A stretch of 64,000 nt of DNA from a virus. Where the stretch lies: positions 1-64,000 of IMG/VR virus record IMGVR_UViG_3300035188_000399, one strand, 5' to 3'. The translations under genes were made by a program, and so were the position numbers. Shown here piece after piece: positions 1-64,000 of this stretch (its first letter is position 1; every line of letters starts with the position of its first letter). The notes under the pieces are model-generated. The model saw only the letters and a list, made by a program, of their open reading frames with translations. It searched no databases and was not told where the DNA came from.

Positions 1-109
1 TAATTCCCGCTCCCGGATGCACATAATTAAAGTATTTAATACCACCAATATCTTGACGCTCTCTTACCCAGAACGAATTTAATTTATTTATTGCTTTAAG
101 TTTTTTCAT
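1..109 (-). CDS. Hypothetical protein, truncated by window edge (MKKLKAINKLNSFW...)
   Basis: ATG at 109 with upstream AAGAGGA RBS; frame open to position 1. Confidence 0.55.
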   Translation of the reverse strand, partial: MKKLKAINKLNSFWVRERQDIGGIKYFNYVHPGAGI

Positions 110-133
110 TGTAAATTTCCTCTTGGATTAATT

Positions 134-190
134 AAACTGTTTCGGCATTATTGCCATCATCAGTACAAGTACAGCACTTGTAGACAGTCT
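134..190 (-). ncRNA. Type III hammerhead ribozyme
   Basis: Minus strand reads AGACUG-UC^UACAAGU-GCUGU-ACUUGUA-CUGAUGA-U-GGCA-AUAA-UGCC-GAAA-CAGUUU. It has the intact CUGAUGA/GAAA core, a GUC cleavage triplet and three paired stems. Confidence 0.88.
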
Positions 191-199
191 GAGCAGTTT

Positions 200-220
200 A
201 AAGACCTACTCAGGTCTTTT
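200..220. terminator. Hairpin, possible intrinsic terminator
   Basis: AAAGACCT-ACTC-AGGTCTTT directly after the stop of 222..521. Confidence 0.5.
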
Positions 221-221
221 A

Positions 222-521
222 TTAGGACGCCTCCAGCCGCGCCATGAACGCGTCAAGGTTTCCATAGAAATGGAAATTATTAGTAGAAAATACAAATAAT
301 CCTTCATTTGTAGTTAAATCATATCCATTTGTTTCTTTAAACAAATAAGATGACTCTTCTCTATCAGAAGTAGTAATGACTCCAAAACGAGTTCCTTCTG
401 GTGGCACTACTACTAAAATGTTAGCGCTTCCTCTTCTGCCTTCAAACACAGCACCTGTCGAAGAAGAGTAATCAACTAGGTTTAATTTTACTTCTAATCC
501 TGCAATAAATATGCAAATCAT
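222..521 (-). CDS. Hypothetical protein (early-type)
   Basis: 99-aa ORF with AAGAGGA RBS. Confidence 0.7.
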   Translation of the reverse strand: MICIFIAGLEVKLNLVDYSSSTGAVFEGRRGSANILVVVPPEGTRFGVITTSDREESSYLFKETNGYDLTTNEGLFVFSTNNFHFYGNLDAFMARLEAS

Positions 522-569
522 TTTATTTTCCTCTTGGAATGTTAATTAATTGAGGTACCTTATTGTACT

Positions 570-595
570 TCATATAAGATACCCCTTTTTCCGCA
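570..595 (-). promoter_or_regulatory. Conserved motif class II, TGCGG-N7-GGTATCTTATATGA (putative phage promoter), copy 1
   Basis: Identical 14-mer and 5-mer with an exact 7-nt spacer also at 1321-1346 and 54029-54054. Confidence 0.7.
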
Positions 596-625
596 AATAA
601 AAGGGATGCTCCGAAGAACATCCCT
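595..625 (-). terminator. Rho-independent terminator
   Basis: AGGGATG/CATCCCT stem with CUUCGG loop followed by a U-tract on the minus strand. Confidence 0.75.
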
Positions 626-629
626 GTTG

Positions 630-917
630 TTAAAGTACCAGTAATCCTGACTGGAATAAATGCCCTTCACATAGGACACTGAGCTTATAATCTTCCTCGT
701 TGATTAAATCGAGGATTAAAGCAAGGCTTTCAATCTTATCGCCACTCCACTCAACGCTGTTCCAACTGTATTGGACGTTCGCACCAATCTTAATTCGTGC
801 ATCTGCTCCTTCTAGCAGTGAAGAGTAGTTAAAATACTCTTCAGCGTCAACGGTGTCAAAATCCCAAGGGATTTGCGAATGTATAGAACTATCTAAAGTT
901 CTATTGATAATAAACAT
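630..917 (-). CDS. Hypothetical protein
   Basis: ORF; ATG at 917 overlaps the upstream stop. Confidence 0.65.
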   Translation of the reverse strand: MFIINRTLDSSIHSQIPWDFDTVDAEEYFNYSSLLEGADARIKIGANVQYSWNSVEWSGDKIESLALILDLINEEDYKLSVLCEGHLFQSGLLVL

Positions 918-1135
918 TACAGTCGAGTGCATTTTCTTCTCCGAATAGCGATTGAGGCACGTCTAACGTGTCTTGGTTTACCTTTCATTTCTTTTTCAAA
1001 TTCTTCATCTGACAGATTTTTAATGTATAGTTCTGAATCAGCATAGCCTGACTTATTAATCATAAGAGAAGAAATGCGATAGTCTAACCAGCCAAGATAA
1101 GCTTGCTTGTTACCAGCTCCGCCTCTAATACTCAT
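917..1135 (-). CDS. Hypothetical basic protein
   Basis: 72-aa ORF with AAGGAG RBS. Confidence 0.65.
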   Translation of the reverse strand: MSIRGGAGNKQAYLGWLDYRISSLMINKSGYADSELYIKNLSDEEFEKEMKGKPRHVRRASIAIRRRKCTRL

Positions 1136-1284
1136 TTCTTAGGCTCCTTTTTCAAAGCTGCTTCTAGAAAGAAGCTAAACGGAATTGCAGGTTTCTCACT
1201 GCTGATCCTATTTCTATTCCATCCATTCTTATAATGTTTATGGGCATTAAGATCAGTTTCTGCTGCTTTGATTACCTTTCTCAT
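1132..1284 (-). CDS. Small hypothetical protein (50 aa, MRKVIKAAETD...), not in ORF track
   Basis: AAGGAG RBS; ATGA overlap with the next gene. Confidence 0.6.
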   Translation of the reverse strand: MRKVIKAAETDLNAHKHYKNGWNRNRISSEKPAIPFSFFLEAALKKEPKK

Positions 1285-1320
1285 AGTGTTCTCCTTAGTT
1301 ATAATAATCGATATTGATTA

Positions 1321-1346
1321 TCATATAAGATACCATTATTTCCGCA
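1321..1346 (-). promoter_or_regulatory. Conserved motif class II, copy 2
   Basis: Plus strand TCATATAAGATACC-ATTATTT-CCGCA. Confidence 0.7.
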
Positions 1347-1428
1347 TATTCCCTTTAAGATTTTGATACTAAAGAATAACAGATAATGGACTACGTCCTA
1401 GGGGTTAATTGAGGGGGGGAACGTCTGA

Positions 1429-1445
1429 AGGGTTAATTCAACGGG
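1429..1445 (-). promoter_or_regulatory. Conserved motif class I variant (AGGGTTAATTCAACGGG)
   Basis: One mismatch to the core shared by five exact copies elsewhere. Confidence 0.6.
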
Positions 1446-1647
1446 TTCAGTGTCAAAATTTTCGCACGCACTGGCTCAGAGCCGCCCGTTCTGGCACCAG
1501 AAACTAGGGTACACGGCACGCGGCTGGCACGCTGATCCCTCAGTGATGCCCCGACACGCACGCGCCACACACGCCCAGATTTCACGCCCACCAAAATTCG
1601 TGCAGAAACTGCCCCTCTTGTCGCGGAAAATTTTGGCATCACCATCA

Positions 1648-2103
1648 TCAGGGATGCTCGTCCAAATGCCATGTAGCTACGTATCCGATCCTACTCCAGC
1701 CCTGTTTTTCGAGAATCCGTGTGAAAACGTTTTTCTCGTCTACATTGCTTCCGTTTGAAATAATACAGTTAATCTCTCTACGCTTTGCTTCTTCAATTAA
1801 TTCTTCATGAAGGAGTATTACAGCTTTGACAGCTTGAGTACCTGTTAAATCAGAAGCAAAGAAACATTGTTGTAGTACAGGATCTTTAATACACTCATTC
1901 TTTCTTATGTCAGCCAACAGCCATGCTCTTATTACACCATCTACTTCAGCAACTCTGAGGAAACCTCTAACACCAATTATTTGACGCATTGATCTTACAG
2001 ATGTATCATAATCTGCTCTTATTAATTCTGGTTGTGAAAACTTCATATAGATTTTAACACAATCATGTAATTCATCTTTATTTTTAATTTTTCGTATAAT
2101 CAT
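1648..2103 (-). CDS. Putative GNAT-fold acyltransferase-like protein
   Basis: MIIRK start, LRVAEVDGVIRAWL strand pair, ILEKQGW C-terminal motif. Confidence 0.5.
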   Translation of the reverse strand: MIIRKIKNKDELHDCVKIYMKFSQPELIRADYDTSVRSMRQIIGVRGFLRVAEVDGVIRAWLLADIRKNECIKDPVLQQCFFASDLTGTQAVKAVILLHEELIEEAKRREINCIISNGSNVDEKNVFTRILEKQGWSRIGYVATWHLDEHP

Positions 2104-2107
2104 ATAT

Positions 2108-2134
2108 AAAAAGGCCCCAACCGAAGTCAGGGCC
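2108..2134 (-). terminator. Rho-independent terminator after phoH
   Basis: GGCCC/GGGCC stem, CUUCGG loop, U-tract. Confidence 0.65.
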
Positions 2135-2143
2135 ATTCTCCTA

Positions 2144-2812
2144 TTATAAATAAGCTTTTACAATTTCTTTACAGATACCACTACGTACAATATCTTCGAC
2201 ATCAAACGTAACAATACCCACTTTATTAACACCATGCAATCTAGAAATAGCGTCAGCTAATCCAGACGCACCCTTAATATCTTTCTGTTGAATATCACCA
2301 TCGATAACTACTTTGGTGTTTTCTCCAATACGCGTTAAGAACATTTTCATTTGAGCAGGAGTACAATTTTGAGCTTCATCTAATAATATAAATGTATTTT
2401 CAAATGTACTACCTCTGATAAATGCCAATGGCCTTGCTTCAATTACTTTACGTTTAAATAAGTAATCTGTAAACGAATGACCTAGTCTTTTATTCAATAT
2501 ATCTTTTATTGGATCAATGTAGGGAGCATATTTTTCCTCTAACTCCCCAGGTAAGAATCCAAATGATTCACCAGCTTCTACTGCGGGTCTAGTCACAATT
2601 ATCTTTGATATTCGCTTGTTCTGAAGTAATTGTGCAGCATATGATAATGCTACATATGATTTACCTGTACCAGCAACTCCAACACCAAATGTGATTATAT
2701 TTGATTTAATAGAGTTGTAATATCGTTTTTGTGCATCAGTTAAAAGAGCTAACTCTTTTTCGCCAGTAGGTTCAATAATGTTTTCTTGAGTACGTCTAGG
2801 TTTTTTCGCCAT
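2144..2812 (-). CDS. phoH: PhoH-family ATPase
   Basis: GVAGTGKS Walker A, TRPAVEAGE, GFLPG, RGSTF, DEAQN, GDIQQKD. Confidence 0.95.
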   Translation of the reverse strand: MAKKPRRTQENIIEPTGEKELALLTDAQKRYYNSIKSNIITFGVGVAGTGKSYVALSYAAQLLQNKRISKIIVTRPAVEAGESFGFLPGELEEKYAPYIDPIKDILNKRLGHSFTDYLFKRKVIEARPLAFIRGSTFENTFILLDEAQNCTPAQMKMFLTRIGENTKVVIDGDIQQKDIKGASGLADAISRLHGVNKVGIVTFDVEDIVRSGICKEIVKAYL

Positions 2813-2813
2813 A

Positions 2814-2996
2814 TTATTCAGGATCCTTTGAAGTTACATGTCCACCGCCTAATATAGCAACAGACAATGCTAATATACCGTCCATTTGTTCTGGTGATAG
2901 TTCGACTATTTTAAAAGCACTTAATGATGCTAAAGTAGAAGATATAATACCAAACCATGTAGATGGCTCTTTTAATCGTGCAAATAAATAACTCAT
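2814..2996 (-). CDS. Small two-TM membrane protein, holin-like
   Basis: RLKEPSTW followed by two hydrophobic segments, 60 aa. Confidence 0.55.
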   Translation of the reverse strand: MSYLFARLKEPSTWFGIISSTLASLSAFKIVELSPEQMDGILALSVAILGGGHVTSKDPE

Positions 2997-5900
2997 AGTT
3001 TTCCTTTCAAGTTGTCTACTTCAGCTTTTAATTCATTAATAGCATTCACTAATAACGGAATTATTGAAGTATAGTCTAATTGTAAATAGTTTTCTTCATC
3101 TTCAAATACAGCTTCTGGTAACACTTCTTTAACTTGTTGTGCGATTAAACCGACATCATTTTTAATTGCAGTTTCATGCCGTTTGCTTAAATCGTTCCAA
3201 GTAAATGTATAACCTGTTAATGTACTAATTTTATCTAATGCATTTGGAATAGGTACAAGGTTATCTTTTAATCTTTCATCTGATGAAGTAACGTAACTTG
3301 CTGCAGTCATACTGCTATTTGTCTTCATAGAGCCAGTAGCATTTACCGCGTAAGTTGCATCTGCTAATGTTACCTCGTTATACGCGTCCCACCCAGGAAA
3401 GGATCCTGGAGGCCTATCTCTATATGATAAATATCTAAATAAACCTGCTGATGTAGACGTAGATAATGTCACATCAGTTCGTGCCATAAACTGGCCAATT
3501 ATAGGATAGCGAATTCTATAATCAATATAAGCGCCACAATCAAATCCAGATTCTTCCATTGCAAGATATGCACGTTTCATCTTAGTGGCATCTTTTATAG
3601 ATGATAGAAATAATGCACCATAACCGGTATCAACTGTTCCTACAGAATTTGCACGCATACGCCCTATAGCACCAAATAATCGAGGATTATTATTTGCGTC
3701 TGAGTCTGTAGTCGTTGCTTGGAAACCTGTTGATGTATAATTAGCACCGCGTCCTGTCAAACTTCCAGGCATTTCAGCATTAAATGCGGTAGATGCCGAA
3801 TTAGCTTGTCCATAAGTTTGTGTATATCTTAAGTCGGCTCTGAAAATCTCTTCCGCAGATGTAGAACCATCATCACCCATTGTAGCTACTTGATTACCAC
3901 TTGCATCTAGGCATCTAAATTCGTGTTCATTGCTATCATTAATAGTAAGACGTCTACCTGTACTTGCAGATTTTAAATTTCCAGTTATTACAGTAATTGC
4001 ATCTAATGTACCTACTTTTAATAAACTAGGATATACTTCTGTCCACGTTATTGTTGTACCTCCTGCAACATAACTCCCATCACACTGAAATAAAATCTCT
4101 CCACTACCTAATGTAACATTTGCAGACGCTATTTTCCATCCTGTAGTGTATTCTGTTGTACTCGCTGCATAAGAAAGTCCTGTTGGTTTAGCAGGGTAAC
4201 TTGCCATTGTTCCAGCTTTATACACCACTAAAGAACCAGCACCATTAGGCCCTTGAACTGTTGAATCAGCACCTTTCGGTCCTGCAGGTACTATTGTAGT
4301 TGTATCCATATCAAGAAAATATGGATCTGTCCTGTATGGATGCCAATAGGCTTTTACCGCTACTGTACTGGCGCCTGATACCGTTACAGTTCGTGTAGTT
4401 GTTGCTGTAGCTTGGGCATCAGTCACTACTTCAGTTTCTACACCATCTATATAAACACGCCAATATGCAGAATATGCAGACTTACCACTATTGCCTACAG
4501 TCCTAAATGACGAAAATACAATAGTAGTTGGTGAATATGTTCCAGCTAAACTTTTTACTGTTGTAGGGGAGTTTGCAGAAACTTCATACAAAACAGCGTC
4601 TGTACCGTTGGCATAATCACCTTGTGGCCCCTGTAATTGTTTAGCTAATGAAAATACAGCATCAACGGTTAGATTTGTTGCAGTCTCAGTTGCAGTGATT
4701 TTAACACTACCTGTATTTGCAGCTATCGCAGTAACTGTTTGTGTTCTACTTGTAGTCGCTTCAGTACACGTCACATCAGTTTTAGTAACGCTAAATGTAC
4801 ATAAAGACGTAATCTCAGTACTACCTTTATATACACGCATTGTTGTAGTAGCAGTATTAAACGCCCCTGTTAACGGAGTACCTGCCGCATTACATGGAAT
4901 GCCTTGATACTGATTAGACAGGACTGCACTTAAGCCAGTATCACCTTTTTCACCCTTTATTAAAGCTGCAGTAGACCATGCACCATATGAACTAACGATA
5001 GTATTAGTAGCATCAAGTGTATTAACTTGAACACTCATCCAACGCGAATCAGATGCTCCTGTTAGTTTCCAATCAGTTGTATCAGCTGTAATATTTGTAG
5101 AAGGTAAAGCTGGTGCTGTAGCAGATGTTGAAGAACTAAATATATAGCGTATCTTACTACCTGGCCCTGTCTTTGAAATAGCTACAGGAGTAGTCCAATC
5201 GCCTTGGCCAACAGCATCGCTAGTAAATAACCTAGTTGTCATGTATAATTGAGACTCACCAGGAGGAATGCCATCACTCCATGTTACACCCGTAACAGCT
5301 ACAGCAGGACTGCCAACAGTAATTACGCCAGTTGCATTGGGTGCTGAAAAAGTACCATCTGTAGATGCTGGTGGGTTAGGAGCTGCAGTATGTCTACAAA
5401 AACTAATTCCTTTTACCTTGCCTTGACCTTTTTGACCATCTTTTGAAAGCACAACCGGAGTTGACCACTCGCTTGCAGCAATACTATCTGTAGTTTCTTT
5501 ACTATTTGCAATAGCTGTTGTAATATATAATGGATCATTTCCTGACGGAATAGTCTTTTGCCACCCGTTAGCCAATGCCTCGGTAGTTATAGAATTCGTT
5601 GTAAAATCATAAGTAACAATTCCAGGGTTGCTTGTTAAAACATCTACAGATCGTTGATAAGCAGGTACAATAGCGCTTCTAAAGCTTACAAAACCTGTCT
5701 CATATTTAACAGGTGTGGCCCATTCAGTTGCCAATATATCATCTATATCTGAAATCGAAATAACAGATGCCATTGTCATATATAATTGATCAGTACCTGT
5801 TGGAATGGATGTAGACCATCCATCTAAAGCACCTGCTAACGCTTTTGTAGAAAATGTGTATGATAATGTAGTAGAAGGCACACTAATAGTTGTAGCTGTA

Positions 5901-8900
5901 GATCTTTTATATAAAAATATAGAATCTGAATTTATACCCCCAGATTTAGATAATAGCTTATCACTCTCAGTTCCTACGCCATAATCATCATACACAGTAA
6001 CTGTATACCAATAGTTAGTATTAGCTTCTGTATTGAATACAGCATAATTAGAAGTAGACTCTATCTCCTCCCCAGCTACTATGGCACTAGCACTTGTGTA
6101 TTGCTTAAATACATATTTTATAATATCTTTATCTGAATCAATTTCAGATTGAACAATAGACGATGTAATGCCTTTTGTAATTGTCAAATCTAGACTACTT
6201 GGTTCGTTATTAGATAAGGTAGCACTTAAATAACCAGTAGTTGCATTGTTTGCAGCATCAATTCCGTAAATTTTAATTTTAAAAGATCTTGTCGCTGTCC
6301 CAAAAATTTCGACATTCATTTCCTTAGTTAGTTTAAAACTCGTTAAGGAAATTGTGTAAGATTTCTTTAAGTCATCTGCAAGACTCAAAATTTGTACTAA
6401 ATATTTAGAGGGTTTTACAGGCTGTACAGATAAATTCTCCCAACTGATTTCAACATCTTTTGTGTTAAAAGTTGTATCAGAACTCCCCGTAACCTTTAGC
6501 GATGTTGGCGGATATATTTGTACTTTAATAGGCTTTATTACAACCCCATGCTCATACGTTGCAACTAGCCGTTTATTTCTAAACGCGTTAACGTCATACG
6601 AGAAAAGCATACCATTATCATAATAAATATATAAGATGCCTTCTTGTGTCAAAGCTGTGTGTGAACCGGCAGCAACATCGCCCAGCTTTATACTATCTTT
6701 GTATACGCTAAATGCTGTCCATGATATAACATTACTAACATTAGAAATAGAAAATCCTGGATATGTGTAAACTGCATTATCGAACATTTCTGCTTCTACT
6801 GTGCTACTGTAAGCATAAGGCGAAAAGCCTGTACGTGTTTGCGTGCGCACAGCAAATATAGCGCTAGAAATATTTAATAGCGGTAAAACAAACTCTCCGA
6901 TTATTGTACGACCTATTTCATTAAACACTGGAGGAGAAATACTATCTATATCACTTCCTTCATAGATATAAATAACATAATTAATCAAATCAACTTCTTC
7001 AGCAGCAGACCATTTTAAAACACCTAAAGAATTTTCGTTATAAGCTTCTTTTATTAAATGTACATCTGTAGGAGCAGCAATAACTGTAGCGTACTTATTA
7101 ATTGGACGTAAATACTCATTTTCTTTATCCATCCATGCTAACTGAGACCAATGAAACCTTTGAGCATTAACTTCACATGTATTATCTTCTGAGATCTTTA
7201 CAGAATTTATTCTAAAATAATTATGCTTTTCACCTATAGGCACATTTGCTGATGTTGACATTATTCCTAATGTTTCACTATTTATAATGAAGTAATCACC
7301 AGGTTCAAAGTATTTTTCTCTTACTACGTATTTAAATTTTATTGTGTATGCAGTTCTACTTGTTTTAACTAACTCTTCAGCTTTTGCTAATGCATGATAA
7401 TAATCTGTAATACCTGCATAAGATGTTTCTAATTCTAACGCTATACCATTATCTTCTTCTTTCATTTGAAGATATGTTGTATTTGTGTAGTCTAACTGTT
7501 GAACACCTTGATATGCAATCTCACGCGTAGTCCATAATATTTCGGTACCAACAGATTGTTTAAGAGCTGCTGAAACTCCCTTTTCTTCTTTAGTATTACC
7601 TGCAGTTATTATGACTTTATAATAGTGATTAGGAATTATTGTGTATACATCGTCCCCACCTTCTGAAGCAATGGGGTCGAATTGAGTTCTAAAAGGCGGT
7701 AAATTAATATCTTTAACTTTTTGTACAAAAGTTCCTTCTTGAAAAGACGTAGTTATTGGCCCTACTATAATATTATTTGTCGCACCATCATAAATAGTTA
7801 TAACAGCTGCGTCATCAGCTGCAAATTCTAAGTCATAAAAATGAGATTTATTTTCATCTCCTGCTACAAAATTTCTTATAATATAATAAGTTAATGTGGT
7901 ATTATTAAGAGTGCCATTCCACACGCCATATTTATTTAATAATTTCCTTGCACCACCTTCATCTTTCCATGTAAAATCTGCAATAGGATATTTAATACCT
8001 CCATACCCTCTTAAAGTAGTATCATTGATTTTATGTGGCCAACTAACGGCATCATCTTTAAAATCATTTGATTCGTTGTGAAATTTAATTGTACAATAAT
8101 TATATCTATTACTAGCAGATGGATATGCAATTTCAATATCCTGGTCTAATACAATATCATCATCTGTTAAAGTATGAAGTTCAATATCTGCAGGGGGTAT
8201 GAGGTCATCGGTAGCATTATTTACATATTCAAGAAGTAAGCTATATTTTCCTCTTGCCCATATTAATCTAGCATCAGACATTGTTGCTAAAATTTCTTCT
8301 ACATTATCTCTAATTGCTTTATTTGTATCAATTAAAATATTACACTCATATAGAGGTACATTTCTTTTACCAATATTTCGGTCATCACCATTTCGAGATC
8401 CATCAATAGGTTTCCAAATATGCCCACCAGCTTCGGCATCCATTTTTACAGGAGTATTACAAATTTGAGCTGCATGATAAAAAGTTGTAAGATCTATTTC
8501 TTCATCTATGTCGATTCCAGCACCTGCAACACTATCTGTCAAATAATCCAATAAACAGTACGCAGGATTGTTAGTATACACTTTAGGTGTAGACAGTGCA
8601 TATTGATCCCCTGTTTTAATTATTTCACGTACCTTACGTCCTTCTACTAAAAACTGTAAATTAGGAACTTGACTGAATTGTGGATCATCTTTATCTAATC
8701 TGAATACGCACGAAGCATAAGTCATGCCTTTAAATATTGCATCTTTTCTATCTGAAAAATTAGCTGCAAATATTGAATCAGCTTTTTCGTAGCCACCGTC
8801 TACAAGCACATCTGGTTCAATTTCTCTTTGAGCAGAAGAGTGGTGTACATCAATTCTATACGCAGATCTAGGGTATTTTGGGTTATCCCATTTTTTAGTC

Positions 8901-9454
8901 TCAGGTGAATCACTATTATCGTAGTTATTACTATACTGCGGTGAACCGAATGTACCTAAAGAAGGGTCTGATAAATATTTAGAGTCATCAATAATTACAT
9001 CATATACACCATTAATCTCTCCTAAGCAAAGCGCTTGTTGAAAAAATAAAAATTCATTTCGTTTACCTGTTAAATCTTCATCTAGTTGTGTATTTGTTTT
9101 GTTTGTCCAATTTTTAGTAATACCTTCATAGCTTTTAGTGATATTATTATACTTGCCTACTAAAATACTTCCTGTAGTATTAGATTGAACTCCTGACACA
9201 AAAGATTTGTCAGCATTACTTTCTACATAATCAAATGTGCCACTTGTTTCATGGAATACCCGAATACCACCTACTTTTGCTCTGCCGTAAACTAAGGCTA
9301 AATTATCTGGTTTTCCTTCAACGACCATTTCATAGCCTTTACGGGCTTCTACTCCGGACATATCAGGGCCTTTCGGCTTCTTAGCTAGAATCATTTGAAC
9401 TACAGATAAGACAAGTGATATACCTGCCAATACTAGTGATGTAATAGCTGCCAT
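2993..9454 (-). CDS. Tail tip / central fibre protein (lambda J-like) with C-terminal peptidase S74 intramolecular chaperone
   Basis: LVYGRAKVGG, TNNPAYCLLDYL, FN3-like segments, C-terminal SDERLKDNL...GLIAQQV...coiled coil; last gene of the tail block. Confidence 0.85.
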   Translation of the reverse strand: MAAITSLVLAGISLVLSVVQMILAKKPKGPDMSGVEARKGYEMVVEGKPDNLALVYGRAKVGGIRVFHETSGTFDYVESNADKSFVSGVQSNTTGSILVGKYNNITKSYEGITKNWTNKTNTQLDEDLTGKRNEFLFFQQALCLGEINGVYDVIIDDSKYLSDPSLGTFGSPQYSNNYDNSDSPETKKWDNPKYPRSAYRIDVHHSSAQREIEPDVLVDGGYEKADSIFAANFSDRKDAIFKGMTYASCVFRLDKDDPQFSQVPNLQFLVEGRKVREIIKTGDQYALSTPKVYTNNPAYCLLDYLTDSVAGAGIDIDEEIDLTTFYHAAQICNTPVKMDAEAGGHIWKPIDGSRNGDDRNIGKRNVPLYECNILIDTNKAIRDNVEEILATMSDARLIWARGKYSLLLEYVNNATDDLIPPADIELHTLTDDDIVLDQDIEIAYPSASNRYNYCTIKFHNESNDFKDDAVSWPHKINDTTLRGYGGIKYPIADFTWKDEGGARKLLNKYGVWNGTLNNTTLTYYIIRNFVAGDENKSHFYDLEFAADDAAVITIYDGATNNIIVGPITTSFQEGTFVQKVKDINLPPFRTQFDPIASEGGDDVYTIIPNHYYKVIITAGNTKEEKGVSAALKQSVGTEILWTTREIAYQGVQQLDYTNTTYLQMKEEDNGIALELETSYAGITDYYHALAKAEELVKTSRTAYTIKFKYVVREKYFEPGDYFIINSETLGIMSTSANVPIGEKHNYFRINSVKISEDNTCEVNAQRFHWSQLAWMDKENEYLRPINKYATVIAAPTDVHLIKEAYNENSLGVLKWSAAEEVDLINYVIYIYEGSDIDSISPPVFNEIGRTIIGEFVLPLLNISSAIFAVRTQTRTGFSPYAYSSTVEAEMFDNAVYTYPGFSISNVSNVISWTAFSVYKDSIKLGDVAAGSHTALTQEGILYIYYDNGMLFSYDVNAFRNKRLVATYEHGVVIKPIKVQIYPPTSLKVTGSSDTTFNTKDVEISWENLSVQPVKPSKYLVQILSLADDLKKSYTISLTSFKLTKEMNVEIFGTATRSFKIKIYGIDAANNATTGYLSATLSNNEPSSLDLTITKGITSSIVQSEIDSDKDIIKYVFKQYTSASAIVAGEEIESTSNYAVFNTEANTNYWYTVTVYDDYGVGTESDKLLSKSGGINSDSIFLYKRSTATTISVPSTTLSYTFSTKALAGALDGWSTSIPTGTDQLYMTMASVISISDIDDILATEWATPVKYETGFVSFRSAIVPAYQRSVDVLTSNPGIVTYDFTTNSITTEALANGWQKTIPSGNDPLYITTAIANSKETTDSIAASEWSTPVVLSKDGQKGQGKVKGISFCRHTAAPNPPASTDGTFSAPNATGVITVGSPAVAVTGVTWSDGIPPGESQLYMTTRLFTSDAVGQGDWTTPVAISKTGPGSKIRYIFSSSTSATAPALPSTNITADTTDWKLTGASDSRWMSVQVNTLDATNTIVSSYGAWSTAALIKGEKGDTGLSAVLSNQYQGIPCNAAGTPLTGAFNTATTTMRVYKGSTEITSLCTFSVTKTDVTCTEATTSRTQTVTAIAANTGSVKITATETATNLTVDAVFSLAKQLQGPQGDYANGTDAVLYEVSANSPTTVKSLAGTYSPTTIVFSSFRTVGNSGKSAYSAYWRVYIDGVETEVVTDAQATATTTRTVTVSGASTVAVKAYWHPYRTDPYFLDMDTTTIVPAGPKGADSTVQGPNGAGSLVVYKAGTMASYPAKPTGLSYAASTTEYTTGWKIASANVTLGSGEILFQCDGSYVAGGTTITWTEVYPSLLKVGTLDAITVITGNLKSASTGRRLTINDSNEHEFRCLDASGNQVATMGDDGSTSAEEIFRADLRYTQTYGQANSASTAFNAEMPGSLTGRGANYTSTGFQATTTDSDANNNPRLFGAIGRMRANSVGTVDTGYGALFLSSIKDATKMKRAYLAMEESGFDCGAYIDYRIRYPIIGQFMARTDVTLSTSTSAGLFRYLSYRDRPPGSFPGWDAYNEVTLADATYAVNATGSMKTNSSMTAASYVTSSDERLKDNLVPIPNALDKISTLTGYTFTWNDLSKRHETAIKNDVGLIAQQVKEVLPEAVFEDEENYLQLDYTSIIPLLVNAINELKAEVDNLKGKL

Positions 9455-10080
9455 TATTTTCTACCCCACTTTACAATTATATTGGTAGAGCCTTCATAAA
9501 CTTGATCACAGGAAGTATCTTTTGCATCCATTTCTTTAACTTTTTCACGAGTAATGAAGAACGGTTTCTTCATATCTAAGTTGCACATTGGACTTGACCC
9601 GGTAATTGAAATCAAACTTTCACCTAAACCCCCAGCTTTAATTGTTCTATTGGCGCTATCAATGCGGCCTCTGTAAGTTATGATTGTATCATTAATATCA
9701 ACCATAGGTTTAGAATTTAATGGATCGATAAACCCAAGTCTACATTCAATCTTTCTTCCGACAAGACTATTCTCCAAGTCTGCTATTCTTGTAAATTCAG
9801 GATCAGAAAATACAATTTTATATTGTTCTCTATCTACAATAGAAGAATTTTGAGGAGGATCAGCAGCTAGCAGAGTTCCGTCAGCAACAAATAAATATTT
9901 AGGATTGTTTTGATCATTACCGTCTATTAATTGTATGTCATTGTAATGACTAGTTGAAGCATAAATATTAATTGGTTTTGTTTCAGTCTCATGAGAGGCA
10001 CGCTCTATTCGTACCATTGAGAAATATTCTATAGCATCACTATTTAATGCTCTTTGTATGTTTTCAGAGAAAGGGATCAT
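9454..10080 (-). CDS. Minor tail (tip) protein
   Basis: Position between distal tail and tail tip genes; ends VKWGRK. Confidence 0.6.
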   Translation of the reverse strand: MIPFSENIQRALNSDAIEYFSMVRIERASHETETKPINIYASTSHYNDIQLIDGNDQNNPKYLFVADGTLLAADPPQNSSIVDREQYKIVFSDPEFTRIADLENSLVGRKIECRLGFIDPLNSKPMVDINDTIITYRGRIDSANRTIKAGGLGESLISITGSSPMCNLDMKKPFFITREKVKEMDAKDTSCDQVYEGSTNIIVKWGRK

Positions 10081-10712
10081 TATACTGCCTCGATTAATTT
10101 AATGGAACCATTATCCATAAGTATACCATCTTCGTATACCATACCTATAACAGTGTCCGTATCATATTTCATATTAATAATAATATCATCTTTATATCTA
10201 ATACCTTGACCATCAACAACAGCTTTTCTTAACTGAGGATACACATGCAATTTAAAATGCTCTAAGCTTGACGTTATAGTATCCTGTGTTAACATATATA
10301 CTTTTGTATGTGATTCAGTTGCAAATTGTATAAATGTACCTTTAGGTAATAGTTTGCCACCATTTCCTGAAGTTACGGCTTGAACCCATAATGAAGATTC
10401 ACTTGCAGCAGTTGCTTCTGCAGTCATTGTAGCTGTCATTGTTAAGTTTGCTTTTGCCCCAACATTTTGGGGCATCAGTGCTTTAACAACCTCACCATGC
10501 CCTTTCGTTACAAAATTAACAAATAGTTCGTTTGCTGTTGTGTGAAGGGGAGATAGCTTCGTATCTATCTCCCATCTTTGAGCTGTACGTCTATATGTCA
10601 GTCTTTTCAACGAAAGGGTATCTGATGAGAATATCGGATGATTGCTTCTTACTGTCATTGGACTAGTGAATGCAGCAATAACCTTTGTTCCGTCCCAGAT
10701 ACCGTATGCCAT
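10080..10712 (-). CDS. Distal tail protein (Dit-like)
   Basis: Directly after tape measure; AQRWEI, KGTFIQF, VYPQLR motifs. Confidence 0.65.
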   Translation of the reverse strand: MAYGIWDGTKVIAAFTSPMTVRSNHPIFSSDTLSLKRLTYRRTAQRWEIDTKLSPLHTTANELFVNFVTKGHGEVVKALMPQNVGAKANLTMTATMTAEATAASESSLWVQAVTSGNGGKLLPKGTFIQFATESHTKVYMLTQDTITSSLEHFKLHVYPQLRKAVVDGQGIRYKDDIIINMKYDTDTVIGMVYEDGILMDNGSIKLIEAV

Positions 10713-13700
10713 TATCGTTTATATCCTGTTTCTCGATTTTGTGAATTAACACCATCTGCAATAGATGGCATCATTTTATATATCTCAGATTTTGTTTGTC
10801 TAGAGATATCTCCAGTTATATTTAAATTGATTACTTGTTGTGTTTTGCCTTTGCCTGTAGACATACTGACAACTGGCTTAGCACTCCTTGTGGTTGGCGT
10901 CGCCATCACAGAACTCGATGCGTTTACAAGACCACCTGTAGCAAATGTTGGTATTTGGCCATTATTAATTTGATGCAGTAAATTACGGTGCTGTGACGCG
11001 GCTGAAGCACGCACTACAAATTCACCTGTAGATAACATAGCAGGGATTGAATCAGATGTACTAGTTCCTGGGCCAGTTACAGTACCGCCTGTAGCCATGC
11101 TTAAAGATGAAAAGCCTAGACTGTCTGCAGAGAGTGCTCCGCCACCACCGCCAGAACCACCACCAAATATATTACCTATGCCATCAAATCCACCGCCACC
11201 ACCAAATAAATTACCAATAGCAGGGAATATCTTAGCAAGCGGTCCAATCATTTTAAAGATTGGTCCAAGTAGCTTCATTATCATATCCATAATGCCTCCG
11301 CCACCACCGCCTCCGCCACCATCTGCCATAGATGCGGCTTGTTGACCAATACTCATGCCTGAGCTTGCAATAGACATAACACCCGCTAATGCACCTAAGA
11401 AGTGGTGTTCAACTTCACCATTATTAATACCCATTAACATAGGTAAATTCTTTCTAGTAGCTGCAGCATTTACAACAAATTCGCCATTAGACAACATAGC
11501 CGGAATAGAGTCTGAAGTAGCTGTTCCTGCGCCTGTGACTTGACCACCAGTTGCAAATCCAAACGCTCCAAACATTTTAGAAAAGTCAAGATTTTTAAAG
11601 AAATCGAATATGCCGCCACCGCTTCCAGGTTCGCCTATCATTCCAGCTAATGGAGCAGGGCTACCGTTCATAGTGCCTGAGCCTATTAATGGAGTAATAT
11701 CTGTTGGACCACCCCCACTATCAGGTAACGCAAAAGTTTGAGCACTATCCATTCCTGTTTGTCTAGATAAGTTAGTCATACCTTCTGGTATTGTTCCTGG
11801 AGCATAATTGATATTATTACCATTTGCATCTATACCATTAGACACTCCAAGTGAATTAGCAGTCTTAGCATCAAACACGCCTGCCATTTTATCAACCGCA
11901 CCGCCTAATCCTCCTGCACTCACAGCAGTCTCCAATGCTGTTGCAGCTGCCTCTAAGTGTATTGCGGCTTGTAGTAATTTATCACTAGGATTGCCATTTA
12001 ATAAATTTAAGAAATTTCCTAATGCACCAGCAATACCTATAGCTCCGCCAAGTGTGCTATTACCACCTGCACCAGCTAAATTACCTGCGGCTCCAGCGAC
12101 ACCCGCTAAACCACTAATGATACCGCCTGCTGATCTTCTAAGTACTTTTCCGCTATTAATTGCTTCTAACAACGCTATATTTTCTTTAGTGTCTTTAGCA
12201 TTAATAATAAATTCGCCATTAGATAGCATTGTTGGAATAGAATCAGATGTGCCAGTACCTGGTCCGCTTATTTTACCACCAGTTGCAGCAAAGCCAAAAT
12301 CAAGATTCTTAAACCACTCCTCTATGCCAAAGCCGAAACTGTCAGCGCCTGTTGTTGTGCCTTGTAGCGGTCCAACAAAATCAGATCCACCTTGTGAGCC
12401 AGGTTGAATAGGGCCAACAAAATTATCAGCACCAGGAGTTCCTGATTGAAGGTCATCACCAAATATACCACCTGGTTCAAACATATTAGTAAAGAAATTA
12501 CCAGTATCAGCTTTAATATTGGGAAGTGAACTTGGTAAATTACTACCGCCACCACTGCCTCCCGCGCCACCACTTAACCCTGCAAACTTATTAACAGCAT
12601 CAGCAAAGATTTTAGAAGCCGACATCTGAATTTCTTCAGGAGACATATTGGAAATATCTTTCTTAGTAAGATCGTCCCACCAGCCACTAATACCGCCACT
12701 AAACTTGTCCCATGTCATATTACCTGTAAAGATATCTTTTATACCAGATCCAATACCGCTGAACATAGATGAAATGCCTTTACCTGCATTATTAAATGCT
12801 CTAGACAATGGACCATTTTTACCAAGGCCTATTGTATTAGTAAAAGAATTTGTAAACATATCAACAACTTGATCTTTAATACCAGTCATTAATTTGCTGC
12901 CAAAAGTTCCAAGCACTGATTTATCTTCATCTTTTTGTTGATTTAATAAACCTTTAAATGCATCTTTAAACGTAGATGTAAATGAATCTGCAAATGTTTT
13001 ACCTGCTTCTTTAGCCGCATTAGCTGCTTCAGTAACAGAGTCTCCCATTTCCTTCATCTTTTCATCTAAATCAGTAATTTTCTTTGCAGTATCTACTGTA
13101 GATAAACCAGACTTTTTCTCTGAATCAAGTTTATCTTGCAAAGATTCACGGTATATAGACATTGCTCTAAGTGTAGCTTTTTCAGCAGGATTCATACTGG
13201 ATACAATATCTTTTCCTAGTCCACTAAATTTGTCTAATACTGCATCAACATTTTTACCTGCACCTTTTTCAAATGCAACAAAATTAAGCATGCGATTAGA
13301 AGGCTGATTAGCATTTAAACCTTCATTATAAGACGTACGTAGAGTTGTAAGCTGATTCAATGAACTTAAAAATCCTTCTACAGGCTGCCCCTTACTTGCG
13401 GCTGCATTAATCATATCTGTTTTAGTATTAATATCTTCAGTAATACCTAGTAAAAATTGAACTGATTCTTCTCCAAGTTTATTAGCAAGTTCCTTATCTA
13501 CAACACCAAAATCAACTAAAGCTCCTCTAATATTTTCACCAAATTTATTTCTAATTTCATCAAATCTGGCTTTTTCGGATGTATATTTAATTGTTGCTTC
13601 TTGCGCAGCTTGTGCAGATGTAGCTTGAAATTTAGATAAACTAACATTAGAAACTTTTTGCTCACTTGGTTCAGTAGGCTTACGTCCTTCCATTGCTACA

Positions 13701-16700
13701 GCTTTGCCAGCTTTGATGCCAGCTCTGCCCTCATAGATTGCCATGAACTCTTCTTGCTTATCGTAACCTCTTCCTAGTTTAGCACCGGTCTGACCAGCAG
13801 CATATGCTCTGAATGCATCAGGAATATTCTTAAACATTTGAAGGTTAAGATACAAGTATTTAGCTATGCCTCTTAAAGAGTCTGCTTCATTAGTTTTATC
13901 AACACCTAAGAATTTTGCAGTAGCATTATTTATTTGTCCTAATCCAAAAGAAGTATCTATTACGCCTGGCTTGACTTTTGCAGGTATATTGTACCCTTGA
14001 GATTCATGTTGTACAACTGTTTTGACCATTTCTGCGGTTACGCCAGGAAATTCCTTAATCGCATCATTAATCAAATCACTCCATTTTTCTACATTAGCTT
14101 CAAATACAGGTTTTGCTGCAGGAGATTTAATAGTAGAATGAATCTTATCCATTGCACTATCAAGCCATGAAGAAGTTCTTGGGCCTGTAGAAGGTTTAGC
14201 TTCAGGCATATATGGCGATAATACACTTGGTGTTTCTTTAGCAGGCACTTCTAAACTCTTTGTTGCCATAGATCCTGCCAGCTCATCAACTTTAATGCCT
14301 AAATTATCTAGGCTAGTTGTTAATGTCTTAGTGGCGTCAATGCTATTTTCTAAGGGGGTTTGAAGCATTTTGTTTAAATCAGAACCTTTACTTAGAAAAT
14401 CATCTGTAAGCTTTTTAAGAATTTCAGCAGAGTTTGTTTTATCAAATCTGTTTAAAATTTCTTTTTGTGCATCAGAAAGTCCTGACATACCAGCAATACG
14501 ATTTAGCATTGAAAGATTAGAAGCTTCACTTGCTAATCCTTTTCCTTGATCAGACATTGCAGAGAGTCTATATGCACTAATATTTAATTCTGGCAATCCT
14601 GCTTTTATTTTAGCTAATGATGCATCAATACCATCAGTAAATGACTCTTCTACGCTATTTGCAAGATCTTTGAAAAATGTAATAAATGTTCCAGCTCTTT
14701 CAATTTCTTTTAATTTGCCAAATAGATTTTTAGCCTTGTCACTAAATTCATCACCACTCTGGGATAACGCATCTTCTAGTTCAATTTTGAATTTTTGAGC
14801 TGCACCAATTAAACCTCTAACAATGCCATTAGGCAATTTAGCTAAATCTCTGTCTGTTATATCAGTTTTGAATATATCTCTAACATTGCTTGTTTTAGAA
14901 GTAATATCATCAAAAGTAGATTTAAATCTTTCTAAATTCTTTTCAGCAGAATTTAATTCATTTTTCCATTGTACAAATAATTCAGGATCTTTTGTAGATG
15001 AAATCTTTTCTTTCAAAGATTCAATCGCAGCATTCATACCAAATAAAGTCATTAGACTATCTTGATTAACATACTTACGATTCATTAAGTCTGCAGCTGC
15101 TGAAAGCCTTCCACTGGTTAAAGTACCTTTTCTTGCTAAAGAAGATTCAACAGCAACTTTGCGGCCTCTATCTTCTTCTGCAACAATTTGTTGATATATC
15201 TCACGTTGCTTGTCTGCAGAATTAGGTGTTTTAGCTAAAGCTGTTAATTGCTCTTTAAGATTTGCAATATGTAAAGCAGATTGTCTTAATATTTCAGCTT
15301 GCTCTGGAGAAATTAATTGAATTTCCTTATCAGATATCTCACTAATAAATACGCCAAAACTTTCTTTAAGTGGTACTAAATCTACTGATTTTATTGAAGA
15401 CACTAAATTCTCAGCTCTGCTATTTAGTTCAGCTAATTTCTCACCATTATCTTTATAGATTTGTTTTTGAAGATTTATATCAGCTAATTCTATACCAATG
15501 CTGTCAATTTTCTCTTTAGTGTATCCTGCGTATTCTGAGGTTACTCTATTGATAGAATTACTTAAAAGAGCTTCATCTGTCAACAACTTAGCTGTTAATG
15601 GATTGGTTTTTGCTTTCTCCATTAACTTTTGCAACTCAGAATATTTAGTAATTTCTAAATCTAAAGATGTTGTATTTCCCGCCTCTTCAATATCTTTTCT
15701 GATTTGAAGAATATTATTATACTCATCCTGTAGTTTCTTATATTGCGCTGTGCCTTCTAATTGACTCATCAGCCCTGGCTTTTCAGGAATTTCTGGTAAT
15801 GCAACTTTACCTATTGTAGCTTTAAATTTAGTATCTCTTACGGCAGCTAAAGGGCCTTCTAAATCAGTTTTAGGTAAATTTTCAAAAGCTTTAGGTAATT
15901 GAAAACCTAATTCTTCAGAATATCCTTTAATAGATTCTCTTATTGATTTATCAGCACTTGCGTTTTTATCTGCTAATGCTTGACCGTATTGCTTTAAAGA
16001 TTCTGCTGTAATTTTAAGATTTACTCTTACATCTGTATTATCAGTTTCTTGAGCTTGTTGATCTAATCTTTTAATAGATGCAGTTAATGAATTAAACTTA
16101 CCTGCTAATTCATCTGTCATTATAAAAGAATTTGAATCTATTTTAATACCTATCGCTTTAGCATCTGAAATAGTCTTATTAAATTTCTGCTGAGATTTAG
16201 CAGCGTCTTCCATTTGCCAAATATATTTATTACGAGCTATTACTAAATTATTCAACTCTGCTATAAGCGGTTTTATAGCTTCTGAATTTTTATAGATATT
16301 TTCATCTAAATATTTTTGACTTTTAATCTCAGGATTAGCAAAAGGTAAAGCTTCTTTTACACTGCTTATTAAAGCTGGTGTTGCTTTATTTAATGTTGTT
16401 AATGCATTTCTAATAGATTCGTCAAATGGAGCTGTAATGGCCGATGTATTTCTTTCAAAAGATTTATTAATATCATCTAATACCATCGTCAAACTAGTAT
16501 CATTTAACTTTACATCAATTTGATACAGGTCTGCTTCAGGTAATTTATTACTTCCAATTTTAGATGCAATTTCTTGATTAGCAACTTTAGAATTAAACCC
16601 ATAAACAGCTTTCTGCTCATTAGTTAATTCACCAATTTTCAAACTTTCTTTAAGTTTAGGAATTCCTTTTTGTATATCAAACTTAGATTCAGCTACAGCT

Positions 16701-19700
16701 CTTTGCGCCCATATTTCAACAGCTCTATTTCGAGCTTGAAGATCTTCAATGCTTTTATCTATTTCGTCACGACTACCTTCAATACTTGTTTTACGGAAAT
16801 CGTCAATACTGTCAGCAAATTTAGATACTGCACCGTCTAAGCCTTCTCTTACTTTTGGAGTCAATAGCTCACGATTTACTTGAGAAAGATCATAGCTAAT
16901 AGATACACCTGCAGTTGCAAGTAAGCCTTTTTGTTGCTTAGACAACCCTGATGTAATATCCATTGGCTCATATTTGAAACCTAAAATTTCTTTAAGTTTT
17001 ACAATCACATCACTAAGATTTTCTGACCAGCTTTTAGACGTATTGACAAATCCTTCAAATATAGCAAAAGCCAGTGTAATGCCAGCTATTAATAGTCCGA
17101 TAAATCCTTTCTTTAAAGGACTCATTGCAGATTCAATAATTGCTGTAGATAATGATTTTCCTAACTTCCAACCTATAATTGCACCAATTAAGTTGCCTAT
17201 TCCTTCTAATTCTGGACGATGTAACATTACATTGGCGATATACTCTCCTGCAAAACCACCTGCAAGACTTGCTGCTATACGTGTAATACCGCCCATTGCT
17301 GTACCTAGTAGCGATACTGGCAATGTTAAAATTGAAGTAAACTGCGCATTAATAATAGAACGAAAACTTAATAACATTACACCTAAATACGCCAACAGTT
17401 GTGTAGTCTTATTTGATATAGCTTCAATAAATGCATCTACAAAACCATATCCAGCTTGTTCTCCGGCTTTTGAATAATAGTTTATAAATGTCTCATAACC
17501 TATAAATGCAAATGAAATAACAAAGAACGCTTTTGTACTTGCAAATGTTGCAAATAATGTTTTTACAGTATCAACGGTTGCTTTAAGTCTTGCTACGAAA
17601 GGTGCAAAATCCATGGTAAAAAGCGCTTTAATTAAATCAAAGAACGCGAATGCTGTTGCCTCAACTAGAGTATAAGTTAATTTTACAGTTTCCCATATAA
17701 CTTTTCTAAATTTTATCGTTACAAATAAAAGAGCTCTTCCAACAGCAGCTAGTAGATTGTATACAACATCCCATCCGATAGCGGAAAGTAATGAAAATGA
17801 AACACCACTTGCAACAACAGCATCTCCAATTTCTTGAGTGTATTGCTGTAATTTTGCTTGAAGCTGTGTCATACTCGAAGACATGTAATCAGAGAAGTCA
17901 CTAAAAGCGGCTATAGCTATTCCGATAGCGACTGACCACACAATTATAATACCTTCAACACCTACAATTGCCGCTCTAAACAATAATGCATTTTTTATAA
18001 AGTTTAAAATTTGAAGATTTATTGCTTCGACTCCCACTGCGGCAGAAAGTTTGTTTGCAAAATGCACAGCGGCTTTTATCATAAGTAATATAGCTGATAA
18101 CATTCCTACAAGCATAGCTGTATTACCAAAAGTAGATAATGCTTTGGCTAATTCAACAAATGGCGCACCAATATCGTGTCTTAACTGTCTAAATCCTTTC
18201 CATAACCCTGTAACAGATTCAGTAAATGCATCAAAATATGATATATCCCCTTTGACAGCACCACTTAAATTGTCTAATACAATATTTAATGGTATCAATT
18301 CTTTGACAATTGATTGTCCTGCATCTGCCATTGCATCTGCTGTAGGATTAATTGCTTTTTGAGTCTCTAGGTTGTATTTAAATCCGCCTGTACCTGTAAG
18401 TTCTTTATTTAAAAAGGTTTGTTCGGGTACAGAAGGTTTATTGAAATCACCAGCCTGTACTGCTATTACGAATTTTTCAAATTCAGCTTTACGATCGCCC
18501 CAAATTTTTTTCATTGCCTCCATAGTACTGTCAAGGCCTGTTTTAGGTAACTTAGGCCCCATGAGCATAGAATCTAATTCAGATTGATCAAAGGAACTTG
18601 GTGTATTTTTTCTAATTACATTTTCTGTAAAGTTGTCTACACCTTCACTCCATTTATCTTTTAAAGACTGCCAACCGTCTTTAATCTGATCCCAACGACT
18701 TCTAAAATATGTCGCATCAGTCATAGTGGTATCAGCAGATGCTGTAGCAGTATTAGGATCAAATACAGTTGTAGAAAGATTTTTATTTTCCTGCATATTT
18801 GCAACTAATTGCGTATACATATCTTTCTTTGGAAGATCTGCTTGAGCTACATCAACTTTTGTTTCTGGCAGTTTATTCAATTCTTTTAAATTAGCAATCA
18901 GATACCCAAGCGCAGTAGTAACAGCAAGAATTGCGCCTACACGCATAAATTTAGCAAAATCAAAAACTTTAATAAATGCAAATGCAATATCTTTAATAAA
19001 TAATAAAAGAATTCCAAGATTACTCATTAATTCTTCAATAAATATTAATGATTTGCTAAACATCTTTTCTAAGAATGGCGCACCAGGATTTAATGGCGGT
19101 ATTACCAAACTGAAAAGCAGCGTTGCTAATCTTACACTATATGGTGCAATAGCAATAGCTAATTCATTTATCATCGGAAATAGGACACCTTTCGTTATAT
19201 AAGAAAATACTTCTTTTCCGTATATAGCAAAACCGCCTGTAATGATTTGAAATATAGTATGTGTTAAGGGACTATCTTTAAACACTACATCAAACGCTCC
19301 AAGCATATCAAGAGCAAGCGCAGTCATTCCAAGCATCATTGTTTTACGACCAGGGCCGAATAATTCTCTAGAGATAAACGCTAAAGGACTTGCTGCCCAT
19401 GTTGATGCCGAAGACCCTAAATTTCCAGCAAAGAATCTGCCTACACCTGCAGTCAGAGCACTTAATGCAGCAATCTTTTCTGTAAATAAGCCAAGCATGC
19501 CAAACAGTGAAAGCACTTTACTTCCAAAAAGCCATGTACCTATTAGCCCAAAAGCGGTGTTTAAACCCATTCCCTCTAATAGTGTAAATATACCACTTAC
19601 AAACCCACCTATTGGAAATAAACCTTCTAAAAGACCTTGTCCAAATCCGCCTAAGAATCCAAATACTTGTTTCAATATACTAGGTAATTCTGTAATTAAA

Positions 19701-22390
19701 TAACCTATAGCAGTGCCAATAGCTGTTCCTATTACGCGCCCTATCTTTACACCAATAGACGCACTAGGCAGACTTTCCCACAATGATTCAATACTTGCCC
19801 ATGCATGTACAGCAGATAATACTAGTGTATTTTTAATGAATGAGCCGATTGGTCCATCGGGCATGAATTTTTGAGCTAATAAAGCCGCAAATGTTGCTAC
19901 AAAAGCTTCAGCAAATTGAGGTGCGGTTTTACCTACTGATTTTTCAATGGTATCTGATAGCACACTACCTAAAGACTTTATTTCAGAAACAACCGTCTTA
20001 AACCCTTCGCTTTCAATTACAATATTTATATTAGCTTGCGCTTCACTTATCCATTGTTTAACTTCACTAAATGCAGATTTTATTTTAGTCTTAAATTCTT
20101 CACTATTTAGATAGTCAGGATCTTTAAGCTTATTCCAAACATCAGCAATAGTATCTCCAAATGCAATTGCTTTTTCTTTTAATTCAAGTAAAAATTGTTT
20201 TATATCTTCAAAAGTACTTTTGTATTTATCAACATCAATAACTACTGTTGATGTTTTTAATTCTGATATAAATTGTTTTATAGAACTATATAAACCTTTG
20301 AAAGTAGCAATAACATTTTTAGCAAATGATATAATTTTCCCTAGAGGTCCACTTGATAGTTTTTCTGACGAACTATTAATCTCTGAAATTGTATCTGTCC
20401 AATATGAATGACCAACAACTTTATCCCATATCAGCCTGAAGTAGCCTATTACTGTTTCGGAAAAATTACGTATAGTAGCTGCAGCAGATTTTAATGAAGC
20501 AGAAATATTTATTTTAAAACCTAATTTGCCGGAAATATTTTCTATCTCTGTATTTAAAGCTTTTAAATCTCTGACAATTTGAGTCTTAAGACCATCGAAA
20601 ATACTTTTATACCATATGCTTATTCCATCCGTTTTAAAACTTTCTTTTAATTTTGAAGTTACTTTTTCGCCATATGTTTTAAACAAATCAGTATTTGTTG
20701 TAAAATCTTTAATAGTTCTATATAATAATTTTAGTCTAGATGAAACAAAATTGTAACTAGCATTAAATAAATTGGCATTTAATGAAATATTAATAACGCT
20801 GCCAGTATCACCTATTAACTCTATTAATGCCCATAATCCACGCAATGGAGGAAATATAGCTGCAACTATCTTTGCAAGAATAGTATTAAACGTATCAAAC
20901 TTTTCGGAAACAGCTACTACCATTTCTACTAAGTCTTCTCCTAGTAGCTTACGTAATGCTGTGCCAAGCAGCGTAAGTGGTTTTGTTATAAAATCAAATT
21001 CAGAGAATACTAAATTATTACCTAATGTTTTAAACATCTTTATTATAGGTTTTAATGTTCTATCTACAATTAAATCTCTTAAAGATGTAAAACCGGGAAT
21101 TAATCCACTAAGGTTTAATCCATAGCTAGCGATTGCATTGCCTAGCATTCCCATTAAGTATTGGCCGCCACTTGCAAATGTCTGCCCCATTACATAAAAT
21201 TTAGTTTTGGATTTCTTGATAAAAGTATTTCCCCAGTCTTCATATTCCGAAATTGTCATATTTAACATACTTCCGAATACTTTAGGTAATAGTTTTAGTG
21301 AATCAATAGTTCCTGTAAATAAATTACCCTTGTCAAATGCTTTTAATAGTTTACCAGTATTTTCTAAATTAGTAAAAACTCTTCTAATTACATTAACAGC
21401 AGCATATTCCATTTCATGCCACATATTAATTAAAAATTTTTCAATACCTGACGCAGCTAAAATAGTCTTTACTAGGGCCATTGCTTTATTAAAAGCAAAT
21501 ATAAATGGATAAAAAGCATTAGATAATCTTGGAGACCATTCTCTCCAAAATATATTCATATTTAATGACATTAATTTAATATCATCAGCTAAGGCTGATG
21601 CGCTTTGACCGGCTTTAAAGAATAGATTTCCCAGTCCTGAAGATATACCAAAACTTTTTGAAATTTCATTAAATAATATTGAGAAAGATTCTCTTGCTTT
21701 ATCAATCCCGCTGCCTAAAGTTGCTCCAGTTAATTTAAATTTTTTCTCAATTGCTGTAGATTGTGTGAGTAAAGCATTAAACACTACTTCTGAAGTTATG
21801 CGGCCTTGGTTAGCCATTTCACGTAATGCGCCTACTGAAATATTTAAAGAGTCAGCAATCATTTGCGCAACAGGTAAAGCTTGTTCCATTATAGAATTAA
21901 ATTCTTCACCGCGTAAAACACCTGAACCTAGTGCTTGCCCCAATTGCATCATTGCAGCTTTAAATCCTTCAGTAGAACCTCCTGCAACCATACCGGCCAT
22001 TTGCAATGACTTAGCGGCTTTTGAAATTGATTCAGATGAAGCATTTAATGATGAACTTGCAATACCCAGTTTAGCAAAAATCTGAGCAGTACTTTCAAAA
22101 GTAGAACGTGTCTCATTGGCAATTTTCTGTACTTCAATATATGCGGCACCAAACTCTTTAGTAGCTCCTGTGACTAATCTTATATTATTTTCAATAGATG
22201 TAAAAGTAGAATCAATTTGTGTTAATGCAACAATTGTTCCACCTACTGATAAAGCACCTGCTAACTTAGAAAATCCTGAAGTTACACTTGATACACTTTT
22301 ACTAATACTGCTTACAGAATTATTTAAATGCTCTAAATCTCTTTGGGCCTTGTCGACCCTTGCTTCGACATCAATTACAATGCCTGACAT
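10712..22390 (-). CDS. Tape measure protein (3892 aa) with lytic transglycosylase domain
   Basis: N-terminal QLGQALGSGVLRGEEFNSIMEQ tape-measure motif, hydrophobic helical middle, SLT motifs QHES/GLGQ/AYAAG, C-terminal FATGG...TSDSIPAMLS repeats. Confidence 0.93.
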   Translation of the reverse strand: MSGIVIDVEARVDKAQRDLEHLNNSVSSISKSVSSVTSGFSKLAGALSVGGTIVALTQIDSTFTSIENNIRLVTGATKEFGAAYIEVQKIANETRSTFESTAQIFAKLGIASSSLNASSESISKAAKSLQMAGMVAGGSTEGFKAAMMQLGQALGSGVLRGEEFNSIMEQALPVAQMIADSLNISVGALREMANQGRITSEVVFNALLTQSTAIEKKFKLTGATLGSGIDKARESFSILFNEISKSFGISSGLGNLFFKAGQSASALADDIKLMSLNMNIFWREWSPRLSNAFYPFIFAFNKAMALVKTILAASGIEKFLINMWHEMEYAAVNVIRRVFTNLENTGKLLKAFDKGNLFTGTIDSLKLLPKVFGSMLNMTISEYEDWGNTFIKKSKTKFYVMGQTFASGGQYLMGMLGNAIASYGLNLSGLIPGFTSLRDLIVDRTLKPIIKMFKTLGNNLVFSEFDFITKPLTLLGTALRKLLGEDLVEMVVAVSEKFDTFNTILAKIVAAIFPPLRGLWALIELIGDTGSVINISLNANLFNASYNFVSSRLKLLYRTIKDFTTNTDLFKTYGEKVTSKLKESFKTDGISIWYKSIFDGLKTQIVRDLKALNTEIENISGKLGFKINISASLKSAAATIRNFSETVIGYFRLIWDKVVGHSYWTDTISEINSSSEKLSSGPLGKIISFAKNVIATFKGLYSSIKQFISELKTSTVVIDVDKYKSTFEDIKQFLLELKEKAIAFGDTIADVWNKLKDPDYLNSEEFKTKIKSAFSEVKQWISEAQANINIVIESEGFKTVVSEIKSLGSVLSDTIEKSVGKTAPQFAEAFVATFAALLAQKFMPDGPIGSFIKNTLVLSAVHAWASIESLWESLPSASIGVKIGRVIGTAIGTAIGYLITELPSILKQVFGFLGGFGQGLLEGLFPIGGFVSGIFTLLEGMGLNTAFGLIGTWLFGSKVLSLFGMLGLFTEKIAALSALTAGVGRFFAGNLGSSASTWAASPLAFISRELFGPGRKTMMLGMTALALDMLGAFDVVFKDSPLTHTIFQIITGGFAIYGKEVFSYITKGVLFPMINELAIAIAPYSVRLATLLFSLVIPPLNPGAPFLEKMFSKSLIFIEELMSNLGILLLFIKDIAFAFIKVFDFAKFMRVGAILAVTTALGYLIANLKELNKLPETKVDVAQADLPKKDMYTQLVANMQENKNLSTTVFDPNTATASADTTMTDATYFRSRWDQIKDGWQSLKDKWSEGVDNFTENVIRKNTPSSFDQSELDSMLMGPKLPKTGLDSTMEAMKKIWGDRKAEFEKFVIAVQAGDFNKPSVPEQTFLNKELTGTGGFKYNLETQKAINPTADAMADAGQSIVKELIPLNIVLDNLSGAVKGDISYFDAFTESVTGLWKGFRQLRHDIGAPFVELAKALSTFGNTAMLVGMLSAILLMIKAAVHFANKLSAAVGVEAINLQILNFIKNALLFRAAIVGVEGIIIVWSVAIGIAIAAFSDFSDYMSSSMTQLQAKLQQYTQEIGDAVVASGVSFSLLSAIGWDVVYNLLAAVGRALLFVTIKFRKVIWETVKLTYTLVEATAFAFFDLIKALFTMDFAPFVARLKATVDTVKTLFATFASTKAFFVISFAFIGYETFINYYSKAGEQAGYGFVDAFIEAISNKTTQLLAYLGVMLLSFRSIINAQFTSILTLPVSLLGTAMGGITRIAASLAGGFAGEYIANVMLHRPELEGIGNLIGAIIGWKLGKSLSTAIIESAMSPLKKGFIGLLIAGITLAFAIFEGFVNTSKSWSENLSDVIVKLKEILGFKYEPMDITSGLSKQQKGLLATAGVSISYDLSQVNRELLTPKVREGLDGAVSKFADSIDDFRKTSIEGSRDEIDKSIEDLQARNRAVEIWAQRAVAESKFDIQKGIPKLKESLKIGELTNEQKAVYGFNSKVANQEIASKIGSNKLPEADLYQIDVKLNDTSLTMVLDDINKSFERNTSAITAPFDESIRNALTTLNKATPALISSVKEALPFANPEIKSQKYLDENIYKNSEAIKPLIAELNNLVIARNKYIWQMEDAAKSQQKFNKTISDAKAIGIKIDSNSFIMTDELAGKFNSLTASIKRLDQQAQETDNTDVRVNLKITAESLKQYGQALADKNASADKSIRESIKGYSEELGFQLPKAFENLPKTDLEGPLAAVRDTKFKATIGKVALPEIPEKPGLMSQLEGTAQYKKLQDEYNNILQIRKDIEEAGNTTSLDLEITKYSELQKLMEKAKTNPLTAKLLTDEALLSNSINRVTSEYAGYTKEKIDSIGIELADINLQKQIYKDNGEKLAELNSRAENLVSSIKSVDLVPLKESFGVFISEISDKEIQLISPEQAEILRQSALHIANLKEQLTALAKTPNSADKQREIYQQIVAEEDRGRKVAVESSLARKGTLTSGRLSAAADLMNRKYVNQDSLMTLFGMNAAIESLKEKISSTKDPELFVQWKNELNSAEKNLERFKSTFDDITSKTSNVRDIFKTDITDRDLAKLPNGIVRGLIGAAQKFKIELEDALSQSGDEFSDKAKNLFGKLKEIERAGTFITFFKDLANSVEESFTDGIDASLAKIKAGLPELNISAYRLSAMSDQGKGLASEASNLSMLNRIAGMSGLSDAQKEILNRFDKTNSAEILKKLTDDFLSKGSDLNKMLQTPLENSIDATKTLTTSLDNLGIKVDELAGSMATKSLEVPAKETPSVLSPYMPEAKPSTGPRTSSWLDSAMDKIHSTIKSPAAKPVFEANVEKWSDLINDAIKEFPGVTAEMVKTVVQHESQGYNIPAKVKPGVIDTSFGLGQINNATAKFLGVDKTNEADSLRGIAKYLYLNLQMFKNIPDAFRAYAAGQTGAKLGRGYDKQEEFMAIYEGRAGIKAGKAVAMEGRKPTEPSEQKVSNVSLSKFQATSAQAAQEATIKYTSEKARFDEIRNKFGENIRGALVDFGVVDKELANKLGEESVQFLLGITEDINTKTDMINAAASKGQPVEGFLSSLNQLTTLRTSYNEGLNANQPSNRMLNFVAFEKGAGKNVDAVLDKFSGLGKDIVSSMNPAEKATLRAMSIYRESLQDKLDSEKKSGLSTVDTAKKITDLDEKMKEMGDSVTEAANAAKEAGKTFADSFTSTFKDAFKGLLNQQKDEDKSVLGTFGSKLMTGIKDQVVDMFTNSFTNTIGLGKNGPLSRAFNNAGKGISSMFSGIGSGIKDIFTGNMTWDKFSGGISGWWDDLTKKDISNMSPEEIQMSASKIFADAVNKFAGLSGGAGGSGGGSNLPSSLPNIKADTGNFFTNMFEPGGIFGDDLQSGTPGADNFVGPIQPGSQGGSDFVGPLQGTTTGADSFGFGIEEWFKNLDFGFAATGGKISGPGTGTSDSIPTMLSNGEFIINAKDTKENIALLEAINSGKVLRRSAGGIISGLAGVAGAAGNLAGAGGNSTLGGAIGIAGALGNFLNLLNGNPSDKLLQAAIHLEAAATALETAVSAGGLGGAVDKMAGVFDAKTANSLGVSNGIDANGNNINYAPGTIPEGMTNLSRQTGMDSAQTFALPDSGGGPTDITPLIGSGTMNGSPAPLAGMIGEPGSGGGIFDFFKNLDFSKMFGAFGFATGGQVTGAGTATSDSIPAMLSNGEFVVNAAATRKNLPMLMGINNGEVEHHFLGALAGVMSIASSGMSIGQQAASMADGGGGGGGGGIMDMIMKLLGPIFKMIGPLAKIFPAIGNLFGGGGGFDGIGNIFGGGSGGGGGALSADSLGFSSLSMATGGTVTGPGTSTSDSIPAMLSTGEFVVRASAASQHRNLLHQINNGQIPTFATGGLVNASSSVMATPTTRSAKPVVSMSTGKGKTQQVINLNITGDISRQTKSEIYKMMPSIADGVNSQNRETGYKR

Positions 22391-22406
22391 CTTTTATACT
22401 CCTTAT

Positions 22407-22444
22407 AAAAAACCCCTTAGGAATCATTAGATTCTTCAGGGGTG
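22407..22444 (-). terminator. Putative terminator upstream of tape measure
   Basis: ACCCC...GGGGT stem with U-tract on the minus strand. Confidence 0.5.
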
Positions 22445-22451
22445 TGTTGTC

Positions 22452-22748
22452 TTAATTAGCTGATGTTACAATGACACCATTTGCGTCTACTTCTGAGAAG
22501 GACAACAAAGTTCTCTCAATAAAATGAGATGGCGCTTGTGTGCTAGAACCTGCATTTAGTTCATCAATATATTCTACATGATTAACTATACGTCCGTCTT
22601 CTATCTTCCATCCGTCTCTGGCATTACCTGTATCTACAGGTGTAGCATCTTTCAAAGCATCAATTAGTTTATGTAACTCCGCTTCTTTGTTGTTTTCGAA
22701 TTTCTTTACTAACTCTTTTTTGAAATTCATATTTATTTTTACAGACAA
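22452..22748 (-). CDS. HK97 gp10-like tail completion protein
   Basis: TPVDTGNARDGW, NHVEYI...GSSTQAP; TTG start with GGAGG RBS. Confidence 0.75.
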   Translation of the reverse strand: MSVKINMNFKKELVKKFENNKEAELHKLIDALKDATPVDTGNARDGWKIEDGRIVNHVEYIDELNAGSSTQAPSHFIERTLLSFSEVDANGVIVTSAN

Positions 22749-22749
22749 A

Positions 22750-23100
22750 TTATCCTCCAAATAAATTTTCGCCACCAGAGGCGCTTGCAAGTTTTTGAAA
22801 GAATCCAGAACGTTTAAAGCTATTAGCATCAAAGTCACCGTCTTTCTTATTAGATTTTGGATTGTAAATAGCATCTAATGAAGTAAAAAGTTGCCAAGGT
22901 TTTTCTTTAACACCTTGCACTTGAATTAATTTAGCTGCTCTATCATCTGCTCGCCACTCTATTGGTCTTTGTTCTAAATAACTAAACCAACCTAGCATCT
23001 CCTCATAAGTCATTTCTTCATAGATTTGATACACTGGCATTTTGAGATGAAAAGCTAATTCAAATATCGGTAACTCTTCTGCACTTAAGATGACTTTCCC
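22750..23100 (-). CDS. Tail assembly chaperone GT C-terminal part, reached by -1 frameshift
   Basis: The -1 frame from GGGAAAG (23094-23100) is open and in frame with ORF 22750..23040. Confidence 0.85.
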   Translation of the reverse strand, partial: GKVILSAEELPIFELAFHLKMPVYQIYEEMTYEEMLGWFSYLEQRPIEWRADDRAAKLIQVQGVKEKPWQLFTSLDAIYNPKSNKKDGDFDANSFKRSGFFQKLASASGGENLFGG

Positions 23101-23408
23101 GCGTCTTGACCTTGGCCTAGACCTGAATATTTCATAATTTCATTAGAGAGTTTTGATAATTCATCCATAGGGAAACTATCGAAATCTGAATCATCAAGAT
23201 CAGCACCACCATCGACAGCTGAACGAACAACTGATTTGAGTAATTCTAAACCTGCATTTTCATCTTTCTCAGCGTCTTTGGCTTTGTTTTGAATATCTAA
23301 AACTTCTGAAACAGATAGTTTAGAAATCTTAACATCACTGCCTAAGAATTTAACTGTTTTAGTCATACGTTGACCAACAAGTGCTTTAATACCTTTTGCT
23401 TCTGACAT
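23085..23408 (-). CDS. Tail assembly chaperone G
   Basis: Between tail tube and tape measure; ends GCG GGA AAG TCA TCT TAA. Confidence 0.85.
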   Translation of the reverse strand: MSEAKGIKALVGQRMTKTVKFLGSDVKISKLSVSEVLDIQNKAKDAEKDENAGLELLKSVVRSAVDGGADLDDSDFDSFPMDELSKLSNEIMKYSGLGQGQDAGKSS

Positions 23409-23409
23409 G

Positions 23410-23625
23410 TTACTTACCTTGATTAATTTTGCGTTCATCTAGTTGTGCTCGCATTTGATGTAAAATTGAGAGTGTTTCGAAAGCTTCAGTTTTCTTATCT
23501 GGAGTTAGCGAATCATCTTTCGTTCTTTCGAATGTTTTATTAATACTAATATCAATACTTTTAAGCATGTGTTTGACAGTGATGCCAACGACATACTCTA
23601 AGCTGAATGGTTTATCTTGAGCCAT
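23410..23625 (-). CDS. Hypothetical protein in tail operon
   Basis: 71-aa ORF with AGGA RBS. Confidence 0.65.
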   Translation of the reverse strand: MAQDKPFSLEYVVGITVKHMLKSIDISINKTFERTKDDSLTPDKKTEAFETLSILHQMRAQLDERKINQGK

Positions 23626-23640
23626 ATAGGTTCCTAATAG

Positions 23641-23668
23641 AAAAGTGGAGGGTACCGAAATACCCTCC
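23641..23668 (-). terminator. Terminator after major tail gene
   Basis: GGAGGGTA/TACCCTCC stem with UUCGG-containing loop and U-tract. Confidence 0.7.
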
Positions 23669-23679
23669 TTAAATAATGC

Positions 23680-24294
23680 TTAAGGCCCTACGGTCCAAGC
23701 ACCTTTAATATCTGATTGAACAGTAATTGTTAATTTTGCAGTCATTGCATCTGTCAAGCTTGGTGTTACTTCTAATGCTTCAAATTTACCTAAGAAGTAA
23801 TAAGAAGAGTTTTTAACAGAACCAATACCGTTTGCAACAGCTTTGTGGTTTGAAGGCTCAGCATCCATTAAAGTGAATCTGAACAATCTTAAAATACCAT
23901 CACCAATTTTAGGTGCAGTTGCAGTTGGGTTGGTAACACTAGCAGTACCACCTAAATAGCTGTCTGCCCATAAGTCTGGGATATAGTTAAGTGTGATTTC
24001 CATTGTTGGAGAATCAGCTTGACCTTGAATTTGTTTAGATGTTTTAGAACCGTATTCAGGAACTTTAACAACGTTAGCAGGAAGACCAATTGCAGGGAAT
24101 TCTTTAATGTGCGTAATACGCATAAATTCGTTAGCATCGCCTGTAGCTGCAGCATCAAAATAAGATGTTACGGTAGAAGCGCTTGTAAAGGCTGCAAAAG
24201 TGTTTTCTACATCAGAAGTTTTAGCGCCAAGTGATGTTAAGCTGACAGATAAGTCAGTGAAACGAGCTGCGCCAAGTGTATCAATATGTGCCAT
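23680..24294 (-). CDS. Major tail (tube) protein
   Basis: IKEFPAIG...VPEYG...QIQGQADSPTMEITLNY; position in tail block. Confidence 0.85.
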   Translation of the reverse strand: MAHIDTLGAARFTDLSVSLTSLGAKTSDVENTFAAFTSASTVTSYFDAAATGDANEFMRITHIKEFPAIGLPANVVKVPEYGSKTSKQIQGQADSPTMEITLNYIPDLWADSYLGGTASVTNPTATAPKIGDGILRLFRFTLMDAEPSNHKAVANGIGSVKNSSYYFLGKFEALEVTPSLTDAMTAKLTITVQSDIKGAWTVGP

Positions 24295-24310
24295 TTTAAT
24301 TCCTTTAAAT

Positions 24311-24724
24311 TTAAGTAGGACTTCCGTAGAAGTTGAAATCAATTGTATAAGTACTCTTATGTATCACAGGCAATGCTTTGTCAGGCCCATTATGAACCAA
24401 ACTGCTAATACCGAATTGTGTTACTTTACCTGTACTTGTTGTTTTAGATTTATCTAGAAGATATTTATCTAAAGTATCTGCGATAATCATAGCACGTCTT
24501 GTGCCAGAGCCTGCAGCAGTAAATATATCAATTATTAGAATACCTGCTAATGAATATCTATCTATAGGTTTTCCACTAGGTATCACTGATACGCGAATAA
24601 ATTCATCATTAGTAGTATTCATAACTACAAAATTTGTCGGGAATGTTTTTATGTTTTCAGCTTTCCACTCAGTAGAATTAAAAACTGAATAAACGTCTCT
24701 CTCTAATATTTCGTACTTACCCAT
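24311..24724 (-). CDS. Tail terminator protein
   Basis: GILIIDIFTAAGSG motif; directly upstream of tail tube. Confidence 0.65.
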   Translation of the reverse strand: MGKYEILERDVYSVFNSTEWKAENIKTFPTNFVVMNTTNDEFIRVSVIPSGKPIDRYSLAGILIIDIFTAAGSGTRRAMIIADTLDKYLLDKSKTTSTGKVTQFGISSLVHNGPDKALPVIHKSTYTIDFNFYGSPT

Positions 24725-24726
24725 AA

Positions 24727-25071
24727 TTATACCTCATGAAATAATTCGACAACAGAAATATGGTTATTAGATGTAATCATATTTCCAAAATGCCACTTAT
24801 CACCATCTATATAAACATGGTCAGTCATTGAAAACGGTCCGACTTCTTTTGTTTTAAACATAATAGTCATCGTTTTTGCTTCTGGAGTTTTAGACGTCTT
24901 TGTAATAATTATTTTTGTCGTTATCGAAGGTATAGTCGTTTCATTAACTTCACCAGTACTAAAATCAAACTCTGAATTGGTTGTTTTAGTGAAAGTTGCT
25001 TCAATAGCTAGATCTTTAGCTGCATTAAAAGCTTTATTTAGTGCATTACCAATTAATGAATTATAAGACAT
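24727..25071 (-). CDS. Head closure / head-tail joining protein
   Basis: Synteny, size, FDFSTGE motif. Confidence 0.6.
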   Translation of the reverse strand: MSYNSLIGNALNKAFNAAKDLAIEATFTKTTNSEFDFSTGEVNETTIPSITTKIIITKTSKTPEAKTMTIMFKTKEVGPFSMTDHVYIDGDKWHFGNMITSNNHISVVELFHEV

Positions 25072-25553
25072 TAATTAGCCCTCCACCATGTTCTCTTGCC
25101 GCTATTCCGGAGTAACGGTTTGATAAGTGTCTTAACAACCATAGGAATTTTATCCGCAGGTCTAATGACGCTAAGCTTTAAGCCACTAAGTTCTAAGTCT
25201 TTGATTAAACCAGTGTTGTCGAGTAATCCATCATTATTTAATAAATGATAAGCTAACTCATAAGTAGCTTTAACTACTCTTTGATCAACATCAGTAGAAA
25301 TTAAAGGAACAAGTATACCTAATTTGGGATCAAAGTATTCACCATCTTTACGAGGATGTGCAAGTAACTGATTTGGACTTGTAGCTACTCCAATCCAATC
25401 CAATTCATCCAACATAAATGTAGCAGTGCATAATGATTGCTCTTTCTGTACATCAGGGGCATCAGTCCAAGCTGCTACATCTAATCTATTTTCGAAATAA
25501 ATATTGGCCTCAGTTACAGTAGCATTTGAAGTAACGCCTTTAACTAGTGCCAT
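25071..25553 (-). CDS. Head-tail adaptor
   Basis: First gene after capsid; ATVTEANIYF...LAHPR...VVKATYELA. Confidence 0.65.
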   Translation of the reverse strand: MALVKGVTSNATVTEANIYFENRLDVAAWTDAPDVQKEQSLCTATFMLDELDWIGVATSPNQLLAHPRKDGEYFDPKLGILVPLISTDVDQRVVKATYELAYHLLNNDGLLDNTGLIKDLELSGLKLSVIRPADKIPMVVKTLIKPLLRNSGKRTWWRAN

Positions 25554-25563
25554 AACTTACTCC

Positions 25564-26787
25564 TTAAGAATGGAATACAGGCAAGATACCTAATGATAAT
25601 GCAGATTGTGTTTTACGTGTCCACACACCTCTTGTGCTGCCAATAACAGATGCTGCAGTAAGTGCTTTAGTAACACCGCCTTCAACAACACCCATATAGT
25701 CAGCATCAGATGGGAATGCAGTTTTAGCACCATTCCAATCGTAACCAGCAGGAGCTAATACATAACCCCAACGATTCCAGATAGAAGTTGTACCGCCACC
25801 TTTATATTTGTTAGCATCACGGTATACTTCAACAGAATCAGGTACAGTTAAGTTTTCCATAGCGATTGCACCAGGCAATACAATGAAAGAAGTTTTAGTA
25901 CCTACTACGTCAACACCAGCACCTGTATTGATTTTAGTCAATTCAGCAGATGATAATGATTGTGAAGCACGTGTAGTAATTAAACGGAATTTACCGTTAA
26001 AGATTGTGTTAAAGTTAATGTTACCATCAACAATAGTTGTTTCGTCAACAAAGTTAGCTGAACGGAATGAAGCCAAAGTTTCAGGAGATACAACTAAGTA
26101 TGCCCAATCTGGTTCATAGTCTTTGAATGCCATACCAAATGCATTTAAGAAACCTTCAGCACGTGACGCGCCTTGGTATGCATAGTTAGTAGCGCCTGCA
26201 GGTGAAACACCATTAGCAGTAGTAATTTTGTTTGTACCAAGATCAACATAGAAACCATAAGATTTATCTGCAGGATCATTGGTGAATGTTTGACCGCCTA
26301 CACCAGTTACACCTGTACCTGTGGCAGCACCATTCAATAATTCAGAAACAGCAACACCTTTTAACACAGAAAGAATAGCATTGTGTTCGTCTTGAGCACG
26401 GGTTTCACCGAAGTCACGACCAATTTTAGCTAAACCGTCTTGTTGTGTTACGATTTGTTGCATATTAACTTTTTCAGCACCATGTGTACGCACAGTTTTA
26501 ATGTATGTGCTGTAGTCAGTGTCATAGTTAGTTTTTGTACCATCTGTAGAGTCAGTTAATGACGCAACATTGATAGTTGGGTTTAATGGTTTGAACCAAC
26601 GCATTTGACCGATAAAGGTTTCTGTGCTAGTGTCAATTTGTGGATTAGAAGAAGTGATACCTGTACCAGATAATTTCTTTGCAGTGGTGTAAGCTTCATC
26701 GCTATAAGCACCAATCGCTTCTTGTAATACATAGTTATTATTTAAACCCGAAACCCCTGTAGGGAGGGTTAAAGTTGAAGCACCCAT
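25564..26787 (-). CDS. Major capsid protein
   Basis: 407 aa, downstream of scaffold, strongly biased codon usage. Confidence 0.85.
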   Translation of the reverse strand: MGASTLTLPTGVSGLNNNYVLQEAIGAYSDEAYTTAKKLSGTGITSSNPQIDTSTETFIGQMRWFKPLNPTINVASLTDSTDGTKTNYDTDYSTYIKTVRTHGAEKVNMQQIVTQQDGLAKIGRDFGETRAQDEHNAILSVLKGVAVSELLNGAATGTGVTGVGGQTFTNDPADKSYGFYVDLGTNKITTANGVSPAGATNYAYQGASRAEGFLNAFGMAFKDYEPDWAYLVVSPETLASFRSANFVDETTIVDGNINFNTIFNGKFRLITTRASQSLSSAELTKINTGAGVDVVGTKTSFIVLPGAIAMENLTVPDSVEVYRDANKYKGGGTTSIWNRWGYVLAPAGYDWNGAKTAFPSDADYMGVVEGGVTKALTAASVIGSTRGVWTRKTQSALSLGILPVFHS

Positions 26788-26808
26788 CTTTTATTTTCCT
26801 TAAAGTAT

Positions 26809-27447
26809 TTATTTCCTGCGAAGTGACCCTTCAGCAGCACGTTTAAGTACTTCATCTTGTGATAAGTTGAATAAAGATTTATTCGAAGTATCTTGAGAAG
26901 TACTGCTAGAACTTGTCTGACCTGCCCCTGTCGAAACTTTTGGTTTGAATAAGAAAGAATTATTATCGTCTTCAGAAAATTGTTTTATAAAGGTTCTTAG
27001 ATCAGTTCCTGATTTATGCACCCATACTCCATTTTCATTTTGTATAAGTTGCGATGCCACATCCATATATGCCATATCTGCAGCTTTATCACTCCTAAAC
27101 GTATACCCACTAAGAATAGATTTTACTTCTAAGTCCCTAGCAAGTTCTATGTTACGTTTTGTTATCGTTTCCAATTTAGCATTGGCTTCCGCTAACTGAA
27201 GTTCATAAGCTTCTTTATGTTTTCCTTCTTCTTGAAGTCTTTTTAATTCAGCTTCTTTTTCTTTTTGTTCATACTCTGCAGCTTTCTTTAACGCGTCGTC
27301 ACGTTCCTTATAAGCATTATCAAGTTTGGACTTAATAGGTTTAAGAGCTTCCTGGATTTTCGAGTCCACATCATCCACAGGAGGATTGGAAGGAGCAGGA
27401 GGCGGAGTAGTATTGTTAGTTTCTTCTTGTTCGACATTTTCGGTCAT
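26809..27447 (-). CDS. Capsid scaffolding protein
   Basis: Acidic/proline-rich N-terminus, coiled coil, FLFKPKVSTGAG tail; upstream of capsid. Confidence 0.8.
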   Translation of the reverse strand: MTENVEQEETNNTTPPPAPSNPPVDDVDSKIQEALKPIKSKLDNAYKERDDALKKAAEYEQKEKEAELKRLQEEGKHKEAYELQLAEANAKLETITKRNIELARDLEVKSILSGYTFRSDKAADMAYMDVASQLIQNENGVWVHKSGTDLRTFIKQFSEDDNNSFLFKPKVSTGAGQTSSSSTSQDTSNKSLFNLSQDEVLKRAAEGSLRRK

Positions 27448-27460
27448 TGGTAATTTCCTT

Positions 27461-27503
27461 TGAGTACAACTCAGTTACATAGAACAGATACAATCTGCCC
27501 TAT
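27461..27503 (-). promoter_or_regulatory. Twin UGU-loop hairpins in scaffold leader
   Basis: AUAGGGCAGAU-UGU-AUCUGUUCUAU and UGAGU-UGU-ACUCA abutting the AAGGA RBS. Confidence 0.5.
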
Positions 27504-27523
27504 AGGATATTTTGTTTTAATGT

Positions 27524-27542
27524 TTAGGGTTAATTTAACGGG
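27524..27542 (-). promoter_or_regulatory. Conserved motif class I (CCCGTTAAATTAACCCTAA)
   Basis: Exact 19-mer, five copies, all intergenic. Confidence 0.75.
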
Positions 27543-36812: not shown

Positions 36813-37688
36813 CTATCCGTTCACACGATTGTTCGTCGCTGTTTGGGCGTTTCCCGTTAAGGTACTTCCAATAGCAATAGTTTGCTGTGTATTACGTTGT
36901 AATTCACCTACTAAACCGTTTAATACACCAAGAATACCTTGCATTTGTTGTTGTTGTTGGTTTTGTAAGTTATTTTGGTTTACTGTTTGGTTAACTTCAA
37001 CAGTAGACGCTCTAATAGCACCTTGAGTTGTAGAATTAAACAATTCACCTTGCAATACACCAACTTGGCGTTGTAATTCTAATTCACGAGAGTTAGGTAA
37101 TGTGTCTTTAAGATTAGCAATAGACGCCAAAATTTCTTTTGTATTGCCATCAGCATTAGCAGTAATAATTTGTGTATTACGCAATCCATCAATAACTGCA
37201 TCTTTAGCCGCTAGCGCTGTAGCCGCAAAGCCTGCTGCAAGTGCTGCATTAGTAGCTGCTTGCCCCATTTCAATCTGAGCAGTGTGACTATCAATAGAAT
37301 TGATAATATTAGCCTGTCCTTGCATTGAAGAGATTTGAGATTGCAATACTTGATTTTGAATTCCTGCATTACCTGCAGTAACAGCAGCTTGCAAATTACC
37401 CTCAGCTTGCCAGATTTCTTTTTCTACCTTACCAATTTCACGTCTTGCAGAACCGATATCTTGAATAGTGTTAATACCATTAACAATGCCTTGAACTTCA
37501 TTAGTTGTTGCCGCGTGTGCACCTAAGGCCGCTGCTGCGCCATCGCCATTATTATTTCCAAACAAACCGCCTCTCCCGCCAAATAATGCTGCACCTAAAA
37601 TTAATGGTGTAATTCCGCCCATACCAAACATATCATTAGATTGTGGTTGAGGTGTTACAAATAAATTTGGTGTTGTCATATCAGCCAT
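36813..37688 (-). CDS. Gly-rich hydrophobic N-terminus plus Gln/Asn-rich coiled-coil protein
   Basis: PLILGAALFGGRGGLFG segment then heptad-rich QN region; AAGGAG RBS. Confidence 0.7.
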   Translation of the reverse strand: MADMTTPNLFVTPQPQSNDMFGMGGITPLILGAALFGGRGGLFGNNNGDGAAAALGAHAATTNEVQGIVNGINTIQDIGSARREIGKVEKEIWQAEGNLQAAVTAGNAGIQNQVLQSQISSMQGQANIINSIDSHTAQIEMGQAATNAALAAGFAATALAAKDAVIDGLRNTQIITANADGNTKEILASIANLKDTLPNSRELELQRQVGVLQGELFNSTTQGAIRASTVEVNQTVNQNNLQNQQQQQMQGILGVLNGLVGELQRNTQQTIAIGSTLTGNAQTATNNRVNG

Positions 37689-37711
37689 GTAGTACTCCTT
37701 TTAAAATTAAA

Positions 37712-38056
37712 CTAAACATTTGGATACCATTTATTAGAAGTACCATCATATGTCATAATAATAGCTTTATTAACCACTGCTGTAGATGCTAATGCAATGT
37801 TACCAGTCGTAGTCGTCGTAAAAGCTCCTGTAGGTATTAACGTAATTTGCCCACCATTTTTAAAAGGTGAAACAATTGTTGATATTGCCGCTGTACCTGA
37901 AATAAACACTATAGCTGCAGCAGGAGAGATAGCTGCTGCTGATGCAATAGTTGGTATACTATACCCTAAATCTTGTAATCCTAAATAATCTAAAAATGCT
38001 AGTTTACCTAAATCCGCATTAGTGGGTACTTGATCAGGATCTGTACCGATTAGCAT
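37712..38056 (-). CDS. Small virion-appendage protein candidate
   Basis: N-terminus LIGTDPDQVPTNADLG shared with 38376..40499. Confidence 0.6.
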   Translation of the reverse strand: MLIGTDPDQVPTNADLGKLAFLDYLGLQDLGYSIPTIASAAAISPAAAIVFISGTAAISTIVSPFKNGGQITLIPTGAFTTTTTGNIALASTAVVNKAIIMTYDGTSNKWYPNV

Positions 38057-38379
38057 TATTCACCTGCCCATATTCTATAAGGGGTTGTCGGTGCTGTAAT
38101 TAACGGCAATGCAGCCTCTTGTTCAGCTGTCAAATCAGCTTTAATATTAACATGCCATCCGTCAATGGGTAGCATTTCAGGATATTGCAGGTTATCTTCA
38201 GTACGTAATACTTGACCTGTTGGTTTATAAATTAAGCCAATTACATCTGTAGTAATTTTTGTAATAAATTGGGTATCACTTTCTGTACCCCAAACTGGTT
38301 CAACAGTTGCTAAGCCTAATTCTAAGAACTTAGCTGTGAACTCAGCTTCATTTGTGAATTTTAAAAAATAGTTTTTCAT
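38056..38379 (-). CDS. Fibre-associated protein (possible chaperone)
   Basis: Follows fibre gene; GWHVN...PTTPYRIWAG. Confidence 0.55.
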   Translation of the reverse strand: MKNYFLKFTNEAEFTAKFLELGLATVEPVWGTESDTQFITKITTDVIGLIYKPTGQVLRTEDNLQYPEMLPIDGWHVNIKADLTAEQEAALPLITAPTTPYRIWAGE

Positions 38380-40499
38380 GTTGTTGTGAGTCCTTGAAGT
38401 TCAGTGTTGCTTAGACGTTTGGGGTAATAAGCTATTTTGGAAATTGTTCTAACCCCTACTATATTATTATATGTGCCCATGCCTATTTTTAGATTTGTAA
38501 AGGTTGGAATTGTTGCTGAGGTATCTGTATAGATTATATCATTTCCATTTGAGTAAGCAATATCATTGGCTTTATAACCTATAGCTTGCCTTGTAGTTAA
38601 AGACTCTGTATACTGTTTATAAGCATCTGCCTGAACAATGTTAGCATTTTCAAAATAAAGACCAGTACTCTTATAAGGATTTACAAAAAGACATAATCTC
38701 GTGCCAAAAATGGTATTATCTAATTGCGCCAACTGCCCAAAGCCATTAGCGCCTAATGTTACTGGTATTTTTGCAGTAAGTGCTAAAGTACCCTCATCTT
38801 GTCTATACCAACTAGAAAAATTAGTCCCAGTAATAACAGCATTATCCGCTGGACGAGTTGCTTGAGCTGAACTAGAGATATCTGCAGTACGAATACCTTG
38901 GCTAGAAGAAATTGACGGAATATAGCTTGTAGCTGTATTGCCTGCTTCTAGTTGTGCGCCCCAGATGTAGATGCCGGATGTGCCGTCGCCTGTATAAGAT
39001 GCCCCATTTTTTGCAGCAATAATCCATATTGTTCCAACCAAAGCAGCCGAATCAGTAGTAGCAGATATTCTGAACCATCCATTTCCAACCGGTGTAATAC
39101 TCGTTGCTGTTGTTGAGCCGTTGCCTATTACCGAAGTAGCTGTTGCCAAATTAAAGTCTGCTAAAATTGGGTTTTTTGGAGTTACTGCTTCATACGAACT
39201 TAGTCTTATAGTGGTATGCTCAGCGGCTTTCACATATAGCGACAATGTTATTGCGGCAGATGGTGGTGTGTAGATATTATAAATACTGTGAGCTGCTGTA
39301 GTAGCTGATTCAACCAATTTGTCAGCAGTTAAAGTCCCATCTGGCGCAGTTGCTGCATTTGCTGTTATCGTTGCATTACTTTTAACCCAAATCGCATTAT
39401 CAAACTGTTCGCTATAAGTCAGCAAATTAGTAGCCGCAGGTTCAAGTAACAACTTAGGTGATAACGCTAAATTCAATGGATTATAGTTATATCTAGCTAC
39501 ATTAGTTGCAGCAGATTGAATTAAACCATTCGAGCCAATGAATGTACCAGTTGATGCCCGTGAGGTAAAGCTATCGGCGGAAGGGATATAGCTTGTCGCA
39601 AATGCGCCTTGTTCTAGTTGTGCGCCCCACATGTAAAAGCCCGAAGTGCCATTTCCAATATAATTAGCATTTGTACTAGAGCCAGTGCATGGGAGTACAA
39701 GGAATCCTCTAAAGTTATTCCCTGAAGAACCTGTAGTCGGTGTAATATAGCATCTATACCACCCATTTCCAACAGGAATTATACCAGAATTATCAGCTGT
39801 TGCACTACCATTGCGAAATATAACAGTGCCGTTTGACAAGTCAACATAAAGGCTTGCACCTCCACCATCAAATGAATCTCCTCCTACTGTTAAGCAAACT
39901 ACTGTAGTTTCACCTGCCTTGAGGTAAACCGACATTGCGTACCTGGTAGAAAGACTTAAAGCTATTGTCTTACCTGTATAATGGTTTTGCGCTACAGAAT
40001 CTTTTGATTCAACAATTTTACATGCAGTCAATAATCCATCTGGAGCAATTGCAGCGTTAGGTAATAATGCTACATTATAGGAAAGCCAGTAATTACTGGC
40101 AGCGCCATATGTTTCTGTATATTGTAATAAATTAGTGCGTTGTTCTTCAATCAGCAACCCTAGCGATTCACCTGTAATTGGATTATGATCAAAACGAGCT
40201 TCATTACTTGTGGCACTCTTAACCAACCCATTAGCATCTGTGTAAGTTCCAATACCTCCACGCGTAAATGTAATACGTGAATCTAAAGTTTTACTCTTAG
40301 CGAAATCTAATAACAGACTAGGCCTGATAGTTGCTCTGCCTGATCTAGCTAATGCTGAATTCTTAATATCACCTATTGTAACAGTACCGAGTGTATCAAT
40401 TTCTGTATTACCCCTAAAGTAATCAGCGTCTTCATATGCCATTGTACCTAAGTCGGCATTCGTGGGGGTTTGGTTTGGTTTTGTTCCTATTAATCCCAT
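38376..40499 (-). CDS. Fibre/spike protein B with two tandem beta-rich modules
   Basis: Two copies of TNLL...APDG...GNGW...WGAQLE...ATSYIP; paralog of 40500..42599. Confidence 0.7.
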   Translation of the reverse strand: MGLIGTKPNQTPTNADLGTMAYEDADYFRGNTEIDTLGTVTIGDIKNSALARSGRATIRPSLLLDFAKSKTLDSRITFTRGGIGTYTDANGLVKSATSNEARFDHNPITGESLGLLIEEQRTNLLQYTETYGAASNYWLSYNVALLPNAAIAPDGLLTACKIVESKDSVAQNHYTGKTIALSLSTRYAMSVYLKAGETTVVCLTVGGDSFDGGGASLYVDLSNGTVIFRNGSATADNSGIIPVGNGWYRCYITPTTGSSGNNFRGFLVLPCTGSSTNANYIGNGTSGFYMWGAQLEQGAFATSYIPSADSFTSRASTGTFIGSNGLIQSAATNVARYNYNPLNLALSPKLLLEPAATNLLTYSEQFDNAIWVKSNATITANAATAPDGTLTADKLVESATTAAHSIYNIYTPPSAAITLSLYVKAAEHTTIRLSSYEAVTPKNPILADFNLATATSVIGNGSTTATSITPVGNGWFRISATTDSAALVGTIWIIAAKNGASYTGDGTSGIYIWGAQLEAGNTATSYIPSISSSQGIRTADISSSAQATRPADNAVITGTNFSSWYRQDEGTLALTAKIPVTLGANGFGQLAQLDNTIFGTRLCLFVNPYKSTGLYFENANIVQADAYKQYTESLTTRQAIGYKANDIAYSNGNDIIYTDTSATIPTFTNLKIGMGTYNNIVGVRTISKIAYYPKRLSNTELQGLTTT

Positions 40500-42599
40500 T
40501 TAGCCTCCTGTAAGTGATTGTAGTTCTGCATTTGACAGACGTTTAGGATAATATGCTAATTTGAGTATGTGTAAGTTTTGAGTAGGCCCAATTAACATTC
40601 TACTCATACCTTGTCCAACTGCAGCAGACGTATCAGTTTCAGTTGTGCTACCAGAAACTGAAAATGCAATGTCATTAGTTGCGTATGCAAGTGCGCATGA
40701 TATTACAGTTTGTGATGTAACAGCAGTTCCATTGAAATCCCATTGAGAAACACTGTTATCAAATCCGTACGAATCAATAGTTGCGCTGCCACTACCGCTC
40801 ACATACCTTAATGAAATAAATGAGCCTGCACCGCCTGCACCCCTATCTACCCATGCCATAGTCGGAACCGATACTGCAGTAGTAGTTGACATTAATCTTG
40901 AAGTTGCATGCAATGTGCCTTCATCTTGTCTGTACCATTTTAAATCTGTCATCACAGCGCCATCAACCGCTCGCGTATATTGACCCGATGAACTTGCATC
41001 AGCACTACGAGTAACTTGGCTAGAGGTTGTTGGGATATAGCTTGTAGCTGTAGTTCCTACTTCTAGTTGTGCGCCCCATGCATAATAATATTCGCCTATT
41101 ACGCCACTGCCTCGGATGACACCGTTTATTCCCCATCCTCTAAATAGTATTGATGTTCGACTATTAGTTGCATCTCGCGTTATTACATAACTTATTCGGT
41201 ACCAGCCATTACCCACTGGAATAATAGAAGGTTGATTACGCCCAGTATCACCGCCAATATAAGTACCTGTACTAAGATTAAATACTAGATTATCTTCGGT
41301 ATTACCTATATAATACATATTAAATACAAATGTAGTAGCCGTGCCAGCTTTTACAAAAATGGAAGCAGTATAATCTGTTATATTTGAGGCTGGTACTGCA
41401 AGTGTGTATTGGAATAACGAAGTCCCACCGCCATCATTAGTTATCTTATCCGCAGTAGTATTACCATCTGGTGAAGTAGTATTATTTGCAGTAACCGCAA
41501 TACCAAGATTACCACCTGCATTTTCCCAAACAGCATTATCAAACTGTTCGCTATAAGTCACTAAATTAGTCGCAGCAGGCTCTAATAACAACTTAGGCGC
41601 CAATTTCAAATTCATTGGATTATAGTTATATCGCGCAGTATTAATAGCCGAAGTTTTAACTAATCCATCAGATCCAATATATGTAGCCGTAGACGCACGA
41701 GATGTGAAGGTATCATTCGAAGGGATATAACTGGTGGCAAATGCGCCTTCTTCTAGTTGTGCGCCCCAGATATATAAGCCGGATGTGCCGTCACCTGTGT
41801 ATGAAGCAGTTGTACCGTTATCTAAAAAGTATGTTAAAGCAGTTTGGACATTTAAATTACCCCTGGTGGTCGTCAGTGTGCATCTAATCCAACCATTACC
41901 TATTTCAGTTATAGTTGAGCTAGTATTAGTAAAATTTGCATTATTTGTTGATACAGCGGTAACTTGTTTCGTATCTAAATTAAAAGTAGATGCTGACACA
42001 TAAGCAACATTATCTGTAAACTGTATTTTAAACCTTCTTGTACTTCCAGTTGGAAGTTTTTTAATATATATAGACGTAGTAAATGTTTTGTTAGCTAGGC
42101 TTTGCGAGGCATAAAATAAGTATTGTAAAGAACTTGTTGATTCAATAAAACTTTCAGCAGTCAAAGTCCCATCTGGTGCGGTAGTTGAATTTGTAGTTAC
42201 TGTTGCTCCCGATTTAAGCCAAGCCGCATTGTCAAAATTCTCACTATAACTCAGCAAATTAGTACGTTGCTCTTCAATCAATAACCCTAACGACTCTTTA
42301 GTAACTGGATCATGGTCGAAACGTGGTTTACCCGCTTCAACTTTCTCAAGCAATCCATCAGCATTATACCTAGTACCGATGGACGCTCGTGTAAATGTAA
42401 TTCTCTTGTCTAATCGCTTAAGATTAGCAAAATCTAACAGCAGACTAGGTCTAATGCTACTTTTAGTATTCTCAATATTAACGTTTACATTATCGACTGC
42501 ATCTTTGAGGTTAATGAAGTTAGTGTCTAACTCTGTATTTGTTAATGTTGAATTCTTAGCATACGACCCTGTCTGACGAGTGACAATAGTAACGGCCAT
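40500..42599 (-). CDS. Fibre/spike protein A with two tandem beta-rich modules
   Basis: Same architecture; N-terminal LTNTELDTNF anchor-like motif. Confidence 0.7.
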   Translation of the reverse strand: MAVTIVTRQTGSYAKNSTLTNTELDTNFINLKDAVDNVNVNIENTKSSIRPSLLLDFANLKRLDKRITFTRASIGTRYNADGLLEKVEAGKPRFDHDPVTKESLGLLIEEQRTNLLSYSENFDNAAWLKSGATVTTNSTTAPDGTLTAESFIESTSSLQYLFYASQSLANKTFTTSIYIKKLPTGSTRRFKIQFTDNVAYVSASTFNLDTKQVTAVSTNNANFTNTSSTITEIGNGWIRCTLTTTRGNLNVQTALTYFLDNGTTASYTGDGTSGLYIWGAQLEEGAFATSYIPSNDTFTSRASTATYIGSDGLVKTSAINTARYNYNPMNLKLAPKLLLEPAATNLVTYSEQFDNAVWENAGGNLGIAVTANNTTSPDGNTTADKITNDGGGTSLFQYTLAVPASNITDYTASIFVKAGTATTFVFNMYYIGNTEDNLVFNLSTGTYIGGDTGRNQPSIIPVGNGWYRISYVITRDATNSRTSILFRGWGINGVIRGSGVIGEYYYAWGAQLEVGTTATSYIPTTSSQVTRSADASSSGQYTRAVDGAVMTDLKWYRQDEGTLHATSRLMSTTTAVSVPTMAWVDRGAGGAGSFISLRYVSGSGSATIDSYGFDNSVSQWDFNGTAVTSQTVISCALAYATNDIAFSVSGSTTETDTSAAVGQGMSRMLIGPTQNLHILKLAYYPKRLSNAELQSLTGG

Positions 42600-42600
42600 A

Positions 42601-43065
42601 TTAGAGTACCTGTAGTTTCCACGTTACGGTTAAGGTATCAGCAGCACCTTTGTTAATAACACTAAATACTGTACGCGCAATCATATCATTAGTTGTTGAC
42701 GTAGCAGCATTAAATAAACCTGCTTCTGTAATAGCGCCTGTACCTATACCCGCACCAAATGTAGCAGCAACTGAGATGGTATCATTAGTAAGAGTTGTAG
42801 TAGAAGCTGACGGAGCAGATGTTGCAACACGTGACCCTAAGGCTGCACCTAAAGCACTATCAGTAGCGGCAACAGCAGTTGATGCAGTTCCTACACCAAT
42901 CCAACCAATAGCAGCAGGAGCGCCAGTGGATAATAATCTTTGAGCAATATAGCCTTTGCCGACATTTACAATAGTATTGCTAGTACCAGTTTGTTTAAGG
43001 TTCCCATTTTCATCTCTAAGCTCGAATTCTACATAGCCTCTAGCTTGAATTTGTTCTGTAAGCAT
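42601..43065 (-). CDS. Virion structural protein (collar/fibre-base-like)
   Basis: NTIVNVG...IGVGT...ITEAGLFNA...ARTVF...TLTVTW pattern. Confidence 0.6.
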   Translation of the reverse strand: MLTEQIQARGYVEFELRDENGNLKQTGTSNTIVNVGKGYIAQRLLSTGAPAAIGWIGVGTASTAVAATDSALGAALGSRVATSAPSASTTTLTNDTISVAATFGAGIGTGAITEAGLFNAATSTTNDMIARTVFSVINKGAADTLTVTWKLQVL

Positions 43066-43076
43066 TTTAATTTCCT

Positions 43077-44390
43077 TTAGTATAAAGTCCCTACATACAT
43101 AGGTGTAACGTAATCATTAGATACGTAGTTATTAAAGTACATTGAGATAGAGTCAGATGTTCCAACTGTCTCAATGGTTATTCTGTTTGGATTAAACAAT
43201 ATATAATCCGAATTAGATGATGTATCTAAAAATGCTCGCGATAGACCGAATGATATTATGTCAATATTTGATAAAGTGTCTGTAATATTTTTACCAACAT
43301 TATATAATGCATTATCACTATTGGTTGATGTGTCTAAAATAGTTCTTGATGCATTATATTGTAATGCTACAATATCACCAGCAGTATTAGTATCTACAAT
43401 GACTTTGCCTAAATCAAATATATTAGAATCCGCAGTTGATGCTGAATCGCTAATTGTTTTACCAATACTAGAATTAACGCTATCTGATAAAGATGTCGTA
43501 TCTGTGAAGATCTTACCAAGATTTAATAATATAGAATCACTAGACGCCAATGTATCAATGACATCTCTAATTAAACTTAATAGTGTAATTATTGTATCGC
43601 CAATATTGAAGTTATCTAAAATACCTTTACCAATATCATTATTAACGACATCATTACTTGAGATATTATCTTGTAATCCTCTGCCTACACTCTTAGAAAT
43701 ACTATCTGTAGTATTTGCAGAATCGATAATATTTTTACCTGGCCCATTTGAAACTAAATCAATAGTTGCAGCCGTATCCGTAAATACTTTACTAATACTA
43801 TTTGCGATAATATCTGAGATACTAAAGTCATCATTGTCATTTGCATAAAATATTTCAGTTAACGCATCACTGACAGTAAAATGCTCTTCTACGATTTTAT
43901 TAAAAGCCCGTGTTACTATATCAGTAGGTGAGAATGTTTCAACAGAAAACGTCTTAGTTAATCCAAAACTGATTATATCTACTGTAAGGAAATCAGCTAG
44001 ATATGCATCTTCAGCATAACCACTAGCATAATAATCTAGATTACCATGTTCTTCAAATGTGGTAGAAATATCTTTAGCGATAAATTCACCAAAATTAATA
44101 CCATCAATGGGTACTTTACCTATATCTCTGAGATTAACGTCAGAGACAGATAATGTATCTTTTGTTATTGAGTTTGGATTTAATACTACACTATCAGTAA
44201 TCGGCAAACTATCAGCAGCTCTGGAGAAATATCCACCATATCTTACTGGATCATTAATATCATATGTAATCTTTGCTGCCTCAAAAGCCGGTTGTGTTAC
44301 AGGCTCAGTGACAATATAATTAGTAACTAATGATTTTTGATTAACACTAGTCTTTAATTTTTGTGTTATTAAATTAGTTTTCAGTTTCAT
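43077..44390 (-). CDS. Asp/Ser/Thr-rich protein with ~18-aa repeats
   Basis: GKIFTDTTSLSDSVNSSI/GKTISDSASTADSNIFDL/GKVIVD periodicity. Confidence 0.7.
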   Translation of the reverse strand: MKLKTNLITQKLKTSVNQKSLVTNYIVTEPVTQPAFEAAKITYDINDPVRYGGYFSRAADSLPITDSVVLNPNSITKDTLSVSDVNLRDIGKVPIDGINFGEFIAKDISTTFEEHGNLDYYASGYAEDAYLADFLTVDIISFGLTKTFSVETFSPTDIVTRAFNKIVEEHFTVSDALTEIFYANDNDDFSISDIIANSISKVFTDTAATIDLVSNGPGKNIIDSANTTDSISKSVGRGLQDNISSNDVVNNDIGKGILDNFNIGDTIITLLSLIRDVIDTLASSDSILLNLGKIFTDTTSLSDSVNSSIGKTISDSASTADSNIFDLGKVIVDTNTAGDIVALQYNASRTILDTSTNSDNALYNVGKNITDTLSNIDIISFGLSRAFLDTSSNSDYILFNPNRITIETVGTSDSISMYFNNYVSNDYVTPMYVGTLY

Positions 44391-44977
44391 ACGTCAGGTA
44401 CAAGGTCAGTAAGGCTATATAAAAGCTCTACTGTACCTCTTACTGGTTTCCATGTTCTAACAAAATTAGATGGATTAGTCGGCTCTGTAACTCTTAATTC
44501 AAAGAATCCATATACAGGGCTATCTACTGTTGGACTCTTTTCCCATCCTGTAGATATTGTACTAGGAAATCTAATGCTAATATCATTTAAATTAATATTT
44601 AACCATTTAGTAGATATTGCACTTGGAGTTTCATTGCCTGAAAGTAGTAAGAATTTATAATAGAGGCCGTTGTATAAAACTACATCATCGTAATTATATG
44701 TATTTGTCGATACCCAATTAGTTGGTGTACGAGGCCTGACAACAGTTAGTGGTGTTTGAACACCATTTAACTTGATAGTCGATGGTGCTTCTGTTTGTCC
44801 ATCTACATTTAAGGCTTCTAATAAAACAGCTTCAAATGTATAAGCAAGAGATGCATCAGTAATAAAATTAAGTGTAATAGGAAATTCGAGTTGTTCACCT
44901 TTAATGAATGACCATAAAACACCACCACCATCCGTAATTAGATCATCTGTTGCACTATTAAATTTGGATCTAGCCAT
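44387..44977 (-). CDS. Hypothetical structural protein with a short carbohydrate-binding-like insert
   Basis: WVSTNTYNYDDVVLYNGLYY resembles CBM5/12-type repeats. Confidence 0.5.
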   Translation of the reverse strand: MARSKFNSATDDLITDGGGVLWSFIKGEQLEFPITLNFITDASLAYTFEAVLLEALNVDGQTEAPSTIKLNGVQTPLTVVRPRTPTNWVSTNTYNYDDVVLYNGLYYKFLLLSGNETPSAISTKWLNINLNDISIRFPSTISTGWEKSPTVDSPVYGFFELRVTEPTNPSNFVRTWKPVRGTVELLYSLTDLVPDV

Positions 44978-45338
44978 TGCCCCTCCATTCCGATTTATCG
45001 GCTTTTCTTTCTAGTTTATCGAGTATTTGATCTAATTTCTTCCCCAGGCTTTCACCTAGGGTTTTAAGATCTTCTTTACGAGCATATTGCGTAGCCATTT
45101 GAGTTTCTAAATCTTCTAGCTTATCTAGCTTTTTAGAGATATCTTGTAGCTGTTGATTAAGTTCGACTTTCTTCACATAATCGTTAGCAATAAGGATTTT
45201 AACATCACTAATAGCCTTTGCAACAGAATCGTTATCTGCTTCTAACTTATTAAACTTAGACATAAGTAGTCCCAATGCGGCTGTGGCAATCGTGCCTCCA
45301 GCACTCAATACGACATTTACCCAATCTTGTGCTTCCAT
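44970..45338 (-). CDS. N-terminal TM plus coiled-coil protein (holin/antiholin-like)
   Basis: Hydrophobic N-terminus, duplicated Y-x-K/R-K-x-E/D-L...KKLD repeat; AAGGA RBS. Confidence 0.55.
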   Translation of the reverse strand: MEAQDWVNVVLSAGGTIATAALGLLMSKFNKLEADNDSVAKAISDVKILIANDYVKKVELNQQLQDISKKLDKLEDLETQMATQYARKEDLKTLGESLGKKLDQILDKLERKADKSEWRGNG

Positions 45339-45348
45339 TTTATTATCC

Positions 45349-46133
45349 TTAAAAGTTGAAACCACGAGAAACCCGTTTCCCGCCCGTTTGTATTGGATAG
45401 AGGTATTCTGTGGCATATCTAATACCATCAGAAAAATGCTCTATATTCTCCGACTTATCAATAGTCGCTATATCTAAGTTGCGGTCTGTCCATTTTGTTC
45501 TTTCAAGAGATAAAATAGTACCGGAACATCTAGGATGTACATACAGGTCTATTTTACCTGAAGCTGTTAATAGTTTACGATTTACTGCGGCTACACTATC
45601 GATAATAGGTGGTGCAGCCCTGTGTGCTCTACATATAATGCCATATGTCTCTAGTATACTAAAGTCAGTACGGCCTACTGGAGCAGAAGTCTTTCTAGCA
45701 CGACCAGAAGGATCTGGATATGCATATATCTTATGGCCTTTATATTTTTCTTTAATAGCAATAGCCAGTGATTCTGTATCAGGATGCCCTTGGAACTCAT
45801 CAATAAATTGCATTTGATGCCCTCTAAGTGTGAAGACACTAGAACACTGACGCATGACGTTAAAGTCAATACATATATGAACATCTTCACCTTCCATAAG
45901 GTCTTCTAATGTAGCATCAACATGTTTCTTACGATCAAAACAGTAGAATACACTATTACCTGATTCAGCAAATTGTGCTAAGTATTCTGATGCCCATGTT
46001 ACTGGGTCAATCTTATCTTTAATCTTTTCTATTTCTTGTTGATCTAAGAATGGCGATTGTAAATAATCATATTGATAAAATCCCCAATCAGAGTCTGATT
46101 CATGATATGTAGATAGTGTATGAAAGAAATTAT
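45349..46133 (-). CDS. terL: Terminase large subunit, exon 2 (nuclease domain)
   Basis: Frame open from 46131 (NFFH...SEYLAQF...CIDFNV...DPSG...HFSDGIRY). Confidence 0.9.
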
Positions 46134-47115
46134 CTTATTTGTTAACTAAAGGTCGTTAAGCTTTAGTAGTGGTTTGGCGAGTATTAGTTAATTAATAATT
46201 TTTCCAAGTTTTCCCATTACGTATTGAGTTTATGGTGCCTTTATTAACACCATAAATTTCTGCTATTTCAGGATCTCTTTTCCCTTCAGCAAACATTTTA
46301 CGTATACTTGGTATATCTTCCGCTGAAAGTTTAGCCATATGTTTAGCAATAAATTTGCCATACGCTACAACTACATCAGCTCTGTTTTCAGGTGTCCACC
46401 CTGTAATATGTGACCACCGATGGCCTTTGTTTATTTTACTTATAAGCTGTTGATTAACACCAAAAACTTCTGCAATTTCAGGACCAGAATACTTACCTGT
46501 TAATAGTAATTCTTTTATTTCTAAAACATCTTCATTGCACAATCTTGCATTAAAATGTTCTTCACCCTTTTTACTTACTTGTAATCCTGTTTCAAACGCA
46601 TGTAATTGGTTTTCAGATTGCGTACACCACTCTAAATTGTTAACACAATTATTTTGCTTATTTCCGTCAATATGATTAACTTGCGGTCTGTTATCAGTAT
46701 TTTCAATAAATACTTCAGCAACAATTCTATGAACAGGCGTTATAATACCATTAACCGATACGCGAGAGTATCTTTCAATATTATGTTTAAGAATTAAACC
46801 TGTTTTGTCATTTCTGATTTGACCGTCAGTATTTACTGAGTACATTGTATCTCTATATTGTTTCCACATTTTACTTCTCCAAAAGTGCTCGCCAAAGCAC
46901 TATCTATATATTACTATATAGAACAGACTATATCATCAACAATTTCTTGTTGTTCCGCGCTTCCCAAGGACTTCCTCAGTACGAATTTCATCATCGGTTC
47001 TCGACGGTATATTCTAGTCGTTACACTTTCAAAAGCATTCCTGCTTAAGCTTAGCTCGGTATTGTCCCATAAGGATATCCACCGAATTCACGGAATTTTA
47101 AAAGGTCATTTGTTC
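46134..47115 (-). mobile_element. Group I intron (982 nt) in terL
   Basis: P1 AAAGGUU/GACCUUU with U.G at the 5' splice site; P/Q/R/S-like elements GAAUUCGGUGGA, AAUACCGAGC, GUAACGACUA, GAUAUAGUCU; terminal G; splicing restores STPKG-Y-NFFH. Confidence 0.9.
46192..46869 (-). CDS. Intron-encoded HNH homing endonuclease
   Basis: VHRIVAEVF...VNHIDGNKQNNCVNNLEW plus two C-terminal HTH-like repeats. Confidence 0.9.
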   Translation of the reverse strand: MWKQYRDTMYSVNTDGQIRNDKTGLILKHNIERYSRVSVNGIITPVHRIVAEVFIENTDNRPQVNHIDGNKQNNCVNNLEWCTQSENQLHAFETGLQVSKKGEEHFNARLCNEDVLEIKELLLTGKYSGPEIAEVFGVNQQLISKINKGHRWSHITGWTPENRADVVVAYGKFIAKHMAKLSAEDIPSIRKMFAEGKRDPEIAEIYGVNKGTINSIRNGKTWKNY

Positions 47116-47656
47116 AACCTTTAGGTGTACTAATAACTAATGAACGTCCAGGACTTCTAGCACCATAACTTAATGCTCTTTTATTAGACCATCTAGTGGC
47201 AATAGTAGGCTGTATTACAGACATCCATGCATCTTCAGCACCAAGACCTTTGGTACATGATGATATCTCATCCCATACGACAAAATAAGAACCCTTGCCA
47301 CGCATACGTTCTACTGATTCATATGATAATAATCTTAATTCAACATTATTAGCGAACCAAAATCGTCCTAAGTCACGGGACATTTTGATAGCATAGTCTT
47401 CCATTCCCAAGTCGTATGCTATTAAAGGAAAATAAATATCCTTTACTTGATCATAAGTAGGAGCAATGATGTACACTGTCTTATTAGGCACCTTAGCTGC
47501 TAGCTCGAGTAATTCAAATACAGCTGTAACTGCACACACAGCAGCCATATATGATTTACCCCAACCCCTAGCGCAACACACTACGGCATATCTTAATTTC
47601 TGCTCTACAAATAAATGTTTATATATTTCAGATTGTGCTGGATGAAGGTTAATCAT
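47116..47656 (-). CDS. terL: Terminase large subunit, exon 1 (ATPase)
   Basis: LHPAQ, ARGWGKS Walker A, VVWDE Walker B, ISTPKG motif III. Confidence 0.92.
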
Positions 47657-47777
47657 ATAATACTAAGTCAATGAGATCGTTTAAAACGCATATACCTAAA
47701 TACATCAATACAACAATAACCCATGTTGATGTCTCTAAAAAGGCATATGATGCAAACATAATTAAATTAGTAAACAT
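47649..47777 (-). CDS. 42-aa hydrophobic protein, not in ORF track
   Basis: MFTNLIMFASYAFLETSTWVIVVLMYLGICVL...; TAATG coupling. Confidence 0.45.
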   Translation of the reverse strand: MFTNLIMFASYAFLETSTWVIVVLMYLGICVLNDLIDLVLYD

Positions 47778-47932
47778 TATAATGTAATCCAAATCAATAA
47801 TAATATCGCTACTGCTGTCTGACATAGTAGGGCCTTAATCGCTAGTTGTTCGTTTTTAGGGATAAAATAAATTGTTAACATCATCAATGCTACTTGTGAG
47901 AACACAAATAACAGTTGAGCATTTTCACTCAT
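47777..47932 (-). CDS. 51-aa two-TM protein, not in ORF track
   Basis: MSENAQLLFVFSQVALMMLTIYFIP...AVAILLLIWITL; overlaps the terS stop. Confidence 0.5.
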   Translation of the reverse strand: MSENAQLLFVFSQVALMMLTIYFIPKNEQLAIKALLCQTAVAILLLIWITL

Positions 47933-48359
47933 AATCTTCGTCGTCACTATCATTATACTCCCCTATAACATGTGTGTCACCTTCTCTAGTTAAATTAATA
48001 ACTAATGGGGATCTCATTTTATCTTCTATGATATTAGTCTCTGGAACACGTCCATATTTATAACGCAACAGTTTATCTGACACAGCTGTCATCTTATCTA
48101 TTAAATTCATATGTGTCTGTTCATTATACCATTTAGTCTTACCTGTAGATGTTAATGGTACTATTTTATTATCACGCCAGTCATTATAATATTGTAATTG
48201 TTCTTCTAAGAATCTATACTGGTGTACTAATGCTTCAATAGGATCAAACCCTAAATCTTTAAGCTTAGCTACACTCAAACGTCCACCAGCAGTTAAATTA
48301 CTCAGACGTTGTATCTTGACACCATCTTCTCTCTTCAGTGGCTTTGTCTGTGTGTCCAT
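47925..48359 (-). CDS. Probable terminase small subunit
   Basis: Size, helical character, position upstream of terL. Confidence 0.55.
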   Translation of the reverse strand: MDTQTKPLKREDGVKIQRLSNLTAGGRLSVAKLKDLGFDPIEALVHQYRFLEEQLQYYNDWRDNKIVPLTSTGKTKWYNEQTHMNLIDKMTAVSDKLLRYKYGRVPETNIIEDKMRSPLVINLTREGDTHVIGEYNDSDDEDYE

Positions 48360-48445
48360 AGTTTACTCACATTTCAGTTTGCATTCAATGAGTTACGTCT
48401 CCGTAGCCCTCTATTTTAAAAATTAACAATTATTTATTATTAATC

Positions 48446-48464
48446 TTAGGGTTAATTTAACGGG
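48446..48464 (-). promoter_or_regulatory. Conserved motif class I
   Basis: Exact 19-mer upstream of terS. Confidence 0.75.
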
Positions 48465-48511
48465 GTTTTATATATGTTTCTGCGCCTGTGCCCCTTGGAT
48501 AAAGTCAGGAG

Positions 48512-48624
48512 ATCCCTTAAGGTATATATCTATTAGTTAATTATTAATGATTAATAACTAAGGACTAACAACTAAGGGATAATAAATCAGGGGGAGCGGC
48601 TTTAGGGTTAATTTAACGGGGTCT
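48512..48624. repeat. ~110-bp composite element copy B (contains class I motif at 48602-48620)
   Basis: Aligns with 27551-27660. Confidence 0.75.
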
Positions 48625-48627
48625 GGA

Positions 48628-48831
48628 CTATACGACAATATAGAAAGTTGATCGAGAAGATCGACAATAAGAACCATCACTCATATACCAATTAAATTCT
48701 GTTTCTATGCCCATTGGTGGTAGTATATCTTTATTTTCTCCTGTAATAACTACTGTTGGTGATTTATATGCTACCTGTAATGTTCTACCGATAGTGTCTG
48801 TTATTGTACTGCCTAATATTATATCGTTCAT
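48628..48831 (-). CDS. Hypothetical protein, possible degenerate member of the accessory domain family
   Basis: IILGSTITDTIG...WYMSDG. Confidence 0.5.
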   Translation of the reverse strand: MNDIILGSTITDTIGRTLQVAYKSPTVVITGENKDILPPMGIETEFNWYMSDGSYCRSSRSTFYIVV

Positions 48832-49178
48832 TTTTTGAAAAACTCCCCATAAAGTGATTCTGTTCTTTCTACCCATGCTACATGCGCTTCATATTCTGTA
48901 TCAAATTGCCCAATATAATATGTTTTATTCTCATATCTAACTTGAGATATCCATTTATTTCTACGTTTACACCAATAAACACCTTTATACTGGCTTGATG
49001 TGTCATCGCCATTAGACTTTTTCCATTTCTTTCTATTACGACAATTCTCTGCATGTGTAGCTAATCGTAAATTTGATAAGTCATCATTCATATTATCTTG
49101 GTCTATATGGTCAATTTCATAACCTTCTGGAATTGGTCCATATGCTGCAATCCAAATTTTACGTGTTTTGTTACTCAT
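48828..49178 (-). CDS. HNH endonuclease with AP2-like domain
   Basis: IDHIDQDNMNDDLSNLRLATHAEN, then SQYKGVYW...YIGQFDT. Confidence 0.88.
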   Translation of the reverse strand: MSNKTRKIWIAAYGPIPEGYEIDHIDQDNMNDDLSNLRLATHAENCRNRKKWKKSNGDDTSSQYKGVYWCKRRNKWISQVRYENKTYYIGQFDTEYEAHVAWVERTESLYGEFFKK

Positions 49179-49193
49179 ATTATTCCTTAAAGC

Positions 49194-49240
49194 AAAAAAA
49201 ATAAGGGGCCTCCTACCACCCCGAAGGGCAGTAGGAGGGG
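49194..49240 (-). terminator. Rho-independent terminator
   Basis: CCTCCTAC...CCCGAAGGG...GTAGGAGG stem with a long U-tract. Confidence 0.7.
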
Positions 49241-49245
49241 TAAAA

Positions 49246-49608
49246 TTAAGAAATCTTTTTAACTAAATCATCTTCACTTTGTTCAGTAGAATGACCATCA
49301 AAAGTAAATACACGGGCTGCTGCTATAGAAGTGTTAGCATGAAATACACCCATAATAGGATATTTAACTTTATGGTCGTCACACACGCTTACAATAGTCA
49401 CTAGTTCCGTGCCATCACGTGTTTCCCACACGTCGCCTACTTTGAATTTAGGTTCAAACTCTGATTCTCTAAACCAACTCGTGCTATAGTTATTATTACA
49501 ATAAGATACACATAAATATGGTGCTGCATCTCCTTTATGCGCTATATACACAATTTCCCAATCACCTGACCATCTAAAAGGTTTTACTTTATCGCCTACT
49601 TTAAACAT
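49246..49608 (-). CDS. Accessory repeat-domain family protein (2 copies)
   Basis: FKVGD... twice, TRDG, YP, DL. Confidence 0.7.
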   Translation of the reverse strand: MFKVGDKVKPFRWSGDWEIVYIAHKGDAAPYLCVSYCNNNYSTSWFRESEFEPKFKVGDVWETRDGTELVTIVSVCDDHKVKYPIMGVFHANTSIAAARVFTFDGHSTEQSEDDLVKKIS

Positions 49609-49967
49609 TAATGTGCCTCCCTAATTAAATCATATGTAGTTTTCTCGGTCTTATAATAAGAACCATCTGCATAAAACCAGCGACCTGTACAAGGTTCGCC
49701 TATTTTAGCCGCCCAGTAGTTACCATGACTATCGTTATAGCGCACTTCAAACCTAGAGTCTTCTTGGTCAATATAGGTATGAAACACTTCTAGCTTTATT
49801 GGCATGACAATATCGCAGACTTTACCATCCCACGATTTACCATTAGCATGAAACCAATTAAGATTATCTGTAAAGAGATTAATGACAGCAAACCTATCAT
49901 CTTTCTCATACATGACATACATACGATGTTGATTGGTATTTCTATACTCTTTACCTACTTCAATCAT
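49608..49967 (-). CDS. Accessory repeat-domain family protein (2 copies)
   Basis: IEVGKEY...WFHANG...DI / LEVFHTY...WFYADG...DL. Confidence 0.7.
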   Translation of the reverse strand: MIEVGKEYRNTNQHRMYVMYEKDDRFAVINLFTDNLNWFHANGKSWDGKVCDIVMPIKLEVFHTYIDQEDSRFEVRYNDSHGNYWAAKIGEPCTGRWFYADGSYYKTEKTTYDLIREAH

Positions 49968-50341
49968 GCTATTTTCTCCTTTAATGGATAGTTGTTACGA
50001 TTAGATGCTTTACCATCGCGTGAATAGTACACAACCTTTTGCCCAATGGTGTTAGGGTATATAACAGCTAGAATTGGGTGCGTAACAAAGTCACTAGGAT
50101 TTATAGCAGCTATCAACACTCTATTATTAAAGTGATCTAACCAAGTTTCGCCTGGATGAATGTCTAAACATGTATAATTAAACAGCAAATCTTTACCGCC
50201 TGTTTTACACTTACCTGATGCATCATATCCTGCATAAGCGCCTGTAAAGGGATACCGACCAATGTATTCGTCGCCTGTCCTTGCTACAATGTCAACTTTA
50301 TTCATATCGCTGTCGCGATATATTTCACCTACTTCAATCAT
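49964..50341 (-). CDS. Accessory repeat-domain family protein (2 copies)
   Basis: IEVGEIY...YDASG...DL / IHPGETW...YSRDG. Confidence 0.7.
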   Translation of the reverse strand: MIEVGEIYRDSDMNKVDIVARTGDEYIGRYPFTGAYAGYDASGKCKTGGKDLLFNYTCLDIHPGETWLDHFNNRVLIAAINPSDFVTHPILAVIYPNTIGQKVVYYSRDGKASNRNNYPLKEKIA

Positions 50342-50496
50342 GGCAGTTTACCTCATTTTGAGCAATTAAAGAGTCCATAATTTCTGGAATAACTAATGTT
50401 GTAGTCATACCAGGAATTGGAGTGTTAGAATACACTGTGTTATCAAATATAATGTATGGTGTTCCCATTAGGGATATAAATAATAGTGCGCACATG

Positions 50497-50712
50497 TTAT
50501 TTTCCTGTTAAACAATGATGTAGAATGTTATGAATAATGCGATTCTCTTCAGCTTCGTCGGCTGCTTTCTGGCTTATTGCCCTTAACGCTTCTAACTTGA
50601 TCTCTGTGCAGTTGATTGCTGCTTGCAATTCTAATGCTGTTTCTTTTGACAGTATTGCTTGGTCTACTTGGAACGTGTACTCGAAGTGCGTGTCTGCTTG
50701 GAACAGTACCAT
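50497..50712 (-). CDS. Hypothetical protein
   Basis: 71-aa ORF with GGAG RBS. Confidence 0.5.
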   Translation of the reverse strand: MVLFQADTHFEYTFQVDQAILSKETALELQAAINCTEIKLEALRAISQKAADEAEENRIIHNILHHCLTGK

Positions 50713-50889
50713 GTTTTTTCTCCAATTTAGCTATGAATGTATGAATATGATGTCCACCAAATATATCTCCAACCCATGCCTTTACTATAGGTTTCTTAGA
50801 GAACATCATATTGTTCTTGTACTCAAACTTATCACCATCAATGTCAACGCCCGTGAAGGCGTTAACACTATTAGACAGTAATAAGAGTA

Positions 50890-51084
50890 TTACAGCAATT
50901 TTGACCATTGGAATCGCATCATACGTGCGACTTCATGCCAAGCTTCGTAATCAATGGTGTATATCTTACCATCAACTTTCATTAATCTATCATTACCTTC
51001 TACATATAGATGCAGTTTAACAATGTGATCAAAGTTAAGAGCGATGAGCTCTTCTTCTGTACTCTTAATTATAATGATATTCAT
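50890..51084 (-). CDS. Hypothetical protein
   Basis: 64-aa ORF, ATGA coupling. Confidence 0.55.
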   Translation of the reverse strand: MNIIIIKSTEEELIALNFDHIVKLHLYVEGNDRLMKVDGKIYTIDYEAWHEVARMMRFQWSKLL

Positions 51085-51554
51085 TCGTCCATCCCGATAA
51101 ATTCCATACCTAATTCTTTACGAACTGCCGTTCTACACTCTAAAGCTTCTGCTAAAGTTCTGAATGTTCTTCCAGTTCTACTGCCCTCAAAGTTAATCGC
51201 AAAATCGTAAACGATCCTTTCATTTGAAACTCGGGGTTTAATGTCTCTGTACACACTTCTAATAGTTGTACCATCTTGTAAATATAAATTTTCAATTTTG
51301 GTGTTATTTCTATTATTGTCTACATACCCTAAATAATCTTTGCGGCCAAGTACAATGCCATGATGGTATGTCCATATAAGGCGTGCAGCTACATACATCT
51401 TTCCCTTGTGCTGTACGACACGATCACCTTTTGAACTAAATTTTACAGCATTATGACTGTGTTTAAATTTAGCATCTTTCCAATACAAGCAACCTGTAAT
51501 AGAATCATAGTCGAATAATTTTTTAAGCTCTTGCTGAATCATTTGTAATACCAT
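51081..51554 (-). CDS. Degenerate HNH-like protein
   Basis: LFDYDSITG...ARLIWTYHHG...YVDNNRNNTKIENL; catalytic His replaced. Confidence 0.6.
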   Translation of the reverse strand: MVLQMIQQELKKLFDYDSITGCLYWKDAKFKHSHNAVKFSSKGDRVVQHKGKMYVAARLIWTYHHGIVLGRKDYLGYVDNNRNNTKIENLYLQDGTTIRSVYRDIKPRVSNERIVYDFAINFEGSRTGRTFRTLAEALECRTAVRKELGMEFIGMDE

Positions 51555-51867
51555 TTAGTAGTGTTGAAAATTTACCCAAAGTAGGTAATGGATAAGTTGG
51601 AATATACATATTGTCAATCTTTATGTTAAATGAGCTTTTATCTCTAAAGCTTAGCCTTTTAGCAGGCCATTCACCATAATATATGCGCCATGCCAGACGC
51701 GCCATTGTTGTTTGTTTTTTATAACACCGTGAATTAACTACATATTGTTCACCTTTTTTACCATTTGCAGTAAAGCCTACATATCTGTGATAACGATTCC
51801 ATATTTTACCTTTGATAGGATCATAATTGTAATAACCATCTTTAATCCAAATATCAAATTCTTTCAT
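51523..51867 (-). CDS. Degenerate HNH-like protein
   Basis: YDPIKG...ARLAWRIYYGEWP...FRDKSSFNIKIDNM. Confidence 0.55.
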   Translation of the reverse strand: MKEFDIWIKDGYYNYDPIKGKIWNRYHRYVGFTANGKKGEQYVVNSRCYKKQTTMARLAWRIYYGEWPAKRLSFRDKSSFNIKIDNMYIPTYPLPTLGKFSTLLNGITNDSARA

Positions 51868-51869
51868 AA

Positions 51870-52544
51870 CTATTTCTCGTTAATAAAAGTTAATACGTCA
51901 CGACCTAATATAATTAAGTCATTTTCAATAATACCGTCTGCTAAGATTAATATAGAACCCTCTTTAATTTCCACTAAGAATTCATAATCGTCTCTTTTAA
52001 ACTTAGCGGTTCTGCCATCTACCCCTGTAATACTAAATGCTCCACGTGTAACATCAGTTTCTAATTTAATACCTGGTTGTGTTGCAATGATCTCTTTTAA
52101 ACGCTTAAATGCTTCATCACTTGCTAAAGAGACACTAACTTTCATATCGTCAATTTTACAATTTGGATATAAAAGTTTTAATAAATCCACTTCAGCATTA
52201 GAAGAACATTTTAATGTTTTAGACTCAAGTGTAACAATTGCATTCTTAGGCACTATTTGCAAGGCTCTGTCTAAAGATAATCCCAAGAATTCATTGATTA
52301 GCCCTCTCTTTCTATATGCAGCAAATGGAATACTTGCATACATTTGAGTCTCTTCTGGCAAATCAAATATTACACGCATTTGAGTTTGTCTAGAAGTATT
52401 TAAAAGATCTTCTTTAGACACTAAGGGAATCCCTATTAATACTAATTCATTACATTTTTCAACTAAAGTTTTACCTTCATTACGGGCCATTACTGCAACC
52501 GCATCACGAATTTTGTGTGTTGTATATACTGTAACTGTTTTCAT
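51870..52544 (-). CDS. Hypothetical protein with ribbon-helix-helix-like N-terminus
   Basis: MKTVTVY...AVMARNEGKTLVEKCNELV. Confidence 0.5.
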   Translation of the reverse strand: MKTVTVYTTHKIRDAVAVMARNEGKTLVEKCNELVLIGIPLVSKEDLLNTSRQTQMRVIFDLPEETQMYASIPFAAYRKRGLINEFLGLSLDRALQIVPKNAIVTLESKTLKCSSNAEVDLLKLLYPNCKIDDMKVSVSLASDEAFKRLKEIIATQPGIKLETDVTRGAFSITGVDGRTAKFKRDDYEFLVEIKEGSILILADGIIENDLIILGRDVLTFINEK

Positions 52545-52570
52545 TTGATGTTCCTTTAATTAAATTAGAT

Positions 52571-52602
52571 TAAAAACCCCTTAACCATTACGGTCAAGGG
52601 GT
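52571..52602 (-). terminator. Rho-independent terminator
   Basis: ACCCCTT/AAGGGGT stem with U-tract. Confidence 0.7.
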
Positions 52603-52614
52603 GTTTGTTAAAAA

Positions 52615-53229
52615 TTACTTACCAGCTTTTGCTTCACGTTTTAAACGATTAGCTTCACGTTTTGCAGCTAATTCAGCTACAGCTTCTGGGCCTTTAGCCT
52701 CAGCTTCTGCATCTTCTTCAGCACGTTTCTTAGCTTGGTATTCTGCTAAACCAGCAGCAGCTTTAGGTGATACTTCGCGTTTCTCAACGCCAGCACTATA
52801 AGCTTCCAAAATAGCAGCAGAATTACTAACAACATAATCAGCAAGTTCAGGATTACCTGATGCTTGTAAGATTTCTGTTTTAGCGGCTTCTACTTTTTCT
52901 TCAGCAGTTAAACGTTTAACAGCAGGCCATCTGAACGAATCTAAGACAGCTTTTGCATTGTCAAATAAGAAACCTGAAGTGATTTCCGCTAATGCTTTTT
53001 CCAATTTGTTATAATCAGATTTAGTCACACGACGAATAGTACCACTTTCGAAAGCAGATTCAACTGTGTCTTGGTTATCTACTAACCAATCGGCGACTTC
53101 CGTTTGATTGTTTACAGCTGTTAACATAGCTGCTAAAATCAATGGACGTCTAACAAAGTTTAATGCTTCTGCTTTAGTTGCAAATGTTTGACCGTTTACT
53201 ACGAATGCTTGTTGGATTTGAACTGACAT
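52615..53229 (-). CDS. Hypothetical, probably highly expressed protein with Ala/Lys-rich tail
   Basis: Capsid-like codon bias; own motif upstream and terminator downstream. Confidence 0.8.
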   Translation of the reverse strand: MSVQIQQAFVVNGQTFATKAEALNFVRRPLILAAMLTAVNNQTEVADWLVDNQDTVESAFESGTIRRVTKSDYNKLEKALAEITSGFLFDNAKAVLDSFRWPAVKRLTAEEKVEAAKTEILQASGNPELADYVVSNSAAILEAYSAGVEKREVSPKAAAGLAEYQAKKRAEEDAEAEAKGPEAVAELAAKREANRLKREAKAGK

Positions 53230-53363
53230 GATGAATTCCTTAAGATAAATTATTAATTAATATTTATCTGTGCGGTCCCACTTAGTGCGCTCTTGCCCAA
53301 GGCTTCTTACCAATGCTCTTACAGTTATTAACACGAGATGAGAGTCTAACTTCTTATTTGAAA

Positions 53364-53382
53364 TTAGGGTTAATTTAACGGG
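53364..53382 (-). promoter_or_regulatory. Conserved motif class I
   Basis: Exact 19-mer. Confidence 0.75.
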
Positions 53383-53430
53383 GTTGGCACACTCGCATTA
53401 CAACCCGAACCCGTTAATGTACTGCTTTTG

Positions 53431-53784
53431 CTACGCGGTGGCCGCAGGTGGCACGAGAAATCTGTCCCATGCCTGCAGGGATGCCTCGGACGCGGTTGCT
53501 CCGTGTGCCCCCGTTTCTGCCCCAAAATTGGGCACCTGCACGCCCACTGGCACAACTGGCGGCTCATCGCCAATCTCAATCAAATCCAGCGGCATACCCA
53601 TATCCGCATCAGCTATATTGAAATAGCCTTTAATAGACCATGTTCCGCGTTCCCAATCCCCGTCTTCATCCTTGTAAAGACCAATTACACGATAAGGATC
53701 TACTGTATATTGTTCATCAATTATTGCTAATAAGAGAACTGGGAAACCACATCTAGTTTCATATACTTTATTAATATTAATCAT
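53431..53784 (-). CDS. Accessory repeat-domain family protein
   Basis: ININKVYETRCG...WSIKG...DLIE. Confidence 0.7.
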   Translation of the reverse strand: MININKVYETRCGFPVLLLAIIDEQYTVDPYRVIGLYKDEDGDWERGTWSIKGYFNIADADMGMPLDLIEIGDEPPVVPVGVQVPNFGAETGAHGATASEASLQAWDRFLVPPAATA

Positions 53785-54032
53785 TTTCTTACTACCCCTT
53801 GGCTTGGATCTTGAAGTTCGACAAGCTCATAAACGTGCTTGCCATCGATTACAACACCACCAATATTAGTTTGGTGGACTAGCTTATAGCCATCGTATTT
53901 TGAACTTACGACAGCTAAACATATTATTACCGCTACCATCATTCCGATGATAAAGGATATTAAATCAAATTTTTCCTTCATGTTATTAACCTCTTGGTTT
54001 GTTAATAAAAGTTTACCTTTAAACTCTTTCAT
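53781..54032 (-). CDS. Small membrane protein
   Basis: LISFIIGMMVAVIICLAVV TM; true start may be the second Met. Confidence 0.6.
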   Translation of the reverse strand: MKEFKGKLLLTNQEVNNMKEKFDLISFIIGMMVAVIICLAVVSSKYDGYKLVHQTNIGGVVIDGKHVYELVELQDPSQGVVRK

Positions 54033-54054
54033 ATAAGATACCTAATTTGCCGCA
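54029..54054 (-). promoter_or_regulatory. Conserved motif class II, copy 3
   Basis: Plus strand TCATATAAGATACC-TAATTTG-CCGCA. Confidence 0.7.
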
Positions 54055-54254
54055 ATTAAATCTAAGTCATTATCAAAGACTTCTTCATCACATCTGCCGT
54101 CAAGCCTCCATCTTTCATCAATCCACTCTGCATAATCAGTGTCATAGTAGCGACCCAACACTGGATACTCAGTTTTAACTGATGTGATAATTTGATGTAC
54201 TTCAGTTTTAAAGCCACATCGAGTTTTATACTTCTTTTGAATCTCTATTTTCAT
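54042..54254 (-). CDS. Accessory repeat-domain family protein
   Basis: IEIQKKYKTRCG...YPVLG...WRLDG...DLI. Confidence 0.7.
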   Translation of the reverse strand: MKIEIQKKYKTRCGFKTEVHQIITSVKTEYPVLGRYYDTDYAEWIDERWRLDGRCDEEVFDNDLDLIAAN

Positions 54255-54441
54255 ATCGGAACCTATAAGAAAAGTTTTTAGTGCTCATTGTGTAGACTTC
54301 ACCAGTCATTGTATATTGATATACAATAGAGTCTACCCAACGGGTTTCACGACTACAATGCATCATACCTTCATATAGCACTTTAACTCTCGTGCCGGCT
54401 GAATTGCCAATATACTCTTGCCCTACAATTGGAACTATCAT
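54226..54441 (-). CDS. Hypothetical protein (DUF1653-like SH3 fold candidate)
   Basis: VGQEY...VKVLY...IVYQ...GEVY...F..RF. Confidence 0.5.
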   Translation of the reverse strand: MIVPIVGQEYIGNSAGTRVKVLYEGMMHCSRETRWVDSIVYQYTMTGEVYTMSTKNFSYRFRYENRDSKEV

Positions 54442-54671
54442 TCGTGTACCTCTTCAACTAAGTCTTGGCCAAATCTATTACGACCCCATTCGTCTACAAT
54501 TAACACAGGATGACGTTGTGAAATCCCTTTTCTAATATTAGCAGTCCAATTGCCGTCGTCATCTGCGTGAATAACCTTATAAACACGGCCATCTTCTGTG
54601 CGATATTGTGTACCTACCTTTAATGATAAGGCTCTTCGTGATTTAAAACTCATCATTTCACGTATAAACAT
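54438..54671 (-). CDS. Accessory repeat-domain family protein
   Basis: LKVGTQYRTEDG...DEWG...DLVEEV. Confidence 0.65.
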   Translation of the reverse strand: MFIREMMSFKSRRALSLKVGTQYRTEDGRVYKVIHADDDGNWTANIRKGISQRHPVLIVDEWGRNRFGQDLVEEVHE

Positions 54672-54680
54672 ATTATTACC

Positions 54681-55004
54681 TCACCCGTAGAGCGGTACTA
54701 GATTTCTAATCGTACTTTCTAACTTTGTTGGATTAAAACCTTTAACCGTCCCATCTGGTTTAATTCTTGAAAATTCTTCTTTCCACTCTCCAGTAAACGA
54801 ACCATCAAAACTTGATCTAACTGCCCCTTCGTATAACCACCCTACAGGTTTTTGTTTATTGTCGTGCATTGCCATCATTGCATTAGCAAACCAACCAAAC
54901 ATAGCTTCCCTATCAACATTGCAATTAGGGTAGGTTTTAAAAAAGAAATCTGTCCACTCTCTTGCATCTGTACTGCTGTGAATGCTCATATCGTAGTCAC
55001 TCAT
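54681..55004 (-). CDS. Hypothetical protein
   Basis: DAREW...MFGWFANAMMA. Confidence 0.65.
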   Translation of the reverse strand: MSDYDMSIHSSTDAREWTDFFFKTYPNCNVDREAMFGWFANAMMAMHDNKQKPVGWLYEGAVRSSFDGSFTGEWKEEFSRIKPDGTVKGFNPTKLESTIRNLVPLYG

Positions 55005-55007
55005 AAA

Positions 55008-55163
55008 TTACCCCGGTGGATTGCATGAGTAGCACATGCAGTTTCTGTGATAGCCGTGTGGGCCAAGAATTCTGTCACCATCTTCCTCCCAATTTTCTTC
55101 CTCTGGTTCTGGATCGTAATCCCATTCTTGTGATTCAGTTAGTCTGCCTCTATAAAATGTCAT
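55008..55163 (-). CDS. 51-aa acidic, Cys/His-rich protein, not in ORF track
   Basis: MTFYRG...HGYHRNCMCYSC. Confidence 0.5.
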   Translation of the reverse strand: MTFYRGRLTESQEWDYDPEPEEENWEEDGDRILGPHGYHRNCMCYSCNPPG

Positions 55164-55182
55164 ATCTTATCTCTCAGTAAAT

Positions 55183-55473
55183 TTATGTGTTAATAAGATT
55201 TGTTAGCTGATCACTTTCTATGGCACCCTGCAGGGTGCCATAAGATGGAAAGTAGCCTGTCAGACTACAAGTCCCTCCACCTTCAAAGTAGATGCTTTCA
55301 TTAGAGAAATTGAAGCCAATTATCGTCTTCGACCCTCTTCTCGCGGTCCCCCATGTCTGGCCTATTGCGAATTCAGTCCCGTTTACACGAATGCGTTTCT
55401 TTGACTTATGAATCTCCAATTCACCACCAAGGCGATGGTAACGTTGCCACTCTGCGTCCTCATACATGCTCAT
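55183..55473 (-). CDS. Hypothetical protein, possible family member
   Basis: FAIGQTWGTARRG...; GGAG RBS. Confidence 0.6.
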   Translation of the reverse strand: MSMYEDAEWQRYHRLGGELEIHKSKKRIRVNGTEFAIGQTWGTARRGSKTIIGFNFSNESIYFEGGGTCSLTGYFPSYGTLQGAIESDQLTNLINT

Positions 55474-55618
55474 GTCTCATCTCTCCAATAAATGTCTTTC
55501 AACTTAGCTTCAACCACATGTTCTAATTGTTTAATGTACACGTATACATCGTATGGCACTTTGAAATGCGCAAGTTTACGCGTTTTTAAATCGGGGATTG
55601 CTACAAAGTATGAACCTG

Positions 55619-55747
55619 TCACGTATCCTCCTCTTCCCATTCATCATCAAGTTCTTCTTCATCATCGTCGATCCAAGACTCGTCCTCATCTTCAGCTGCT
55701 ACTTTACCCCAATCTACTTCTTCGCCATAATTTTCATATAGATCCAT
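55619..55747 (-). CDS. 42-aa hyperacidic protein, not in ORF track
   Basis: MDLYENYGEEVDLGKVAAEDEDESWIDDDEEELDDEWEEEDT; GAGG RBS. Confidence 0.6.
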   Translation of the reverse strand: MDLYENYGEEVDWGKVAAEDEDESWIDDDEEELDDEWEEEDT

Positions 55748-55749
55748 TG

Positions 55750-56622
55750 TTAAACCTCTTTAATTAAGTCTTCATCACTGTAAGCGCCACAGTCATAATA
55801 ATAACCTTTGCGTGTATATATACGTAAGGAATCATCACTCGCGCCCATTGCAACAACATGTTCATTATCTCTAATATGTATTATCTCATACTTATCACCA
55901 CGCTCGTTAACATACATACTACCAACTTCTAAGCAGAGTCCATTGAATTCACTCACAAGACTTATTTCTGCGATAGGAAATTGCTGTCCCTTGAGCAATC
56001 CTGTTAATTTAGTTGCAAGTCCTGATTCAACCCTATACACATGACCTTTGGCACCGATATAAAGCTTTTTATCATCTGGAGGAAAGACATCAACTATATC
56101 ATAATCAGACTGTTCATTTTCAAATATTTCACCATATTTACTTACACCAAACTTGCAGCCATTAGTTGTACTATATTCATATCTATAGAACCCTACGTCA
56201 CTGGTTGTTTTTGCTATACTAGCCATTTGACCGCTACGTGTTACATAAATACCACCTACTTTTACTCTAGGCGGTCTTAGCAAATCGCACTCAGATTTTG
56301 TATCAAAATACATTTTACCGTCTATTGTGTAGTCATAGCCATTATCACCACTAAATACATATCTACCATAATGCTCTATATCTGTTAATGTTACAGGATT
56401 TCCCTCTCGTGTAAAATACTGACGACCTGCTTTAAACTTAAAATTACGTACACGTTCTACTAAATCCCAATCTGATTCGTCATAATCAAATCTCTTACCA
56501 TTCTTTGTTACTGTATAATCAGCATTTGTACCAAACGGGTACACAGGACTCTCTGTCGTCTCAATAACTCTGACAACTTTACCGTGACGTGTTCTATACT
56601 TCTTGTTCAGCTTTATTTTCAT
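55750..56622 (-). CDS. Accessory repeat-domain family protein (4-5 tandem copies)
   Basis: Repeated Y-x-TR-x-G...G...SxxDL units. Confidence 0.75.
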   Translation of the reverse strand: MKIKLNKKYRTRHGKVVRVIETTESPVYPFGTNADYTVTKNGKRFDYDESDWDLVERVRNFKFKAGRQYFTREGNPVTLTDIEHYGRYVFSGDNGYDYTIDGKMYFDTKSECDLLRPPRVKVGGIYVTRSGQMASIAKTTSDVGFYRYEYSTTNGCKFGVSKYGEIFENEQSDYDIVDVFPPDDKKLYIGAKGHVYRVESGLATKLTGLLKGQQFPIAEISLVSEFNGLCLEVGSMYVNERGDKYEIIHIRDNEHVVAMGASDDSLRIYTRKGYYYDCGAYSDEDLIKEV

Positions 56623-56741
56623 TTTCGATTTCCTTCTGGATTTTAAATAGGTTCTTTAACTGTCTGTTTCTGATCAAAAGCTCTTGTTCTAACAACTGAA
56701 TAGCATGTTTCTTTTCAATTATTAGAATTTCCACCTGCCTT

Positions 56742-58109
56742 TCATAAATGTAAATTGGCGTCATCATATATGCCCTCCTGAATGTTCAACAAATGTTCTA
56801 GAGTATCTGCTTCATCTTTATCATAGCGTCTCTCAATGAACTTAGGCTCAAATAATGAATAGTTACCTTTTTCATCACAAATTACTTCTGAATACGTTAC
56901 ACCTATAATTGCATATAACCAATCCCCTCTGTCATTCCAAATTTCTTGTGTCAAGGCATCTGTAAGATTACCTACACCTACTGATAATTCACCATCTTCT
57001 GTTACACACAATAGTGAGCCAAATGTATCTTTATTGGCACCTGTTCCTTCCAAGAACTCAATTACTCTTAACTCACACTCAAACTCTTTCTTAAATTTTA
57101 CACCACTAGTTGTAGTGCCATCTTTCCATATAAGGTTTACAGCTTTCAGCATAGTACCTTCACAACCTTTCTTTACAAGCTCTATGAAGTGCTCTTCGGC
57201 TTCTTCGAGGTTCTGTACAGTACGTGTATCAATGATACGTGTCCATTTAAGATTTGTTCCAAGCTGAATATCATCCATGTTTAGCATGTCATGGTGCAAA
57301 TTACTTAACCGCTCCCAATACGGAATTGTGCCGCCATTACAGAGTTCTGGCAAACTTACTCTATCCCATACAACAAATACAGGATGTTCTTCAGGCTTAA
57401 AGCTGCCGCCTAAATTTACGCGTCTGATAATACCATTGCTAGTCTTACGCTCTAGAAACTCTCCATTTACTTCTACCAATAACTCACCATGATATTGAAA
57501 TCCTCCTTTCATGTGAGGGTTTAATTCGTTGATTAAATCACTGTAAGCTTCAATAGGCATTGGCTGATAGCTACGAGATAGCATTGTTATATCACCAGCG
57601 CTCTTAGTGATATTTACAAACAGCCCATCCATCTTTTCCTGTGAATACGCAGGGAATTTAAAGTTCTCCATTTTAATATTCTTAGGTAAGCTGAATCTCA
57701 TATACTTCTTGACAGGAATAAATTCATAGTCTCTAGCCTTATTAATAGACTTAGCATCAAAACCTGCTTCAAGGCTTTTATTAAGTATCATCTTAAACAG
57801 CAGTTTAGACTTTATAGACAGTGTGCTCATGTGCTCTAATACAGCATCTCGCGCAGCATGGCCAGTTAGCCTTCTCTTTGCTAAGTCATCTAATAAGTTA
57901 AATGTACTATTATCAAAGAGATAACCATTACTATCTAATGGAAAGGTAATATTTTTAATGCCATACATTATAAATGGGTTGTATGTGTGCCATACTACGT
58001 CTTCAAAGTTTTCGTCTTCAAAACCATACGCCAACATCTTAATCTTTTCATTCTTAGAAGGCTGTTCTTTAATAGCTTCTATTAAGTCGTAAATTTCATC
58101 ACTGTTCAT
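56742..58109 (-). CDS. ATP-dependent DNA ligase
   Basis: QEKMDG adenylation motif, HGELL, EGTMLK, KFKKE, LFEPKF. Confidence 0.92.
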   Translation of the reverse strand: MNSDEIYDLIEAIKEQPSKNEKIKMLAYGFEDENFEDVVWHTYNPFIMYGIKNITFPLDSNGYLFDNSTFNLLDDLAKRRLTGHAARDAVLEHMSTLSIKSKLLFKMILNKSLEAGFDAKSINKARDYEFIPVKKYMRFSLPKNIKMENFKFPAYSQEKMDGLFVNITKSAGDITMLSRSYQPMPIEAYSDLINELNPHMKGGFQYHGELLVEVNGEFLERKTSNGIIRRVNLGGSFKPEEHPVFVVWDRVSLPELCNGGTIPYWERLSNLHHDMLNMDDIQLGTNLKWTRIIDTRTVQNLEEAEEHFIELVKKGCEGTMLKAVNLIWKDGTTTSGVKFKKEFECELRVIEFLEGTGANKDTFGSLLCVTEDGELSVGVGNLTDALTQEIWNDRGDWLYAIIGVTYSEVICDEKGNYSLFEPKFIERRYDKDEADTLEHLLNIQEGIYDDANLHL

Positions 58110-58121
58110 AAAACCTCCGAT

Positions 58122-58144
58122 AAAAAGGGGAACCGAAGTTCCCC
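58122..58144 (-). terminator. Rho-independent terminator
   Basis: AGGGGAAC/GTTCCCCT stem, UUCG loop, U-tract. Confidence 0.75.
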
Positions 58145-58291
58145 TATAATTAATTCCACGCTAAATATTCATTCATACGGTAACCACTAAGGCCCCATTT
58201 ATATGCTTCAACATACTTATATTTACGATACAATGCTCGTAATTGTTTCCTACGCTGTTGACTGTTACCTGATAATACAAAATGACTTGGG

Positions 58292-59992
58292 CTAAGCGTG
58301 ACAAGCGATACATTCTCCTGCTGCGTTTGATTTGATTCCATTAGTAGTCCTAATATAGTAAAGTGACTTAATACCTTCATCTTCAAATGCCATTTGATGA
58401 ATCTTAGAAATATAAGCTTCACTTTCATCAGCGCTAAAGAAAAGGTTAATAGATTGAGCCTGATCAATATATCTTTGACGAGCAGATGCCAACCTAATAA
58501 TTGCTTCAGGTGAAATTTCAAATGCTGTTTTAAACACAGCTTTTTCTTCATCAGTTAGATAATCTTCATTCTGAACTGAACCATTATCATCTACAATACG
58601 CTTCATTGCAGCTGTTACATCTTCACCATGAGACTTGATAATCTCTCTAAGCTTTGGTGGTGATCTAAACATTTTACCGCCAGCAGTGTTTTGTACAAAC
58701 GCATTTTTATAGATTGGTTCAATACCTTGTGACATACCACCAGCAAATAGCGCTGATGACAAGTTAGGTGCAATAGCTATTAAATGTGTGTTACGCATTC
58801 CATGACCACGACACCAATCGGGTTCGCCCCATTCGCGTGCCATCCATTTAGATGCATCTCTAGCTCTTTCACGCAAATGATAGAACATGGACTGACTAAG
58901 ATTATGAGCTTCAAATGAATCGAATGGTAACATCTTTTCTTGTAGATAACTATGGAAGCCTAACATACCTAAACCTAAGGCTCTCGACTTCTCAGCAAAT
59001 CTAACAATACGCTCCATTCCTTTCTTTTTCTTACCAATTTCAATTTGGTCTTGATTGACACAGTCTAAGAATACAGTAGCAATAAAGACAGCATCCGTAT
59101 CTTTCCATTGGTCATAATACAGTGCGTTCATTGAAGAGAGTACACACGCAAATGTATATTCTTCTTCTTTGTATTCACCACTGAATAATGCAATTTCTGT
59201 ACACAAGTTAGATGCTTTAACTTCCAATCCCATAGACTGATACATGGGAGGATTAGCGCGGTTTACTTTATCAACAAAGAAGAAATATCCTTTCCCTAAC
59301 AGTCTAAGCTTCATTGCACGTTGGTAGCGTCTAATTGCATCAGAATCGCCTGCATTCATGCGTGCTATAAATGCATCACTTACAATCCAACCTACATTAG
59401 CATCATCAGGATACTTCATGATGTGTGTCACTAGCTCATCGAAGTCAGCATGATCAATTTCTAAATAGCCTGCCCATGCACCACGTCTCTGTGAACCTTG
59501 AGAAATATCTTGCGCTACTTTTACAAATCCCTTAAAGACTGGTAACACGCCACTAGCACTCCCAGCGACACCACTAATTGCACTACCACGAGAACGAATA
59601 TTCCCCATGTAGTTAGATGTTCCGTAGCCTTGTTGACTAAGCACTGCGACTTCTTTTTGCTTTTCATAGAAATCATAAACATTATCTTCTACTGCACCGC
59701 CTGAACAACTTACAGGGCATCCAAACCCTGTTCCCATATTTGCCATTACTGGAGTACTAGGAATCAGCCAGCCCTGCCACATAATATCAAAGAACTTTTT
59801 CTCCCAATAAATAGGATCAGGTGTATATGATGCGGCATGCTTAGAGATCCTTTTGTAAATAGATAAAAGATCTGGATACTCTGGAGAGATGTACTTCTCT
59901 TTTAATAATTGCCAACTGTTAGTAATAATCCAATCAGGTAATTTCCCCTCTGCTTGTAATCGTTTACGCTCTAAACTTAATTCTCTATACAT
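58292..59992 (-). CDS. nrdA: Class I ribonucleotide reductase alpha subunit (no ATP cone)
   Basis: STPV, VSC, RRGA, SNLCTEI, IAPN, SLYY, C-terminal CIAC. Confidence 0.93.
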   Translation of the reverse strand: MYRELSLERKRLQAEGKLPDWIITNSWQLLKEKYISPEYPDLLSIYKRISKHAASYTPDPIYWEKKFFDIMWQGWLIPSTPVMANMGTGFGCPVSCSGGAVEDNVYDFYEKQKEVAVLSQQGYGTSNYMGNIRSRGSAISGVAGSASGVLPVFKGFVKVAQDISQGSQRRGAWAGYLEIDHADFDELVTHIMKYPDDANVGWIVSDAFIARMNAGDSDAIRRYQRAMKLRLLGKGYFFFVDKVNRANPPMYQSMGLEVKASNLCTEIALFSGEYKEEEYTFACVLSSMNALYYDQWKDTDAVFIATVFLDCVNQDQIEIGKKKKGMERIVRFAEKSRALGLGMLGFHSYLQEKMLPFDSFEAHNLSQSMFYHLRERARDASKWMAREWGEPDWCRGHGMRNTHLIAIAPNLSSALFAGGMSQGIEPIYKNAFVQNTAGGKMFRSPPKLREIIKSHGEDVTAAMKRIVDDNGSVQNEDYLTDEEKAVFKTAFEISPEAIIRLASARQRYIDQAQSINLFFSADESEAYISKIHQMAFEDEGIKSLYYIRTTNGIKSNAAGECIACHA

Positions 59993-60983
59993 TCTTCGGT
60001 GTCCATGTAAATTTGGCTTCTGCCCAGTCTCTACGGTAATCATTACCTTGTGCAATGAATGTGTCATGCAGTGTACTTGATTCAATATCCAAATAGAACC
60101 AATCAGCAATTGGATTATATTTAGGTTCAAAGATAGCTGGATAGCCTAGTCTTTCTAAACATATATCTAATCTAGATTGTACAAAATTCTCTAACATCAA
60201 AGCATTAATACCAGGAATATCTCCTTTGTCAAAGATTTTCTTGATAATCTGTTTCTCATGTTCAAACAAGATCCATGCAGTAATCTCTAATTCATTAGCT
60301 AGCTTCTCATGTGCTAAGTATTCTTCAGCTTCTATTGCTTCATGATATAGAGTGTTAAACAAATAAGCACCAGCTTGACTATGAATGTTCTCGTCGATTG
60401 CCGAAAAATTAATTCCAGCATTGATGTTTTGAAACTTGTTCTTTCCATTGTTGTTAAAATGTTTAAGGAAGGCAAAACTAGAGTAAAGAATAGCACCTTC
60501 AATCATGCTGAATACGCCTACTGATTTTAATTTATCATAGGTTGTTTCTGATTGTGTAGCTACCTTTTCTAACCATTCCATTCTATCTTTAAGAATAGGA
60601 TCATCTAAATACGCTAGATAGAATTCAGGATTATCTAATCCTAATAGCTCATTAATCTTGTTGTAGAATGGTGCATGAATGTTTAGTTCAAACATTGCAA
60701 ATACTGAAGCCATCCTTTGAACGTCTGGGCGTGGAAAATGCTTGCATATATAATCACGCCAATAGTTATTTCCAACATTAACTTCGTAATGTACAAACAG
60801 TAAGAGTACACTAACAATGCCATGATACTCAGCTTCTGTGCAATTTGTTCGTAATTCATGTATATCTTTCTCCACCTCTACTTCATCAGCAGTCCATAGA
60901 ATAGATGTTTGTTCTTCAGCAAAATTAATCAATGCTGGGTAATCAGTACCGTAACACTCTCTTTCTTCGAGTATCTGTGCCAT
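59985..60983 (-). CDS. nrdB: Class I ribonucleotide reductase beta subunit
   Basis: ELNIHAPFY, IEGAILYSSF, DENIH, C-terminal DY. Confidence 0.92.
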   Translation of the reverse strand: MAQILEERECYGTDYPALINFAEEQTSILWTADEVEVEKDIHELRTNCTEAEYHGIVSVLLLFVHYEVNVGNNYWRDYICKHFPRPDVQRMASVFAMFELNIHAPFYNKINELLGLDNPEFYLAYLDDPILKDRMEWLEKVATQSETTYDKLKSVGVFSMIEGAILYSSFAFLKHFNNNGKNKFQNINAGINFSAIDENIHSQAGAYLFNTLYHEAIEAEEYLAHEKLANELEITAWILFEHEKQIIKKIFDKGDIPGINALMLENFVQSRLDICLERLGYPAIFEPKYNPIADWFYLDIESSTLHDTFIAQGNDYRRDWAEAKFTWTPKNV

Positions 60984-62600
60984 TTAAATCTCCACAAAGT
61001 CGTCTGGTTGCATAAAGATCGATGCTTCTAATCTACCTGTTGGATAGTCATAGTCAACACCTGGCACATTACCAGTTAGACCTGTAAACCTACTTTTTAA
61101 TACTCTCATCTTAATGTGATTCCTAATTCTATCATCATCGTTTGACATATCACGAGCAAATGCTATAATATCATTCGAGATTTGTTTAATCGAGCCTGAG
61201 CCTTTAATATCATCTAACGAAGGCAGTTGACCTTCTTCAAATGACGTTTTACCTGTAGGTGTCTTTCTTAAATGTGATACTAGCCCAATCCAAACAGGAT
61301 ACCTCTTACATAGTCGTAATAAGTCATTCATTGTTTTGTCAATAGCTTCGTTACCAGTTAAGCCATCAACACCTTCCGAAACTAAAATAGTAATATGATC
61401 AATGAATAAATACTTACACCCAGACAACGCCATATATTCTAGTTTTTCAAATAATGTAGAATCTTCCATTGAGCCTTGATGATCAAGAACCATGATTCTA
61501 TCATCACCGAATACAGCTCTAAAGCCTGCTTCCAACTCACTTTCTGTTAATTCTCGGAAAGATGGATTTACATTTAAAGGAATACCAGCAAGCTTACGTG
61601 TTGTTTCTGCAGGTGCCTCTTCAAGCGCTACTATACCTACCATCTCTTTAGTGGTATCTATAATATGCCATACAATTTCTCTCAATATAGTTGACTTACC
61701 TGAGCCGGTGCCTGACGTAAACAATACAATCTCGTTCTCACGCATGCCTTTGGTTTTAGTATTTAATGCATCTAAGCATGGAGGATATGGTATAGACTCA
61801 ATATCATTATATGCTTTTAAGGCTTCCCATAATTCATCACGTCCTAAGATACCGACAGGCGTATATTTAGATGCTTCCCAAATAGCTACTAATAGCTGTT
61901 GTCCGCCTTTCTCAAGTAACATTTGGCTAGGATCTTTTACAGGCAATTTAGCTAATCGAACTTTGTCTGCACCTACATACTTAATAGCATCAGCTTTAGC
62001 TTTCTCACCTGCTTCATCATTGTCAAGGCATAATACAACTGTATCAAAGCCTCTGATCCAATCTCTGTGTGTAAGCAAAGTTTTTACATTTGATGCAGAA
62101 GGTATTGATACTACAGGATATATCTTTCCGTATTTATCAAGAGACGCTTGAGCTACAGCCATTGCATCTAGTTCGCCTTCTGTTACAATCAGTCTTTTAC
62201 CACCGCTTGTAAATTTATCCATGCCAAACAAAGTTGTAGGCTTGCCTATACACGAGAATGATTTAGGCAGTTGTCTTACTTTATAGATACCTTCCCCATA
62301 AGGATAGTAGTGCGTTGACACTTCACCATCTTCATTGAAAGCAAATTTAACCCCAAAGAACTCTGAAACTTCTTTTGAAATCTTTCGTTCTTTAATGCCA
62401 GTTGTTCTTAGTTTCTCAATATCTAACGTGTATACTTTTTTCTTTTCCACTTGATTAAACTCCCGATCTTTGTAGTCAATATTGGATGGAAATCTTGTCT
62501 GGCAACTGAAGCAATATGATGTATAATCTTCATATATTTGCATTGCGTCAGATGACTTACAACTTAAACACGGTTGATTATGAACTATTACTTTACCCAT
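60984..62600 (-). CDS. T7 gp4-like primase-helicase
   Basis: CxxC...CxxC zinc finger, TEGELDA/DNDEAG TOPRIM, GTGSGKST, DHI, DIKGSG, KSRFTG. Confidence 0.95.
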   Translation of the reverse strand: MGKVIVHNQPCLSCKSSDAMQIYEDYTSYCFSCQTRFPSNIDYKDREFNQVEKKKVYTLDIEKLRTTGIKERKISKEVSEFFGVKFAFNEDGEVSTHYYPYGEGIYKVRQLPKSFSCIGKPTTLFGMDKFTSGGKRLIVTEGELDAMAVAQASLDKYGKIYPVVSIPSASNVKTLLTHRDWIRGFDTVVLCLDNDEAGEKAKADAIKYVGADKVRLAKLPVKDPSQMLLEKGGQQLLVAIWEASKYTPVGILGRDELWEALKAYNDIESIPYPPCLDALNTKTKGMRENEIVLFTSGTGSGKSTILREIVWHIIDTTKEMVGIVALEEAPAETTRKLAGIPLNVNPSFRELTESELEAGFRAVFGDDRIMVLDHQGSMEDSTLFEKLEYMALSGCKYLFIDHITILVSEGVDGLTGNEAIDKTMNDLLRLCKRYPVWIGLVSHLRKTPTGKTSFEEGQLPSLDDIKGSGSIKQISNDIIAFARDMSNDDDRIRNHIKMRVLKSRFTGLTGNVPGVDYDYPTGRLEASIFMQPDDFVEI

Positions 62601-63111
62601 CTTTATACCAATTGGTTAATGAATCTTGATTTGCATGTACGATTGTGTATAATCGCTCTCTGTGGTCTGCAGAGACATTTTCTTTAACATCCCATGAGAC
62701 TTTCTCAATTTGTTTGTTATACCATTTTAATGACACTGGAGTTTCAACATGACATAATGACCATGTTTCTGCCCACGCTAAGCTGCCCTTTGTAGTATAT
62801 TCTTCAATGACGATAAACTTAAACTCTTTCTTTGGTCTGCTTACGAAGTGAGACGCAAGACAGTTAGAGCTACTCTTGTATCTACGCCAATCAGATTCCT
62901 GCCCATAAGTAGCTTTACCATATGATCTGTAGTTCTTTTTGCCGAGATAGAATCTATCCAAGATCGTATCATATATAACATAGATGAATCCCACATATTT
63001 TTTATTTCCCTCGTTCATTTGTCTATGAAAACACCAATGTCCATTATCAAATTTACTAACATCCGTGTTAGTAATTACGTGATCTATTTTACCAGTAAAG
63101 GCTGCCATCAT
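62593..63111 (-). CDS. GIY-YIG-like endonuclease
   Basis: GFIYVI...FYLGKK...WAE...WYN. Confidence 0.65.
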   Translation of the reverse strand: MMAAFTGKIDHVITNTDVSKFDNGHWCFHRQMNEGNKKYVGFIYVIYDTILDRFYLGKKNYRSYGKATYGQESDWRRYKSSSNCLASHFVSRPKKEFKFIVIEEYTTKGSLAWAETWSLCHVETPVSLKWYNKQIEKVSWDVKENVSADHRERLYTIVHANQDSLTNWYKDG

Positions 63112-63899
63112 CCATCTCTAATCTCCTGCGCTATTGGCCAATTATCAAAACAGAAATAGTCATCATAAGTATTCTGTATATTAATTAATTTAGCATTAGC
63201 TAATAAATATTCTGCCCATTCATCTCCATTGGCTTTGATATATTCCTCAACTACTGCTGTTTGAAATTCTTCATCTGTCGTACAATGTGCTAAAGCTTTT
63301 TTAGCTTTTACTGGCCCCATTTTCCAGATGCCTGGTATATTATCAGTAGCATCACCTTTAAGTACTTGCTCATAGAAGTTTCTTTTGGCATCAAGTTCTG
63401 ATACTTCTATTGTTTCTTTACTTCTAATATTATAATGCTTACCAGGTATCATCAATAGATCTTTGTCAATAGAACATATAACATAGTCTATATTGTGTGC
63501 CTTACATTCATTTGCCCAGATTCGTAGTAGATCATCGGCTTCTCTTCCATCAGCGGCTATTGCTAATCCTTCATCTACTGCCATTTGTCTAACAAACGGT
63601 ACAAATAAATTAGGCTGACCGTTTGCACGATGTTTCTTATATTCAGAGAAAATCTCATCTCTATAATTACCTTCGCCTTTTACAGCCATACAATAATCAC
63701 TAGCAAAAGTTTCTTCCATAATAACATCTAGCATTCTCTGAAAATTCATCCAGATATTTTTACGATATTCAGTGTCTTGTGCTTGAGTAAATTCTTGAGG
63801 TATTACATTACCATCATCGTCCATATATGTAACACCATCAGACCGATTGTAACAGCAGTTGTGTGCTAAAATATCACCATCAATCAAGGCTATCAGCAT
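63108..63899 (-). CDS. 5'-3' exonuclease (T7 gp6/RNase H-like)
   Basis: LIDGD, YKKHR, EADD, DKDL, GDATDNIPG. Confidence 0.92.
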   Translation of the reverse strand: MLIALIDGDILAHNCCYNRSDGVTYMDDDGNVIPQEFTQAQDTEYRKNIWMNFQRMLDVIMEETFASDYCMAVKGEGNYRDEIFSEYKKHRANGQPNLFVPFVRQMAVDEGLAIAADGREADDLLRIWANECKAHNIDYVICSIDKDLLMIPGKHYNIRSKETIEVSELDAKRNFYEQVLKGDATDNIPGIWKMGPVKAKKALAHCTTDEEFQTAVVEEYIKANGDEWAEYLLANAKLINIQNTYDDYFCFDNWPIAQEIRDG

Positions 63900-64000
63900 C
63901 TAAAACTCCCATCTCTTGAGAAAGTTGCATTCTTAAAAGTGTTCTATCTATCTTATCTCTAATGTCAGGCACTCTTTCACAATTCAATCTAATATTACAT

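Follow-up and report, generated by a model that had tools for sequence, protein, structure and literature searches.

A probable type III hammerhead ribozyme set against a recurrent phage pseudoknot in the genome of a freshwater siphovirus-like phage

In phage T7, the early mRNA is cut by the host RNase III at double-stranded sites, leaving 5'-phosphate and 3'-OH ends. Hammerhead ribozymes are known from intergenic regions of phages and prophages, where several may flank one gene, and they cleave both in vitro and in E. coli (Perreault et al. 2011, PMC3088659); the proposal made for them in 2011 is that they cut long transcripts into gene-length mRNAs (PMC3088659). The HHphage ribozyme of haloviruses HF1/HF2 lies 13 nt before a start codon, and a 5' end has been mapped within three bases of its cut (PMC3088659). 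In the (+) hammerhead of CChMVd, trans-cleavage became 3-4 fold faster with a U placed between A9 and G10.1 (De la Pena and Flores 2001, as related in PMC3705267). Additionally, an intergenic candidate cis-regulatory motif of phages without assigned function, GP20-b (RF03003), has been described (Weinberg et al. 2017; PMC10690425).

The locus considered here belongs to the IMG/VR virus record IMGVR_UViG_3300035188_000399 (77.5 kb), the first 64 kb of which are the window, i.e. the whole stretch of DNA analysed. Its gene strand is the minus strand throughout, according to the ORF list of the window. Positions 190..134 of this strand very likely form an authentic type III hammerhead self-cleaving ribozyme, which is preceded by a small pseudoknot. 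The features of the region are the following:

1..109, minus strand: start of the downstream ORF (ATG at 109-107, GAGG at 122-119), which runs off the contig end
128..592, minus strand: accessory cassette of 465 nt, with a repeated bipartite motif, the 99-aa ORF, the pseudoknot and the hammerhead
134..190, minus strand: type III hammerhead ribozyme (sequence, RF00008, MFE fold, our own model R1, covariation)
190-184 with 140-134, minus strand: stem III, 7 pairs including A15.1-U16.1 and two G-U
183/182, minus strand: predicted self-cleavage site, between GUC and U (hammerhead consensus; C17 is C183)
182-176 with 170-164, minus strand: stem I, a hairpin of 7-8 bp with its loop at 175-171
163-157, minus strand: core CUGAUGA, all bases intact
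156, minus strand: extra U after A9, between A9 and G10.1
155-152 with 147-144, minus strand: stem II, a 4-bp hairpin with loop AUAA at 151-148
143-141, minus strand: GAA (G12-A13-A14), read from the sequence
191..217, minus strand: conserved motif with a predicted H-type pseudoknot fold, adjoining hammerhead stem III with zero linker
217-214 with 205-202, minus strand: pseudoknot P1, a 4-bp stem
213-206, minus strand: pseudoknot loop CUGAGUAG, eight bases, consensus CUGAGCAN
201-196, minus strand: pseudoknot linker L3, UUAAAC
195-191, minus strand: 3' strand of pseudoknot P2, UGCUC, able to pair with loop bases 211-207
222..521, minus strand: upstream 99-aa ORF, whose stop codon ends 4 nt before the pseudoknot
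602..625, minus strand: intrinsic-terminator-like hairpin (terminator scan), after a 100-aa ORF at 932..630

With the previously described phage hammerheads, the window ribozyme shares the core, the three-stem topology, the intergenic site between small genes and the proposed role; what sets it apart from them is the pseudoknot lying against stem III, the U inserted after A9, the single copy in this genome and the phage that carries it, which is siphovirus-like, comes from fresh water and encodes RNA polymerases of its own. Like HHphage, it lies a few bases upstream of a start codon, in what may be a polycistronic transcript of early type, but HHphage is a high-salt-dependent structural variant from an archaeal virus, whereas the window ribozyme is near canonical and its 5' end is hinted at by contig ends. 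The insertion of one nucleotide at the same core position is common to CChMVd (+) as it is portrayed in the source cited above; in that portrayal, the system is a viroid and its natural insert is an A, whereas here the insert is a U, in a phage DNA genome, and occurs in 3/22 modules.

The parallel with T7 had been drawn in an earlier note on this DNA and is reasonable by position, the ribozyme lying ~1.6 kb upstream of a T7-like RNA polymerase gene. In both cases the cuts, which are predicted ones in the window, lie between cistrons before a phage RNA polymerase gene and leave structured ends; unlike in T7, the RNA would here cut itself, giving a 5'-OH and a 2',3'-cyclic phosphate. Since intergenic hammerheads of phages have been known since 2011, the window ribozyme joins a known class, and the idea of an RNA-only counterpart of RNase III processing is a published working hypothesis, not a new one.

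The phage genome and the accessory cassette

The phage is siphovirus-like, with a genome of ~75-76 kb, and its capsid protein is 51% identical to that of EBPR siphovirus 1 and 39% to that of roseophage DSS3_VP1. Its sequence is present in many lake-water metagenomes and in some metatranscriptomes, while window 1-3000 gave zero megablast matches among GenBank phages. A 3892-aa ORF is followed by distal tail protein genes, a 2153-aa tail fibre gene and a PhoH-like gene, after which come small ORFs without assignment, followed by the ribozyme.

The contig is a circle over-run by the assembler, the overlap region being window 1-1968 against genome 75665-77545. Window 1-127 is 100% identical to genome 76062-76188, and self-comparison of the contig ends gives 85-86% identity for window 593-945 with genome 76191-76543 and for window 1110-1968 with genome 76690-77543. 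The exact overlap over 1-127, combined with 85-86% over the rest, indicates that two haplotypes of one region were assembled in series and that the true genome has ~76 kb. A plain end-to-end circular join yields a 143-aa chimeric ORF and was rejected, since relatives place the other end inside a different gene. With the correct closure, the ORF after the ribozyme has 89 aa (genome 76170..75901) and zero family matches, and a 538-aa ORF for a T7-like RNA polymerase follows ~1.6 kb downstream of the ribozyme, after a run of small ORFs. The 99-aa ORF on the other side has no PHROG or Pfam match and zero relatives in IMG/VR.

The second haplotype (from the other contig end) lacks exactly window 592..128, in such a way that the terminator-like hairpin at 602..625 is directly joined to the same ribosome-binding site; this cassette-less form is also found in an RNA-library contig of run X17, with a junction from 127 to 593. 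The cassette junctions lie at a shared TCCAAGAGGAAA ribosome-binding context, which suggests that the cassette may be exchanged by recombination at TCCAAGAGGAAA repeats. From close relatives, 13 loci were obtained through PhoH matches with an identity of at least 93%; 6 of them have a homologous hammerhead module, and in the other 7 it was not found within the fetched stretch. The cassette is not essential, because both a co-occurring haplotype and about half of the close relatives are without it.

The hairpin at 602..625 is the only terminator-like site that the terminator scan called in window 1-1500. The terminator-like hairpin which the earlier note had placed just upstream of the ribozyme was not called; it has no U-run and is in fact P1 of the pseudoknot. 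Regarding the bipartite motif of the cassette, its copies at 570-595 and 1321-1346 coincide with two peaks (window 551-600 and 1301-1350) at which contig depth is several-fold higher, in RNA and DNA runs alike; a third copy lies at genome 75,665-75,745. These peaks probably reflect the repeat copies and not expression.

The hammerhead and its homologues

The ribozyme is intergenic, 40 nt after a stop codon and 24 nt before the ATG of the next gene (the earlier note had counted about 25). That note had also read the minus strand as a type III hammerhead with one extra U and a predicted cut at 183/182, and the elements of this reading are all present at the positions given. A cmscan of window 100-260 (161 nt) matched Hammerhead_3 (RF00008) over model positions 1-54 of 54, with 35.8 bits and an E-value of 1.3e-6 (~5e-4 when rescaled to the 64-kb window), so that the Rfam hammerhead model does recognise the element at full length; the score is below the RF00008 gathering score of 48.5 bits, as are those of all the homologues, this score being a calibration cut-off and no structural feature. 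The MFE fold of 65 nt (192-128) is identical to the hammerhead fold (z = -2.3), which is confirmed also by the structure line of cmscan, with stems I and II loop-closed and stem III open. A15.1-U16.1 corresponds to A140-U184, base 17 is C183 (i.e. not a G) and G10.1-C11.1 is G155-C144, but U156 is inserted between A9 and G10.1; apart from this interrupted A9-G10.1 junction, the core and helix features of the hammerhead class are all present.

Whole-window Rfam scans (at gathering and at E-value thresholds) and an RF00008 search of the phage genome missed the ribozyme. We attribute these misses to the speed filters, because R1, a covariance model built from the homologues, gives it 73.1 bits. 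With the same model, a second copy was not found in the 77.5-kb genome.

Beyond the PhoH-linked loci, a pattern scan gave ~20 further distinct modules in IMG/VR and in metagenome contigs, some of them from TARA Oceans, while the exact 25-mer of the ribozyme is absent from IMG/VR. RF00008 recognises 12 homologues with 31-45 bits, and R1 matches 32 sites in the 329 kb of loci fetched, which reduce to 28 distinct sequences. When the 28 are aligned, 94.7% of the pairing cells do pair, compared with 67.3% in shuffled alignments and with 31-45% after shifting the partner columns; 16 of the 19 stem pairs are changed on both sides, and the doubly changed cells number 122 against 36 +/- 5, a count reached by 0/500 shuffles. 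The R1 alignment is fitted to the model, which biases these pair counts upward somewhat; nevertheless, the same covariation pattern is obtained from 22 modules parsed by hand from the core outwards, independently of R1. In these 22, stem I has 3-6 pair types at each position, stem II is variable save for the invariant G10.1-C11.1 and stem III is variable save for A15.1-U16.1 (22/22). The cleavage triplet among the homologues is GUC, GUA or GUU, all of them permitted.

Conservation of the core in related phages, to which the earlier note had tied its reading, is also observed: the core is invariant in the 22 pattern-derived modules, with stems that compensate, and core variants occur among the hammerheads found later by the model. 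Three of the 22, i.e. the window copy and two homologues, have the extra U after A9. The hammerhead is therefore more than a chance resemblance, given that related contigs keep the core while all three stems change compensatorily. Loop 2 is A-rich (AUAA, UAAA, AAAA) and loop 1 is conserved in close relatives, features which may hint at a tertiary contact between loops 1 and 2 of the kind that gives fast cleavage at physiological Mg2+.

Several other elements were encountered in these searches. At L141:5235-5292 there is a hammerhead-like element with core CCGAUGA (U4 changed to C) and without an upstream helix, which may be an inactive or slow variant. Five matches to the combined pattern (L146, L148, L155, L161 and L162) contain neither structure and were excluded, and the matches of a 14-mer scan were discarded as mostly due to chance, lying inside genes. 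Some marine contigs carry arrays of type III hammerheads (L151:626-2334, L153:1756-3405 and L140:919-1735); L151 has four of them within 3.7 kb, and L153 has three. Each hammerhead of these marine arrays lies just before a small gene, and single genes would in this way be bracketed by ribozymes.

The pseudoknot and its association with hammerheads

In the pseudoknot, the usual loop partner of P2 is GAGCA, and the window has GAGUA, which gives one G-U pair. Over 54 distinct copies aligned, 96.7% of the cells pair, covariation is seen in 3 of the 4 P1 pairs, and the P2 pair that was left free by the search patterns is G-C in 35 copies, A-U in 10, G-U in 7 and something else in 2. Contigs have 1-3 copies each; in the genome of this phage, the second one is at 69,943-69,972, minus strand (L001:5943-5972), before an ORF for a SleB-like hydrolase. 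The pseudoknot starts 3-14 nt past a stop codon in ~45 of 60 copies. Its end is separated from the next start codon by 16-50 nt, a distance that grows to 75-83 nt where a hammerhead stands between. The upstream genes of the copies do not belong to any single family, being unrelated to each other, and the same holds for the downstream genes.

A BLAST search with a 31-mer against cultured phages gave unannotated intergenic matches in the crAss-like phages cr7_1 and cr124_1, in the Arthrobacter Amigo group, in the Bacillus Page group, in Lactobacillus phages Lj771 and KC5a, in Staphylococcus phage StB12, in Lentibacter phages ICBM1-3 and in roseophage SIO1; matches in Synechococcus and Bacteroides fragilis phages were discounted, being short and inside coding regions. 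In the six cultured-phage copies inspected, the motif is present and its stems covary. The pseudoknot thus recurs with almost unchanged letters in phages of Bacillota, Actinomycetota and Pseudomonadota as well as in crAss-like phages. When the whole module was compared with cultured phages by BLAST, the pseudoknot part alone matched. Neither the cross-phylum pseudoknot as an element of its own nor its fusion to hammerheads was found described in the literature searched.

The surroundings of individual copies are varied. In Arthrobacter phage Amigo the pseudoknot ends 2 nt before a tRNA-Gly, and at L064:253-764 (minus strand) a tRNA array has the order tRNA-Thr, pseudoknot, tRNA-Ala, pseudoknot, tRNA-Ser, an interleaving from which tRNA processing would release the pseudoknots as small RNAs. 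In Lj771 and StB12 it lies between a MuF-type minor head gene and a scaffold gene. In cr7_1, a degenerate pseudoknot-like copy (L172:650-690) is located ~40 nt upstream of a clear copy, before a DNA primase gene.

Concerning the nature of the element, we considered a promoter for a virion or T7-like RNA polymerase and rejected it, given the 1-3 copies per contig and a covariation of the RNA type, tolerant of G-U; additionally, a PF00940 match was obtained in 0/5 other motif-bearing contigs, although control genomes gave none either, and the pseudoknot thus seems to occur independently of a phage RNA polymerase. We also rejected a reading as an HDV-like or pistol ribozyme, with a topology that does not fit when compared by hand and no such Rfam match. 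The closest described element is GP20-b. The Lj771 pseudoknot, together with the hairpin that follows it, matches GP20-b from end to end with 20.5 bits, against a cut-off of 36.2, and P2 of the pseudoknot corresponds to the first consensus hairpin of GP20-b, in the same segment order. In contrast, window 100-260 has no GP20-b match at E-values up to 10; it lacks the second hairpin, and what follows is the hammerhead and the 89-aa ORF, not a GP20 scaffold gene. At this sub-threshold level, the pseudoknot appears to resemble the 5' half of GP20-b.

The pseudoknot precedes 24 of the 28 distinct hammerheads, three others being preceded by a plain GC-rich hairpin and one by neither, and 18 of the first 22 modules analysed have no nucleotide between P2 and stem III. 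The raw association carries a bias, since the pattern used to fetch many of the loci contained both elements. In the eight hammerheads found afterwards by the model, the preceding element is the pseudoknot in four, a hairpin in three and neither in one. The hairpins of the second kind (L140:1736-1760, L151:940-965 and L151:2255-2278) consist of GGGAGC, a four-base loop and GCUCCC, or similar. Stem III often has 4 bp, and given that a flanking helix persists in the model-found set, a helix against its open end seems to belong to the design in this group.

Processing of the transcript and alternative readings

The evidence on expression comes from assembled contigs of public runs, not from reads. 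One metatranscriptome sample has RNA contigs covering 1-170 and 227-577, and a second run of this sample has 1-106 and 229-575; in another study, the RNA contig of a related strain stops at 169. The DNA contig is unbroken over 1-580. Random-primed libraries commonly fall short by about a dozen bases at the 5' end and by about forty at the 3' end. The predicted new 5' end is at 182, and the RNA contigs stop inside the ribozyme, at 170 and 169, which is a weak hint of cleavage in vivo.

In our reading, the ribozyme would most likely let a polycistronic phage mRNA process itself just ahead of a ribosome-binding site. The ribozyme would be transcribed within the polycistronic mRNA of the small-gene region that precedes the phage RNA polymerase gene, and the RNA would fold and cut itself after C183. 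Of the two products, the upstream one would be the mRNA of the 99-aa ORF, with the pseudoknot, eight further bases and a terminal 2',3'-cyclic phosphate at its 3' end. The downstream one would have a 5'-OH at U182, followed by the stem I hairpin, what remains of the ribozyme, the Shine-Dalgarno sequence and the 89-aa ORF, and the two cut mRNAs could have separate fates. The pseudoknot would most likely play a structural part, either clamping stem III through folding or stacking or capping the new 3' end.

It is also possible, albeit tentative, that the weight lies on the other product, i.e. that pseudoknot and hammerhead form one device for the 3' end of the upstream RNA and not for the downstream 5' end. 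The cut would then be made behind the pseudoknot, which would cap or mark the end or become a small RNA, and a tRNA cut by RNase P might substitute for the ribozyme. The arrangement of the elements agrees with this: the pseudoknot stands before 24/28 hammerheads, with stem III flush with P2 in 18/22, three more hammerheads have a plain hairpin in the same place, ~45/60 pseudoknots start 3-14 nt past the stop codon of unrelated genes, and in Amigo and L064 the pseudoknot is 2 nt before a tRNA-Gly or between tRNAs. However, most pseudoknot copies have neither ribozyme nor tRNA behind them, just 16-50 nt and then a start codon; the RNA contigs that cover the upstream gene break off at 227 and 229, short of the pseudoknot; and the search pattern itself accounts for part of the link between pseudoknot and hammerhead. 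With the same reserve, the pseudoknot may be a portable, self-sufficient module in phages of at least four phyla which, with a hammerhead or an RNase P-cut tRNA, could constitute a protein-independent unit for 3'-end processing.

Self-processing had been proposed in the earlier note together with a possible conformational switch, and the second part of that proposal is not supported. In the switch, AAACUG (199-194) would pair with CAGUUU (139-134) and hold the ribozyme off until a signal arrives. The six-base complementarity does exist in the window, and for a longer context of 126 nt the nested MFE (-29.1 kcal/mol) belongs to a non-hammerhead fold that pairs 217-214 with 185-182, which means that folding may compete in this copy. 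Nevertheless, AAACUG is the invariant L3/P2 segment of the pseudoknot, whereas the 3' strand of stem III varies among the homologues (CAGUUU, CAACUU, CAGCUU, CACUUA, CAGAAA, CAGAUU), leaving a complementarity of 3-5 of 6 there; with one partner constant and the other variable, the perfect pairing is limited to this window. The alternative fold, in turn, needs GUCU both in P1 and at the cleavage site, which is true in this copy only. With neither the competitor pairing nor the alternative fold conserved in the homologues, we regard switching as unlikely.

We also think it very unlikely that the pseudoknot is a sensor of a ligand or protein that gates the hammerhead, as in a natural allosteric hammerhead, and that on its own it regulates the downstream gene as supposed for GP20-b. 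Its loops and L3 are conserved near letter for letter across phyla, in the manner of small riboswitch aptamers, there is zero linker to stem III, and the architecture is common with the first half of GP20-b, but no ligand, conserved expression platform or pairing mutually exclusive with the ribozyme was found, and the downstream genes are mutually unrelated. That the element is an inactive relic or a chance look-alike of a hammerhead, as the sub-threshold Rfam score, the extra core nucleotide and the dispensable cassette might suggest, is hardly credible, with the essential core bases intact, three stems that covary over 28 sequences, an extra U that is tolerated elsewhere and RNA contigs that break at the site.

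We therefore keep the self-processing of a polycistronic mRNA as the most likely reading, and the locus has value for this question. The role of phage hammerheads has been unclear since their discovery in 2011, and the locus is unusually good test material: its ribozyme is close to canonical and stands 24 nt ahead of a start codon, forms with and without the cassette co-occur in the same lakes, and the locus is present in public metatranscriptomes. The pseudoknot may matter more than the ribozyme, since it is tiny and nearly identical in phage lineages that infect Gram-positive, Gram-negative and Bacteroidota hosts. This suggests that it is a general RNA punctuation of phages, which has been catalogued in part only, as half of GP20-b.
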